DNA of 64,000 bases. Origin: an uncultured Gemmatimonadaceae bacterium (GTDB lineage: Bacteria > Gemmatimonadota > Gemmatimonadetes > Gemmatimonadales > Gemmatimonadaceae). The notes beneath the pieces are model-generated. The model saw only the letters and a list, made by a program, of their open reading frames with translations, was not told where the DNA came from and did no database searches. How positions within the stretch are numbered: the stretch's first letter is position 1; every line of letters starts with the position of its first letter. The stretch covers positions 352,001-416,000 of the forward strand of contig CAWBOC010000009.1 of assembly GCA_963790305.1 (NCBI GenBank), in the 5' to 3' direction. The position numbers were made by a program, and so were the translations under genes. Of the stretch, positions 1-64,000 are shown piece after piece.

Positions 1-169
1 GCGACTCAGCGCCCTCCGCCTGCGCCTCTGGCTCCACCGCGACGACGGCGACCCCCGTCTCCTGCCCACTCTGACGGATGGGCCGGAAGACGCGCACTTC
101 CTCGACGCGCTCGGGCGCGACCTGATCCGCGATCGCGAGCAGGAACCGGCGGCGCGTATCGTCCGTCAT
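1..169 (-). CDS. Hypothetical protein, N-terminal part (runs off the window)
   Basis: Read by hand: ATG at 169 overlaps the upstream TGA (ATGA). The frame MTDDTRRRFLLAIADQVAPERVEEVRVFRPIRQSGQETGVAVVAV... stays open to the window edge. Confidence 0.6.
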   Translation of the reverse strand, partial: MTDDTRRRFLLAIADQVAPERVEEVRVFRPIRQSGQETGVAVVAVEPEAQAEGAES

Positions 170-1290
170 CGAGACGCCGCGGCGGGCGCTTCCGTCTTGA
201 TGACGGCCCGCGCCGCGATCTCTCTCTCGACGTACAGTCTGAGAATGTGCATGAAATCCTGCGCATTGGTGACGACGCCGAACGCCTGGTGCGTCCCGCG
301 ATCCTTGAGCTTGCTCACGACGAACTCCGAGGAATCGACGCAGATCGTCGGCAGCTCGCGCAACGAGCCGTCCTGCTCCGTCACGAAGGCGGGAAGCATG
401 TTGCCGGTGGCGATCGCGTGCAGGGCGGTTGCGATCAGAATGGCCATCGTGGCGCGGATCGCGTGCGCGCGCATGGCGTCCTGCGCATCGAGGTTGTCCG
501 TGATCACACCGGGCAAGGGACCGTCATCGCGTATCGAACCGGTGAGCACGAACGGAACGCTGTGAACCACGCACGCGTGCATGATCCCATCGGTAATGAT
601 CCCCTGCTTGACCGCTTCGGCAATCGAGCCCGCCGCGCGCACCTTGTTGATCGCACGCATGTGCAGGCCGTGCCCGCCTATCGTGGCCTCTCCGCTCCCC
701 GTCATCCCGAGCGTGGTTCCGAAGATCGACGCCTCAATGTCGTGGACCGCGACCGCATTCCCCGCGAGCAGCGCTCCGACGAAGCCGTTGGCGATGAACC
801 AGACCATGTCGGTGCGCGCGCGGGAGTGCACCAGCGCGGGGCCAGTGACCCATACCGGATATCCACCGCGATCACGCTCCTCGACGAGAATCCTCGCCAT
901 GAGCCCGTAATCGATCGGCTTCTCGCGCGACACCTCGCTGGTCATGAACTTGAACTCGCCACCGACGGCGTCGCCGAGGAAGGCGCCCACGTGCACGTAA
1001 ATGCCTTCGCTCCCGTCTTCCTTCACGCCCACGGCCACGACCTCGCCCTTCTTCACGCGCCTTCCCTCGCGCACCCACACCTCGCCGGCCTTGTCGCGAA
1101 CGAGCGCTGCGTCCATCCGCGGTTCGCGCGGCATCCGCCATTTCCCATCGACCCGCACGTACGTCGGGAGATTCGTCGTCGAGAAAAACCCCTCGGGCAG
1201 CACGCCGTCGGCGGGCGCGGGCACGAAGCGGGCATCGGACGCCTGCGCAAACCGCGCGGCGGTGAAATCAGGATGCGAGAACGATGGCAC
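166..1290 (-). CDS. TIGR00300-family / AgrE(ArgZ) C-terminal-like ornithine cyclodeaminase-type protein
   Basis: Motifs PEGFFSTTN, FMTSEVSREKP, GPALVH, AGNAVAVHDIE, GSIRDDGPLP, LHAIATGNMLP, KLKDRGT. The GTG start at 1290 is inferred. Confidence 0.8.
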   Translation of the reverse strand: MPSFSHPDFTAARFAQASDARFVPAPADGVLPEGFFSTTNLPTYVRVDGKWRMPREPRMDAALVRDKAGEVWVREGRRVKKGEVVAVGVKEDGSEGIYVHVGAFLGDAVGGEFKFMTSEVSREKPIDYGLMARILVEERDRGGYPVWVTGPALVHSRARTDMVWFIANGFVGALLAGNAVAVHDIEASIFGTTLGMTGSGEATIGGHGLHMRAINKVRAAGSIAEAVKQGIITDGIMHACVVHSVPFVLTGSIRDDGPLPGVITDNLDAQDAMRAHAIRATMAILIATALHAIATGNMLPAFVTEQDGSLRELPTICVDSSEFVVSKLKDRGTHQAFGVVTNAQDFMHILRLYVEREIAARAVIKTEAPAAASR

Positions 1291-1374
1291 AGAAAGGCGG
1301 TGACAGATGGCGATTCGAACGGCAGGCCGCAGCGGCAATGAAAGATGGCCTGACGCCGCGCGCGGATTCAACCA

Positions 1375-2136
1375 TCACTCGTACAGATCTTTCGGGTCCA
1401 CGCTCGCCAGCTCGACGAGGAAGCTCGCAACGCGCGCCACGACCGCCTCCGTATATCGGGCCCCCTTCTCCGCGGTCGCCCGCGAGGGATCACCGATGCC
1501 CGTGTCCGCGGTCACCTTCGTCCAGGCGCGGGGCGCCCACGCCCACCCCTCGCGCATTCCCGCAGGGCGCGCGCGCTTGGCGGCTCCCGGGCCCGCTTCG
1601 CCCAGCGGACGAACGAGCTCGGGAGCGACGTGCATCATCACGCTCGTCTCGAGCTCGCCGGCGTGGTCCCCGGATTTCTCGAAGAACCCTGCCGGATCGA
1701 CGATCTTCCACCACTCAATGGCGGAGAGGAACACCGGAGTCCGTGGCGCGAGCTCGCGGATCATCTGCCGGAAATCGTTGCCGCCGTGCCCGTTCAATAG
1801 CACCAGCTTGGGGATTCCCTGGCCGGCGAGCGCGTCGACGACGTCACGCAGAACCGCCATCTGCGTCGACGGATTCATGTTGATGGTGAGCGGAATGTCG
1901 AGCTGACCGGTGTTCACCCCAAAGGGAACGGTGGGCAGCACGATCACTTTCGTCCCGCGTTCCCACGCAATGCGAGCCGCTTCGGCCGCGAGCCGATCGC
2001 ATTGCACGTTGTCCGTCCCGTACGGCAGATGATAGTTGTGCGCCTCGGTCGCGCCCCACGGGAGGATCGCGATCTCGTATCGCGTCGAGGACACCGTGCG
2101 GTACGTCGACTCGGAAAGAATGTAGGGGCGGGACAT
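1375..2136 (-). CDS. Creatininase / creatinine amidohydrolase family protein
   Basis: LPWGATEAHNYHLPYGTD, NGHGGN and DHAGELETS motifs. Confidence 0.9.
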   Translation of the reverse strand: MSRPYILSESTYRTVSSTRYEIAILPWGATEAHNYHLPYGTDNVQCDRLAAEAARIAWERGTKVIVLPTVPFGVNTGQLDIPLTINMNPSTQMAVLRDVVDALAGQGIPKLVLLNGHGGNDFRQMIRELAPRTPVFLSAIEWWKIVDPAGFFEKSGDHAGELETSVMMHVAPELVRPLGEAGPGAAKRARPAGMREGWAWAPRAWTKVTADTGIGDPSRATAEKGARYTEAVVARVASFLVELASVDPKDLYE

Positions 2137-2144
2137 GAGGAGAC

Positions 2145-2247
2145 CGGATTGCGGATCCGAGTGCGGAAATCGGAATGCGGAATGGGACGAAACCTACGCC
2201 AAAAAGCCCTCCTGCGCCCGTTCCGCATTCCGCTTTCCGCATTCGGA
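2145..2247. repeat. Intergenic inverted array of GCGGAAT heptamers (family A)
   Basis: Arms 2156-2182 and 2221-2247 are complementary at 25/27 positions. Confidence 0.9.
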
Positions 2248-2251
2248 GGAG

Positions 2252-4501
2252 CTAGAGCAGCGAGACCGGATCCCGGTCAATCACCACCCTCATGTCGTAT
2301 GCGTTCGGGATCTCGAAGCGCTCGAGAAAGTAACGCAGGACCCGGGTGAGTGAGCCGGGGTGGTCCGACTTCAGCAGGAAGTGCCAGCGCCAACGGCGCT
2401 TGATCCGATCGATGGCACAGGGCGCGGCGCCAACCACCGTCACCGGGAGGTCGGGCGCACTCACGATCAGCTGCCTTAGCCAGTCTGCGCCCGCGATCGC
2501 GACGTTCGCCGCCGGCTCCTCCGCCAGCCCGCTGACGATGACGTTCACCAGCCGCGTGTGCGGCGGGTATGGTGGATTGCGCCGCGCAGGGAGCTCCTCG
2601 GCCACGAATGAGCCATAGTCATGGGTGATGGCGCATCGGACGGCGTGGTGCGTTGGAATCCGTGTTTGAATGATCACCGATCCGCCCTTCGGTCCGCGTC
2701 CCGCGCGACCGGCGACCTGACTGAGCAGCTGGAAGCTTCGCTCAGAGGCGCGGAAGTCGGGCAGGTTGATTCCGACGTCCGCATCGACCACCCCGACCAG
2801 CGTGACGTTCGGGAAGTCGAGCCCCTTCGCGATCATCTGCGTGCCGAGCAGGATGTCGACCTCTCCGCGTCCGACGCGGTCGAGGATTTCCGCGTGAGCC
2901 CACTTTCCGCTCGTGGTGTCCACGTCCATGCGGGCGATCCGCGCCGCGGGCCAGCGCTCGCCGAGCAGCCGCTCGACCTGTTGTGTGCCCAGGCCGCGCT
3001 GACGGACGGTGCTTCCGCCGCATCGCACACATTGCGTCACCAGCGGCGCCTGGTACAGGCAGTAGTGACAGATCAGCCGCTCGGGCGCGCGATGGTAGGT
3101 GAGCGTGATGCTGCAGTTGGGGCACGAGACCACATATCCGCAGTCCGCGCATTGGACGAAGGAGGCATATCCCCGACGGTTCAACAGCAGAATGCTCTGC
3201 TCTTCTCGCTCGAGGCACTGCTGCAGCGCGCGCTCCAGACTCTCACTCACCACGCTGGAGAATTCGGTAGCCGCCTCCGGTTTCTTCCGGCGGAGGTCGA
3301 CCACGCTGACGTTAGGCATCCGACCCGCGCCAACGCGCTCGGGGAGCGTCAGCAGCCGATATTTTCCACCGTCCGCGTTGTGCCAGCTCTCGAGGCTCGG
3401 CGTCGCGCTCCCCAGGACCACGATCGCGCCCTCGTCGCGCGCACGGACCACCGAGACTTCTCGCGCGTGATATCTGGGGGTTTCGCCATTCTTGTAGCTC
3501 CCCTCGTGCTCCTCGTCGACGATCACCGCGCCGAGGTTATCGAGCGGGGCGAAGATCGCGGAGCGCGCCCCCACGGCAATCCGCTTCTCGCCCCGTTTGA
3601 GCGCGAGCCACGCGTCATAGCGTTCTCCATCGCTCAGCGCGGAGTGAAGCACCGCAATGCGATCGCCGAACACCGCGCGGAAGCGGTCGACGGTCTGCGG
3701 CGTCAGCGCGATCTCGGGCACCAGCACGATCGCCGTCTGGTTTCGGCGATCCACGATCTCGCGAAGCAGCTCAATGTAGACCAGCGTTTTGCCACTTCCG
3801 GTGACGCCGTGAAGAAGAAAGACCTCGCCCGCCTTTGCAGACACCAATGCGTCGATGGCGGCACGCTGCGGAGGGGAGGGCACGTGTCGCTCGGGCGCGA
3901 GCGGGCGCCGGAGCGCGAAGGGGTCGCGCTGCACGACCGATTCCTGCAGGGCGAGCAACTCCTTCTCGACGAGCGAATCGAGCACGCTGCGCGAAACACC
4001 CAGATGCTCCATGAGGTGCGTGGCCGGACTGCGGCCGCCCAGTGACTCGAGGAGCTCGTACAGCGCTCGCTGCTTGAGGGCGCGACCAAAGGTCTTGTCG
4101 CGCAGCTCGAGCGACGGGAGCCGGCGCGTCAGCACCGCAATGCGCTCCGTTCGCTGTTCAGGCGTCGGCCGCGCCGCACCCGCCAGCGCCAATGGCATCG
4201 CCGAGCGCAGCACGAGGCCGAGCGGAACGACGTAGTACTCCGCGATCCATCGGCAGAGCGAGAGCATGCGTTCGGCGAAGACGGGCTCCGCGTCCGGGAC
4301 CTCGAGAATGGGACGTGGACCCTTTACTGCCGTCTCATCAGAGGTGCCGAGGCAAATGCCGACGGCGCGACGCTTTCGCACCGGGACAATGACGCGCGTA
4401 CCGGGGACCAGTGGATGGGCCGGCTCGCGATCGACCGAATACGTGAATGTCTGAAAGACGGGGAGCGGGAGCGCGACCTCGACGAAGCGAGGTGCGGTCA
4501 T
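2252..4501 (-). CDS. priA: Primosomal protein N' (replication restart helicase)
   Basis: GVTGSGKT Walker A, VPEIALTPQ, DEEH, CxxC Zn motifs, GTQMIAKGLDFP, QVAGRAGR. ATG at 4501 overlaps the upstream stop. Confidence 0.97.
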   Translation of the reverse strand: MTAPRFVEVALPLPVFQTFTYSVDREPAHPLVPGTRVIVPVRKRRAVGICLGTSDETAVKGPRPILEVPDAEPVFAERMLSLCRWIAEYYVVPLGLVLRSAMPLALAGAARPTPEQRTERIAVLTRRLPSLELRDKTFGRALKQRALYELLESLGGRSPATHLMEHLGVSRSVLDSLVEKELLALQESVVQRDPFALRRPLAPERHVPSPPQRAAIDALVSAKAGEVFLLHGVTGSGKTLVYIELLREIVDRRNQTAIVLVPEIALTPQTVDRFRAVFGDRIAVLHSALSDGERYDAWLALKRGEKRIAVGARSAIFAPLDNLGAVIVDEEHEGSYKNGETPRYHAREVSVVRARDEGAIVVLGSATPSLESWHNADGGKYRLLTLPERVGAGRMPNVSVVDLRRKKPEAATEFSSVVSESLERALQQCLEREEQSILLLNRRGYASFVQCADCGYVVSCPNCSITLTYHRAPERLICHYCLYQAPLVTQCVRCGGSTVRQRGLGTQQVERLLGERWPAARIARMDVDTTSGKWAHAEILDRVGRGEVDILLGTQMIAKGLDFPNVTLVGVVDADVGINLPDFRASERSFQLLSQVAGRAGRGPKGGSVIIQTRIPTHHAVRCAITHDYGSFVAEELPARRNPPYPPHTRLVNVIVSGLAEEPAANVAIAGADWLRQLIVSAPDLPVTVVGAAPCAIDRIKRRWRWHFLLKSDHPGSLTRVLRYFLERFEIPNAYDMRVVIDRDPVSLL

Positions 4502-5517
4502 GCTTTCGTGACGCCCAACCCTGGCGCGTCGCGGAGCGCGATGCGCCCCCCCGCGATCGAAGCGCCAATGAACGGATCGTTGGCGACAAGGGCAGCCCCG
4601 TCCAGATCCGCGTAGTCGAGCAGCGGTGCCGAATGCGCCGCCGCGGTGATACCCAGACTCGTCTCGATCATGCACCCGCACATGACCAGCATCCCATGCG
4701 AGCGCGCGGTGGCGATCATGCGGAGCGCCTCTCGCAATCCACCGCACTTGGCAAGCTTGATGTTGATCCCGTCCACCGCGCCGACGAGTCGCGGAATGTC
4801 CGCGCTGGTCACGCACGATTCATCGGCGATGATCGGCAGCGGCGCCCGCTCGCGCACGAAACGGAGCCCGTCAATGTCGTGCGCTGGAAGGGGCTGCTCG
4901 ACGAACTCTACGCCATGCTCTACCAACACTCCCATCATCCGGAGCGCGTGCTTGGGCGTCCACGCAGCGTTCGCGTCGACGCGCAGCAGCTTGTCCGGCG
5001 CGGCCTCCCGCACGGCGCGCAGAATCTCCTCATCGTGGTCCGATCCCAGCTTCACCTTGAGAATCGGATACTCGGCCGCTTCCGCAACCTTGCGCTTGAT
5101 GTCGGCGGCGTCGCCAATCCCGATCGTGAAGCTCGAGCGTGGCGCACGGGCGGGATCCAGCCCCCACATCTTCCAGAGCGGAACGTTCAGACGCTTGGCG
5201 GCGAGGTCATGCAGCGCGGTGCTGATCGCGCTCTTCGCCGCACCGTTGAAGCGAATCGCGAGATCGAGCTGCCGCTCAATGTCCTCCAGCGACCAGGGAT
5301 TGATGCCATCGATGGCGGCAGCGAGCCGTGGCAGGACCGCGACGACCGTCTCCGCCGTTTCCCCATAGTACTTGCTTGGCGACGCTTCGCCCCACCCATC
5401 GTTCCCGTCCGAATCGGTCACGCGCACCCACACGACGGGAAACTCCGTCGCACCACCGCGCGCGATGGTGAAGGGGTGCGTCGTGCGAAGGGTCAGGATC
5501 TCGTGCGACAGCTTCAT
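4498..5517 (-). CDS. L-Ala-D/L-Glu dipeptide epimerase (enolase superfamily)
   Basis: GWGEA, KVKLG, VDANAAW, EQP, ADES, NIKLAKCGG, GCMIE, DLDG. Confidence 0.9.
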   Translation of the reverse strand: MKLSHEILTLRTTHPFTIARGGATEFPVVWVRVTDSDGNDGWGEASPSKYYGETAETVVAVLPRLAAAIDGINPWSLEDIERQLDLAIRFNGAAKSAISTALHDLAAKRLNVPLWKMWGLDPARAPRSSFTIGIGDAADIKRKVAEAAEYPILKVKLGSDHDEEILRAVREAAPDKLLRVDANAAWTPKHALRMMGVLVEHGVEFVEQPLPAHDIDGLRFVRERAPLPIIADESCVTSADIPRLVGAVDGINIKLAKCGGLREALRMIATARSHGMLVMCGCMIETSLGITAAAHSAPLLDYADLDGAALVANDPFIGASIAGGRIALRDAPGLGVTKA

Positions 5518-6527
5518 GAGCGCACGTTCGAGGGCGTCGCGCCAGTGCGACGCGGAACCCACGCCGCGCGCTGCTCATCCGTCGCGCCGGCGGCGCCGAG
5601 GAATGCGATGAGCGCGTCGGCCAGATCATTGCCCCGCTGGTAGCGCTCCGCCGCGGTCTTCGCCAGGCAGCGCATGACGATCTGGGCCATGGCCGCTGGA
5701 ACGCGCGAGTCGACGATGTCGAGCGATGCCGGCTGCTCGTGGACGTGCTTGTATCCGATGGAGTACGAGTCGGCCCCATCGAAGGGCGGGAATCCAACCA
5801 GCATCTCGTACAGCATCACGCCCACCGCGTAGAGGTCGCTGCGACCGTCGACCATCCGGCCCATCGCCTGCTCGGGCGACATGTAGTGGGGCGTTCCCAT
5901 CGCGCGACCGGTGCCGGTGAGGCGGGCGTGAAAGCGAGCAGTCGCGATGCCGAAGTCGGTGATCAGCGCGTTGCCATCTTCATCGAACAGGATGTTGTCA
6001 GGCTTGATGTCGCAATGCACAATGCCGTGGCGATGGGCGTAGTCGAGCGCAACTGCGACCTGCGCGCACACGGCGGCGGAGCGCGGCACAGGCACAGTTC
6101 CGTCGCGAACGACCACGTCGGCCAGCGACCCGTTCGCCAGGTACGGCATCACGAGATAGACGACGTTGTCCACCTCGCCGTAGTCCATGATCGAGCAGAT
6201 GTGCGGGTGCGACAGCTGGGACGACGCCTCCGCCTCGCGCTTGAATCGCTCGCGCATCTCGGCATCGCGCGCGAGGTGGGGGAGCAGCGCCTTGATCACC
6301 AGCGGCCGCTCCAGCACGGCGTGCTGCGCGTAGTACACGTTCGCCATTCCCCCGGTGCCAAGGCGACGGTACACGCGATACCGTCCTCCGGTGGCGCGAC
6401 GGATCGTGTCGAGCTCGTCGTCGGGCTTCGCGCCGGGCGCCTCGGGAATGTCGGGAAGATCCGCCTGGCACCGCGTGCACTTCGCGATCGAGGCCCGATT
6501 CCACGTGCCGCACTCGGGACAGAACAT
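5514..6527 (-). CDS. Hanks-type Ser/Thr protein kinase with N-terminal Zn ribbon
   Basis: CPECG...CTRC, LGTGGMANVY, HCDIKPDN, DFG, GTPHYMSPEQ, DLYAVG. Confidence 0.93.
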   Translation of the reverse strand: MFCPECGTWNRASIAKCTRCQADLPDIPEAPGAKPDDELDTIRRATGGRYRVYRRLGTGGMANVYYAQHAVLERPLVIKALLPHLARDAEMRERFKREAEASSQLSHPHICSIMDYGEVDNVVYLVMPYLANGSLADVVVRDGTVPVPRSAAVCAQVAVALDYAHRHGIVHCDIKPDNILFDEDGNALITDFGIATARFHARLTGTGRAMGTPHYMSPEQAMGRMVDGRSDLYAVGVMLYEMLVGFPPFDGADSYSIGYKHVHEQPASLDIVDSRVPAAMAQIVMRCLAKTAAERYQRGNDLADALIAFLGAAGATDEQRAAWVPRRTGATPSNVRS

Positions 6528-7142
6528 CTACGCTCCGAAGTCCATCCGCACGAAATCGTACGGAGGCCAGGGCCCGGTGATCTGAAAGCGAAGTCCGGCG
6601 GCGCGACGCGCCTGCTCCTTCACCCGATCCTCGAAATCGGCGTACTCCGCCCGGTCCACGAGATAGGCTCCGCTCAGGAGCCGCCCTTCCTCGGGGCGGA
6701 TGGGCAGCGCCGCCACGGCGAACTTTCGCAGCGCGCGAAAGCAATCGGTGGCGAGGGCCATGTGGTCGTGATCGCTGGCGTCGACATCGTCGCCGGGAAG
6801 ATCCGAGACGTGGACACGCCCCTCGCACCGTCCGTCGACGAAGTGAATGCCCTCGACCAGTGAGACGTAGTTGAGCTCCAGCCAGCGGCGGACATGATCC
6901 TCGGACTTGAAGACCGTTCCGCAGGGGGCCGGCAGAATCGTCTGCGCACGAAAGACCGCCTCCACGACTCGCTGGCAGTCGAGCATCTCGTTGTCGTCGA
7001 GCGGCGGAATCGTGTACGACGACGGGCGCACGATGGCGCCGATGTCGCGAAGCGCCACCACCGAGGTGCTATCGACGAGCGGGCGATCGTCCGCATGAGC
7101 GAGCGTCGCGACGCCGTACAGCCGAAGACCATTTACAGCCAT
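6528..7142 (-). CDS. GvpL/GvpF-family protein (orphan)
   Basis: Starts MAVNGLRLYGV. Contains TILPAPCGTVF, AYLVDR and the C-terminal signature GPWPPYDFV shared with the GvpF/L genes at 29.8-34.7 kb. Confidence 0.8.
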   Translation of the reverse strand: MAVNGLRLYGVATLAHADDRPLVDSTSVVALRDIGAIVRPSSYTIPPLDDNEMLDCQRVVEAVFRAQTILPAPCGTVFKSEDHVRRWLELNYVSLVEGIHFVDGRCEGRVHVSDLPGDDVDASDHDHMALATDCFRALRKFAVAALPIRPEEGRLLSGAYLVDRAEYADFEDRVKEQARRAAGLRFQITGPWPPYDFVRMDFGA

Positions 7143-8176
7143 TTCCGCCACAGGAGCAGGAAGAGCAGCGCACCGCCGATGGCGAGCTGCAGCCCGAGCA
7201 TCAACCAGAAGCCTAACGGGTTGTCGGACAATGGAATGTGCCGAAAGTTCATTCCCCACATGCCGCTGACCACGACGAACGGGACGCTGAGGGTCGCGAT
7301 CACCGAAAGGCCCTTGGTCACCACGCCCAGGCGATTGGAGACCTGGGTGAGGTACGCCTCCATCGTACCGCCGAGGAGGTCCCGCTGCGTCTCGAGCCCA
7401 TCGTTGATGCGGAGCACGTGATCGTACACGTCGCGGAAGTAGATCTGCGTCTCGTGCGACAGCAGGGCGTTGGGTCGGTTCGTGAGCAGGTTGAATACCT
7501 CGCGCTGCGGAAAGAGGTGTCGTCGCAATGAGAGAATCAGTCGCTTCACCTGGAGGATGTCCTGCAGCGTGTCCCGCTGGAAGCTGACGAACACACGATC
7601 CTCGAATTGCTCGACCATTCCGTCGATGCGCTCGAGGAGCGGGAAGTACTCGTCGACGGCGGTATCCATGATCAGGTGCAAGAGCCGCTGCGCCCCGCGA
7701 CCGAGCACGTCGGGGCTCCGCTCGAGCACATCCGCGACGATCATGATGCTCCGCGCGCGCTCGCCGTGGACGGTGACGAGGTAGTTGGGCCCGAGGAAGA
7801 AATACAGGTTGAACGTCTCGAGATCGTACGGGTCGGGGGTGTCGTCCTCGAAGCAGACGCCACGCACGATCATGAAGAGGTATCCGTCGTACTCCTCGAG
7901 CTTGACGCGCGATTCCGGGTTGAGCGTGTCTTCGATCGAGAGAGGGTGGAATCCGAAGACCTTCTCGAGAATGGCCAGCTGGTGGCGGTTCCTCGAGTCG
8001 ACGTCCACCCACAGCTGTCCCGCGCCCGAGCGCACGACCTCGGCGAGCTCGCGCGGGCCCAGATCGCGGCGCATCGTGCCGTCGGCATCGCGCAGCCAGC
8101 TGCGCGGGACCTTCCCCTCGACTGCCGTCAGCGGCGCGACGCTCGCCACCGTCATGCCGACCTCGCGTGTGGCCAT
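7133..8176 (-). CDS. corA: CorA Mg2+/Co2+ transporter family protein
   Basis: FGFHPLSIED, YFRDVYDH, GMWGMNF signature, two C-terminal TM helices. Confidence 0.93.
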   Translation of the reverse strand: MATREVGMTVASVAPLTAVEGKVPRSWLRDADGTMRRDLGPRELAEVVRSGAGQLWVDVDSRNRHQLAILEKVFGFHPLSIEDTLNPESRVKLEEYDGYLFMIVRGVCFEDDTPDPYDLETFNLYFFLGPNYLVTVHGERARSIMIVADVLERSPDVLGRGAQRLLHLIMDTAVDEYFPLLERIDGMVEQFEDRVFVSFQRDTLQDILQVKRLILSLRRHLFPQREVFNLLTNRPNALLSHETQIYFRDVYDHVLRINDGLETQRDLLGGTMEAYLTQVSNRLGVVTKGLSVIATLSVPFVVVSGMWGMNFRHIPLSDNPLGFWLMLGLQLAIGGALLFLLLWRKWL

Positions 8177-8973
8177 TTCACACCCTTGATCAACTGAAAT
8201 CCAATCGCGCGCTCGCGCGACAGCTCGCGGAGCAGCGTCGTTTCGCGCTCGACCGCACTGCGTGCCTCACGCCAGCCCCACACGCGCCAGGCGCGCCCGA
8301 GAATCTGCATCTTTTGCCGCCAATTGAGCACTGGGGCCTGCGTCGCGCTCGCTCCAGTCCAGCGCGCGCCCGAGGCGGAGCCGGTCGTCCAGTCCTGAAC
8401 CTGCACGTCGACGACACCCGCGTCGCGTAGCATCTGCTTCCACTCCACGAGAAGAAAGGGGCGCAGACCGAGCCGCTCGATCAGCAGCTCCCGCGCGCCG
8501 ACGGAAATGTCGGAGCTCCATGTCGGCTGGAGAAGGACGACGGGCCCCATCGGCTTGGTCACGCGCACCAGCTCGGCGACCGCGCGCGCTGGGTCGCCTG
8601 AGGACGAGAGCGCGGGCTCACCGATCGCGATGTCGAACACCGCCGTCTCATAGGGGAGATCATCGAGTGGGGCGCCCTGGTAATGCAGCTGGGGCGCGGT
8701 CTGCAGCGCTCGCGCGCGCGTTTCTGCCCCCTCGATCGCGTCCAGGTCGGGGTCGACACCGGTGACCGATGCCGCCGTCCGAAGTGCCAGCCACTCCGCG
8801 GTGACCCCGTCGCCGCATCCGGAGACGACGATCTCCTTCTTCGGCGCGGCCTCCGTGACCCTCGCAACCTCTCGATAGAGGTCTTCGCCGGTCGCGCGCC
8901 AGCGGCCAAGCACCGCCATCTGGACGAGGCGGAGGACCGCCGGCACCGGCGGGACGCGCGGAGTTGCGCTCAT
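8152..8973 (-). CDS. Class I SAM-dependent methyltransferase
   Basis: SGCGDG, TGVD, LPYETAVFD, ELVRVTKPMG. Confidence 0.8.
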   Translation of the reverse strand: MSATPRVPPVPAVLRLVQMAVLGRWRATGEDLYREVARVTEAAPKKEIVVSGCGDGVTAEWLALRTAASVTGVDPDLDAIEGAETRARALQTAPQLHYQGAPLDDLPYETAVFDIAIGEPALSSSGDPARAVAELVRVTKPMGPVVLLQPTWSSDISVGARELLIERLGLRPFLLVEWKQMLRDAGVVDVQVQDWTTGSASGARWTGASATQAPVLNWRQKMQILGRAWRVWGWREARSAVERETTLLRELSRERAIGFQLIKGVKWPHARSA

Positions 8974-9008
8974 GTGGGGCGAAATCTACCCCGGGCGCGC
9001 GGAGACGG

Positions 9009-9148
9009 GGAGTCAGGGGTCAGGAGTCAGGGGTCAGGGGTGGAAAGGCGCGGCAGCGAAGCTGCCGCGCTCATCTGATGAGGGCCGCACGCGCGAAGCG
9101 CGGCGGCCCCTTTCCACCCCTGACCCCTGACTCCTGACTCCTGACCCC
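9009..9148. repeat. Branched palindromic element with GG(A/G)GTCA heptamer arms (family B)
   Basis: 40-bp arms 9009-9048 and 9109-9148 (38/40 complementary) enclose three hairpins. Confidence 0.92.
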
Positions 9149-9152
9149 TACC

Positions 9153-10079
9153 TCAAAGCATTGCTCGCATGTGCTCGACACACGCTTCGGCGAGCCGATC
9201 CGGAGCATAGCCGCCTTCGAGAGCGCTCACCACGCGTCCGCCGCACCACGTGTTCGCCCGCTCGACCAGAAGCCGCGTGAGCGCCGCGACGTGCTCGATC
9301 TCGAGAGTAAACCCGCCCAGCGGATCGTCGCGGAGAGAGTCGAATCCCGCCGAGATCAGGACGATGTCGGGCGTGAACGCTGTCGTGGCGTCGTCGATCG
9401 CCCGCGTGATCGCGTCCACGTACCGCTCGGGCGCAAGCCCGGCCGCCATCGGCACGTTCCACACGTTCCGATGAGGACCCCGATCATCGGCGGCGCCGGT
9501 TCCCGGATACCAGGGCCATTGATGCATGGACACGAAATGGATGTTCGCGTCGCTCTCCACGAGTGCCTGGGTACCGTTGCCGTGGTGAACATCCCAGTCG
9601 ACGATCAGCACGCGGCTCAGCTGGTGACGCCGCTGGGCGTACCGGGCCGCGATGGCGACGTTGCCGAACAGGCAAAAGCCCATCGCGCGGTCGGCGAGGG
9701 CATGGTGGCCAGGGGGACGCACCGCGCAGAATGCACGCTTTCCCGCGTCCGCCATCGCGAAGTCCACACCATTGAGCACGGCTCCCGCGCCCGCTCGTGC
9801 CGCGTCCCACGAGCCCTCGCTTGCGACGGTATCGGCGTCCAGGTGGCCTCCACCGGTGCGCGCCACCTCGCGGACCTGCTCGATGTAGGCGCGAGCATGC
9901 ATGAGCGCGATCTCGTCCTCCGTCGCGTGGCGCGCCTCGATGTGCTCGAGGGCGGTGAGCACGTCCGGATGGTCGCGGAGTGCCTTCGTGATTGCTCGGA
10001 TGCGACCCACGTGCTCGGGATGGCCCCAACCTGTGTCGTGGCGTCCGCAGTCCGAGTGCGAGATGAAGGCGACGCTCAT
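9153..10079 (-). CDS. Histone deacetylase family protein
   Basis: [34 protein letters not shown]. Confidence 0.95.
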
Positions 10080-11368
10080 GGCGCGCCCCGCAGTCGCCGG
10101 GATGCCAGCTCCGCGAGCAGAAGCAGGCTGAGCAGCGTGAACAGCAACAGTGGCGACGGCAGCCCGCGCGCCCGCGCGCTCGCCTCGGCTGTGGTCGAGC
10201 TCGAGGGACCGAGCGCCTCGACGAGACGCGCGAGCGGGGCGTCGTCGTCAGCCGCATCCCGCCGGATCGGGACGGCTGCACGATAGGCAACGCTCGAGAC
10301 CAGCGCGCTCCACCAGCTCCGATGGGCGTCGAGTGCCTGCGCTCCTCCGGCGAGTCGCCAGCGCCAGGTCTCATCGTACCCAAGCTGGACGACGCGTCCG
10401 GCGTCCACGCGTCGAGCCGCCGCGGCCACCCGCCCGTCGCGCTCCTCGAGCGGAACCGCATCATCCCGGGTGGCGATGGCGAGAAAGCCGAGCGCACGGC
10501 GAGGCCTGTCGTCTGCGAACGCCATGGACGCCGCACGGATTCGTGCTCCCGCCCGGCCGACCGAAATCTCGGTCAGGGACGAGGCGTTCGCGGTTGTGCC
10601 GGAGAGAACGGCTCCACCACCAGACCGCACATAACGAGCGACTGCGGCCGCGGTGCTGGCCGACGGGACATCGAGCACCACGACTGCCGCATGCCGCGCC
10701 GTGTCCGGGGAACGCGCCACGCCCTGCGTAACCTCGATGCCCGGGGCGACGGAGAGGCGCGCGTCCACCGGCCACCCCGCTTCCTCGAGCGCCGCAATGA
10801 CGAATTTTGCCTCCCAGGTCGCGCGGCCCAGCACCAGGACGCGCCGGGCCATTACGCTGTCGTGCGAGCTCGCAGTCGCGAGGTGCTCGCCAACCCCTGC
10901 GGTGAGCGCCCCCGTGGTGATGGGTGCTATTACCCTTGCTCCGCCGGCGGCGGCGACCACGGTGTCGATGGGAGCCAGGGCGTCTCCGACGGCGATTCGC
11001 GAGCCCGGTGGCGCGGCAATCCAGAGCACCGTTCCGCCCCGCGGATTGGCGACGGAGGCAGCCTCGAGCGCCACGGGAGGAATGTCATCCCCTCTCCACG
11101 TCAGTGGCGTCCCAGCACGCCGGATCGCGCGAAGCCAATCGCGCGCCACGGGTGAGGGCGCACCATCGAGCGTGAGGTGAGCGCGTGGAGGCCCGGTGGC
11201 CGTCCAGCGAGCGAGCGCTTCTGTCAGATGCGCAGTGTCGGAGGTCTCCGATGCGCGCTCGGCCGGTGGACGCATGGCGATCCACAGCGCCACGGCCAGC
11301 GAGAGCAGCGAGAGCGCGCGGAGCCCGCGCTCGATCGCTATGCGGGCTTGCTTACCGCGTGAGGGCAT
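10076..11368 (-). CDS. Membrane-anchored hypothetical protein of the MoxR/BatA cluster
   Basis: N- and C-terminal hydrophobic helices, WEAKFV and ETWRWR motifs, overlaps with its neighbours. Confidence 0.65.
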
Positions 11369-11963
11369 ACACCACCACGTTCACGGCGAACTTCGTGTTG
11401 TCCACCGCGAGAAAGCGCTTGTTGTCAGGATGGTATCCCCACTCCGAGGAATAGTCCTTGTTGCTGTAGAGGACGGCGAGGCGCCCATCGCGGATGACTC
11501 CCTGAAGGTGCTTGTGCACCAGGTTGTCTCCCCACCCGTTGAGCTCGTGGGCAGTGGTCGGTGGGCCGTCCGCGAAGTGAAAGAACGCACGATAGAGTGG
11601 ATGATCGTTGGGAAGCTCCACGAGCGGCGCCACGGAGCGCGCGATCTCCTCGGTCGCCGTCTTGTGAAACGCGCCGTCGATATCGTGGTTGTGATCGTCG
11701 ATGAAGAGGAATCCGCCACGTCGAATGAACTCGGAGACGTTGGCGCGCTCCGCGGCGGTAAACCGCACCGGCAGGTGGCCGGTCAGATACATCATCGGGT
11801 GCCGGAAGATATCGCGCGACGACAGGGCGACGATGGCACCGGTAGGCGCGACATCGATCGACGTGTAGCGTGCGATCGAGTCGATGACATTGGCCGGCAC
11901 CAGCGGGGCGCTGTCCCAGTCACCCGACTCGTACTGCGCCGTGGCGAAGACGAACTCGCTCAC
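11352..11963 (-). CDS. DUF4159 domain protein
   Basis: [40 protein letters not shown] start overlaps the upstream TGA. Confidence 0.8.
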   Translation of the reverse strand: MSEFVFATAQYESGDWDSAPLVPANVIDSIARYTSIDVAPTGAIVALSSRDIFRHPMMYLTGHLPVRFTAAERANVSEFIRRGGFLFIDDHNHDIDGAFHKTATEEIARSVAPLVELPNDHPLYRAFFHFADGPPTTAHELNGWGDNLVHKHLQGVIRDGRLAVLYSNKDYSSEWGYHPDNKRFLAVDNTKFAVNVVVYALTR

Positions 11964-14021
11964 CAGGGGCCTCCCCACGACCGCATCGTGGTGTCGCTCC
12001 GCGGCGCCCCGGCGAGAACGGTACGCGCATTCGCGAGCGGCCGAGCAAGGTCGGTTCCCGCGCGCAGGGCCGCAATGACCTCGCCTAACGCCGCGGCACC
12101 GCCAGGCGATGCGACCAGCACATCAATGCGCAGGAGCATGAGGGAGTCGATCGCAGCCTGCCGGTCTTGAGCGATGAGCACAGCCGATTGCGCGAGCCGC
12201 TGAGCGGGGGGCATCCCTTCCTGCCGGGCAAGCGGTGCACGCGTCGCCGGAGGAAGCGAGTCCCGTTTGCCGGCCAGTCGGGCACGATTGACGTCCACCA
12301 CCACTGCCGCCGGTCGCCCCCGCAGATACACCCGCTCGGCCTGGCGAGCCCGCTCGATCGCGGCGAGCGCGGCGTACATGTGCGGCAGCGCGCGGCGCGG
12401 CGCTCCCACATTGAGCTCCGATCCGGCGGACCACATTGCGTTGTACGCCTCGAGCAACGGCCGATTGATCGCCACGACCGGGCTTTCCCCCTCGGCGAAG
12501 TCCAGGACCTCCCCCGCCCCGTGCTCGGTTGCCTCCTCGGCGGCGCGCAAGAGCTCCTCCGCGGTCATTTGCCCTCGGCGCTCCTCCTCTTCGTGCGAAT
12601 GCTCCGCCCCTTCCTCCCCCGTTAGGCGACTGAAGATGATCTCCCCGACCCGGCGGCGAAGCCGTGCCTGGTCGTCCCCAATCGCGCGTGATTCACGAAC
12701 GAGCGTGTCTCGCGGCAACCGCGGCTCGCGTTGGACCAACGCCTCGGTGAGGAGAATGAGCATTCGCTGGCTGATCGCCGCCGTGTCCCCTTCGGGTGGC
12801 GGGGCGCCTTCGACGGCGACCGAGTCGTACTCGCCGAGACGCGCGATGCGTATGACGCGCGTTTCCGATGCGCCGGTGCCGGCGTCACGCGCAGGGTTGC
12901 GATCGCGCGCGACCAACCGCATGTGAACGACATCGCCGGGCACGAGGCGAAGCGAGTCGATGACGACCGCCGTCTCGATCGTGGTCTGTCGGGCACCGTC
13001 GTGCGCGCGTCGCGCGAGTACGCCCGAGCGGAAGCGAAAGCTCTCGCCCTGTCCGCTGCTGACGATGTACTCGAGCCAGCTGGAGGCCAGCCCGAGCCCG
13101 TCACGCGCCTCGCCGCGGACGGCGATGCGGCCCGTTGGCGTGCGTAGAATGGTGTCGCGCGCGGGCGTCACCATCGCGACGACCGGCGCGGAGTCGGGCC
13201 GCGCGTCGAGAACGATCAGGCGATCGAACTCGCGGTCGCGCAATCGGAGCGCGCTCGATGTCGCCGGCATGGTGAGAACGAGCTGCCACCTCGCCCCACG
13301 CGCGGTCGCGGAGAGCTCGGCGTTCCCGAGCGCGGCAACAATGCCGTCGCCGTCGCCCCGACCCTCCAGCTCAATGCGACTCCCGACAAGCGCTTCAATG
13401 GTGTGCGGCTCGTCGACGCTCGTCGTTCCGAGACTCGTATACGCGGGAGGGGATGACGCGCGCGGCAAGGGGCGTCAGACGATTCGCCTGGCGCGCGAGC
13501 CCGATCGCCGGGCGATCGACGGCGTCTCCCGCCCGCGGATCTCGAACACGCGCAATGACCCCGCGCGGCAGCGCGAGAAGCATCCCCGCTGCCAGGGCAA
13601 ATGCGACCAGCGGCGGAATCGCGGCCCGTGACACCGCCCGCGGCAAGATCGCCGACTCCCACCGGTGACGGTCGATCTCGCGCTCGAGGAGCGGGGAGGC
13701 GCGCGCCGCCTCCGCCTCCAGCGACGTGACCAGGGCGTACTGAAGCGACGGCACTCGCTCCTCGATCCAGAGCGCGGTGGCCGCGAGTGAACGGACTCGT
13801 CGCGCTCGCCAGAGAAGCGCGAGCCCGATGACTGCTGCCGTTGTCACGGCGATTGGAATCGCCAGCTGTCGAAGCTCACGGGGCAGTCCTATGACCAGAT
13901 CGAGCAACGCGACGACGCCGATGACCGCCACGCCGGCAGCCGCTGCCCATAGGACGGCGCGGACGAGGACCGCCGCCATGAGGACGAAGCGGGTACGGCG
14001 CACACGCTGATGCGGCGTCAC
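11960..14021 (-). CDS. Large membrane protein (DUF4175-like), split by a frameshift near 13450
   Basis: The N-part (TM helices, WIEERVPSLQYALVT) in ORF 13395..14216 joins the C-part (PPAYT..., DSAPVV, SQRMLI) in ORF 11960..13468 if one base is removed from the G-run at about 13449-13452. Confidence 0.7.
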
Positions 14022-15271
14022 GTTGCTACCGCGCGCCGCCGCACGCCGAGCTCGAGGATGAGTAGCAACGCCCCCGCAGCGAGGAGCCACGGTGTCGCCT
14101 GGCTGCGCGCCAGTCCAGGCCGCGCAACTGCGGATGTAGCGAGCAAGGCTCCAGCACCACGCAGCGAATTCAGTTGCATCGCGTCGAGCTCGGTGCGTGC
14201 CTCCCCTTTTTCGCACGCCGTCGCGACGAACGCCAGCAACCTGCGCGCGCTTTCGCGCAAGGGGGCGTCACCCGCTGAGGGAAAATCGAACGCGACGTCG
14301 CGGATGCATCCCTGGCGATGCTCGCGCTCGATGATGGCAGGTGCCCCGTCGGCGAAACGCGCGACGACCCGACCGGCGCTGGCATCGACCGCGCGCCTGA
14401 CGAGAGCCGCCGCCAGGACGACCTCGTGCGCGACGACGCCCTCCGCGGTCAGCGAATCCGAGTCGGTCGCTCGCGGCCAGTGGACCAGCACGCGCCCGGC
14501 GCCGCTGCCCCACGCAGAATCCGCAGCGGACGCTCCGCTTCGAACGATTCGAGTGAGAGCTGTACTCCCACTCAGGAAGGGGGCGGCAGCGGCGCTCACC
14601 GGATCCGACCGGGGGGCCCGCACGTCGATCGTGCGTGCCGCGGAGTCACCACGGGCCAACGGAAGGATGACCAGGCGCGCGCGTCCACCCCACCGCGCGC
14701 GCAGCACGAGGGTCGCTTCGTCCCACGCGTTGCCCGCGAATGGTGAGACAATGATGAGCTCAATGGAATCCGCACGATCTTGCAGCGCCGCTGCGGCCCG
14801 TTCCGCGGCGATCAACGCCGGGCTGAGCGACGCTGGCGCGCCCAATGCTGCAAGTGCCGCAGCCGTGTCGCGCACGTTGGTCGTGATCACGCGAACCAAC
14901 GTATCGAACGCGACGAGGATGTCGCCGTCGCGCACAACGGCGAGCACCGAGTCGCGCATCGCACGCTCATCGGCGACCGCGCGGGACCGGTCTACCAGCA
15001 CGATTCGGCTCGTGATTGCTCGATCAGGCTCGCGCACGGGACCCGCGAACGCCGCCGCGACGGCGACGATCGCCATCACACGCAGCGCGAGCAGCAGCCA
15101 GTCGGTCGGCCTCGGCGCTGGCGATGGCCAGCGCGCTGGGCGATCGGGAACGAACCGTGCCGTCGGCAGCACCGCGGGGCGCGGCCGTCGCCGCGCGAGG
15201 AAGTGAAGCAGCACGATGGCACCGGCGACCGCGGCGCCGGCGGCGAGGAAAATCGGGGCGAGGAATGTCAC
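14018..15271 (-). CDS. BatA domain / vWA-like membrane protein
   Basis: MTFLAPIFL...LLHFL...PTARF...LLLALR (BatA N-terminus) and LVDRSR. Confidence 0.8.
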   Translation of the reverse strand: MTFLAPIFLAAGAAVAGAIVLLHFLARRRPRPAVLPTARFVPDRPARWPSPAPRPTDWLLLALRVMAIVAVAAAFAGPVREPDRAITSRIVLVDRSRAVADERAMRDSVLAVVRDGDILVAFDTLVRVITTNVRDTAAALAALGAPASLSPALIAAERAAAALQDRADSIELIIVSPFAGNAWDEATLVLRARWGGRARLVILPLARGDSAARTIDVRAPRSDPVSAAAAPFLSGSTALTRIVRSGASAADSAWGSGAGRVLVHWPRATDSDSLTAEGVVAHEVVLAAALVRRAVDASAGRVVARFADGAPAIIEREHRQGCIRDVAFDFPSAGDAPLRESARRLLAFVATACEKGEARTELDAMQLNSLRGAGALLATSAVARPGLARSQATPWLLAAGALLLILELGVRRRAVAT

Positions 15272-16149
15272 GCCTCGCTCTCCCCTTCCCGCTCTCCGCG
15301 GGCAATGCGACGAACGACTCGATCGACGGGTTCATCCGTCACCGTCATTTCGTACTGCGCACCCGCCGCGCGCCACTCGCGCGCAAGCCACTCTCGCCAG
15401 TCCGCGAACTCGCGCATGTATGCACCGGCGGTCTCTGGCGTCAATGCGCGTTTGATCTCGACCGCCTCGGGATCGGTCGCGAGAATGGCGTCCGTCGATG
15501 GGGACAGCTCCTCCCGTGCCACGATGTGAATCGCGACCACCTCGCCGCCCTCACCGAGAAGCGCACGGGCAGGTCGGAGCAATGACGAGAGGTCACCAAG
15601 GAAGTCCGAGATCACCACCAGCCGACGCGCCGAGTGCGCTTCGTGCATGGCGGCTCCAAGATCGACGTGTCCCTGAGGGGTCGCCGCATCGAGCACGCGC
15701 GCGCAGTCAGTCACCACACCCCGCCGCGTGCGAGGCGCCGTCCTGATCGTTCCGTGCGCCGTCACCACCGCGACCGCCACCGGGTCACCGCTGGCGTGCG
15801 CGATGCTCGTGAGCCCGATCGCCAGCCGTCGCGCGTGGCTCCACTTGCCTAACGACCGCTCCGGGAACGCCATCGACGCGGATGCGTCGACGAGGAGCAG
15901 CGTCGAAAGCGTCGCCCGATCGCTGGTGATGCGGAGGTAGGCGCGGTTCGTCCGGGCGAGCAAGCGCCAGTCGAGCCGGCGCGGATCGTCGCCCTGCCGA
16001 TACGGGCGATACTCCGTGAACTCGGGCGAGACGCCGCGCAGCCGCGACCGATGCGTCCCACTGGTGCTGCTCCGCGCGACACGCCGTGCGGGCCATGTCA
16101 CCCCACGCAGGGCATCGAGCAGCTCACCGTAGCCCGCCGCCCCGCTCAT
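15268..16149 (-). CDS. DUF58 domain protein
   Basis: GTHRS...EFTEYRPYRQGDDPRRLDW, VDASASM, VISDF. Confidence 0.9.
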   Translation of the reverse strand: MSGAAGYGELLDALRGVTWPARRVARSSTSGTHRSRLRGVSPEFTEYRPYRQGDDPRRLDWRLLARTNRAYLRITSDRATLSTLLLVDASASMAFPERSLGKWSHARRLAIGLTSIAHASGDPVAVAVVTAHGTIRTAPRTRRGVVTDCARVLDAATPQGHVDLGAAMHEAHSARRLVVISDFLGDLSSLLRPARALLGEGGEVVAIHIVAREELSPSTDAILATDPEAVEIKRALTPETAGAYMREFADWREWLAREWRAAGAQYEMTVTDEPVDRVVRRIARGEREGESEA

Positions 16150-16150
16150 G

Positions 16151-17185
16151 TCAGAGCGGAACCTGGCTCCGCGGCGGCGAGACGCGGGCGAGCACCTCAT
16201 CGATCACCCGCTCGGCGGTGATCCCTTCCGCCTCGCCCGCGAACGACGGCAGCACGCGGTGGCGTAATACCGGACGAGCGACGCGGCGAATGTCGTCAGG
16301 CGAAACCGCCGCGCGGCCGGCGAGGAGCGCGTGCGCTTTCGCACCGAGGATGAGAGCCTGTCCCGCCCGCGGGCCGGCGCCCCAGCGCACCGCGCGCTTC
16401 ACCAGGTCGGGAGCCGTCGGATCGTCCGGTCGCGTCGCGCGCGCAAGCGCGGCGGCGTATCGCAGCGCCGGGTCCGAAGCGGGGACCTCGCGCACCAAAC
16501 GCTGCACCGCGATCGTTCCCTCGCCGTCGAGCACGGCCGACAGCGGCGGTGGCGCGCTCCCGGTGGTGGCGCGAAGAATGGACACCTCGTCTTCTTCCGC
16601 TGGATATCCGATGCGGATGTCGAAGAGAAAGCGATCGAGCTGCGCCTCGGGAAGTGGGTACGTGCCTTCCTGCTCGATCGGGTTCTGCGTCGCGAGCACG
16701 AAGAACGGCTCCGGCAGCCGCATCGTCTCCCCCGCCGCCGTGACGCTGTGCTCCTGCATCGCCTCCAGCAGCGCGGCCTGCGTGCGCGGCGGGGTGCGAT
16801 TGATCTCGTCGGCAAGCACGATGTTGGCGAAGATCGGTCCGTGGACGAAGCGAAACGAGCGAGCGCCCGTCGCGCTGTCCTCTTCCATGATCTCCGTCCC
16901 GGTGATGTCGCTCGGAACCAGGTCCGGCGTGAACTGAATGCGATGAAAATCGAGTCGCATTGCTTCGGCGATCGACCGGATCATGAGCGTCTTCGCGAGG
17001 CCCGGAACGCCCACGAGCAGCGCGTGCCCACCGGCCATGATCGCCATGAGGATCTCGTCCAGCACCGCGTGCTGGCCGACGATACGCCGAGCGACTTCCT
17101 CGCGGAGGCGCGCGACCGAAGCGACGACCGCCTCACGATCAGCGGCGTCCGCGGGCCGATCCCGACGCTGCACGACGGTGCTCAC
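16151..17185 (-). CDS. moxR: MoxR-family AAA+ ATPase
   Basis: GVPGLAKT, RIQFTPDLVPSDITG, DEINRTPPRTQAALLEAM, ATQNPIEQEGTYPLPEAQLDRF. Confidence 0.95.
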   Translation of the reverse strand: MSTVVQRRDRPADAADREAVVASVARLREEVARRIVGQHAVLDEILMAIMAGGHALLVGVPGLAKTLMIRSIAEAMRLDFHRIQFTPDLVPSDITGTEIMEEDSATGARSFRFVHGPIFANIVLADEINRTPPRTQAALLEAMQEHSVTAAGETMRLPEPFFVLATQNPIEQEGTYPLPEAQLDRFLFDIRIGYPAEEDEVSILRATTGSAPPPLSAVLDGEGTIAVQRLVREVPASDPALRYAAALARATRPDDPTAPDLVKRAVRWGAGPRAGQALILGAKAHALLAGRAAVSPDDIRRVARPVLRHRVLPSFAGEAEGITAERVIDEVLARVSPPRSQVPL

Positions 17186-17505
17186 CGCACGGGGCGTCGG
17201 CGCCGGTGGGTCAGGAGGAAGATCGAGCCATCGATCGCTCCCGCGTGCTCGACCGAGGCACGCTCATCAAGAACCTCGAATCCCCGGAGCTTGATGACGT
17301 ATGCATCCGGATTCGCGCGCGCGTTGAGCGCGTGCAGGGCGGCCTTCTTCACCTCGTCGACAGTGGCGTCAGGCGCGGCTACGACGCGAACGACATCCCA
17401 CAACTCCGGAATCTCGACGCGAAGCGTGAGAGCCCTGCCGTCCTTCCGTCCGACGTGTACGGCGTCACGACGCGTGCGCAGCCCGGTGACAAACGGCGCC
17501 GTCAC
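17182..17505 (-). CDS. Ubiquitin-like (beta-grasp; YukD/EsaB-like) domain protein
   Basis: Pattern LTLRVE...VVAAPDATVDEVKKAAL...PDAYVIKLRGFEVLDERASVEHAGAIDGSIFLL. Four-base GTGA overlaps with both neighbours. Confidence 0.65.
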   Translation of the reverse strand: MTAPFVTGLRTRRDAVHVGRKDGRALTLRVEIPELWDVVRVVAAPDATVDEVKKAALHALNARANPDAYVIKLRGFEVLDERASVEHAGAIDGSIFLLTHRRRRPVR

Positions 17506-17783
17506 GCGACTGCCGCCTTGGGTGCCGGCAGTGGAGGCAACATTGCGAAAAACCGCTGCGCCTGCATGTCGAACAGGTACGTCGACGCGCGCACCGCGGT
17601 GCCCCCTTCGACGGGCGCCACCCCGATCACGAGCTCCTCGCCTCCCTGTCCGCGAAAGGTGGCGAACGTGTCGCCCTCTTTCTCGAGAAAGGCCGCGTAG
17701 ATCGGATTGCGGCGGGCGAAGAAGGACTTGGCCTTCGCCAGGACATCCGCGGGAGAGAGGCCAGTCTGGTATTCGAGGACCAT
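17502..17783 (-). CDS. Small hypothetical protein
   Basis: 93-aa ORF MVLEYQTGLSPADVLAKAK... with protein-like composition, coupled to the downstream gene. Confidence 0.7.
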   Translation of the reverse strand: MVLEYQTGLSPADVLAKAKSFFARRNPIYAAFLEKEGDTFATFRGQGGEELVIGVAPVEGGTAVRASTYLFDMQAQRFFAMLPPLPAPKAAVA

Positions 17784-17818
17784 CGCTCTGTTGTTGAGAT
17801 GAAAATGGAGCCCCGAGC

Positions 17819-19165
<1,347 letters not shown>

Positions 19166-19242
19166 GCCCGAAATCTACCGGCGGCGCCGCACTGGCGGCT
19201 AGGGCAGCGTTCTCGAGTGGGCCACCTGCGGGTCCAAGACGG

Positions 19243-19629
19243 TCAGGAGTCGCGAGCGTGCGCTGCGATGCGCTCCATCATTGCCGGCAGCTGCCCGACG
19301 AAGGCCGAGCGCGCCATCACCTGCACGCCGTCAGCGCGGGCGGCGTGGATGACCTCCACGTTCGTATGGCCGGCGAAGCCGATCACAGGCACCTTCGCCG
19401 CCGCGGGATTCGCGCGTAACCGCGACAGCATCGCCGGCGTGTCGAGTCCCTCCATCTCGAGATCCATCAGCACGACGGCGGGCGTGGCGTTCCCGAGGTG
19501 GCGATCCAGCTGCTCGGGACTCTTCGCCACGCGAAGCGGGACGCCCGCGCGACGGGCGGCCTCGTCGATCTTGGAGCGGAAGATCAGATCCGAAATGACG
19601 ACGAGAACTGGTTGTGGCTGTTCTGTCAT
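19243..19629 (-). CDS. Single-domain, atypical response-regulator receiver
   Basis: VLVVISD...VVLMDLEM...VPVIGFAGH receiver pattern. The conserved Thr/Ser and Lys are replaced. Confidence 0.75.
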   Translation of the reverse strand: MTEQPQPVLVVISDLIFRSKIDEAARRAGVPLRVAKSPEQLDRHLGNATPAVVLMDLEMEGLDTPAMLSRLRANPAAAKVPVIGFAGHTNVEVIHAARADGVQVMARSAFVGQLPAMMERIAAHARDS

Positions 19630-19636
19630 CTTTGCG

Positions 19637-21097
19637 TCACCCCGCGACGTTGATCGTTGCCAGGTAGATGACTTTCGTCCCGAAGAGCAGGCTCTCCACC
19701 GGCACCCGCTCGTCATTGCCGTGCATCCGCTCCTCGTCGTCCTGCGCGAGCGGGAACGGGAGCACGCCGTACGTCTGTACACCCCACGCCCGCAATCGCG
19801 CGCTGTCGGTCGCACCCGTGCTCATGTAGGGGACCACCGCAACGCTGGAATCAACGGACCGTACGGCCTCGGCGATCGCACTGAACATCGCCGACCGGAA
19901 TGAGGACGCCGGCGCATCGATCGTGTCCCGGCTCACCTCGAAGGTGACCTGCTTGTCGCCAACGACGCGCCGAAGGCGTACGACCACGGAATCAATCGAC
20001 TGACCGGGGAGCGTGCGGATGTTGAGATTCGCCGTCGCTTCAGTGGGAATTACGTTGGTGCGAATGCCCCCGTCGATGAGGGTCGCCGAGATCCCGTTGC
20101 GCAGCACGGCGTTGTAGATCGGGATCGCCGAGAGTACGCGGGCGCCACGCGCGATCCGCCGCTCGTCGCGGGACGCGACATCGGCCATCGCCCGACGCTC
20201 GGCGGCATTGGGCCACACCGCGCTCAGCTCGGAGAAGAACACGCGGGTCGTGGGGTTGATGCGCACCGGCTCCTCGTACGCCGCGATCTTCGCCATGGCC
20301 CTCGCCAAACGGCTGATCGCGTTGCCGGGCAATGGAACCGATGCGTGTCCGCCTGGTCCCTTCGCGATCACGCGAACGTTGTGCGCGACTTTCTCGGTGT
20401 TCTGGACGGCTACATACAGCGGCCGCCCATTCACCACGCGCGTGCGCCCACCCTCGTTGAGCGCGAACTCGGCACGAATGAGATCGGGCTTGTTGGCGAT
20501 CAGCCAACCCATCCCCCACTCCCCACCCGCTTCCTCATCGGAGTTGGCGACGAGAACGACATCGCGCTGCAGCGAGCCACCGGCATCGATCACGTTGCGC
20601 TTCAGCAGCAGCATCGTGACCAGGTTCGCGGCCAGCATTCCCTTGTCGTCGATTGCGCCCCGGCCGTACACGTAGCCATCCTTTTCCACGCCCGCGAACG
20701 GGTCGACCGTCCACTGGTCCGCCTCGACGCCCACGACATCCATATGCGCCATCAACAGCACCGGCGGCTTCGAGCCATTCCCCTTGAGTCGCGCCACGAA
20801 CGCGGCGCGGCCCGGCGACGGTTCGAACAGGTGCGTCTCGATTCCGGCCGAGCGCAGTGTGCTGTCGAGGTATCGGGCGACAGTGATCTCGTTGCCAGGC
20901 GGGTTGACGGTGTTCAGCTGAATCAAACGCCGCAGGTGCCGCACCGTCTCGTCGCGCACCGCGCTCCACTCTGGCTGGCGCGCCACGGCAGCCCGCGCGT
21001 CAGGGTTTTGCGCGCGTGCCATGGCGAACGGAGTGGCGAGCGCGATCAAGGCGCCCGTCAGAAGTGTCCGGGGGAACTGTCGGCGCATAATGGTCAC
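19637..21097 (-). CDS. M20/M25/M40 metallopeptidase with signal peptide
   Basis: HMDVV, GRGAIDDKG, DEEAGG, NEGG, GATD, HGNDER. Exact start uncertain. Confidence 0.9.
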   Translation of the reverse strand: MTIMRRQFPRTLLTGALIALATPFAMARAQNPDARAAVARQPEWSAVRDETVRHLRRLIQLNTVNPPGNEITVARYLDSTLRSAGIETHLFEPSPGRAAFVARLKGNGSKPPVLLMAHMDVVGVEADQWTVDPFAGVEKDGYVYGRGAIDDKGMLAANLVTMLLLKRNVIDAGGSLQRDVVLVANSDEEAGGEWGMGWLIANKPDLIRAEFALNEGGRTRVVNGRPLYVAVQNTEKVAHNVRVIAKGPGGHASVPLPGNAISRLARAMAKIAAYEEPVRINPTTRVFFSELSAVWPNAAERRAMADVASRDERRIARGARVLSAIPIYNAVLRNGISATLIDGGIRTNVIPTEATANLNIRTLPGQSIDSVVVRLRRVVGDKQVTFEVSRDTIDAPASSFRSAMFSAIAEAVRSVDSSVAVVPYMSTGATDSARLRAWGVQTYGVLPFPLAQDDEERMHGNDERVPVESLLFGTKVIYLATINVAG

Positions 21098-22621
21098 TCA
21101 CGACGTGACGAGCAGATCCTCGATGGCGCGTACCAACGGCGCGAACGACAGCGTTCGGCCGGTGGCCCTTTCTGCGAGCTCGCCCGCCAGCTCGCGTTGT
21201 CCTTCGCCAAATAGCGCGCCGATCACCCACGGTCCCGCGCGCGGATTGCGCCACCAGTCCTCGTTGAAGCGCTCGACGAGCGTCTCCGTCAGCAGTGCCT
21301 GAAGCTGCCACGCGCGCAGATACCGTGCGGCGTAGAATCGCGGGTCGACGTCCACGAATGCATCCGCCGGGTCATACCGGAAGCTCGTCGCACTCGTCAG
21401 GCGGTCGACGTATAGATCCGGCAGCGCGTCCCAGCGGACCTCACCGCCGTAGAGTGCCGTCTCGTAGATGAGCTTCGCGCAGTAGCGCCGCAGGAAATGA
21501 AGCTCTTCGAATCCCACCGTGCGGAGAAAGGTCGGTGCGTGACGCCGCCCGAGCTCCGTATACCGAGCCAGCCACCCCGGATCGTGCATGAGGTGGTCGA
21601 GGAGCATCGCATACCCTTCGGTGACCGAGTTGTCACCCAGCCAGCGCCACTCGAACGGGTAGTCAGAGCGCGTGTAGGCGAAGTGCAACGCATGGCCGAG
21701 CTCGTGAAGCAGCGTGCGATAATCCGCCTGACCGCCGTGTGGACGCAGCACGAGATAGACCTCATCGGGCACGCGCACCGGCGCGCAAAAGGCGCGAGCC
21801 CGCTTTCCTTCCCGCTCGCCGGTGTCGTAGATGATCCGCCCGCCAGCATTGGGATCGATGCCCATCTCGGAGGTCTGTCGTCTCACGGACGCTTCCATCG
21901 ACGCGCTGGGAAAGTGAGCGTCGAACTCCTGGGCACGCAGGAGGTGAAGTGCATCCGCGCGCGTCGCGTCCGCCGGGTCCATGCGGAGCTTGCCGCGCAC
22001 CGTCTCCGCGTACACGTCGTCCCACATCGCCTGCGTGTCGCGGAGGAACTGCTCGCACTCGGCAACGAGGCCGCCAAGGTCGACGCCACTCAACGCCTCG
22101 AATGTCGCGTTGAAGGTTGGCGCGATCTCCATCCCCTCGATGATCTCCTTCTCGCGCTGAAACCGCTCCCGCCGAAGCGGGGCAAGCTCCGCCTCGACGA
22201 CGAGTGCGCGCCCGCGCTCGATCAGCATGCGCTCGTCCCGGTTCGAGGCGTTGCCGATGTCGATCGACGCGCGCTGATACGGGATCTCGCGGCCGTCCTC
22301 GAGGCGAACGATCGCGCTTCCCTCCCACTCGATCTCACGCTCGTCGAGCGCAGCAAGGGCCCGACCCGCGACGGAGTCGGTGAGCCACTCGAGCATCAGC
22401 CGAGCCGAGCGATGCGCATCGGATCCGGGGGCGGCTCCACGAAACTCCTCTCGCACGAGAGCCAGGGCGTCCTCGCCAAGAATCGCGGCGTGGCGCTCGT
22501 AGATCGCCTGGAGGTCCGCGGTCGGTTTGAGCCCTGCGTGCGCGAGGTAGTACTCGCGGGACACCTCTTCCATGAAGAGCTGCCCGTCCCGACGCAGCCG
22601 ATCGAGGGTGAGCGATTTCAT
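21098..22621 (-). CDS. Zinc metallopeptidase, M3/M32-like (gluzincin)
   Basis: [18 protein letters not shown] (HEXXH), downstream NSVTEG third ligand. Confidence 0.75.
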
Positions 22622-23979
22622 GCAGCGAGCCGCTCCCGCACGACGTCCACCACTCGCGTCGCGTCGACCCGCTCCTGCTGGAGTGTATCGCGATCGCGGA
22701 TGGTCACCGTCTGGTCCGTAGTGGACTGGCCGTCGATCGTGATCCCGAAGGGCGTTCCCACTTCGTCCTGTCGCCGATACCGCCGACCGATCGCTCCCGA
22801 TTCGTCGTAAAACACGGGGAAGTGCCGTCGCAACTCGTTGGCCAGTCGCGTCGCCATTTCCGGCATTCCGTCTTTCTTGACCAGGGGAAAGACGCCCGCC
22901 TTCACCGGCGCCAGCGAGGGGTGGAGCGCGAGCACGGTGCGCCCCTCTTCCTCGCCCGCCACCTGCTCCTCGCGGTACGCGTTGACGAGGAGCGCGAGCA
23001 GCGTCCGATCGGCGCCGACCGAGGTTTCGATCACGAAGGGCACGAACCGTCGGTTATTCGGTTGATCGAAGTACTCGAGCTTTTTCCCGGAGTATTCCTG
23101 GTGACGTCCGAGATCGAAGTCGCCGCGATGGTGAACGCCCTCGATCTCCTGGAAGCCGAGCGTGCCCCCGAAATCGAACTGAATGTCGAACGCGGCGCGC
23201 GCGTAATGCGCGAGCTCCTGCGCGTCGTGCTGATGAAACTGAAGTCGCTCCTCACGCAGGCCAAGCAATCGGTGCCATTCCATACGCTGCGCCTTCCAGT
23301 ACTCGAACCATTCCATGTGGTTCGCGGCCGGATCGACGAAGAACTGCATCTCCATCTGCTCGAACTCGCGCGTGCGGAAGATGAAGTTGCCCGGCGTAAT
23401 CTCGTTCCGGAACGCCTTCCCGATCTGCGCGATCCCGAACGGCACCTTCTGCCGCGTGGACTGCTGCACGTTGAGGAAGTTGACGTAGATGCCTTGCGCG
23501 GTCTCTGGCCGGAGATACACGACGGACGCGGTGTCTTCCACCGGACCCATGAACGTCTTGAACATCAAGTTGAAGAGGCGCGCCTCGGAGAGCGTGCCCT
23601 TCATGCCACAGGCAGGACACTGCGCGTCCGGCGTCCCCGGGGTTCCCTTGATCTTCGGATCGTCGGCCCGGAACCGGCGCTTGCAGTTGCGGCAATCGAC
23701 CAGGGGATCGGTGAAGCCGGCGACGTGGCCGCTCGCCTCCCAGACTCGCGGGTGCATGAGGATCGCCGCGTCCAGGCCCTCGATGTCGTCGCGCATACGG
23801 ACCATGGCGTTCCACCACCGGTCCTTGAGGTTCCTCTTCAGCTCGACGCCGAGGGGGCCGTAATCCCACACCGAGCCGGTGCCGCCGTAGATCTCGGAGG
23901 ATTGAAAGATGAACCCGCGTCGCTTCGCGAGCGACACGAGCTTTTCCATTACATCGGGGAAGGTGCTGATCGAGGACAT
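22618..23979 (-). CDS. glyQS: Glycine-tRNA ligase, homodimeric (alpha2) type
   Basis: KRRGF...YDYGPLG-like, [23 protein letters not shown], anticodon domain [13 protein letters not shown]. Confidence 0.96.
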
Positions 23980-24011
23980 TTTCGAAAGATGACGAGGCCC
24001 GCTCGCAGGGG

Positions 24012-25030
24012 CTAGCCGCCGGCGTGCGCCTCGTGCGACGCTGCCGGATCGCTCCACATGGTGGTGAGCCGACGCGCGATGAGGTCCCCGTGCCCGCGCC
24101 CGTTTTCGATGAACACCTTGTTGGCATCGTTGCCGGCGCTGATCACTCCCGCGATGAACACGCCCGGCACGTCCGTCTCCATCGTGGCTGGATCGTGTAC
24201 CGGAATACCGGTGTCGGCGTCCACCGTTGCGCCAATGGCACGCAGCAGCTCGTGCTCGGGCGTATAGCCCGTCAGCAGATACACGTGGTCGGCCGCCAGG
24301 CGCTCGGTGCCGTGCGGCGTGTCGAGCACCACCGCGGAGGGTTCAATCGCTACGATTCGGGAGCGCCACCGAGTGGCGATGTGCCCCTCGGTGATTCGAT
24401 TCTGAAGGTCGGGAGCCACCCACGGCTTCACGCTCGGCGACAATCCTTCGCCGTGGTACACCATTGTCACGCGTGCACCGCTCCGGTAGAGGTCGAGCGC
24501 CGCTTCGGCAGCGGAGTTCTTTCCCCCACCACGATCGCGTCGCGCATGAACGCCTCGTGGCCTTCGCGATAGCGGTGCGTGACGTGCGGGAGATGTTCGC
24601 CCGGAACTCCGAGGAAATTCGGAGAATCGAAGTACCCGGTTGCCACGACGACGGCCCGCGCGGTAGTTGTTCGCACGTCCTGGCCGCGTGGCCGCGAGTG
24701 AACGACGAAACTCTCCCGTCCTGCTTCAAGGTGCTCGACCCGCTCGTACTGCCGCACGATCAGCCCCTGGCGCTCCACCACCTCGCGGTAATACGCCAGC
24801 GCATCGCGGCGCGTCGGCTTTTCCGTCGCCACGACGAATGGCATTCCGCCGATCTCAATGCGCTCCGCAGTCGAAAAGAACGTCAGGTACGTTGGATAGC
24901 CGGCGATCGATGAGACGACGCAGGACGCTTCGACAATGAGCGCGCGCCACCCGGCGCGCTCGATGGCGATGGCGGCGGCGAGGCCGCACGGGCCCGCGCC
25001 GACGACGACGACGTCCGTATCAAAGTCCAA
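24012..25030 (-). CDS. ypdA: YpdA-family bacillithiol disulfide reductase-like flavoprotein, frameshifted near 24522
   Basis: [26 protein letters not shown]. The frame change in a G-run restores [16 protein letters not shown]. The C-part contains TGY and FIENGRGHG. Confidence 0.85.
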
Positions 25031-26300
25031 TGATTTGATCTCGCCGCGTTCCCACACTGACGTAGGCGATTCTCGTCTCGGCGAGCTCCTGAATGCGATC
25101 GAGGTACCGGCGTGCCTGGGACGGCAGATCCTCCATGCGACGCGCCTCCGTCGTCGGGCGGCGCCAGCCCTCCATCCACTCGTAACGCGGCTGCACGGCG
25201 TCGAGCGTCACCAGGTCGCCCGGGAATTCCGTAAAGGTCTCGCCGTTGAGCTCGTATCCGGTGCAGAGTCCCAGGCGGTCGAGCGTGTCAAGCACATCCA
25301 GCTTGGTCACGGCGAGACCGGTGAGTCCATTGATGCGTGAGGCGTATCGCACCACGACCGCGTCAAACCAACCGCAGCGCCGAGGTCGGCCTGTCGTCGC
25401 CCCGTATTCGTTGCCGAGTTTGCGAACCTGGCTGGCGAGGGGCTCATCGAGCTCGGTCGGCAGGGGCCCGTTCCCAACACGGGTCGTGTAGGCCTTCACG
25501 ACTCCGAGCACGGCATCGATCGACGTCGGCGCGAGTCCCGCGCCGGTAACGGCGCCGCCGGACGTCGTGTTGCTCGATGTCACGAAGGGGTAGGTGCCAT
25601 GATCGACATCGAGGAGCGAGCCTTGTGCGCCCTCGAGCAGTACCGCGGCGCCCGACTTTCGCGCCCGCGAAACGACAAGCCCAATGTCGTCGGCGAGCTC
25701 CAGGAGCCGAGGCGCAAGGCGTTCCAGCAGCTCGACCGTCGAGTCGACGTCGGCGCGGTGTGAGGAACCGAACGCGGCGAGCTGGGTGTTGGCATGCGCG
25801 ATTCCGCTTTCGACGAGCGATCGGAGCCGTTCCGGGTGTCGCAGGTCGAGGACGCGAACGCCGCGGCGTGCAACCTTGTCCTCGTAGGCAGGACCGATCC
25901 CCCGCCCCGTCGTGCCGATCTGCTTGCTCGCAGCGCTCTCCCCGTCGAGAAGCTTGTGATACGGCATGACGAGATGTGCGCGATCGCTGACGTAGAGTCG
26001 GCCGGATACGTCCACGCCATCCGCGATCAGCTCCTCGATCTCCTCGAACAGCGTGTCGGGATCGAGCACCACGCCGTTGCCGATCGCGCACCGCACGCCC
26101 GGGTGCAGGATTCCGCTCGGAATCTGATGGAGGACGAAGGAGCGCCCACCGATCGCCACGGTGTGGCCCGCGTTCGCGCCGCCCTGGTATCGGACGACCC
26201 AGTCGGCGCCCTCGGCGATCACATCGACGAGCTTCCCCTTGCCTTCGTCGCCCCATTGGGCGCCGACGACCACGAGGGTACGGATGTGCTGGTCAAACAT
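25020..26300 (-). CDS. purA: Adenylosuccinate synthetase
   Basis: GAQWGDEGKGK, GGANAGHT, GTTGRGIGP, EGAQG, GTYPFVTSS, TTGRPRRCGWFD. Confidence 0.98.
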   Translation of the reverse strand: MFDQHIRTLVVVGAQWGDEGKGKLVDVIAEGADWVVRYQGGANAGHTVAIGGRSFVLHQIPSGILHPGVRCAIGNGVVLDPDTLFEEIEELIADGVDVSGRLYVSDRAHLVMPYHKLLDGESAASKQIGTTGRGIGPAYEDKVARRGVRVLDLRHPERLRSLVESGIAHANTQLAAFGSSHRADVDSTVELLERLAPRLLELADDIGLVVSRARKSGAAVLLEGAQGSLLDVDHGTYPFVTSSNTTSGGAVTGAGLAPTSIDAVLGVVKAYTTRVGNGPLPTELDEPLASQVRKLGNEYGATTGRPRRCGWFDAVVVRYASRINGLTGLAVTKLDVLDTLDRLGLCTGYELNGETFTEFPGDLVTLDAVQPRYEWMEGWRRPTTEARRMEDLPSQARRYLDRIQELAETRIAYVSVGTRRDQIIGL

Positions 26301-26346
26301 GAAGAGAAAGTTAGTCAATACGGAGAGTGGAGCGCAAAACGACGAA

Positions 26347-26430
26347 GGCGCTGGAGAAGCGCTAAGGGCGCTGGATAAGCGCTGAGAACGAACAGCGCTA
26401 TTCCAGCGCTCCCAGCGCTTTTCCAGCCCC
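26347..26430. repeat. Intergenic inverted array of GCGCT-core repeats (family C)
   Basis: Arms 26347-26384 and 26393-26430 are about 31/38 complementary. Confidence 0.85.
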
Positions 26431-26438
26431 CCCGCTCC

Positions 26439-28733
26439 TCACGTCCGCGGCGGCGGCGCCATCGCCACCCGCGCAACCTGCTCATCGCTCGTCAGCGTTT
26501 CGCTCGTGAGCGGCAGCGTCACGGTGAAAGTGCTGCCGCGACCGTATTGGCTGGCCACGCCAATGTCGCCACCAAGGAGCGCGATGAGCTTGCGCGTGAT
26601 GCTCAGACCCAGCCCGGTGCCGCCATACTCGCGCGTCCGCGACTGGTCGACCTGGCGGAACTCCTCGAAGATGACCTCGAGGTCCTGCGGGCGAATGCCA
26701 ATACCCGTGTCGCTCACCGCGATGCGCACGTGTTGGCCATCCGAGCGCGTGGAGATGGACACCGACCCGCGCGGGGTGAACTTCACCGCGTTCGAGACGA
26801 GGTTGAGCACGATCTGTCGAACCTTCGTGCGATCGGTCTCCATGGAGATGGGCTCAGCCGGAAGCTGCACGTTGAACTCGAGGCCCTTGCGTCGGACCAT
26901 TGGCTCCATCTGTGCCGCGACGTCGTGCAGCACGTCGTTCAGCGACAGCTTCTCGAGATGCACCGGCATCTTCCCGGCTTCGATCTTGGCCAGATCGAGA
27001 ATGTCGTTGATGAGCGCCAGCAAATGCTGCGACGACACCTGAATGCGGTGGAGCCCCTCCTCCTGCTTCGCGGTCAGATCACCGTAAATGCGATCGAGCA
27101 TGAGTGCCGTATAGCCGATCAGCGCATTGATCGGCGTCCGCAGCTCGTGCGACATGTTGGCGAGGAACTCGCTCTTGAGCCGATACGCTTTCTCGAGCTC
27201 CTGTGACTGCCACTGGAGCCGAAGGTTCCGCTCTTCGAGATCGCGCGTGGCGTCCCGCACCCGATCTTCCAGCTCGGCGCTGAACCGCTTCAGCTCCTCG
27301 TAGAGCCGCTCGTTCTCCACCTCCTTGGTCCGGTCGTGGAGCACCGAGACGATCGCCATCGGCTCCCCGCGCTCGTCGAAGATTTTCCCGGACACCATCT
27401 CCATCGGCAGCGCCGCGCCAGTCGACGGCCGCACGAGGGACACCTGCGCGCGACGGGCACGGTCGTTCGTGAGCGCGAAGTCGGAGATGAACGACGTGAC
27501 CTTCGTATCGTTGTTGCGCACCCGTTGAATCATGGTCTGGTCACGACGCGTCGCGTCGGTCAGCTCGAAGAGCTCTTCCGCCTGACGATTCATCAGGATG
27601 ATGTTCGATTTCCCATCGGTGACGAGAATCGGGTCGGCGACGTTCTGCAGAATGAGCCCCAGGCGGTCGCGCTCGCGAGACGCCTGCTGCTCGGCCAGCC
27701 GCTCGCGATGAAACTGGCGCTGGAGCTGATGAGCGGCCTGCTTGAGGTCGGTCACATCCCGCAGCACCGACAGGTACGAGCCGCGGCGCGCCATTTCCAC
27801 CGGAAGCGGATGCGCCAGCACCTCGAACAGCAGGTCGGTCCCTTCGGTGGGATCGACGAGGTTGAGCTCTCGCGGTCCGCCTCCGAAGCCGCCCGGCGCG
27901 ATCGCCTTGGAGAGAAAGGAGCTATACAGGAGGGTGTTGATCTCGACCGCGCGACGCCGGCCCTCCGAGTCGTCGGAGCGCATGCCGAGGAGCTGCTCCG
28001 CCCGCTTGTTCAGGACAACGATCGTGTTCGATGTATCGGTAATCACGATCGGATCGGGAAGCGCGTTGATGATCGCCGTCAGGAGATTCGTTTGGCGATC
28101 GAGCTGCTCGGCGTAGCGTCGCTGTTCCTCCACGGTGTAGATGTGCGAGACGATCGGGCCGGCGACGCTGGCCATCTCGGCCAGCGTCTCGACCATCGCT
28201 GGCTCGATCGTCGATTCGAGCACCGCCACCGCGAAGGGCGACAGGCCAACGCGCCGGCGTCGCTCCGTCCCAACCGGCATCAGGCCGCAATCGCGGAACC
28301 GGCCGCTGAACGTGAGCCCGGACTCGCGCGCACGAGGAAGCGAGTCGCGATGCAGCGGCTGGGGGATCGGAATGGCGGCCCACGGGGCGAAGGGAATGCC
28401 GTCGCGGTCGAGCACGGCGTCGCGACACGCCACCGCCTCGAGCGACATCGCCGAGACCACCAGTGGATGATCGTTCTCGTCGAGGTGCACCGCGACGTCC
28501 GCGCCGAGCGTTTCGGGGACACCCACGACGTGGGTCACCTTCAGCCGATGCGCGGCGCCATCGATCATCAACAGGAGCGCACGTTTCGCCCCCGCTGTGT
28601 GGGCAAGTTGACGGAGAAGCAGCTGCGCGGCCTCCGTCCACGACCGCGCATGCGCCAGCGACGTCAGCAGCCCATCAAGGTCATTGCCGGTGTGCCGCGC
28701 CGGCGGTTCGGCGGCATCCCGTCGAACCGTCAC
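26439..28733 (-). CDS. GAF-like/PAS/PAS sensor histidine kinase
   Basis: Two PAS starts (ALPDPIVITD, NVADPILVTD), FLANMSHELRTP, NLVSNAVKFT, GTGLGL. Begins 6 bp after the gvpA stop. Confidence 0.93.
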   Translation of the reverse strand: MTVRRDAAEPPARHTGNDLDGLLTSLAHARSWTEAAQLLLRQLAHTAGAKRALLLMIDGAAHRLKVTHVVGVPETLGADVAVHLDENDHPLVVSAMSLEAVACRDAVLDRDGIPFAPWAAIPIPQPLHRDSLPRARESGLTFSGRFRDCGLMPVGTERRRRVGLSPFAVAVLESTIEPAMVETLAEMASVAGPIVSHIYTVEEQRRYAEQLDRQTNLLTAIINALPDPIVITDTSNTIVVLNKRAEQLLGMRSDDSEGRRRAVEINTLLYSSFLSKAIAPGGFGGGPRELNLVDPTEGTDLLFEVLAHPLPVEMARRGSYLSVLRDVTDLKQAAHQLQRQFHRERLAEQQASRERDRLGLILQNVADPILVTDGKSNIILMNRQAEELFELTDATRRDQTMIQRVRNNDTKVTSFISDFALTNDRARRAQVSLVRPSTGAALPMEMVSGKIFDERGEPMAIVSVLHDRTKEVENERLYEELKRFSAELEDRVRDATRDLEERNLRLQWQSQELEKAYRLKSEFLANMSHELRTPINALIGYTALMLDRIYGDLTAKQEEGLHRIQVSSQHLLALINDILDLAKIEAGKMPVHLEKLSLNDVLHDVAAQMEPMVRRKGLEFNVQLPAEPISMETDRTKVRQIVLNLVSNAVKFTPRGSVSISTRSDGQHVRIAVSDTGIGIRPQDLEVIFEEFRQVDQSRTREYGGTGLGLSITRKLIALLGGDIGVASQYGRGSTFTVTLPLTSETLTSDEQVARVAMAPPPRT

Positions 28734-28739
28734 GACACG

Positions 28740-29054
28740 TTAGGTGCGATCGCGACGACTGATCTCTTCGAGTCGGCGCTTGAGGTCTGCGTTCTCGCGC
28801 ATCACGCGATCGAGGTCGGCCTCCGTCCCCGCCGACAGCTCCCGAGGCCGCGCCGACGGCGCGGTGATGCCCACCGCCTCGGAAAAGCGCAGGTACGTAT
28901 CGATCGAGGCCACCACGATGCGTGCCTCGACGGTTACGAGGTCGATGCCGACCAGCGACACTCGAACCCATGCGTCGATCACGATGCCTTTGTCGAGGAC
29001 GCGATCGAGTACGTCAATGAGAGAACTGCCACCGGGGGCACGTTCGACTGCCAT
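28740..29054 (-). CDS. gvpA: Gas vesicle structural protein GvpA with C-terminal coiled-coil extension
   Basis: [53 protein letters not shown] is canonical GvpA. Confidence 0.93.
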
Positions 29055-29060
29055 TCGCCG

Positions 29061-29402
29061 TTACTCCGTTGAAGTGGACGGTCGGCGCTTGGCGCCGCTC
29101 CGCTCGGTGAGCTGCCGCAGCTGCTGCTCGATGCGCTCCAGCCGCTTCTCGACTTCCCCCGAACCCAGCGCGCCAGCGTCGGCGGCCCGCGTCGTAAGGC
29201 GAGGGTCGTGCTGCCACCAGTTCATCCCGATCGACGCTGCCTTGTCGATCGAGCAGACGAGGAGCCGCACCTGGATGGTGAGGAGCTCCACGTTGGCGAG
29301 ATTGATCTTGATGTCACCCGCAATCACGAGTCCCTTGTCGAGCACCCGGTCGAGAATGTCGACCAGGCCGTGACTGCGCGTGGGTGCAATGTAATCAGGC
29401 AA
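29061..29402 (-). CDS. gvpJ: GvpA-family accessory protein, GvpJ-like
   Basis: [43 protein letters not shown]...NWW, plus a coiled-coil tail. Confidence 0.85.
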   Translation of the reverse strand: MPDYIAPTRSHGLVDILDRVLDKGLVIAGDIKINLANVELLTIQVRLLVCSIDKAASIGMNWWQHDPRLTTRAADAGALGSGEVEKRLERIEQQLRQLTERSGAKRRPSTSTE

Positions 29403-29437
29403 AGGCGTTCTGCTCCGGTCGGCGGGTCTCCCCGCGG

Positions 29438-29785
29438 TTAGCGCAGCCGTCCAAGCGGCCCGAGGTCGATCTCCAGGTCCTCATCGTCGAGGTTGAAAAG
29501 CCGCTTCAGCTCGTTCATGCGCTCACTCAGCCGCAGCAGCGCCAAACCGAGACGCTCGACCTCCTCGTCGGTCAGCGACCCTCCGTCCATTCGTCGGACG
29601 GCCTGGTGTTCGAGGACTTTGCGCAACACTTCGATCAACGTCAATACGAGCTTCGCCAATCCCTGCTCGACGTGCTCCGGATCGGCGTCGATCCGCTCCG
29701 GGAGCGAGCGTGCGATCTCGTGCAGCTCACGCTCGAACTCGGCTGCCGCACCCGGCGTCACCTCCGTCACGCGCTCGTCGCTCAC
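29438..29785 (-). CDS. gvpK: Gas vesicle protein GvpK
   Basis: GLAKLVLTLIEVLRKVLEHQAVRRMDGGSL...ERLGLAL...DLGPLG. Confidence 0.92.
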   Translation of the reverse strand: MSDERVTEVTPGAAAEFERELHEIARSLPERIDADPEHVEQGLAKLVLTLIEVLRKVLEHQAVRRMDGGSLTDEEVERLGLALLRLSERMNELKRLFNLDDEDLEIDLGPLGRLR

Positions 29786-30477
29786 GTGCCGATGCCCTCA
29801 GTGAAGCTATAGGGTGCCCACGGCCCTGACACCATGATCGCGAGCGCAGGGTCTTCCTCCCGGAGTGTCTGGAGCGCACCCCGGTATGCATCGATTCTTT
29901 CTCGCGGGACCAGGTGCGACAGCGTGGCCAGCGTCGATCCCGCCACCGCACCAGCGAACGCGTGGGCGCGAACGAGGTCTCCCACCGCGGCGTTCACACG
30001 ATCGCGAATTAGCCCAGCTTTCGCCAGTACGTTTCGTTCCTCGCGTTGCAGGGCAGCAACCCGCTCGAGATACCGACGCCCCCGCTCGGCGCCTTGCCCA
30101 ACCCGCGCCTTCCCAGTGGGCCCGGGTGCAGGCACGAGCATCCGCACGGTCATCTCCACGGCCCCCTCGACCCTCTCCAGCGCCGCCTCCAACAGCGCGC
30201 GGCGCTCCGACAACGCCGCGCGGAGCTCGTTCTCGCCCGCCACGATCTGGCCGAACCGCGCCGGGAGCGGCGTCTCGCTCTCGAGCGCGGCCCGGACAAC
30301 GCGATCGTGGTCGCGCGCGCGCCCCGGCGAGGGCACGACTGTCGTCGCCGCGGACTCGCTCACCCACGCGCCGAGCCCACTCAGGTCGATTGCACGCACC
30401 GGCGCACCATCGATCCCCGGCAGGTTGGGGGGCGGCTCACGTGTCGCGCGGAGGATGCAGTAGAGGTAGATCGCCAA
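29782..30477 (-). CDS. GvpL/GvpF-family gas vesicle protein
   Basis: YLYCI, HDRVV, LPARFG, GRRYL, SGPWAPYSF. Confidence 0.88.
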   Translation of the reverse strand: MAIYLYCILRATREPPPNLPGIDGAPVRAIDLSGLGAWVSESAATTVVPSPGRARDHDRVVRAALESETPLPARFGQIVAGENELRAALSERRALLEAALERVEGAVEMTVRMLVPAPGPTGKARVGQGAERGRRYLERVAALQREERNVLAKAGLIRDRVNAAVGDLVRAHAFAGAVAGSTLATLSHLVPRERIDAYRGALQTLREEDPALAIMVSGPWAPYSFTEGIGT

Positions 30478-30694
30478 GCGGATGCGAGAGCCGTCCGCTG
30501 ACGCCGACGGTCCTCCTCTCCAGAGTCTCGAGTGCGCTGATGATCACCGACAGACTCACCGAGATGAGATCAATTCCGGCGATCGAGATGATCACGTCTC
30601 CGGTGATCACAACCCCTTTGTCGAGCACGTGACTGAGCAGATCGCTCAGCACGAGCGCGTCATCGTCGGCCGGCTCCAGTGGTGCGTCCGTCAC
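30437..30694 (-). CDS. GvpA-family accessory protein (GvpS/GvpM-like)
   Basis: LSDLLSHVLDKGVVITGDVIISIAGIDLI. GTG start overlaps the upstream TGA. Confidence 0.82.
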   Translation of the reverse strand: MTDAPLEPADDDALVLSDLLSHVLDKGVVITGDVIISIAGIDLISVSLSVIISALETLERRTVGVSGRLSHPLGDLPLLHPPRDT

Positions 30695-31503
30695 GGCGTA
30701 CCCGCATCCGCGGGCGCTCGCACGAAGTGATACGGCGGCCACGGCCCGGTAAAATCGAACCGGAAGCCCCGGGGCTCGTGCTCGCGAACGATCGCGGTCA
30801 GCGACTCCTGAAAGGGCGCCAGTGCACCGCGTCTCACCAGAAAGAATGCGTTGAGGATCGCGACACCCGGCGTGTCATCGCGCCCCTTTGCCGGGAGTGG
30901 CTCGCGCACCGCTTCGAGCGCCAGCGGCGCGAGCGCCTGAAACGCTTCGCGAGCGACGTCGGCGGCAACCCGCTTGAGCTCGGTGCGGCGCTCCGCCTCC
31001 AGCTTGCGCTGCAGCAGATAACGCTGGCCCGGACTCGCCTCCCGCGCCTGTCGCTCGAGTCCTTCGACGGTGGAACTCAGAGCGGCCATGTGCTGGCTGA
31101 GCACCTCATCGAGCCGAAAGACGCGAAGACCGTATTCCTCGCCAACGCCGACTCGCTCGAAAGTCGCGCGCAGCTCTGCCGCTCGCTCGCGGAGCATGTC
31201 CCGCACGCGCGACTCATCATGAAAAAGGGTGAAAATGGGAAGCGGGATGACCGGCCCCCGATCACCCGCCCACGTCACGACCGCATCGTGTGCTGAGGCG
31301 CGAGGAGCCACCCACCCCACCTCTTCCGTGAGGACCTCCACACGCTCGGGCGCATATGCGTTCGTATCGACACTCGAGACGAGCGCCGCCATGTCGCCCT
31401 CGATCACCACGCGCACTGCCGTGTCATCGATGCCCGCCGGTGCCCCCGATGCCTTGAGGGACGCTGGGGCCACGGCGTAGGCGTACAGAACGCGATCAGG
31501 CAA
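30691..31503 (-). CDS. GvpL/GvpF-family gas vesicle protein
   Basis: LYAYAV, AHDAVV, PGQRYL, LNAFFLV, TGPWPPYHF. The TTG start at 31503 is inferred. Confidence 0.88.
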   Translation of the reverse strand: MPDRVLYAYAVAPASLKASGAPAGIDDTAVRVVIEGDMAALVSSVDTNAYAPERVEVLTEEVGWVAPRASAHDAVVTWAGDRGPVIPLPIFTLFHDESRVRDMLRERAAELRATFERVGVGEEYGLRVFRLDEVLSQHMAALSSTVEGLERQAREASPGQRYLLQRKLEAERRTELKRVAADVAREAFQALAPLALEAVREPLPAKGRDDTPGVAILNAFFLVRRGALAPFQESLTAIVREHEPRGFRFDFTGPWPPYHFVRAPADAGTP

Positions 31504-33371
31504 CGGTGTCCTCGTCGATCGGTCGCCAGGCGGCACACCAGCTTCGAAGCGCAGGGGCGCCCTGCGGCGCCGGCAATGCCATGGGAGCTTCAAACTGACG
31601 CGGGGTGCCCTCCCCGGAAAGGGGAGAGAACGGGAAGGTGACGCGGTTCCAGATCAGCCCGCCGACGAACATCCCTCGCGCGCGACAGGCTTCGATCAGC
31701 CGGCGACTCTCATCTCGAACCACGGGCTCATCGTTTCCGACGACGAGAATCACCGCGCGCTCGGGGTTGCCCATGAGCTCCCGGAGCGCCCGCGTGCGCT
31801 TGGCGAAGTCGAGCATCTCCTTCGCCGCTTCTCCGAGGCCGGCCACCTCCTTGTATTCGAGCATGAGACGCATGAGACGGTGCGTCCACGAGAGCGCCAG
31901 CGCGGGCATCTCGAGCAGGCGGAGCAGGTGCCCGGTCGGCGCGGGATCGACGATCACGTATGCGTACCGGCCGTCAGCGAGAAGCTCGCCTAACGTGACC
32001 AGCGCGTACAGCTCATCGATTCCCGGTGGCGTCAGCGCGAGAAGATCGCGCGCAACGGCCCGGTCGTGCGACAGATCGAGCGCGCCCGTCATCAAGCGGT
32101 CGAATATGGCATCGACACGCTCGGCGTAGTTGGCGCGAAACCGCTCGAACGCCAGCGTGGCGTCCATCTGCCGCGCCCGACAGCCCGGGGCGCCCTCGAC
32201 GTCAATGTCGGCATCGGGCACGGGCTGCCCCAGTGCATCCGCGACCGATGGGGCCGGGTCAGACGACACGACGAGTATCGGCTCCTCGGGCCGAGCCAGC
32301 GACACACCGAGCGCGCAGGCGGCTGTCGTCTTTCCGACGCCGCCTTTCCCGGCGACGATCGTCAGCGGTCGCAGCAGGCTCGCGACCGCCGGATGCACCG
32401 GCGATCGCGGCCGGTCGATGATCCGCCCGGTGATCGTGACGGGCTCAGGTGCCCGGCTCGCGCCACCCACGAACAACGCCTCGATCTCCGCCAGCCCTTT
32501 CGGGGATCGTGCGCGGCGAGGGATGCGCACCCGCGGCGCGTCCGGGGCGATCGCAGAGAGTTGCTTCAAGAGCTCGCGATGCCCGATTTCGGCGGCCGCC
32601 GGCATCGCATTGACAATGACCGCCCCCACGCGAATCGCCATCGTCTGGAGCGACTGCGCATACCGCACGGTCTCCGCCACGACCATGGGCTCGAGCCGTG
32701 TGACGAGGGCCACGGCGGTCCGTTCACCATCGGCGAGCGTTGCTCGCAAGCGCATCCACGCGCTCCTGCATGGCGGCGAGGAACGCATCGGCGGCGTCGG
32801 TGCGGTAGCGGCGTGCCAGCATCTGTACCATGAAGCGGTGCTTCTGCTGCATCACATCGAGCAGCGCGATCACGGCACGAAAGGTCTCTGGAAGCGCGAG
32901 AAGGCGCAGCGTGTGACCGGTGGGGGCCGTGTCGACGACGATGCGACGCCATCGCGAATCGCGCTCCAGCTCGAGCAACGCGAGCACGGCCATCGCTTCG
33001 TCCGCCCCCGGCAGCGCATCGTCGACGAACCCGGCCAGCTCATCGGGGCTGAGGTAGGTGCCGCGGTCGAGGATCGCGATCACCACCGAGCGCCATTGCT
33101 GCAGGAAGGCGTCGCGCTCATGCTGCGCGTCGAGCTGCATGGCGAACAGCCGCTCACGTCCGGCGACGGGTCCCGGCGTCACCCCGACGACCGCGCCTAA
33201 CGCGGCACCCAGGGAGCGCGCCGGATCAGTCGAGAGCAGCAGGGTCGTGTCGCCGGCCGCGGCGCTCCGCGCCGCAAGCGCGGCCGAGCACGTCGTCTTC
33301 CCGACTCCCCCCTTGCCCGCTACCAGAATCCATCTCGGGAGGGACTGCAGTAGCGGGTCGAGAAGGCTCAC
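31496..33371 (-). CDS. Tandem-domain ArsA/Get3-family ATPase, split by a frameshift near 32749
   Basis: Two GKGGVGKTT motifs, STDPA/SSDPA, PGADE/PGIDE, DTAPTGH/DPAPTGH. Removing one base joins ...ERVDA to LRATLADG... Confidence 0.87.
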
Positions 33372-33673
33372 TCCTCGGGGGGAGCTTCCCGCGCGACACG
33401 GACCGGACCGCCCGGCGCCGACATCCCGAAGTGCTCACGCCAGGCACGCACCTCCCGCAGCTGCTGCATCAGGCGCGCCTCACGCTGGGCGTACTCCTCA
33501 TCATCAATGTCGCCAAGCTCGAGGAGCATCTGCAGCTCCATGAGCTCCTGCTTGATCGGGGAGTCGTCGGTCAGCTCGGTCTCCACGACCTTCTGCACCT
33601 GATCGAGCGACCACCGGATGCCCGCGACTGGGCCGGTGACTGGAAAGAAGAGGAGCTTGGAGAGGATGCCCAT
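33368..33673 (-). CDS. gvpG: Gas vesicle protein GvpG
   Basis: LLFFPVTGPVAGIRW...IKQELMELQMLLELGDIDDEEYAQREARL. Confidence 0.88.
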   Translation of the reverse strand: MGILSKLLFFPVTGPVAGIRWSLDQVQKVVETELTDDSPIKQELMELQMLLELGDIDDEEYAQREARLMQQLREVRAWREHFGMSAPGGPVRVAREAPPEE

Positions 33674-33677
33674 GACT

Positions 33678-33821
33678 GGGGGTCAGAGTCAGGAGTCAGG
33701 GGTCAGTGGTGGAAGGCGCTGTGAGCGCTGGAGAAGGGCTGGAGTAGCGCTCGGATTCTTAGCGCTTGTCCAGCGCCCTCCGCGCTTTTCCAGCGCCTGT
33801 CCATCCCTGACTCCTGACCCC
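33678..33821. repeat. Chimeric palindromic element: family-B heptamer outer arms enclosing family-C repeats
   Basis: GGGGTCA/GGAGTCA...TGACTCC/TGACCCC outside; GCGCTGGAGAAG...CTTTTCCAGCGC inside. Confidence 0.88.
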
Positions 33822-33827
33822 TTTTCG

Positions 33828-34676
33828 CTATTCAGCCTTCTCCAGCTTGAGCTTGATGTTCACGAAGTTGTACGGTGGCCATGGACCCGTGTACTTGAAG
33901 GTCAGAAGGTCCTCGTACTTTCGCGATACCTCGCGAACTTTCTCATCGAAATCCTTCTCGCGGTGCCGCTCCACGAGAAAGGCCGCGTTCATGATCATGC
34001 GATCGCCGATCGGCTTGTTGCTGCGACTGGCGACGGCGACCTCCTTCAACGTCTCATGAATATCGGAGACGAACGAGTTCCCGGTGTCTTCGAGCGCGCC
34101 CTCGACCAGTCTGCCGAGCTGCATGCGCGCGAAGTAGGTCGAGCTCTGCGTGTTGCGCGTGATCTCGTCCTTGAGACGCCGGATCTCATCGTTCGAGCGC
34201 TCGAGGTCGGCGATGACCTTGTCGCGATCCCAGAGCACCTTGAGCCCGAATTCGATCTTGTCCTGCATCTTGTCGAGCACGTCACTGAACGCCTGATACG
34301 TCGATCGCAGCAGCTCGCCGACGTCGTCCTCGGAACGAAACACCGTTCCGAACGACATCGGGATCACCGTGTGCTCACGCATCACCGTCTCGTTCACGAA
34401 CTCATGCGCCAGCACGTTCTCGCGCGTGGGATCGTAGATCACGATCGGCGTGTCGCTGACCACCGCGCTGAGATCCTTGTAGTGCACCGTATACACGCGG
34501 TTCGCGCCATCCCCAATGCCAATCGGTCCGAAGTCGCGCGCGCTGTCGAGGCGGATGATGCAGTAGACGTACTTTCCTCCCTCGCCACGCCCGTCGGCGC
34601 CCTTGGCGACCGAGTCGTCGCCGCGACGCGATTCTGCTTCCACGGTACGACCGTCTCCCGAGACCATCCCGTCCAT
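33828..34676 (-). CDS. gvpF: GvpF/GvpL-family gas vesicle protein
   Basis: KYVYCII, AVVSD, AHEFVNE, VIPMSFGTVF, EFGLKV, NAAFLV, TGPWPPYNFV. Start uncertain. Confidence 0.9.
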   Translation of the reverse strand: MDGMVSGDGRTVEAESRRGDDSVAKGADGRGEGGKYVYCIIRLDSARDFGPIGIGDGANRVYTVHYKDLSAVVSDTPIVIYDPTRENVLAHEFVNETVMREHTVIPMSFGTVFRSEDDVGELLRSTYQAFSDVLDKMQDKIEFGLKVLWDRDKVIADLERSNDEIRRLKDEITRNTQSSTYFARMQLGRLVEGALEDTGNSFVSDIHETLKEVAVASRSNKPIGDRMIMNAAFLVERHREKDFDEKVREVSRKYEDLLTFKYTGPWPPYNFVNIKLKLEKAE

Positions 34677-34702
34677 GCGCGCTCCTGATTCCACTCGATC
34701 CG

Positions 34703-35191
34703 CTATATCCACAACGCGAGGAGTATCCACACCGCGAGCACGAGCCCGATCCCAACCTTCATCGCAACCGCGACAATGCGTCCGATGAGGGCCCCCGTTG
34801 CGACGCGCGTCGCGCCGCCAACCTCAGTGCCTTTTCGGGTCATTTCCGCGACCCACGCACCGACAAAAGCGCCCGCGAACGCGCCAATCATTGGGCCGAT
34901 CACGGGCAGGGGGGTCCAGACGAAAGCACCGACCACCCCGCCTATAATAGCGCCCCATCCCGCACGTCGCGACCCACCATACTTGCGCGTATACCGTGCC
35001 GAAAGGGCGAACTCGATGAGCTCGGCGATCAGGGCCAGGACGGTAAGCGCCCCGATCGTCCAGACCGAGATGGTCGGCTTCACGTAGCTATACAGCAGGG
35101 CGGCACCGACCATGAGCCACAGCCCTGGCAAGCCCAGCGGGATCAGCAGCAGTCCCGCTACCAACGCGATCGCGAGCAGCAGCTCTTCCAT
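34703..35191 (-). CDS. DUF456-family membrane protein
   Basis: PLGLPGLW, KYGGSRRAGWGAIIGG, GAFAGAFVGAWVAE. Confidence 0.8.
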   Translation of the reverse strand: MEELLLAIALVAGLLLIPLGLPGLWLMVGAALLYSYVKPTISVWTIGALTVLALIAELIEFALSARYTRKYGGSRRAGWGAIIGGVVGAFVWTPLPVIGPMIGAFAGAFVGAWVAEMTRKGTEVGGATRVATGALIGRIVAVAMKVGIGLVLAVWILLALWI

Positions 35192-35209
35192 TCAACCCCC
35201 AGCGTCTCG

Positions 35210-36311
35210 TCAGGCGCTCGTCGCGATGGCGGCGAGAATGATCGACGCCGTGACGGCTACTCCTTCCCCGCGCACATGCTCGAGCGAATCGCGAGGCGTG
35301 TGAATGCGGGCAACCGTGCCGAGCGTTCCTCGGCTCACCGTTACCACCTGCCATCCCGCATCGGCCAGCGCCACGCCGTCGAGTAACGCACCGGGAATCA
35401 AGCGCCCTGTACGGACCGGTATCCCTGCCTCTGTAGCGCGCAGCGTCAGCAGGTCGAGAAGGGCCGTTGGACGGCGCCTCGTCCACGTCAAACGCAGCGC
35501 ACCCGCGTCATCGACACCGTCGACATTGATCGCGTGAACGGCACCCCGTCCGCGGACCCACGCGCGCGCACCCGCCAGGCCCAGCTCCTCCGCACTCGTC
35601 AGCACCACGCCAAGCGCGAGCTGTTGTGGCAACGACTGCGCCACCATGAGGGCAGTGCTCACGCCCGACGCATCGTCGAGCGCGCCCGGCGAGCGCGATT
35701 GCACGACGCTCGCGGCAACCGGAAGTGATGAAAGCACCCCCCATCCAGTGATCCAGGGCCACATCCACCGCACATCGGTGCCGGAGACGTGCAGCGCGGC
35801 AATGATCACCGCGCCCGCGGCGCCTACGAGCAATCCGATTACCCCCAGCGCGCGCACGACGATCGCCACCGGCTGCGACTTCGAATCGAGATGCGCGACG
35901 AGCCAAACCGAGGGGTTTCCTCGGCTCGCGACGAGGTTGCTGGATTCTGCCCGCAGCCAGCGCAGACCAAGCACCCCAACGCGCGTGACCCACCATGCTG
36001 ACGCCCCGATGAACACTGCGCCGCCGAGGAGCAGCGCGAGCGCGAGCGCTGGGTCATTCCGCCACCCGAGAATGGCCGACCGCCGCGAACAGGGCACCGG
36101 AGATGATGCCGAGGACGGGCGTCGCCACCTTGCCGGGTAGCTGCGAATACGAGAATGGCTCCTCGGCGACACCGAAACCGGCGGCGGTAAGCACACCGGC
36201 GCAGTACGCGCGCGCGCGGGCTTCCTCCGTTCCGCCGGCGGGGCGCGGCGCGCTCGCCAGCGCCTCGAGATGCCGTCGCGCAGCCGCCCTGTCGGCAGGG
36301 CGCGCGTCCAC
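35210..36311 (-). CDS. M28-family membrane peptidase, frameshifted near 36071
   Basis: N-part PRPAGG in ORF 36054..36311. C-part AHLDSK, GALDDASG, AEELGLAGA, NVDG, IHTPRD in ORF 35210..36412. Confidence 0.75.
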
Positions 36312-36314
36312 TCG

Positions 36315-37217
36315 TCAGGCGGCCCGGGAGAGTCCCGCCGTGCGGAGGAGCTCTTCCACCCGCTCCCGGGCCGGTCCGCGCAGCGGCAACAACGGCGCTC
36401 GCACTCGTCCACCCGTTAGGCCGACGAGATCGAGCGCCGCCTTCACCCCGGCCACGCCGAGCTCGCCGACAATGGTTCGGGCGAGCGGCACCAGCCGCTC
36501 CTGGGCGCGACCAGCCGCCGCCGTGTCGCCACTCGTGAACGATCGGCAGAGCGACACGGAGAGGGGCGCAGCGAACAGTCCCACGGCGAGAACTCCGCCG
36601 CGTGCGCCCATCTCGAGAGCTGAATAGAGTCCGGCCCCGCTGCCGGTGAGCACCGTGAATCGCTCGGACTGCGCATCGAGATAGCCACCCAGCTGGGTCA
36701 GATCGCCCGAGCTGTCCTTGATCCCCACGACGTTCCCGTGCGAGGCGAGCTCGCGCACCAGACCCGGCGCGAGGGGAAAATGCGTGTACTTGGGAATGTT
36801 GTAGAGGATGAGCGGCAAGGGACTGTCGTCCGCCACCTGCCGGAAATGAGCGGCCAGCGCCTCGGGCGTCATCTGCGCACCGTAGTAATGCGGCGCGACC
36901 ACGAGAATGGCGTCGGCACCACGCTCGGCCGCTTCGCGCGCGCGTCGAATCGTCAGGCGCGTGGATTCCGCGCCAACGCCCGCGATGAGCCACCGATCGT
37001 CAGGCACGATCGCACGCGCCCATTCGAGAAGCCGGTGCCGCTCATGCTCCTCGAGCAACGCTGCCTCGCCCGTTGAGCCGGCGACGACGATGCCCGCGAG
37101 TCCCGCGTCCAGATGCGCGCGCACGTTCGCGCGATACGGAATGGCCGCGAGATCGCCAGTGCCATCGTCGAACGTCGTGACGACCGGCCCGAGGACGCCG
37201 CCGAGCACTTTCGTCAT
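36315..37217 (-). CDS. Dihydrodipicolinate synthase (DapA)-family aldolase
   Basis: GSTGE, LYNIP, GIKDSSG. Confidence 0.9.
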   Translation of the reverse strand: MTKVLGGVLGPVVTTFDDGTGDLAAIPYRANVRAHLDAGLAGIVVAGSTGEAALLEEHERHRLLEWARAIVPDDRWLIAGVGAESTRLTIRRAREAAERGADAILVVAPHYYGAQMTPEALAAHFRQVADDSPLPLILYNIPKYTHFPLAPGLVRELASHGNVVGIKDSSGDLTQLGGYLDAQSERFTVLTGSGAGLYSALEMGARGGVLAVGLFAAPLSVSLCRSFTSGDTAAAGRAQERLVPLARTIVGELGVAGVKAALDLVGLTGGRVRAPLLPLRGPARERVEELLRTAGLSRAA

Positions 37218-38287
37218 CGTGTTTCGCTGAACGTGCGCACCGTGAGGGCGAAATCGCTTGGCCTCGAGGCCGCGGCGTGCGCCACCTCGTATGTCACCGC
37301 GCCCTGCCCCACGAGATCGGCCAGATGCTGGTCGAACGTCTGCATCCCGTATTGGTCGCGTCCCTCGGCAATGACGTCGCGAATCTCTCCCGTGCGCTGC
37401 TCATCCATGATGAGATCGCGCACCAGCGGCGTCACGACCATGATCTCGGCCGCCACGATCCGTCCCTTGCCGTCCGCGCGCGGCAGCAGCCGCTGCGAGA
37501 CGACCGCATGCAGCGATTCCGCGAGACGGACGCGGGTGATTCCCTGCTCCTCAGGCGGAAACATGGCCAGGATACGGGTGATGGTCGTGTGCGCATCCGG
37601 CGTGTGCAGCGTACTCAGGACCAGGTGGCCGGTCTCCGCCGCTTTCATCGCCGTGTCGATCGTCTCCGCGTCGCGCATCTCTCCGACCATGACCACGTCG
37701 GGATCCTGACGCAGCGCGGCACGGAGGCCCGTGCGGAAGCTTTCCGTGTCGACCCCGATCTCGCGCTGGCTCACCGAGCATTGAATGTCGCGGTGGAGAA
37801 ACTCGATCGGGTTCTCCAGCGTGACAATGTGCTTGCTCATGTTCGAGTTCATGTAATTCACGAGCGCAGCCATCGTACTCGACTTTCCGGACCCTGTCAC
37901 CCCTGTGACCAGCACCAGCCCCCGCTCGGCCTGTGCAACGCGCGCCAGCACCGGCGGGAGCGAGAGCCCATCGAACGTCGGCACCTCGAACGGGATTACT
38001 CGCATCACGATCATGAAGCTCGAGCGCTGGCGCAGAATGTTGACGCGAAAGCGCCCGACACCGGCCATTCCCCACGAGCAATCGTAGTCGGTGATCCGAT
38101 CGATCTTCTTCCGATCGTCCTCGTTGGGAATCAGCCGGAGCGCGATGGCTTTCGTCTGATCGGGCGTGAGTGCCTGCTTGGTGAGCGGGACCAATCGCCC
38201 GTCGATGCGCGCACGAAAGACGTCCCCTGCCTTGATGTGCAGGTCCGACGCCCCGCGTTCCACCGCCGCCTTTATGATCTTCTCCAT
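37214..38287 (-). CDS. pilT: PilT/PilU-family type IV pilus retraction ATPase
   Basis: ASDLH, GRFRVN, GVTGSGKSST, ALRQDPDVVMVGEMRD, AETGHLVLSTLHT, GMQTFDQ. Confidence 0.93.
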   Translation of the reverse strand: MEKIIKAAVERGASDLHIKAGDVFRARIDGRLVPLTKQALTPDQTKAIALRLIPNEDDRKKIDRITDYDCSWGMAGVGRFRVNILRQRSSFMIVMRVIPFEVPTFDGLSLPPVLARVAQAERGLVLVTGVTGSGKSSTMAALVNYMNSNMSKHIVTLENPIEFLHRDIQCSVSQREIGVDTESFRTGLRAALRQDPDVVMVGEMRDAETIDTAMKAAETGHLVLSTLHTPDAHTTITRILAMFPPEEQGITRVRLAESLHAVVSQRLLPRADGKGRIVAAEIMVVTPLVRDLIMDEQRTGEIRDVIAEGRDQYGMQTFDQHLADLVGQGAVTYEVAHAAASRPSDFALTVRTFSETR

Positions 38288-38302
38288 GCCCTCGCCATTC
38301 GG

Positions 38303-39364
38303 TCAGTAGCCAGCCGATTTGTCCACGACGTTCCTCAGCGGACGTCCGGCCGCGAAGCGCGCCCAGTTGTCGGTGAAGAGCTCCAGTTCGCGCCGCCAAT
38401 ACCCGCGAGGCGACGTAGCCGACACGTGCGGAGTGAGCAACAGCCGAGGGACGTTCCACAAATTACTGTCCGGCGGCAGCGGCTCCCGCTCGAACACGTC
38501 GAGCACCGCTCCGGCGACGCGCCCATCCCGCAGGCGTTCCGCCAGGGCCCGCTCGTCGAGCAGTGTGCCGCGCGCGACGTTGACGACGATTGCGCCCTGA
38601 GGAAGATGGTCGAGCCGCTCCGCGGTCACCAGACCGCGTGTTGCGACCGTCGCGGGCGCCGCAATGATGAGAATGTCCGCGCTGGGCAGGAGCGAGTCGA
38701 GCGCTTCAAGGCCGAACACCTTCCCGAACCCCTCCGGGATGCCCCGTTCAGGACGGCGTCGAATCCCGGTACAGCGCGCGCCGAGCGCGGAGAGCCGACG
38801 AGCGATCTCGGTGCCGATTCCGCCGGCGCCAATGATCAAGGCGCGACATTCCCCGAGCTCGCGGATGCGGCTGTCGTCACCGACGAACGGGTCGCGATTC
38901 CACACCCGATCACGTTGTTGTGCGACCGCAACGTCGAACTGTCGAAGCAGAAAGAGAATCCCGCCTAACACGTGCTCGGCCATAGGCACGGCATGAACGC
39001 CAGCGGAGTTGGTCAGGAGCACAGTGCTCGCCGCCAGCTCGGGATAGAGCAGACTTCCCACCCCCGCCGCTGCCGAGTGGATCCACCGCAAGCGCGGCGC
39101 GGCGACGAAGAGTGCGCGTGGCATCCCGAACCCGACGTACGCATCGGCGTCGGCGATCTCCCGCATCACTTCCGCGCTGGGCGACGCATTTCCGTCACCA
39201 TCCGAGATCGTCGGCGAGCCGACAATGTAGGTCGTCCAGCCTGGTGGGGCTGACGAGCGGATACGCGAGGCGGCTTCATCGGTCAGCGACCATGTACGCG
39301 ACGTCGCGCGCAGATCGACGACCAGGCGTCCGTGCGCCTGCGGCGTCCGCTCCGTGTCGGCCAC
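38303..39364 (-). CDS. D-2-hydroxyacid dehydrogenase family protein
   Basis: GAGGIG, NVARG, LDVFEREPL, TPHVS. Confidence 0.92.
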   Translation of the reverse strand: MADTERTPQAHGRLVVDLRATSRTWSLTDEAASRIRSSAPPGWTTYIVGSPTISDGDGNASPSAEVMREIADADAYVGFGMPRALFVAAPRLRWIHSAAAGVGSLLYPELAASTVLLTNSAGVHAVPMAEHVLGGILFLLRQFDVAVAQQRDRVWNRDPFVGDDSRIRELGECRALIIGAGGIGTEIARRLSALGARCTGIRRRPERGIPEGFGKVFGLEALDSLLPSADILIIAAPATVATRGLVTAERLDHLPQGAIVVNVARGTLLDERALAERLRDGRVAGAVLDVFEREPLPPDSNLWNVPRLLLTPHVSATSPRGYWRRELELFTDNWARFAAGRPLRNVVDKSAGY

Positions 39365-39367
39365 CGA

Positions 39368-40051
39368 TCAGTCGAACTCGACGCTGATCACTTCCGGGCG
39401 ATGCATGAGCTCTTCAGCCAGCCGATCGTACTGGCGAGAGGGACCGACCAGCTGGAGTCGATAGACGAGACCTTCTTCCTCTTCCGTCACCTTCTTCGCC
39501 TGGATGGCGATGCGCGACCCACGAAAGATCGGCGAGACGTCCTCGAAGCGGGCGTCTCGACGCATGTGAATCGTGCCGTTGACGACGCGGCGGAACGACA
39601 GCATCCACCGCTCCAGCCAGCCGAGGGCGGTCAGGACGAGGGTCACGAGAAGTGCCGCCGCGACCGCTTCGGCGCGGTGTCCGGCGCCGACTGCCAGCCC
39701 GATCGCCGCGACCACCCAGATGGTTGCAGCCGTCGTGAGACCGACGACCTCGCCGCGCGCTTGCATGATCGTGCCGGCACCCAGAAAGCCGACGCCAGTC
39801 ACGACCTGCGCCGCGATGCGTGCCGGATCCCCGACGCGCACATCACCATCCGTCATTCCGATGGTGATAGAGAGGTCCATGAGAAGGGCGGAGCCGAGGC
39901 AGATGAGGATGTTGGTGCGGAGCCCGGCGGGCTTGCCCGAGAGTTCGCGTTCGACACCGACGATCCCGCCGAGGAGAACGGCGAGAGCGAGTCGGCCTAA
40001 CAGGTCGAACGGAAGCGGCTCCAGGAATTGCAGAGCCGCCAGCGAGCTCAT
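39368..40051 (-). CDS. MgtC/SapB family protein
   Basis: GVERE, AGLRT, DPARIAAQVVTGVGFLGAG, GLTTAATIW. Confidence 0.92.
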   Translation of the reverse strand: MSSLAALQFLEPLPFDLLGRLALAVLLGGIVGVERELSGKPAGLRTNILICLGSALLMDLSITIGMTDGDVRVGDPARIAAQVVTGVGFLGAGTIMQARGEVVGLTTAATIWVVAAIGLAVGAGHRAEAVAAALLVTLVLTALGWLERWMLSFRRVVNGTIHMRRDARFEDVSPIFRGSRIAIQAKKVTEEEEGLVYRLQLVGPSRQYDRLAEELMHRPEVISVEFD

Positions 40052-40100
40052 CGGTGACAGGACCGTGTACGTGTCGATGCGAGCCACCTCCACGCGATGA

Positions 40101-40364
40101 CTACGGGTTGTTCAGCTCAGTGATGTCGTCGGCCGTGGTATCGGGAGAGACATCGTCGAGGGCGATGTGTCGGCGAGTTTCCTCGAGCTGTTCGATGGTC
40201 GCCTCATCCGCCTCGGTGGGAGAAAAGAAGTTTCGGAACACGGTATTCCCGCACTTCTCGCACTTCACCCGATTGGGGGGCGTGTCGTCGTAATACTTGC
40301 GATTGCCGCAGGTGAGGCAGAGGAGCGTGAGCACGCCGCGCGGGCCATTGGGATCCATGGGCAT
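40101..40364 (-). CDS. Small Zn-ribbon protein
   Basis: CLTCG...CEKCG followed by an acidic tail. Confidence 0.7.
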   Translation of the reverse strand: MPMDPNGPRGVLTLLCLTCGNRKYYDDTPPNRVKCEKCGNTVFRNFFSPTEADEATIEQLEETRRHIALDDVSPDTTADDITELNNP

Positions 40365-40377
40365 CGGGAACCTCGAA

Positions 40378-40449
40378 GAATGCGGAATGCGGAATACGGA
40401 TGAAACGTTGAGGGGTCAGGCTGTCAACCGCAATCCGCATTCCGCATTC
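40378..40449. repeat. Family A heptamer palindrome
   Basis: GAATGCGGAATGCGGAATACGG / CCGCAATCCGCATTCCGCATTC. Confidence 0.9.
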
Positions 40450-40451
40450 GG

Positions 40452-41432
40452 TTAGACCAGCCCCATCCTCTCCTTGACGTAACCCATCGTTTCTCGTGCG
40501 AGCGCGCGACACCGATCCGCACCAGCGGCAAGCACGTCGCGGACTCGCTGCGGGTTCGATCGAAGCTCACGCGCGCGCTCGTGGATAGGTGTGAGCTCTC
40601 GCTGGATTCCCTCGAGCAGAACCTTCTTGCAGTCGATGCATCCCCAGCCCGCGGTCGAGCACATCTCCGCGACGTGCTCCACCGTCTCCGGCGGATTGAA
40701 CGCCTTGTGCAGGTGAAAGATGTTGCACACCTCCGGCGTGCCCGGATCGGTCCGTCGCACGCGCTTGGGGTCGGTGACCGCGGGGCGGAGCTTCTCCCAC
40801 ACGGCGTCGAACGGTTCCAGAAGTCCGACGGTATTCCCCATGGACTTCGACATCTTCGCTTGCCCGTCGAGACCCATGATGCGCCGTGTGGCGGTCAAGA
40901 GAGCCTTGGGCTCAGGGAAGAAGTCTTCGCCCTTGGCGAACCGCGCATTCCATTTTCGCGCGATTTCGCGCGAAAGCTCGAGATGCTGCACCTGATCCTC
41001 GCCCACCGGAACGCCGTCGGCGCGGTAGAGGAGGATGTCAGCCGCCTGTAGCACCGGATAGTTCAGGAGCCCCGCGACGACGCTCTCCTGTCGCTGCGCC
41101 TTCTCCTTGAACTGCGTCTGTCGCTCCAGCTCCCCGATTGGTGTCACCGTGTTGAAGATCCAGGCGAGCTCCGTGTGCTCGGGCACGTGGGACTGGACGA
41201 ACACGGTACATTTCTCCGGATCGAGCCCGGAGGCGAGCAGCGACACGGCCATGTCCGTCGTCCGTCGTCGCAGGTCGTCGGGGTCGTACGGTACGGTGAT
41301 CGCGTGATAGTCGACGATGCAGAAGATGCATTCGTAGCTGTGCTGAAGCTGGACCCAATTCTTGACCGCTCCCAGGTAGTTGCCAATATGCAACTCGCCG
41401 GAGGGTTGAATTCCGCTGAAGATCCGAGGCAT
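40452..41432 (-). CDS. trpS: Tryptophan-tRNA ligase
   Basis: SGIQPSG.LHIGNYLG, YPVLQAADIL, VPVGEDQ, KMSKS. Confidence 0.97.
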   Translation of the reverse strand: MPRIFSGIQPSGELHIGNYLGAVKNWVQLQHSYECIFCIVDYHAITVPYDPDDLRRRTTDMAVSLLASGLDPEKCTVFVQSHVPEHTELAWIFNTVTPIGELERQTQFKEKAQRQESVVAGLLNYPVLQAADILLYRADGVPVGEDQVQHLELSREIARKWNARFAKGEDFFPEPKALLTATRRIMGLDGQAKMSKSMGNTVGLLEPFDAVWEKLRPAVTDPKRVRRTDPGTPEVCNIFHLHKAFNPPETVEHVAEMCSTAGWGCIDCKKVLLEGIQRELTPIHERARELRSNPQRVRDVLAAGADRCRALARETMGYVKERMGLV

Positions 41433-41443
41433 CACGGCAAGCT

Positions 41444-42265
41444 ATGAGTGCCCCTAATGCGCTGCAAGCGACGGCGCGCGACCTCGAGATGCTCCGTGAC
41501 GTCGCCGTTGCGGCGGCCAATGGTGCCGCGACCATCGTGCGTTCGCATCGCGGCGCCGGGGCCACCGTCGAGTGGCAGCCCAAGGGACGATCCGACTTCG
41601 TCAGCATCGTGGATACCGCCGCGGAAGAGCGCATTCGAGAAATCGTAGTGCGCGCGCTGCCCGACGCTCGCGTCATCGGCGAAGAGCTTACGCCCGAGGG
41701 TGCCGCCGGCTCCGGGATCACGTTCCTCGTCGACCCGCTCGACGGGACGACGAATTTCCTCCATGACTATCCGGAGTACGCCGTCTCGATCGCAGTCCTG
41801 GTCGATCGCGAAACGCTCGTCGGCACTGTCGTGAATGTGCCGAATCACTCCAGCTGGGTCGCCGTCGCGGGACAGGGCGCGACCGTCGACGGTCGCCCGA
41901 TTCGCGTGAGCGACATTCGCGAGCCCGCGCGCGCCCTGATCGGCACCGGCTTCCCCTTCAAGTACCCGGAGCAGATCGAACGATACGTGCGCGAGCTGCC
42001 GGTGATCATGCGGTCGACGGCGGGGATTCGCCGCGCCGGTGCAGCCGCGCTCGATCTCTGCGCCGTCGCCACCGGCCGCTTCAATGCGTTCTGGGAGCAC
42101 AGCCTCGAGGCGTGGGATTTCGCCGCCGGCGCGCTGCTCATTCGCGAGGCGGGCGGCGTCATCACTGACCTTCAGGGCGCGCCGCTCCCGCTTTCCCGAT
42201 CAGGAGCCCTGGCCGGGAATCCGTGGATGCACGAATGGATGCTCAAAGTTTTGAGTGATGTGTAG
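41444..42265 (+). CDS. suhB: Inositol monophosphatase family protein
   Basis: GEE, DPLDGTTNF, GAAALDL, WDFAAG. Confidence 0.9.
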   Translation: MSAPNALQATARDLEMLRDVAVAAANGAATIVRSHRGAGATVEWQPKGRSDFVSIVDTAAEERIREIVVRALPDARVIGEELTPEGAAGSGITFLVDPLDGTTNFLHDYPEYAVSIAVLVDRETLVGTVVNVPNHSSWVAVAGQGATVDGRPIRVSDIREPARALIGTGFPFKYPEQIERYVRELPVIMRSTAGIRRAGAAALDLCAVATGRFNAFWEHSLEAWDFAAGALLIREAGGVITDLQGAPLPLSRSGALAGNPWMHEWMLKVLSDV

Positions 42266-42267
42266 CT

Positions 42268-42356
42268 GAGGCGATCGAGGTGGTCGAGGTGCGTCGAAGT
42301 AATCCAGGTGACTTCGCCTCGTTCACCTCGAGCATCCTCGACGACCTCGACGACCT
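42268..42356. repeat. Inverted array of about 9-bp GAGGnnnTC / CCTCGA repeats (family D)
   Basis: gaggcgatc gaggtggtc gaggtgcgtc ... cctcgagcat cctcgacga cctcgacga cct. Confidence 0.75.
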
Positions 42357-42367
42357 TTGGAGAATTC

Positions 42368-43912
42368 ATGACCCGACTCATCGAGTGCGTCCCGAATTTC
42401 AGCGAAGGTCGGCGCCCAGAGGTGATCGCCGCCATCCGCGATGCGATCGCGGCCGTTGATCGTACGGCAATTCTCGACGTCTCCTCGGACGGGTCGCACA
42501 ACCGCACCGTGATCACGTTCGTCGCCTCGGCGGACACAGCGGTCGACGCCGCGTTCGCGGCTATTGCCAAAGCGCGGGATCTCATCGATCTGACGAGGCA
42601 CACCGGCGAGCATCCGCGGATGGGAGCCGCCGACGTCGTTCCGTTCGTGCCGCTCGAGGGAACGACGATGGACGAGTGCATCGCGCTGGCACGGGCGCTC
42701 GGTGAGCGGGTCGGTCGCGAGCTGGACATTCCCGTCTATCTCTACGAGCGCGCCGCTACGCGCCGAGAGCGCGAGAACCTCGCCGACGTTCGCCGCGGGG
42801 AATTCGAGGGTCTACGCGACGCCATCCCGGGCGATCCGGCACGCATGCCCGACTTCGGGCCCGCGCGCGTGCACCCCACCGCCGGAGCCGTCGCGATCGG
42901 CGCACGTCCCTTCCTCGTGGCGTACAACGTCTACCTTGGCGACAAGGAGAATCTCGCGGTGGCAAAGAAAGTCGCGAAGGCGGTGCGCGGCTCGTCAGGC
43001 GGGCTCAAGTACGTAAAGGGACTCGGGCTCGAGGTGGATGGGCAGGCGCAGGTGTCGATGAATCTCGTCGACGTCGACCAGACGCCGATGCACCGCGCGT
43101 TCGAGGCGGTGAAGATGGAAGCCGCGGCGAACGGTGTTCCGACTACCTGGAGCGAGATCGTCGGGTTGGTGCCGGAACGTGCGCTGTTCGATGCCGCAGT
43201 CCGCCACCTCCAGCTCGACCGGTTCACCCCGGACCAGGTGCTGGAGCGAAAGGTTCGCGCGGCGACGGCGCAGTGGGGTGGTGATGCTGGAGGCGAGAGC
43301 GTGTCGGGCTTCGTGGCGTCGGTCGCATCCTCCAATCCGACCCCCGGAGGCGGGTCCGTCGTCGCCCACGTCGGCGCACTCGCCGCCGCGCTCGCTCAAA
43401 TGGTCGCCGGGCTCACCGCTGGCCGAAAGAAGTACGCTGCCGTCGACGCCGAGATGCGCGACGTCGGCGCCCGCGCCGCGGCGTTAGGCTCGCGCCTGGC
43501 TGCGCTCGTACAGGCGGACGCCCGCGCGTACGGCGCGGTATCGGAGGCGTACAAGATGCCGAAGGAGCCCATGACCGCGGCGACGGCCCGGCACCAGGCG
43601 ATCGAGAAGGCACTCATCGGAGCAGCGGAGATCCCGCTGCAGACGGCGCAGTTGTGCGGCGAAGTCACCGAGATCGCGGCGGTCGTCGCGGCGCGCGGCA
43701 ACACGAACGCCGTATCCGACGCCGGTGTCGCCGCCCTGCTCGCCGATGCCGCCTGCCGCGGCGCGGCCTACAATGTCCGCATCAACGTGGCGGCGTTACC
43801 TGATCGCTCGGTCGGTGCGTCGCTGGCCGCCGAGGCGCAGCGCATCGCGGCCGACACGTCGGCGCGCGCCGCGAGCGTGGTGGAGCTGGTGGAGCGGGAG
43901 ATTGCCAAGTAG
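42368..43912 (+). CDS. ftcD: Bifunctional glutamate formiminotransferase / cyclodeaminase
   Basis: IECVPNFSEGR, HPRMGAADV, QVSMNL, PTPGGGS, GNTNAVSDAGV, NVRIN. Confidence 0.95.
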   Translation: MTRLIECVPNFSEGRRPEVIAAIRDAIAAVDRTAILDVSSDGSHNRTVITFVASADTAVDAAFAAIAKARDLIDLTRHTGEHPRMGAADVVPFVPLEGTTMDECIALARALGERVGRELDIPVYLYERAATRRERENLADVRRGEFEGLRDAIPGDPARMPDFGPARVHPTAGAVAIGARPFLVAYNVYLGDKENLAVAKKVAKAVRGSSGGLKYVKGLGLEVDGQAQVSMNLVDVDQTPMHRAFEAVKMEAAANGVPTTWSEIVGLVPERALFDAAVRHLQLDRFTPDQVLERKVRAATAQWGGDAGGESVSGFVASVASSNPTPGGGSVVAHVGALAAALAQMVAGLTAGRKKYAAVDAEMRDVGARAAALGSRLAALVQADARAYGAVSEAYKMPKEPMTAATARHQAIEKALIGAAEIPLQTAQLCGEVTEIAAVVAARGNTNAVSDAGVAALLADAACRGAAYNVRINVAALPDRSVGASLAAEAQRIAADTSARAASVVELVEREIAK

Positions 43913-43934
43913 AGGTGCTCGAGCACCTCTACTT
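43907..43934. terminator. Perfect 28-bp palindrome spanning the stop codons of convergent ftcD and infA (possible bidirectional terminator)
   Basis: AAGTAGAGGTGCTC|GAGCACCTCTACTT. No U-tract. Confidence 0.5.
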
Positions 43935-44147
43935 ATACCGATACGTAATCCGCCCTCGCGACAAATCGTACGGGCTCAGCTCCACGGCGACTTTGTCGCC
44001 TGGCAGGATCTTGATGAAGTTCGTGCGAATCTTCCCCGAGATGTAGGCGAGCACCTCGTGCCCGTTCTCCAGCTCCACCCGGAACATCGCGTTCGGAAGC
44101 GGCTCGATGATCGTGCCCGTGACCTGAATGACCCCATCTTTGGCCAA
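43929..44147 (-). CDS. infA: Translation initiation factor IF-1
   Basis: [37 protein letters not shown]. Confidence 0.97.
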
Positions 44148-44168
44148 ACGCAGTCTCCTCTCCCTGAG

Positions 44169-44924
44169 CTAGGCGAGCCGCGTCAGCACGCGCGGCCCAT
44201 GTTCGGTGATCGCCACCGTGTGCTCGAAGTGCGCCGATCGTGAGCCGTCAATCGTCTTGATGGTCCACCGGTCCGGCATGGTTCGCGTCTTCGCGGAACC
44301 CGCGTTCACCATCGGCTCAATGGCGATCGTCAGCCCGGGCGCGAGCCGCTCGCGACGCTTGGGCTTGCCGTAATTCGGAACCTGCGGCTCCTCGTGAAAC
44401 GCGACCCCAATGCCGTGCCCAACGAGGTCCCGCACCACGCTGAATCCCGCGTCCTCGACTACGCTTTGCACCGCTGCTCCAATGTCGCCAATGTGATTCC
44501 CCGGCTGCGCCGCGGCGATCCCCGCTTCGAGTGCTCGCTGTGTGACGTCGAGCAGCCGCTGCGATGTCTCGTCGACCTCACCGACGGCCACGGTCGTCGC
44601 GGAATCGGTGTAGTACCCCTTGTACCGCACACCCACATCGATCGACACGAGGTCACCCTCGACGAGCTGCCGTGTTCGTGAAGGGATCCCGTGCACGATC
44701 TCATCGTTGATCGACGTGCACACGCTCGCCGGGAAATCGTACAGCCCCTTGAACGCCGGCACGGCGCCCTCGTGCGAGCGAATGAAGTCCTCGGCGAGAC
44801 GATCGAGGTCGGCCGTGGTCATGCCCGGCTTCACCGCCTCGGCGAGCATCGCAACCGTCTCCGCGAGAATCCGCCCGCCCTCGGCCATCACGTCGATCTC
44901 GCGCGGCGATTTCAACTGAATCAT
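44169..44924 (-). CDS. map: Methionine aminopeptidase type I
   Basis: HGIP, GHGIG, HEEP, IEPM, SAHFEHT. Confidence 0.97.
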   Translation of the reverse strand: MIQLKSPREIDVMAEGGRILAETVAMLAEAVKPGMTTADLDRLAEDFIRSHEGAVPAFKGLYDFPASVCTSINDEIVHGIPSRTRQLVEGDLVSIDVGVRYKGYYTDSATTVAVGEVDETSQRLLDVTQRALEAGIAAAQPGNHIGDIGAAVQSVVEDAGFSVVRDLVGHGIGVAFHEEPQVPNYGKPKRRERLAPGLTIAIEPMVNAGSAKTRTMPDRWTIKTIDGSRSAHFEHTVAITEHGPRVLTRLA

Positions 44925-45556
44925 TTCGGGAGTGCGCGCACGACGCGTTCGGTCACGTCGGCCGGCGATCCCACGGCGTCCACGACGACGAGTGGGGTCT
45001 CGTTCGTGCGGTACCAGTCGATGACGGGGGCGGTCTGGTCACGGTATACGCGGAGGCGGCGACGAACGGCGTCGGGGTCGTCGTCCGTCCGCCTCACGAG
45101 CGTGCCGCCGCACTTGGGGCATGACGTGCCCGGCTCGCGCCCCGTGTAGGGCGTCTGGCAGCGATCGCAAATGGTGCGGCCCGACAGTCGGCGAACGAGC
45201 TCGTCGTCAGGTACCTCGAACAGGAGGACTGCATCGACCTGGCGGCCCAGCTCGCCGAGCACACGCTCGAGCCCCTCCGCCTGCGGCACGGTGCGAACGA
45301 CACCATCGAGAATGACGCCGCGCGCCATCTCCGGACGCTTGAACGTCTCCTTCATGATGCCGAGGATCACCTCGTCGGGAACGAGCTCGCCACGGTCCAT
45401 GTAGCCCTGAGCGGCCTTTCCCATCGCCGTGCCTTCGCGCACCGCCCCGCGCAGCACGTCCCCGGTTGCAATCTTCGGAATCCCGAGGCGCTGCGCAACG
45501 GGCTCGGCCTGAGTTCCTTTGCCTGCGCCGGGCGGCCCAAGGAGGACGATGATCAT
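44921..45556 (-). CDS. adk: Adenylate kinase (Zn LID)
   Basis: GPPGAGKGTQ, CDRC...CPKC. Confidence 0.96.
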   Translation of the reverse strand: MIIVLLGPPGAGKGTQAEPVAQRLGIPKIATGDVLRGAVREGTAMGKAAQGYMDRGELVPDEVILGIMKETFKRPEMARGVILDGVVRTVPQAEGLERVLGELGRQVDAVLLFEVPDDELVRRLSGRTICDRCQTPYTGREPGTSCPKCGGTLVRRTDDDPDAVRRRLRVYRDQTAPVIDWYRTNETPLVVVDAVGSPADVTERVVRALPK

Positions 45557-45563
45557 GGGGCGA

Positions 45564-45623
45564 CGAATGCGGAATGCGGAATGCGGAAAAAAACATGAGT
45601 CCGCATTCCGCATTCCGTATTCG
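45564..45623. repeat. Family A heptamer palindrome
   Basis: 24-bp arms, 23/24 complementary. Confidence 0.9.
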
Positions 45624-45643
45624 AAACAAGGCCCAAATGCGAG

Positions 45644-47026
45644 TTAGGCAAGGAGGGTCGCAGTCGTCCCAGCGAGCGCCGCGATGATCGCAATCCCCAT
45701 AGCCGGTGCCCCGCGACCCCGGAACCGCACGCGCCCGCCCTTCTTCATGAAGCTGTCGTACTTCCGGAGAAGGAGCGCCTCCTGGAACTTCTGCACCGTA
45801 TCGAGGCCCACGCCGACGACGATCAGCAGCGAGGTTCCGCCGAACTGGAAAGGCACGTTGAAGAGTCCGGCGATCCAGATCGGCAGGAGTGCGACGAGCG
45901 TCAGGAAGACCGCGCCCGGCAGCGTGATGCGACTCACGACGTGGTCGATGTATTCGGCCGTCTTTGCGCCCGGCTTCACGCCCGGTATGAACCCGCCCTG
46001 CTTCTTCAGGTTCTCCGCAATGTCGATCGGGTTGAAGATGATCGACGTGTAGAAGTACGTGAAGAAGAGGATCAGGACCGCCGATAGCAGGAAGTACAGC
46101 GGCGTACCGGGATTGAAGTACTCCGCCATGGTCTGGAGCCGGGGGTTGCCGCTGAACTGCGCGATAGTCCCCGGCACGACGATCAGTGATTGCGCGAAGA
46201 TGATGGGCATGACGTTCGCCGCATTCATCCGCAGGGGGATGAAGTTCCGCGCCGCTTCCCGCATCCGCCCGCGGCCCATCGCCCGCTGCGGGATCTGTAT
46301 CTGGACCCGCCGCGCCGCCACCGTGATCGCGACCGTTGCCGCGACGACGAGAATCATCATGACGATAAGCACCACCAGCTTGAGCGGCGCCAGCGCTCCC
46401 GTCGTGACGAAGTTCAACGTCTGGAAGATGCCGGGCCAAATGCGCTCGACGATCGAGAAGAAGATCAGGAGGCTCGCGCCATTCCCAATGCCGCGCTCCG
46501 TGATCTGCTCGCCGAGCCACATGACGAAGATCGCGCCCGTCGTCAGGAAGAGCGTCATCTGGACCTGATGGCCGAAGCCCGGGAACCGCACGGCCCCCTG
46601 CAGCGACTCGGTGAACAGGGCGAAGCCATACCCCTGGATCATCGCGATGACGACCGTTCCATAACGAGTCCACTGCGTGATCTTCTTTCGGCCCTCCTCG
46701 TCCTTCTGCATCTTCTCCACGGTGGGGATGACCGCCCCCGCCAACTGGAAGAGGATGCTCGACGAGATGTACGGCATGATGCCGAGCGCGAAGAGCGTGG
46801 CGCGCGACAGACCGCCCCCGACGAACAGATCGTAGAGGCCGAGCAGTCCGCCCTGGCCCTGCGCCGCGAAGAAATCGCGGAGGGCGACGACGTCAATGCC
46901 CGGCGCCGTGACGTGCGCGCCGACGCGATAGATGAGCAGACACAGAAGCGTGAAGAGGATCTTCTGCTTCAGCTCCGGCGTGCGGAACAGATTGCCGACG
47001 GCCGCGGCGGGATTCGTCTGCGCCAT
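45644..47026 (-). CDS. secY: Preprotein translocase SecY
   Basis: [40 protein letters not shown]. Confidence 0.98.
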
Positions 47027-47027
47027 G

Positions 47028-47496
47028 TTACGCCTCGACGCGGCCTCCCGCCGCGAGAATCTGCTCCCGAGCCGCCGCGCTCATCTCTGATGCCGCGCAC
47101 CGTCACGGGACGCGTGAGCTTGCCGTTGGCGAGCACCTTGGCCGGACCCTTCCGGCTATGCACCCAGCCCTTCTCGGCAAGCGCTTCCTGCGTCACCTCG
47201 GTCCCCTCGGGCCAATGGTTCAGTGCATCCAGGGTAACGACCTGGTGCTCCACGCGAAACTCATTGGTGAATCCGCGCTTCGGCAGCCGCCGCGTGAGCG
47301 GCATCTGACCGCCCTCGAAGTGGGGCTTGCCGCCACCCGGTCCGCCATGGCCCGCGCGCGCCTTGCTCCCCTTGTGACCCTTGCCGGACGTCTTGCCCGT
47401 ACCGGAGCCCGGCCCGCGCCCAACGCGCTTGCGGTTCCAATGCGAGCCCCGCGCGGGACTCAGGTTGTCCAGTCCAACTCTGGTCGGCTTCCTCAC
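47028..47496 (-). CDS. rplO: 50S protein L15, apparent frameshift near 47085
   Basis: [23 protein letters not shown]. Removing one base restores the ending [18 protein letters not shown]. Confidence 0.93.
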
Positions 47497-47500
47497 GATG

Positions 47501-47755
47501 TCACTCCTTCACCGGCGTCACCTTCACCAGGTGACGCACTTGCTTGATCATGCCGCGAAGCGACGCAGAGTCCTGCTTCACGACGACGTCCTGATGGTGT
47601 CGCAGCCCGAGCGCATCGAGCGTGGCGCGCAGCTTCTTCGGATGTCCGATGCCGCTCCGCACCTGCTCGATCAACAGGCGACCCTTGGTCGGCGCACCCA
47701 CGGGCTCCGTCTTCTTCGGGCCACGCGTGCGGTGCCAGACGAACGTTCTAGCCAT
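47501..47755 (-). CDS. rpmD: 50S protein L30 (N-terminally extended)
   Basis: QVRSGIG...TLDALGL...[10 protein letters not shown]. Confidence 0.92.
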
Positions 47756-48554
47756 GCACGACCTCCTTCCCCTTCGCGCGCGAACGATAATGGATGCTCG
47801 ACATCTCGACTCCCCGTTCGCGAGCAATCTGTTCGATCGTCGTGAGCTGCTGCAGTCCATCGAGCGCGGCGCGGACCATGTTGTGCGGGTTCGTCGAGCC
47901 CAGGCTCTTGGTGAGAATGTCCTGGACGCCCGCGCACTCGAGCACCGCGCGCACCGCACCGCCGGCAATGACACCGGCACCCGGGGCCGCCGGCTTCATC
48001 AATACCCGGCCCGCGCCATGTTGGCCCACGACCTCATGAGGAATCGTCCCTCCGGTCAGCGGCACACGGACGCGGTGACGACGCGCCGCGTCGACCGCCT
48101 TGCGAACGGCCTCCGACACCTCGTTGGCCTTCCCGGTGGCGACACCAACCTCCCCCTGCCCGTTGCCGACGGCCACGAGCGCATTGAAGGAGAACCGCCG
48201 GCCACCCTTCACGACCTTGGCGACGCGATTGATCGCGATGACGTTCTCAATGAGGTCGCTGCCTTCGCGCTCCCCGCCTGGCCCGCCACGACCGTCGCCG
48301 CGACCGCGGCCGCCGTCACGCCCTCCGCGACCATCGCCGCCGCCGCGTCCACCACGGCCGCCACCCGGTCCGCCTGGGCCGCCAGGCCCGCCACCACGAC
48401 CGCCCCCGCCACCGCCGCGCCCACCGCCGCGTCCGCCGCCGGGGCCGCCGCGTCCACGAGGTCCGCCGCGCGTACCGCCGCCGCCGCCACCACCGCGCTG
48501 GGGCTGTGACGTCTGCCCGCCGCCTTCGCCGCCGCCTTGCTGATTCTCAGCCAT
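47748..48554 (-). CDS. rpsE: 30S protein S5 with Gly/Arg-rich N-terminal extension
   Basis: [27 protein letters not shown]. Confidence 0.96.
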
Positions 48555-48555
48555 G

Positions 48556-48915
48556 TCAGAACTCCAGTCCGCCCTCTCGGGCGCCATCGGCCACTGCCTT
48601 CACGCGGCCGTGATATCGGTATCCAGCGCGGTCGAAGACGACCTTCGTGATCCCCGCGTCCTTGGCCCTTGCCGCCAGGCGCTTGCCGACCTCGGCGGAC
48701 CGCTCCGTCTTCTTCCCCTCGGCGACGCCGGAATCCGAGACGGTCAAGATCGTCCGCTGTGCACCGTCGTCAACGAGCTGCGCGTAAATGTGCTTGATCG
48801 AGCGGTAGACGACGAGACGCGGACGTTCCGCGGTGCCCGTCACCTTCTTGCGCACGCGCAAATGCCGCTGGTGGCGCTTCTCGGCCCGTGTCTTCGGCTT
48901 GTGAATTGGTCTCAT
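48556..48915 (-). CDS. rplR: 50S protein L18
   Basis: [21 protein letters not shown]. Confidence 0.97.
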
Positions 48916-49454
48916 TACTTGGCTCCCGCCTTGCCCGCCTTACGACGGACCTGCTCGCCCTGATACTTGATGCCCTTCCCCTTGTATGGCTCCGGCGGAC
49001 GCAGGCTGCGCAACTCCGCCGCCACCTGCCCGACGAGCTCCTTGTCCGCGCCTTCGATGATAATCTGCGTCGGCTGCGGTGCCGTCAGCTTGATTCCCTT
49101 CGGGGCGCGGTACTCCACCGGATGCGAGAACCCGAGGGCCAGCTGCAGCCCGTACGGCCGAGCTTCCGCCTTGTAGCCGACGCCGATGATCTCGAGCTGC
49201 TTCGAGTACCCCTTGGTGACGCCGTCCACCATGTTGGCGACGAGCGTCCGGGTAAGGCCGTGCAGCGCGCGGTGGCCCGGCTCATCCGAGGGGCGGGCGA
49301 CAGTGATGTTCCCATCGTCCATCGCGATCGCCATGGACGGATGCAAGCGCCGCTCGAGCTCGCCCTTGGGACCCTTCACCTTTACCGTCTGCCCATCGAT
49401 CGTCGCCGTCACGTTCTTCGGCACGGGAATGGGCTTCTTTCCAATTCGCGACAT
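48915..49454 (-). CDS. rplF: 50S protein L6
   Basis: [14 protein letters not shown]. Confidence 0.98.
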
Positions 49455-49464
49455 CGTTCCTCTC

Positions 49465-49866
49465 CTACCAGACCACGGCGAGCAGCTCGCCGCCGGTGCG
49501 CGCCTGACGAGCCTGGCGATCGGTCATCAGCCCCTGTGAGGTGCTGAGGATCGCCATCCCGAGGCCGTTGCGGATTCGCGGGATCTCGCTCACGCCGACG
49601 TAGCGACGGAGTCCCGGCGTCGAGACACGCTTCAGCTCGCGGATGACCGGCTGCTCCCCCGCGGCGTACTTGAGGTACACGCGCAGGAGCTTCCGGCCTT
49701 CCTCGGTGTCGAGGACCTTGAAGTCCTTGATGTAGGCGTTGTCGAGGAGGATCTTCGCGATCTCCACCTTCATCTTCGACGCCGGCATGTCCACGCGGCG
49801 ATGCTTCGAGCCGCACGCATTGCGGATGCGCGTGAGCATGTCGGCGATCGGATCAGTCATTGACAT
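49465..49866 (-). CDS. rpsH: 30S protein S8
   Basis: [26 protein letters not shown]. Confidence 0.98.
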
Positions 49867-49943
49867 TCTGTCGTGTCCCTCGTCCCGTCGTATCTCTCCT
49901 TCGCTGGAGAGACGTGCGGAAATTCAATGTGAGTCCCTCAGAC

Positions 49944-49997
49944 TGCGGAAATCGGAATGCGGAAGTTGTTGCAAGGTTCCGCATTCCGTATTCCGCA
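49944..49997. repeat. Family A heptamer palindrome
   Basis: TGCGGAAATCGGAATGCGGAA / TTCCGCATTCCGTATTCCGCA. Confidence 0.9.
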
Positions 49998-50003
49998 TTC
50001 GTG

Positions 50004-50189
50004 TCACCAGCTGGCCTTCCGCACTCCGGGAATCATCCCGGAGAGCGCCAGATCGCGGAAGCAGATGCGGCAAATGCCGAACTTCCGCAGATACGCGCGC
50101 GAGCGCCCGCAGCGCTGACAGCGGTTGTGCTGCCGCACGCCGAACTTCGGCTTGCGCTTCGACTTTTCGACCATGGCCTTACGAGCCAT
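50004..50189 (-). CDS. rpsN: 30S protein S14, Zn-binding type Z
   Basis: CQRCGR...CRICFR, 61 aa. Confidence 0.97.
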
Positions 50190-50227
50190 TCGCCTTCCTC
50201 TCTCTGTTCAGCTTCGTGAACTTCTGC

Positions 50228-50312
50228 AGACGTCAGGATGCAGACGTCAGGGTTCAGGTTTCAGGTTCCGCGCTTCTGACAACTGACGTCTGACGTCTGA
50301 TCCCTGACGTCT
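50228..50312. repeat. Inverted array of (ACGT)CAG heptamers (family E)
   Basis: agacgtcag gatgcag acgtcag ggttcag gtttcag / ctgacaa ctgacgt ctgacgt ctgatcc ctgacgtct. Confidence 0.85.
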
Positions 50313-50334
50313 TCGGAAGTTGCCCCTGCCGTTC

Positions 50335-50985
50335 TCACGTCGAGACCACGATTGGCTTGTCGTCACCGCGGAATGGCATGCCCAACTCTCTCAAGAGTGC
50401 AAACGCCTGATCGTCGCGGGGCGTGCTGGTCACGAACGTGATGTCCATGCCGTGCACCTGCTCGACCTGGTCGTAGTTGATCTCCGGGAAGATCACCTGC
50501 TCCTTGAGGCCGAGCGAGAAGTTGCCGCGACCGTCGAACGAGCGCGTGTTCACGCCGCGGAAATCGCGGATGCGTGGCATCGCCACGTTCAAGAGGCGAT
50601 CGAGGAACTCCCACATCCGCGCGCCGCGCAGCGTCACGCTGGCACCGATCTCCTGGCCTTCCCGCAGCCCGAAGTTCGAGATCGACTTCTTCGCCCGCGT
50701 GCGCACGGCCCGCTGGCCGGTGATCAGGCCCAGCTCGTTGACCACACTGTCCAGCATCTTGGGCTGCTTCACTGCCTCGCCGAGCCCCACGTTGACCACG
50801 ATCTTCTCGAGCTTCGGGATCTCGTGCGTGTTCGTGTAGCCGAACTGCTGCATGAGCCGCTGCCGCAACGTCGTCTCGTAGTACTCCTTGAGCCGCGGCT
50901 TCGGCGCCGGCGTGTCCACGCCGCGATGCGGCTTCTCGACGGCCTGCGCGTCGGCCTTCTTCTGCTTCTTTTCCTTGGTTGCCAT
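50335..50985 (-). CDS. rplE: 50S protein L5
   Basis: [25 protein letters not shown]. Confidence 0.98.
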
Positions 50986-50999
50986 CGCTTCCTCTCTGC

Positions 51000-51398
51000 T
51001 CAGCGCTTGCGGGGAATCGCATCCCCGCTCTTCACGCTGATGCGCTCCTTCGTTCCGTCGTCATCGAGGCGCGCACGCACCCGCGTCGGCGCTCCGGACT
51101 TCGGATCGATCAGCATGACATTGGACGCGTGCACCGGCGCGGGGAAATCGATAATGCCGCTCTGCTCGTTCTCGCGCCGTGCCTTGCGGTGCTTCTTGAC
51201 AATGTTCACGCCCTCGATCGTGACGCGCCCCGTCTTGGGATAGACGCGCAGGACCTTTCCTTCTTTGCCCTTGTCATCGCCGCGCATCACCCGGACGGTG
51301 TCCCCCCGCGTGACGTGCAGCTTCATCCGCTCGGCGTTCAGCTCGTGGCGGCGGCGGTTCTTCAGCCGATCCGCCTTGCGGTACGTCAGGATCCGCAT
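51000..51398 (-). CDS. rplX: 50S protein L24
   Basis: GDTV.V..GDDKGK.G, HASNV. Confidence 0.95.
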
Positions 51399-51399
51399 A

Positions 51400-51768
51400 C
51401 TAGAGCACCTCCGGCGCGAGCGAGACGATCTTCATGAACTTCTTCTCGCGCAGCTCGCGTGCGACCGGACCGAAGATACGCGTCGCGCGCGGCTCGCCGG
51501 CCTCGTTGATGATGACCACCGCGTTCTCGTCGAACCGGATGTAGCTGCCATCCTTGCGGCGCGTCTCCTTCGCCGTGCGCACGACCACCGCGCGCGCGAC
51601 ATCGGACTTCTTCACCGTACCGTTGGGGAGCGCATCCTTGACCGCGACGATCACCTGATCGCCGAGCCCGGCGTAACGCCGTCGTGTTCCCCCCAGCACG
51701 CGGATCACGAGCGCGCGCTTGGCGCCCGAGTTGTCCGCCACCTTGACTACCGATTCCTGCTGAATCAT
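51400..51768 (-). CDS. rplN: 50S protein L14
   Basis: [23 protein letters not shown]. Confidence 0.98.
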
Positions 51769-51780
51769 GGCTCGTCTCCC

Positions 51781-52065
51781 TTACCGCGCGCGCTCGATGA
51801 TCTCGACGACACGCCACCGCTTGTCCTTCGACAGCGGCCGGGTCTCCATGATGCGCACGCGGTCGCCGGTCTTGGCGGCGTTCTCCTCGTCATGCGCCTT
51901 CAGCCGCTTCGTCCGGGTGACCATCTTCCCGTACAGCGGGTGCGGAAACCGACGCTCGATCGCGACGACCACCGTCTTCTGCATCTTGTCGCTCACCACG
52001 ACGCCCACACGGGATTTCCGCGTGCCGCGCGTCGAGGTGCTCTCGTTCTTCATCATCTCGGCCAT
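51781..52065 (-). CDS. rpsQ: 30S protein S17
   Basis: [21 protein letters not shown]. Confidence 0.98.
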
Positions 52066-52083
52066 GTCCCTGATCGCTCCTGA

Positions 52084-52369
52084 CTAGCGGCCACGGCGGG
52101 CAGTCGCCCGCTTCGTCTTCGTCGTCTTGGTTGCACGCTTCGTCTTCGGAGCCTTGGTTTCCCTCGACCCCCCCAATGGTGCTGGTGCGGTGATGCCCTT
52201 CTGTCGTTCCGTCAATACCGTCATCATGCGCGCGATGTCCTTCCGGAGATCACGCAGCCGGTGCGGCTGCTCCAGCGGTTGCGTTGCCGCCCGCAGGCGC
52301 AGTCGGAAGCGCTCTTCCCGAAGCTCGGCGATCCGGTCCTGCAGCTCCTGATCGTTGAGCTCGCGTATC

Positions 52370-52383
<14 letters not shown>
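52084..52383 (-). CDS. rpmC: 50S protein L29 with basic C-terminal tail
   Basis: EIREL...ERFRLR...RKDIARMMT. Confidence 0.93.
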
Positions 52384-52801
<418 letters not shown>

Positions 52802-52811
52802 CGGTCGATCC

Positions 52812-53471
52812 TCAGAGGCCCGTCGAGTACGTGTTGCCGCGGCGATCCTCCACGACCTCACCCTTGAAGATCCAGACCTTCACACCGATGGTGCCGAAGG
52901 TGGTTTTCGCGGTGGACGTGGCGTAATCGATGTCCGCGCGGAGCGTATGCAGCGGAACCCGACCCTCGTGATAGCCCTCGACGCGCGCGATCTCGGCGCC
53001 GCCGAGGCGGCCACCGGTCTTGATCTTGATCCCCTGCGCGCCCATGCGCATCGCGCTCTGCACCGCGCGCTTCATCGCGCGACGGAACGAGATGCGCTGC
53101 GCGAGCTGCGCGGCAACCTGGTCGGCCACCAGCTGCGCATCGAGCTCGGGACGCTTGATCTCCTCGACGTTGATGCCGACTTCCTTGCCGCTGAGCTTCG
53201 CCAGCTCGTCGCGCAGCTTGTCGACCTCGGCGCCCTTCTTCCCGATCACGACGCCAGGCCGGCCGGTGTGGATGGTCACCACCACCTTGCCGGGCTTGCG
53301 CTCGATCTGAATGTCCGCGATCGCCGCATGACCAAGGCGTGCCTTGAGATACTTGCGCAGCAGCTCGTCTTCCTTGAGCAGCGCCGGGAAGTCACGGTTC
53401 GCGTACCAGCGCGACTTGTGAAGCTTCGTGATTCCCAGCCGGAACCCAATCGGATGCGTCTTCTGACCCAT
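52812..53471 (-). CDS. rpsC: 30S protein S3
   Basis: [29 protein letters not shown]. Confidence 0.98.
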
Positions 53472-53830
53472 TAGCGTTCGCCTCGCTCGGCGACCACGAT
53501 TTCGACGTGGCTCGTCCGCTTTTGAATGGGGGTCGCGCGGCCCATCGCCGCCGGCATGAAGCGCTTGAGCTTCGGCCCCTCGTTGACTATCGCGTGCTTG
53601 ACGTACAGGCGATCGGTATCGAGCGCCTCGCCCGACTCGCGCGCCTTGAATTCCGCGTTCGCCACGGCGGACTTGAGCGTCTTCTCGATCTGCTTGGCGG
53701 CGTGCTTCTTCGAGAACGCCAGCAGCGCCAGCGCCTCGTTCACATCCTTGCCGCGGATCTGATCGATGACCAGCCGCATCTTGTAGGGCGACTGTCGAGT
53801 CGTCCGCTGAAAGGCTCTGACGTCGGTCAT
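53471..53830 (-). CDS. rplV: 50S protein L22
   Basis: [19 protein letters not shown]. Confidence 0.97.
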
Positions 53831-54165
53831 GCGGGCTTGCCTCCCTTGGCCGCCGGCGCCGGCACGGCGGGTGTCGCCGATGGCGTCGCCTTCTTGTCGA
53901 CCTTGTTGGCGCCGGTGTGCCCACGGAACAGACGCGTCGGCGCGAACTCGCCGAGCCGGTGACCCACCATGTTCTCGGTCACATACACCGGGATGAACTT
54001 GTTCCCGTTATGCACCGCGAAGGTGTGCCCGACGAACTCCGGCGTGATCGTGCTCGCGCGCGACCACGTCTTCATGACGCGCTTCTCGCTCCGGTCGTTC
54101 ATCGAGCGCACGCGCTTCATGAGCGACTCTTGAATGAACGGGCCCTTCTTTACGCTGCGTCCCAT
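53827..54165 (-). CDS. rpsS: 30S protein S19
   Basis: [21 protein letters not shown]. Confidence 0.98.
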
Positions 54166-54213
54166 GAGCAAAGATCTCGACGATGAAGGATCAGTGTATG
54201 CTGCAAACCGCGT

Positions 54214-55047
54214 TTAGCTGGTCGTCGCCTTCCCCCGCTTGCGGCCGCGTACGATCAGCCGCTGCGAGGACTTCTTCTTGTTCCGGGTCTTCACCCCTTC
54301 CTTCTTGCCCCACGGACTGACGACGTTGCGTCCACCGCGCGTGCGGCCGCCGTGCGGATGATCGACCGGGTTCATGACCTCACCGCGGACCTTCGGGCGC
54401 CGTCCGAGCCAGCGCGTCTTGCCCGCCTTGCCGTGCGACTGCAGCTCGTGCTCGGCATTGCCCACCTCGCCAATCGTGGCGAGACAGTTTCCGTGCACCA
54501 GGCGCACTTCGGTCGACGGCATCTTCAGCGTGACGTACTCGCCTTCCTTCGCGACGACCTGGAGGCTCGTACCGGCCGAGCGCGCCAGCTGTCCGCCGCG
54601 GCCAATGCGCAGCTCGACGTTATGCACCGAGGTGCCGAGCGGAATCTCGCGAAGCGGCAGCGCGTTCCCGGTCCGGATATCCGCCCCCGGACCCGACGAC
54701 ACCGAATCGCCGACTCCCAGCCCCTTCGGGTGCAGGATGTAGCGCTTCTCGCCGTCGGTATACTCGACGAGCGCGATACGCGCCGAGCGGTTGGGATCGT
54801 ACTCGATCTCGCGCACCACGGCGGCGATGCCGTGCTTGTTGCGCTTGAAGTCGATCACGCGATACTTGCGCTTGTGCCCGCCACCGCGCCGCCGCATCGA
54901 GATGTGGCCGTGATTGTCGCGGCCTCCCGACTTCTTGAGCGGCTCGGTCAGCGACTTCTCCGGCGTGGAGCGCGTGATCTCCGCGAAATCGGAGACCGAA
55001 CGAAAGCGCGTCGCGGCCGTGACCGGCTTGAATTGACGAATCGGCAT
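54214..55047 (-). CDS. rplB: 50S protein L2
   Basis: [27 protein letters not shown]. Confidence 0.98.
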
Positions 55048-55050
55048 GCC

Positions 55051-55341
55051 TCAGCCCTCGAAGATTTCCTCGATCGTTTCCCCTTCGCGGAGACGCACGA
55101 TCGCTTTTTTCCAGTTGTTGCGCGTGCCGACGCTCTTGCCCACCCGCCGCGTCTTGCCACGCCGGTTCGACGTCCACACACCCTCGACGTGCACACCGAA
55201 CAGCTCCTCGATCGCCTGCTTGATCGCCGGCTTCGTCGCCTTCGGATGCACCTCGAACGTGTACTCCTGCCGCTCGTGGAACGCCGCCGAGCTCTTTTCC
55301 GTGATCACCGGACGGACCACGATCTCATGAACGGTCGGCAT
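55051..55341 (-). CDS. rplW: 50S protein L23
   Basis: PVITEKS, WKKAIV. Confidence 0.97.
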   Translation of the reverse strand: MPTVHEIVVRPVITEKSSAAFHERQEYTFEVHPKATKPAIKQAIEELFGVHVEGVWTSNRRGKTRRVGKSVGTRNNWKKAIVRLREGETIEEIFEG

Positions 55342-55344
55342 CGG

Positions 55345-56214
55345 TTACTTCCCCTTCTTCTTGTCGCCACCCTTCTTCCGGGGCGCGGACTTTTTCCGGG
55401 CCGCCGTCGTGCCGCCTGCCTTACGAGCGGACTTCTTCGCCGCGGCCTTGCGAGCGGCCGGCTTGGCGGCCTTGCGTGCACCCTTCTTCTTCGGCGCGGC
55501 CTTCGCTTCGCCCGCCGTCTTCGCCGCGCGAGACTTCTTCGCGGCGCGCCGCGGACGCTTCGTCGGCTCCGTCTCCTCGACCGGCTCGAGCTCCTGACCC
55601 AGCGCGCCCGCCTCGACGAGCACGACATCAGACCAGAGCAGGTGGTAGGCGGACACATCGCCGTACGGCATCACCTGAACGTCCTGGAGGTTGCGCGCGC
55701 TCAGGTAGACGTTCTGGTTGATGCCGCTCGTCAGGATCAGGACCTTCCGTCCCACCAGATCGAGTCGGTCGAGCAGCGCCACGATGCGTTTGGTCTTCGG
55801 CGCGTCGAAGGCGAAGCGGTCCACGACGAACAGCGATTCTTCGCGCGCACGCGCGTTGAACGCGCTCTTGCGCGCGAGGGCCTTCACCTGGCGCGGCACA
55901 TCCTGCCGATAGCTGCGTGGCTGTGGGCCGAACACGGTACCACCGCCCACCCAGTGCGGCGCGCGGATCGAGCCCTGACGCGCACGCCCGGTGCCCTTCT
56001 GCTTCCACGGCTTCTGGTTGCCACCCACCACGTACTTGCGAATCTTCGTCGCCGCGGTTCCCTGGCGCTGGTTGGCGAGGAACGCCTTCACCGCCTGGTG
56101 CAGCACGGGCATGTTCACCGTCCCGTCGAACATCTCCTCGGGCAGCGCCACGCGCTCCCGCTCCGTGCCTAGCGCCGTGTATGCGGCGGCGTTCAGTGTC
56201 TCGGTTTCAGCCAT
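55345..56214 (-). CDS. rplD: 50S protein L4 with Lys/Ala-rich C-terminal tail
   Basis: KPWKQKGTGRARQGS, GGGTVFGP. Confidence 0.97.
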   Translation of the reverse strand: MAETETLNAAAYTALGTERERVALPEEMFDGTVNMPVLHQAVKAFLANQRQGTAATKIRKYVVGGNQKPWKQKGTGRARQGSIRAPHWVGGGTVFGPQPRSYRQDVPRQVKALARKSAFNARAREESLFVVDRFAFDAPKTKRIVALLDRLDLVGRKVLILTSGINQNVYLSARNLQDVQVMPYGDVSAYHLLWSDVVLVEAGALGQELEPVEETEPTKRPRRAAKKSRAAKTAGEAKAAPKKKGARKAAKPAARKAAAKKSARKAGGTTAARKKSAPRKKGGDKKKGK

Positions 56215-56218
56215 GCGG

Positions 56219-56902
56219 TCAGCCCTGCTTGCGGACGAGGAGGATCCCGTTCGTGGGACCAGCCACCGCGCCGCGGATGTAGATGAGGTTCCGTTCCACG
56301 TCGATCTTCTCGACGCGAAGGTTCGTTTCCGTGTGCCGCGCCGCGCCGTAATGTCCGGGCATCTTCTTGCCCTTGATCACGCGCGACGGATCGGTGCCCG
56401 GACCGATCGAGCCCGGACGACGATGCTTGGTATTGCCGTGCGTGTTCGGCCCGCCGCCGATGCCATACCGCTTGACGACACCCTGAAAGCCCCGGCCCTT
56501 CGACGTGCCGGTGACCTTCACTTTCTCCCCGGGCGCGAAGATGTCGACCTTCACCACGTCGCCGATCTTGTAGACGGGGATCTCCGGGTTTTTCCCCGGC
56601 GCGTCGTCGATGCGGAAGCTGCGAAGCACGGCGGGCGGCGCCTCGAGCCCCGCCTTCGCGGCATGCCCAACCTCGGCCTTCGACGCGCGACGTCCGCGTG
56701 GCGTCCGCTCGCCCGACTTCGACGCGCGACGCGTGCGCTGCTGCCCGTACCCGAGCTGAACGGACGCGTACCCCATCCGCTCCTTCTCGTTCACGAACAC
56801 CACCGGATTCGGCGGCGCCTCGACGACCGTCACGGGGATCTGCTGCCCCGCCTCGTTGAAGATCTGGGTCATCCCCAGCTTCTTGCCAATGATTCCGATC
56901 AT
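56219..56902 (-). CDS. rplC: 50S protein L3
   Basis: GKKLGMTQ, KGRGFQG, GKKMPG. Confidence 0.98.
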   Translation of the reverse strand: MIGIIGKKLGMTQIFNEAGQQIPVTVVEAPPNPVVFVNEKERMGYASVQLGYGQQRTRRASKSGERTPRGRRASKAEVGHAAKAGLEAPPAVLRSFRIDDAPGKNPEIPVYKIGDVVKVDIFAPGEKVKVTGTSKGRGFQGVVKRYGIGGGPNTHGNTKHRRPGSIGPGTDPSRVIKGKKMPGHYGAARHTETNLRVEKIDVERNLIYIRGAVAGPTNGILLVRKQG

Positions 56903-56906
56903 GAGC

Positions 56907-57215
56907 TCACTCGACCTTGATCTCGACGTCCACGCCAGCGGGCAGATCGAGCTTCGTCAACGCGTCCACCGTCTGGGCACGCGAATCGAGAATGTCGATG
57001 ACGCGCTTGTGCGTCTTGAGCTCGAACTGCTCGCGCGACTTCTTGTCCACGTGCGGCGACCGCAACACCGTCCAGCGCTGCGTCTTCGTCGGCAGCGGAA
57101 TCGGCCCCGACACCTGCGCGCCCGTCTTCTCCGCCGTGCGCACGATGTCCGCCGATGCCTGATCGATGACGGCGTGGTCGAACGCCTTGAGACGAATTCG
57201 GATTCTGCCTGCCAT
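56907..57215 (-). CDS. rpsJ: 30S protein S10
   Basis: [23 protein letters not shown]. Confidence 0.98.
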
Positions 57216-57231
57216 GAGAGTTCCTTGTCAG

Positions 57232-57281
57232 AATGCGGAAGGCGGAATGCGGATACTATTCCGCATTCCGAATTCCGTATT
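57232..57281. repeat. Family A heptamer palindrome
   Basis: AATGCGGAAGGCGGAATGCGGA / TCCGCATTCCGAATTCCGTATT. Confidence 0.9.
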
Positions 57282-57284
57282 GGC

Positions 57285-58478
<1,194 letters not shown>

Positions 58479-58501
58479 GGTGTGTGTCGGATCCCGTGTC
58501 A

Positions 58502-58555
58502 GAATGCGGAAGTCGGAATGCGGAAGGTGTTATCCGCATTCCGCAATCCGCATTC
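58502..58555. repeat. Family A heptamer palindrome
   Basis: GAATGCGGAAGTCGGAATGCGGA / TCCGCATTCCGCAATCCGCATTC. Confidence 0.9.
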
Positions 58556-58559
58556 GGCA

Positions 58560-60656
<2,097 letters not shown>

Positions 60657-61019
60657 ATCTATCGAAATCTCGCCGTAGCGGCTGTAGTCGCGTCCAGAAA
60701 ATTCATCCAGCAAAAATGCGGGTGGACCGTGACGCCCCTTGAGACAGGAGCCGGTATCCATCCGCTGCCGCCGGGTGCACTCGCCACTGTCGCGCGAATG
60801 GGGACCCAAGGGCGCGCCGAGCAAATGCTCGGCGATCAATTGTCCTGCGTCGCTTTTCGGGAGCGTCAGCGTCCTATGCGCCTTCGCCGGTTCGTCGAGT
60901 TGACGACGCCCCGATCGTTCCGAGGCTCCCCCGCGCCGTTCGCGGGCCCATAATTGCCGGCTCGCAGTTAGCCAGGCTAGTCACGAGCACCGCGACTGCC
61001 GGTGCACCGTAGCCTGTGA

Positions 61020-61047
61020 AATGTATTGAAGTTGCGAGCGGTGTCAA
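61020..61047 (-). promoter_or_regulatory. Putative sigma70 promoter of the fusA-tuf-S10 operon
   Basis: Minus strand TTGACA-N16-TACATT, about 360 nt upstream of fusA. Confidence 0.65.
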
Positions 61048-61074
61048 CGGGACGAGTCACCGTTGATTCAGCGC

Positions 61075-62238
61075 TCACACGCGCACGAATGCGCGTGCGA
61101 AGCCCACCGATTCCGCCAGCCGGCGAGCGGCTGAGCGCGGGGCTGTCAGTCCGTCAGTCAGCCAGATCGACATCTCGGGATTCTGCCAGGGCCGAGCGTT
61201 TCCGTGGCCACTCCAGCGGGGGCGGAGCGCGGCCGACCAGATGAGCTCGCCAAGCCTTACCGAGGGACACGCCCGCCCTTCAGCGATCTGCCATGTGAAA
61301 TAGCGCTCGAGGCGATCGAGCACGAAGCCCGGCGTCGGGGGCTCCATCGCCCGAAGCGCCGCCGCCGGGACGTCGACCCCGGCCAGGCGATGCGCGAGGC
61401 GGAGCGTCCAATAGACACACGTGGTCGCCCGGGCCGCTCGTGCCCGGCTCTCGCAGAGGGCCCAGTCCACTCCGCCTCGCTCCGTCAGCGCGGCGACGTC
61501 GCGCAACGCGCGCCACGCTCCGCCGTTCATCATGTGAGACCACACCCAGTGCCCGCACAGATACACGAGATGGTCTTCAACTGAAGGGATGAGGATCCCT
61601 CGTCGGGCCCCGCGCACCGCGGTGCCGCGACTGGCCACCGCCTCGGCGTCGAGCACAAACGGATGCCTCGCGGGAAACAGACCGGTGTGAAGCTCGAGCA
61701 GGGCCCGCGTGCCGCGGGCGTCCCGCAGCGGCGGCAGGTGGTGGTGGGTCGAGAAGAATGGCGCGTATCGCACGTCGTGCTTCCACACCCAGCCTGATGA
61801 CGCCGCCGCGACGCGTGCAGCGTCGGTCTCCGCAGCGGGCACGAGGACATCGAGATCCAGCATCGGCCGGTCGACGATGGATTCGTAAACACTCCGCGCG
61901 AGGGCCGCACCCTTGAGCAAGACCGTGCGAATACCGGCCGCCTCGAACGCGGCAATGGTCTCGTCGAGACGCTCGTCCATGCGCTGCAGCTCGAACTCCT
62001 CGACCATCGCCAGGCGTCCCATGTCGCCCGCTGCCGATGGCAGGCGTCCGCCTAACGCGTCACGGACGCGGCGCGCCACAACGGGAACGGCGCGCGCTGC
62101 GACAGCCATACGCGTCACAAGACCCCACCGGACTGCACCGACGGCAATCCGGGCTATCTCGGCGTCGTTGCTGCGCGGACCGGCGCAGAGAAACACCAGC
62201 CGTGCTTCAGCGCCGATCGACGGCTCACGCATCAGCAT
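61075..62238 (-). CDS. Uncharacterised nucleotidyltransferase (NTP_transf_5-like)
   Basis: VLLKGAAL, RPMLDLDVLV, LELH, LRDV. Confidence 0.8.
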   Translation of the reverse strand: MLMREPSIGAEARLVFLCAGPRSNDAEIARIAVGAVRWGLVTRMAVAARAVPVVARRVRDALGGRLPSAAGDMGRLAMVEEFELQRMDERLDETIAAFEAAGIRTVLLKGAALARSVYESIVDRPMLDLDVLVPAAETDAARVAAASSGWVWKHDVRYAPFFSTHHHLPPLRDARGTRALLELHTGLFPARHPFVLDAEAVASRGTAVRGARRGILIPSVEDHLVYLCGHWVWSHMMNGGAWRALRDVAALTERGGVDWALCESRARAARATTCVYWTLRLAHRLAGVDVPAAALRAMEPPTPGFVLDRLERYFTWQIAEGRACPSVRLGELIWSAALRPRWSGHGNARPWQNPEMSIWLTDGLTAPRSAARRLAESVGFARAFVRV

Positions 62239-62239
62239 G

Positions 62240-63040
62240 TCAGTAGTGCGCCAGGGTCCCGGCACGCCGGGCGTATCGCATGCCAATCACGAATGCTCCC
62301 GTTCCAATGGCCAACAGCACGACGGCCATCGCCGCGAGGGTCAGCACGTCCGGAAGCACTTCGCGGAAGGCGACGCCATCGAGCCACACCCGCCGAAGAG
62401 CACGCAACCCATAAGTCAGAGGGATGACCCCGGATAGCGACTGAATCCACGAGGGGATGACCGAGGTCGGATAGTAGACGCCTCCGAGCAGACCGGAGAG
62501 AAGCAACACGGCCTGCGGCAAGGGTCCCGTCGTCCGAAACGCGAGCACCATCGCCGCCGCCATCAAGCCAATGGCGAAGTACGCCGCGGTGATCAGCGCC
62601 AGAATCAGGAGCGCGAAGCCGCTATGACCCGCGCTCAGCCGAACGCCAAGGATCACGGCCATCACAATGGTGAGCGCGCCCCGCACCGCCGTCCAAGTGA
62701 ACGCGTATCCAACGAGCCCGGCGATCAACAATGCGAGGCGCGCGCGCGTGGAGAGCATTGCCTCGAGCGTGCCGGTCGCGATTCCCGACGCGACTGCTCC
62801 GGATACGGCGTTCACCGCCGTCGAGAGAAACGAGAACGCCAGCACCCCCACGACGAGAAAGCCAAAGTAATGTCCGCCTTCGTTGCTGATCCGCTCGGCA
62901 ATCACTGGCTGAAGCGCACCGGCGACGAAGTACATCGGGAGGATCGTGACGATCAGGCCACCAATCGACATCAGCATGCCGAGACGATAGCTCGTCGCGG
63001 TAAGCCAGCTGGCGCGCATGAGCGCGAGGGCTTCACGCAT
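62240..63040 (-). CDS. ABC-2 type transporter permease
   Basis: Six hydrophobic segments, GTLEAML, GVYYP...PSW...PLTYGL. Confidence 0.88.
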   Translation of the reverse strand: MREALALMRASWLTATSYRLGMLMSIGGLIVTILPMYFVAGALQPVIAERISNEGGHYFGFLVVGVLAFSFLSTAVNAVSGAVASGIATGTLEAMLSTRARLALLIAGLVGYAFTWTAVRGALTIVMAVILGVRLSAGHSGFALLILALITAAYFAIGLMAAAMVLAFRTTGPLPQAVLLLSGLLGGVYYPTSVIPSWIQSLSGVIPLTYGLRALRRVWLDGVAFREVLPDVLTLAAMAVVLLAIGTGAFVIGMRYARRAGTLAHY

Positions 63041-64000
63041 CCGAACCCTCCTTGCGACGCGCGACGATGCGGTCGAGAAGCTCGGCCAGCGTGAGTGGCG
63101 CGCGCTCGAAGCGCGCGACCCGTACACCCGCGCACGTCAACAGATCGAGCACGCGTGCGGCATCATCGAGGCCGCCTGGAACGTCAACGTCAATGCGGGT
63201 CCATCCGTCTTCCTGCACGCCACCGCTGACGTGCGCGATCACGCCCCGCTCACCGAGGGCGTGCCAGGCGGGGTGCTGAGCGTCTCGCGTCCACGCCCGG
63301 TACCGGGCATCCCCGACTTCGCGCGCGAGCTGCTCAACCGGCCCGGTCGCGAGCAGGCGACCGCGGTCCAGCACCGCCACCCGATCGCAAAGGCCGAACG
63401 CCTCCTCCGCACTGTGCGTCGCGAGCAGAACCGTGCATCCCTGACGTCCGACGAGCTCGTCGCGCAGAAAGACGCGCAACGCACGCGCCGAAATCGGGTC
63501 GAGACTTCGCGTGGGCTCATCGAGCAGAAGAACGCGCGGGCGCGCGAGCAAGGCGCGCGCAATGAGCAGCCGCTGCTTCATCCCTGACGAAAACGTGCCC
63601 ACCAGCTGAGTCGTCGTGGCATCCAATCCCACCAGACCGAGGAGCTCGCGCACCCGGACTGCGACCTCGGCACGAGGAACGCCGTGCAGCGCGGAGAACA
63701 GCCGGAGGTTCTCCGTCGCGGTCAAGCGCCAGTGGAGCGACCGCTCGTCGGCGATGACCGGCGCCAGCACACGCCGCGTGGTGGCCGGGCTGCGCACGAC
63801 GTCATGTCCGAGGACAGTCGCTCGCCCGGTATCCGGCAGGATGAGCGTCGACAGCACCTTGAAGAGCGTGGTCTTCCCAGCGCCGTTCGGCCCGAGCAGC
63901 CCGACGAACTCTCCTTCGTTGACCTCGAGATCGACGTTCGCGAGGGCGAGCCGGGTTTCGCGCGTCAGCGGAGCGCGCATCGCGACGCTCAACGGGCGGC
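63033..64000 (-). CDS. ABC transporter ATP-binding protein (5' end outside the window)
   Basis: GPNGAGKTT, FSSGMKQR, LLLDEP, ATH. Confidence 0.93.
   Translation of the reverse strand, partial: RPLSVAMRAPLTRETRLALANVDLEVNEGEFVGLLGPNGAGKTTLFKVLSTLILPDTGRATVLGHDVVRSPATTRRVLAPVIADERSLHWRLTATENLRLFSALHGVPRAEVAVRVRELLGLVGLDATTTQLVGTFSSGMKQRLLIARALLARPRVLLLDEPTRSLDPISARALRVFLRDELVGRQGCTVLLATHSAEEAFGLCDRVAVLDRGRLLATGPVEQLAREVGDARYRAWTRDAQHPAWHALGERGVIAHVSGGVQEDGWTRIDVDVPGGLDDAARVLDLLTCAGVRVARFERAPLTLAELLDRIVARRKEGSDA

Follow-up and report, generated by a model that had tools for sequence, protein, structure and literature searches.

Gas vesicle clusters closest to the locus

ArsA homologues in gas vesicle (gvp) operons were described in 2010 by Castillo and Saier (clusters 4 and 6) in a purely bioinformatic survey whose table, in the text available, does not include Gemmatimonadota (PMC2963123). 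In the same portion of that survey, the operon of Acidobacteria bacterium Ellin345 carries a tandem ArsA homologue of ~630 aa, like the locus studied here, and is listed with two L/F genes and one each of J, K and M, with no gvpN named. The gvpOAFG-JLSK cluster of the soil bacterium Streptomyces coelicolor is also without gvpN and gvpC and shares the A, F, G, J, L, S and K core with our locus (PMC9501494, PMC4982088). It differs in having gvpO and two extra genes, a divergent GvpA, and neither an ATPase nor a kinase in the listed order.

According to the available parts of PMC11223475 and PMC11445434, the minimal set of Bacillus megaterium pNL29 is gvpBNFGLSKJ, with GvpR and GvpO dispensable; our set equals this one minus gvpN and has the same F-G-L-S-K-J order. 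Unlike B. megaterium, our locus naturally lacks gvpN, has a second gvpL and ends its gvp genes with a gvpA that encodes a coiled-coil-like tail. Serratia sp. ATCC 39006 resembles our locus in having regulatory genes, gvrA-gvrB-gvrC, within the gvp cluster, as well as three GvpA and three GvpF/L paralogues (PMC4982088, PMC6617781). On a Methylocella tundrae plasmid, we found a sigma54-GvpL/F-PAS kinase-receiver module similar to Serratia Gvr. GvrA, GvrB and GvrC of Serratia are an NtrC-type activator, a kinase and a receiver, respectively. The Serratia and Methylocella clusters both contain gvpN, whereas our locus has neither gvpN nor a receiver or activator beside its kinase. Finally, the GvpK of Anabaena flos-aquae has a GvpA-like domain (PMC10903477), a GvpJ/M/S-type fusion like the one joining GvpS to GvpK in 37/80 loci related to ours; the Anabaena cluster contains gvpN and gvpC, and in our locus gvpS and gvpK are separate.

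Gene content and conservation of the operon

The window, i.e. the whole 64,000-nt stretch of DNA that was analysed, contains the following features:

33828..34676, minus strand: gvpF, 282 aa, GvpL/F family (PF06386, 264.8 bits; dN/dS 0.02-0.04), likely a GvpA chaperone
33674..33827, minus strand: gvpF/gvpG spacer, 154 nt, one long REP-like hairpin
33368..33673, minus strand: gvpG, 101 aa (PF05120, 78.5 bits)
31496..33371, minus strand: two-domain ArsA/Get3-fold ATPase, split by an extra base, PF02374 in both pieces
30691..31503, minus strand: gvpL1, 270 aa, GvpL/F family (PF06386, 187.1 bits), start inferred from congeners
30437..30694, minus strand: gvpS/M-like GvpA paralogue, 85 aa (PF00741, 50.1 bits)
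29782..30477, minus strand: gvpL2, 231 aa, GvpL/F family (PF06386, 155.1 bits)
29438..29785, minus strand: gvpK, 115 aa (PF05121, 112.3 bits)
29061..29402, minus strand: gvpJ, 113-aa GvpA paralogue with a helical tail (PF00741, 60.8 bits; dN/dS 0.00-0.02)
28740..29054, minus strand: gvpA, major shell protein with a 70-aa canonical core and a conserved, coiled-coil-like tail
26439..28733, minus strand: kinase, GAF-like-PAS-PAS-coiled-coil-HisKA-HATPase, 764 aa (Pfam)
6528..7142, minus strand: detached short GvpL/F-family gene, 204 aa (PF06386, 107.6 bits)

The Pfam search confirmed the order given by an earlier, sequence-only reading, gvpF-gvpG-arsA-gvpL-gvpS-gvpL-gvpK-gvpJ-gvpA-kinase, with all ten genes on the minus strand and above their cut-offs: GvpL/F three times (PF06386), GvpG, ArsA_ATPase, Gas_vesicle three times (PF00741), GvpK and PAS-PAS-HisKA-HATPase. 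The accessory set GvpF, G, L, J, S/M and K is thus complete; for the gvpS/M-like gene, GvpM is the best NCBIfam match, below its cut-off. The overlaps noted earlier are likewise real, measuring 4-41 nt at the five junctions gvpG-arsA, arsA-gvpL1, gvpL1-gvpS, gvpS-gvpL2 and gvpL2-gvpK, and spacers of 35, 6 and 6 nt lie at gvpK-gvpJ, gvpJ-gvpA and gvpA-kinase, respectively.

The nearest homologues belong to named Gemmatimonadaceae, in agreement with the suggested Gemmatimonadota origin, and gene order is identical in 7/7 congeners with full-length loci. For ten coding regions tested against three congeners, dN/dS is 0.00-0.27; the operon genes tested are under purifying selection, and the locus is not decayed, as the earlier reading had allowed it might be. 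The cluster is carried by 30/401 of the phylum, so that most Gemmatimonadota do without it.

The gvpF/gvpG hairpin has a folding energy of -88.8 kcal/mol (z -8.9; 0/200 shuffles equally stable), and its short arms recur in the host genome (149 short blastn matches). A pattern scan run without a positive control gave no sigma-54 promoter upstream of gvpF (0/88 loci) or gvpJ (0/4), while sigma-70 and terminator scans gave counts at chance level (2 vs. 1.4 and 6 vs. 5.1).

GvpA exceeds its NCBIfam cut-off (NF006874, 113.9 bits vs. 100) and matches solved shells (PDB 8GBS, E 1.3e-25; 7R1C, E 7.8e-22). V35, G36 and I37, together with R83, E87, N88 and L91 of the tail, are invariant in 21/21 aligned sequences; V35 and I37 are seam residues. 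Across 104 loci of the Gemmatimonadota set (duplicates counted), the core is nearly invariant, seam residues included. The 35-residue tail could disturb assembly, a point against the formation of shells.

No match to GvpN, GvpO or GvpC

The absence of GvpN and GvpO from the window, noted earlier, is borne out and extends to the host genome (94.33% complete, 13 contigs), where the best GvpN match reaches 30.4 bits, far below the TIGR02640 cut-off of 266.8, and GvpO (PF05800) gives none. For GvpC, also noted earlier as missing, a search of the genome with PF01304, a model of only one repeat type, gave no match either; this search had no positive control. GvpN and GvpO are also absent from all 35 gvp-bearing relatives (0/35). 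As a positive control, the same searches detected GvpN in 5/22 and GvpO in 2/22 gvpK-bearing Acidobacteriota. Missing GvpO, the cluster does not match the actinomycete-type gvpOAFG-JLSK definition, in which GvpO is present and GvpN absent.

Real GvpN proteins matched only MoxR-type AAA+ genes in the host genome (23-29% identity). The MoxR gene at 16151-17185 of the window was rejected as a hidden GvpN since it has its own DUF58/BatA partners.

The ATPase is an optional component

One extra base near 32749-32750, which the sequence-only reading had overlooked, splits the ATPase between two reading frames. It is a single ORF in 7/7 congeners with a full-length locus (~624 aa), 5/5 aligned congeners have a one-base gap opposite the extra base, and the base is also lacking from a soil contig of 218 nt that shows 4 other differences. 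Two more assembly-specific frameshifts fall in unrelated genes within the same 18 kb. The split is probably an assembly error.

The protein has the features given for gvp-associated two-domain ArsA homologues in the available text of PMC2963123: two domains, ~630 aa, a gvp operon and no ars genes. By sequence it is closest to Chlamydomonas ARSA1 (5ZME), and its second piece exceeds the TIGR00345 cut-off (162.8 vs. 135). In the structural model, domain 1 resembles TRC40 (3ZQ6; Z 24.8, rmsd 2.2, 266 aligned), whereas the whole chain best matches the pseudo-dimer of the arsenite-pump ArsA (9NBW; Z 32.3, rmsd 3.0, 516 aligned), so the fold alone is no proof of a Get3-like role. An arsenic-resistance role was rejected: TIGR04291 scores 83-89 bits against a cut-off of 650, in the 1F48 alignment no cysteine lies opposite the two first-domain cysteines of E. 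coli ArsA, which we take to be metalloid ligands, and there is no conserved cysteine outside the Walker A helix. A plasmid search with the ATPase gave no match.

The earlier reading regarded this ATPase as built into the system. It is present in 34/75 decidable loci and missing from 41/75, its query is unmatched in 16/35 genomes, and it was lost repeatedly on a quick GvpF tree with no replacement in the locus. In addition, it adjoins gvpN in 2/5 GvpN-bearing loci (L134 and L136). The ATPase is therefore an optional, not a defining, part of the cluster.

Among the related loci, gvpL2 is present in 42/79 decidable cases and missing from the cluster form with the GvpS-GvpK fusion. The most reduced version of this form is free of the ATPase and has six genes (gvpF-G-L-S::K-J-A), which retain every subfamily essential for shell seeding elsewhere. 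That GvpS and GvpK are naturally fused is in keeping with the seeding complex of S, K and J that has been proposed.

The kinase outlives the gvp genes

The kinase has an intact H-box and is soluble (maximum hydropathy 1.32). Its AF2 model has a pLDDT of 80 and a pTM of 0.38. GAF look-alikes are found at 0.97, and a search by fold brought up phytochromes and kinases of a generic kind. It is 23% identical to the Methylocella tundrae kinase over 444 residues, and a plasmid search with its PAS region gave no match.

The kinase follows gvpA in 70/70 decidable loci. The proposed two-component control, taken as the work of a dedicated kinase, is weakened, as no response regulator is found near the cluster in the window or in 104/110 loci (duplicates included); a receiver follows the kinase in genome G233 and in several Acidobacteriota loci. 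Furthermore, the gvp block is deleted or decayed in several lineages (G186, G234, G110, G288, G127 and G204), and 6/34 kinase-bearing genomes have no GvpA-family match. In the five gvp-less genomes inspected, the kinase is intact at the same site, with dN/dS of 0.11-0.14 after gvp loss (two measurable pairs), i.e. it persists under the same selection. The lack of an adjacent regulator and this persistence led us to reject an exclusively vesicle-dedicated kinase. The best host-genome match to the cluster-linked receivers, C9:466694-467383 (48-50% identity), is a candidate cognate receiver and is offered as a lead only.

The kinase is likely co-transcribed with the gvp genes. Its likely origin is a regulatory module linked to gvp, the response regulator of which has since moved away from the locus. 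Today the kinase would likely act on a wider regulon, with the gvp block as one part that can be deleted.

Likely product of the operon

The sequences directly give the gene content and order, the absence of GvpN and GvpO from the searched genomes, purifying selection and a canonical GvpA core. We favour, with moderate confidence, the view that this operon, which encodes no GvpN, GvpO or GvpC, builds only gas-filled shells of small, biconical form, unable to float the cell; it is the missing GvpN that makes small bicones, rather than flotation devices, the likely product. This suggestion of the earlier reading is reasonable in light of gvpN mutants (PMC4982088, PMC11445434). In Serratia such mutants form bicones and do not float (PMC4982088), and PMC11445434 and PMC10903477 likewise give bicones as the outcome when GvpN is absent.

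By analogy with other organisms, GvpF and GvpG would hold newly made GvpA, GvpS, K, J and L would seed the cone tips, and growth, for want of the AAA+ elongation motor, would halt at the bicone. Rather than standing in for GvpN, the ATPase likely acts as an accessory holdase for GvpA, J and S, whose chains are hydrophobic. The tail of GvpA probably points outwards from the shell surface, where it may take the place of GvpC by cross-linking subunits or vesicles.

Several observations stand against bicones. A gvpN mutant of the B. megaterium cluster showed no vesicles by EM in one study, as far as the available text goes (PMC11223475), GvpO is essential in Halobacterium (PMC9501494), and the scarcity of the cluster in the phylum points the same way. 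For S. coelicolor, the best-studied GvpN-less cluster, vesicles were never shown according to PMC4982088 and the accessible part of PMC5839063, and this cluster is absent from those yielding detectable vesicles in E. coli (PMC10344784).

A less likely, though still credible, alternative is that no gas-filled shell is made and the Gvp proteins are kept for another role (a stress aggregate, a storage body or a signalling scaffold), as suspected in actinomycetes. The gvp genes of S. coelicolor are expressed, and induced by salt, but the available text of PMC5839063 reports neither vesicles nor a buoyancy phenotype. The extra helical tails of GvpA and GvpJ would suit such a role, as does the short GvpL/F-family gene that persists in genomes without any GvpA-family gene, which indicates that the fold can act without a shell. 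Against this alternative stand the near invariance of the GvpA core and seam residues and the fact that all seeding subfamilies are still kept by the smallest, fused version of the cluster. Moreover, our GvpA passes the NCBIfam GvpA cut-off, whereas that of S. coelicolor is 'significantly different' (PMC4982088).

We consider it improbable that the operon builds ordinary long gas vesicles, with the tandem ATPase or an unlinked AAA+ protein replacing GvpN. In its favour, both Walker A motifs of the ATPase are intact in 58/61 long copies, the gene lies between gvpG and gvpL and overlaps both gvpG and gvpL1, and the MoxR-type genes resemble GvpN at the level given above. Against this, the repeated loss of the ATPase and its co-occurrence with gvpN, seen here and in the clusters of PMC2963123 (available text), led us to reject it as a GvpN substitute, and the MoxR gene of the window has partners of its own. 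That the gvp block is a silent, slowly decaying relic is very improbable: the frameshifted ATPase of the present assembly and the lineages with a deleted or decayed block would fit, but dN/dS is far below 1, gene order is kept in every congener with a full-length locus and further assembly-specific frameshifts lie nearby.

Novelty and implications

The novelty initially attached to the locus was overstated, since ArsA in gvp operons, in one acidobacterial case without a listed gvpN, has been in print since 2010 (PMC2963123, available text) and the S. coelicolor cluster was already known to lack gvpN (PMC4982088). The significance is tempered accordingly, the cluster being described here at the level of its genes. 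The kinase link, the dispensability of the ATPase and the S-K fusion are seen here and not found in the accessible text of PMC2963123. New here are the retention of the kinase after gvp loss and the ATPase-free six-gene form with its GvpS-GvpK fusion.

The role of gvp genes in soil bacteria has been a question since the discovery of the actinomycete clusters, and an intact, strongly conserved GvpN-free cluster with a canonical GvpA provides a second, cleaner test case. For work on how vesicles are seeded, the six-gene fused form would be one of the smallest sets that nature offers. Natural bicone producers could also be useful, given the current engineering of 50-nm vesicles for use in ultrasound (bioRxiv 10.1101/2023.06.27.546433). 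A bolder proposal, to which we give a small chance, is that gas bicones of nanometre scale are a native product of Gemmatimonadota and Acidobacteriota in soil, built without the ATPase from as few as these six genes and put to a use other than flotation. They might, for example, form an element that responds to pressure or desiccation, with the adjacent GAF-PAS-PAS kinase reading its coiled-coil-tailed GvpA.

The short gene at 6528-7142, which sits between corA and a Ser/Thr kinase outside the operon, is a fourth GvpL/F-family member of the window that had been overlooked.

The operon is conserved and lacks GvpN

The gene order proposed in the sequence-only reading is borne out: ten minus-strand genes (26439-34676; gvpF-gvpG-arsA-gvpL1-gvpS-gvpL2-gvpK-gvpJ-gvpA-kinase), each above its Pfam cut-off, with five junctions overlapping and three having short gaps. 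The closest named homologues are from Gemmatimonadaceae. Contigs from two soil-metagenome studies differ from the window at 1-4 positions over 200-250 nt, none covering the whole locus; thus, close relatives live in soil. The gvpF/gvpG spacer (33674-33827), which varies among congeners and is 8-40 nt long in many other genera, holds a long, perfect-looking hairpin (z -8.9) whose arms recur genome-wide in G000, the genome of the window.

The absence of GvpN and GvpO first remarked in the window extends to the genome. In a profile search of G000 (94.33% complete), the best GvpN score was 30.4 bits vs. a cut-off of 266.8, and GvpO gave no match. Two annotated GvpN proteins used as queries retrieved only MoxR-like genes at 23-29% identity. 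GvpC had zero matches in G000 in a profile search that carried no positive control. The MoxR AAA+, DUF58 and BatA-type genes at 14018-17185 (minus strand), which lie 10 kb away from the operon, are an ordinary MoxR-vWA set.

GvpA-family genes occur in 30/401 genomes sampled from the phylum and in 23/94 within the family. GvpN and GvpO were found in 0/35 gvp-bearing relatives, namely 29 from the 401-genome sample and 6 from another search. As a positive control, 22 gvpK-bearing genomes out of 401 Acidobacteriota were searched: GvpN was above cut-off in 5 (leaving 17/22 without) and GvpO was detected in 2. The unpublished genome G015, in some cases with G118, is included in the GvpA-family and 35-relative counts and in those below for the ATPase (/35), GvpL/F (/31) and kinase (/401). 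Taken together, this is a real, conserved, GvpN-less gas-vesicle operon. No description of gas vesicles in the Gemmatimonad lineage was found by title or abstract start in literature excluding most subscription journals.

The ATPase is optional

In the window, the tandem ArsA/Get3-fold ATPase is broken in two by one extra base near 32749-32750, which is missing in 5/5 aligned congeners and in a soil contig that differs at 4 other positions in 218 nt. Because two further frameshifts in the same 18 kb, in unrelated genes, are particular to this assembly (vs. all four congeners compared), the break is likely an assembly error, and broken frames in G000 should be read with caution. These frameshifts lie at ~36071 in an M28 peptidase gene and at ~24525 in a second gene, which we take to be thioredoxin-reductase-like.

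Two Walker A motifs are present in 58/61 long ATPase copies (duplicates included). The sequence-nearest protein is Chlamydomonas ARSA1; the best overall structural match of the model (pLDDT 85) is the ArsA pseudo-dimer (Z 32.3), and that of a single domain is TRC40 (Z 24.8, rmsd 2.2). The conserved cysteines of the arsenite site are absent.

The ATPase had been described as built into the operon, but it proves to be optional. The best 80 of 274 GvpK-confirmed stretches divide into 34 with it, 41 without it and 5 that are undecidable, and the window query did not find it in 16/35 genomes. A quick GvpF tree (85 rows) requires 6 changes in ATPase presence, at least 3 of them forced by well-supported branches.

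The 75 decidable loci of these best 80 fall into three forms: 34 are full, 6 lack the ATPase but are otherwise complete, and 35 are reduced, with no ATPase, no second GvpL, and GvpS fused to GvpK. The fusion is one reading frame in 10/10 loci inspected. On the GvpF tree, 37/38 fused, ATPase-less rows form one group (support 90); therefore, the fused loci are not independent. The sole locus with both fusion and ATPase, L040, comes from the unpublished genome G118.

The operon product

Compared to the B. megaterium minimal set, the window operon has the same content minus gvpN. Published work reports that gvpN loss in Serratia leaves non-floating bicones (PMC4982088) and that GvpN-free bicones form in other systems (PMC11445434, PMC10903477). 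Since a minimal set minus gvpN would by analogy leave bicones, we somewhat favour small bicones as the product. One gvpN-loss study saw no bicones (PMC11223475), and that no gas shell forms is a weaker but appreciable possibility. The GvpA core is canonical, with the seam residues named in PMC10903477 invariant. Formation of cylinders, with the tandem ATPase or an unlinked one standing in for GvpN, seems unlikely; the tandem ATPase adjoins gvpN itself in 2/5 GvpN-bearing loci. That the operon is a relic is very improbable, and dN/dS is 0.00-0.27 in all ten coding regions tested against three congeners. Other gas-vesicle literature was also drawn on (PMC2963123, PMC9501494, PMC10344784, PMC6617781, PMC5839063, bioRxiv 10.1101/2023.06.27.546433).

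In the GvpA tail, R83, E87, N88 and L91 are invariant. Across 123 loci (78 distinct cores), the tail motif occurs in 102/104 Gemmatimonadota-set loci, 2/15 GvpN-less Acidobacteriota loci and 0/4 GvpN-bearing loci. Roles for the ATPase, the GvpA tail and the kinase are ones that we infer.

The kinase persists without the gvp block

The kinase is soluble, with the architecture GAF-like-PAS-PAS-coiled-coil-HisKA-HATPase, and follows gvpA in 70/70 decidable loci (best 80 of 274) and in 29/30 individually extracted loci. Two-component control had been proposed; a role dedicated to gvp is argued against, as the kinase is kept in genomes without the gvp block. Its PAS region matches 34/401 phylum genomes, comprising 28 of the 30 GvpA-family-positive and 6 GvpA-family-negative ones. 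In five of these six, which were inspected, the gvp block is gone and the kinase still sits beside DUF456 or M28 peptidase genes. G234 carries an in-frame deletion scar joining the first ~45 gvpF codons to the kinase (L149:5320-7743), while G204 retains gvpF and a decayed gvpA, with no gvpK. On the kinase tree, such copies sit at four positions amid gvp-linked ones. Their dN/dS vs. gvp-linked sisters is 0.11-0.14 (G186, G234), compared to 0.10 for gvp-linked pairs; G110 is saturated and the G288-G127 pair gives 0.35.

A receiver follows the kinase in G233 (plus a sigma-54 activator) and several Acidobacteriota loci; none lies near the cluster in 104/110 loci. The rearranged G233 locus (L033:5113-13805) reads sigma-54 activator, gvpJ-gvpA-kinase-receiver-gvpF-G-L-S-L-K-receiver. 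In the GvpF and kinase trees alike it falls among Acidobacteriota loci, which could reflect transfer or a binning error. A Pyrinomonadaceae locus (L119:11581-12456) has a receiver-STAS protein after the kinase, which suggests a partner-switching output. In G151, gvpF lies apart from the cluster beside a second kinase copy (L154:5933-8960) and the main cluster begins at gvpG, which hints at a GvpF-kinase link. G000 itself has a free-standing kinase paralogue on contig C5 (L153:6731-8974); it shares 48% identity with the cluster kinase over the first PAS region and has no gvp genes close by.

A detached GvpL/F gene

The window also carries the following gene:

6528-7142, minus strand, short gene of the GvpL/F family; it overlaps the stop codon of corA and lies upstream of a Ser/Thr kinase gene

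It has a high-score match in 15/31 genomes. Because four of these have no GvpA-family match, the GvpL/F fold may also serve a vesicle-independent job.
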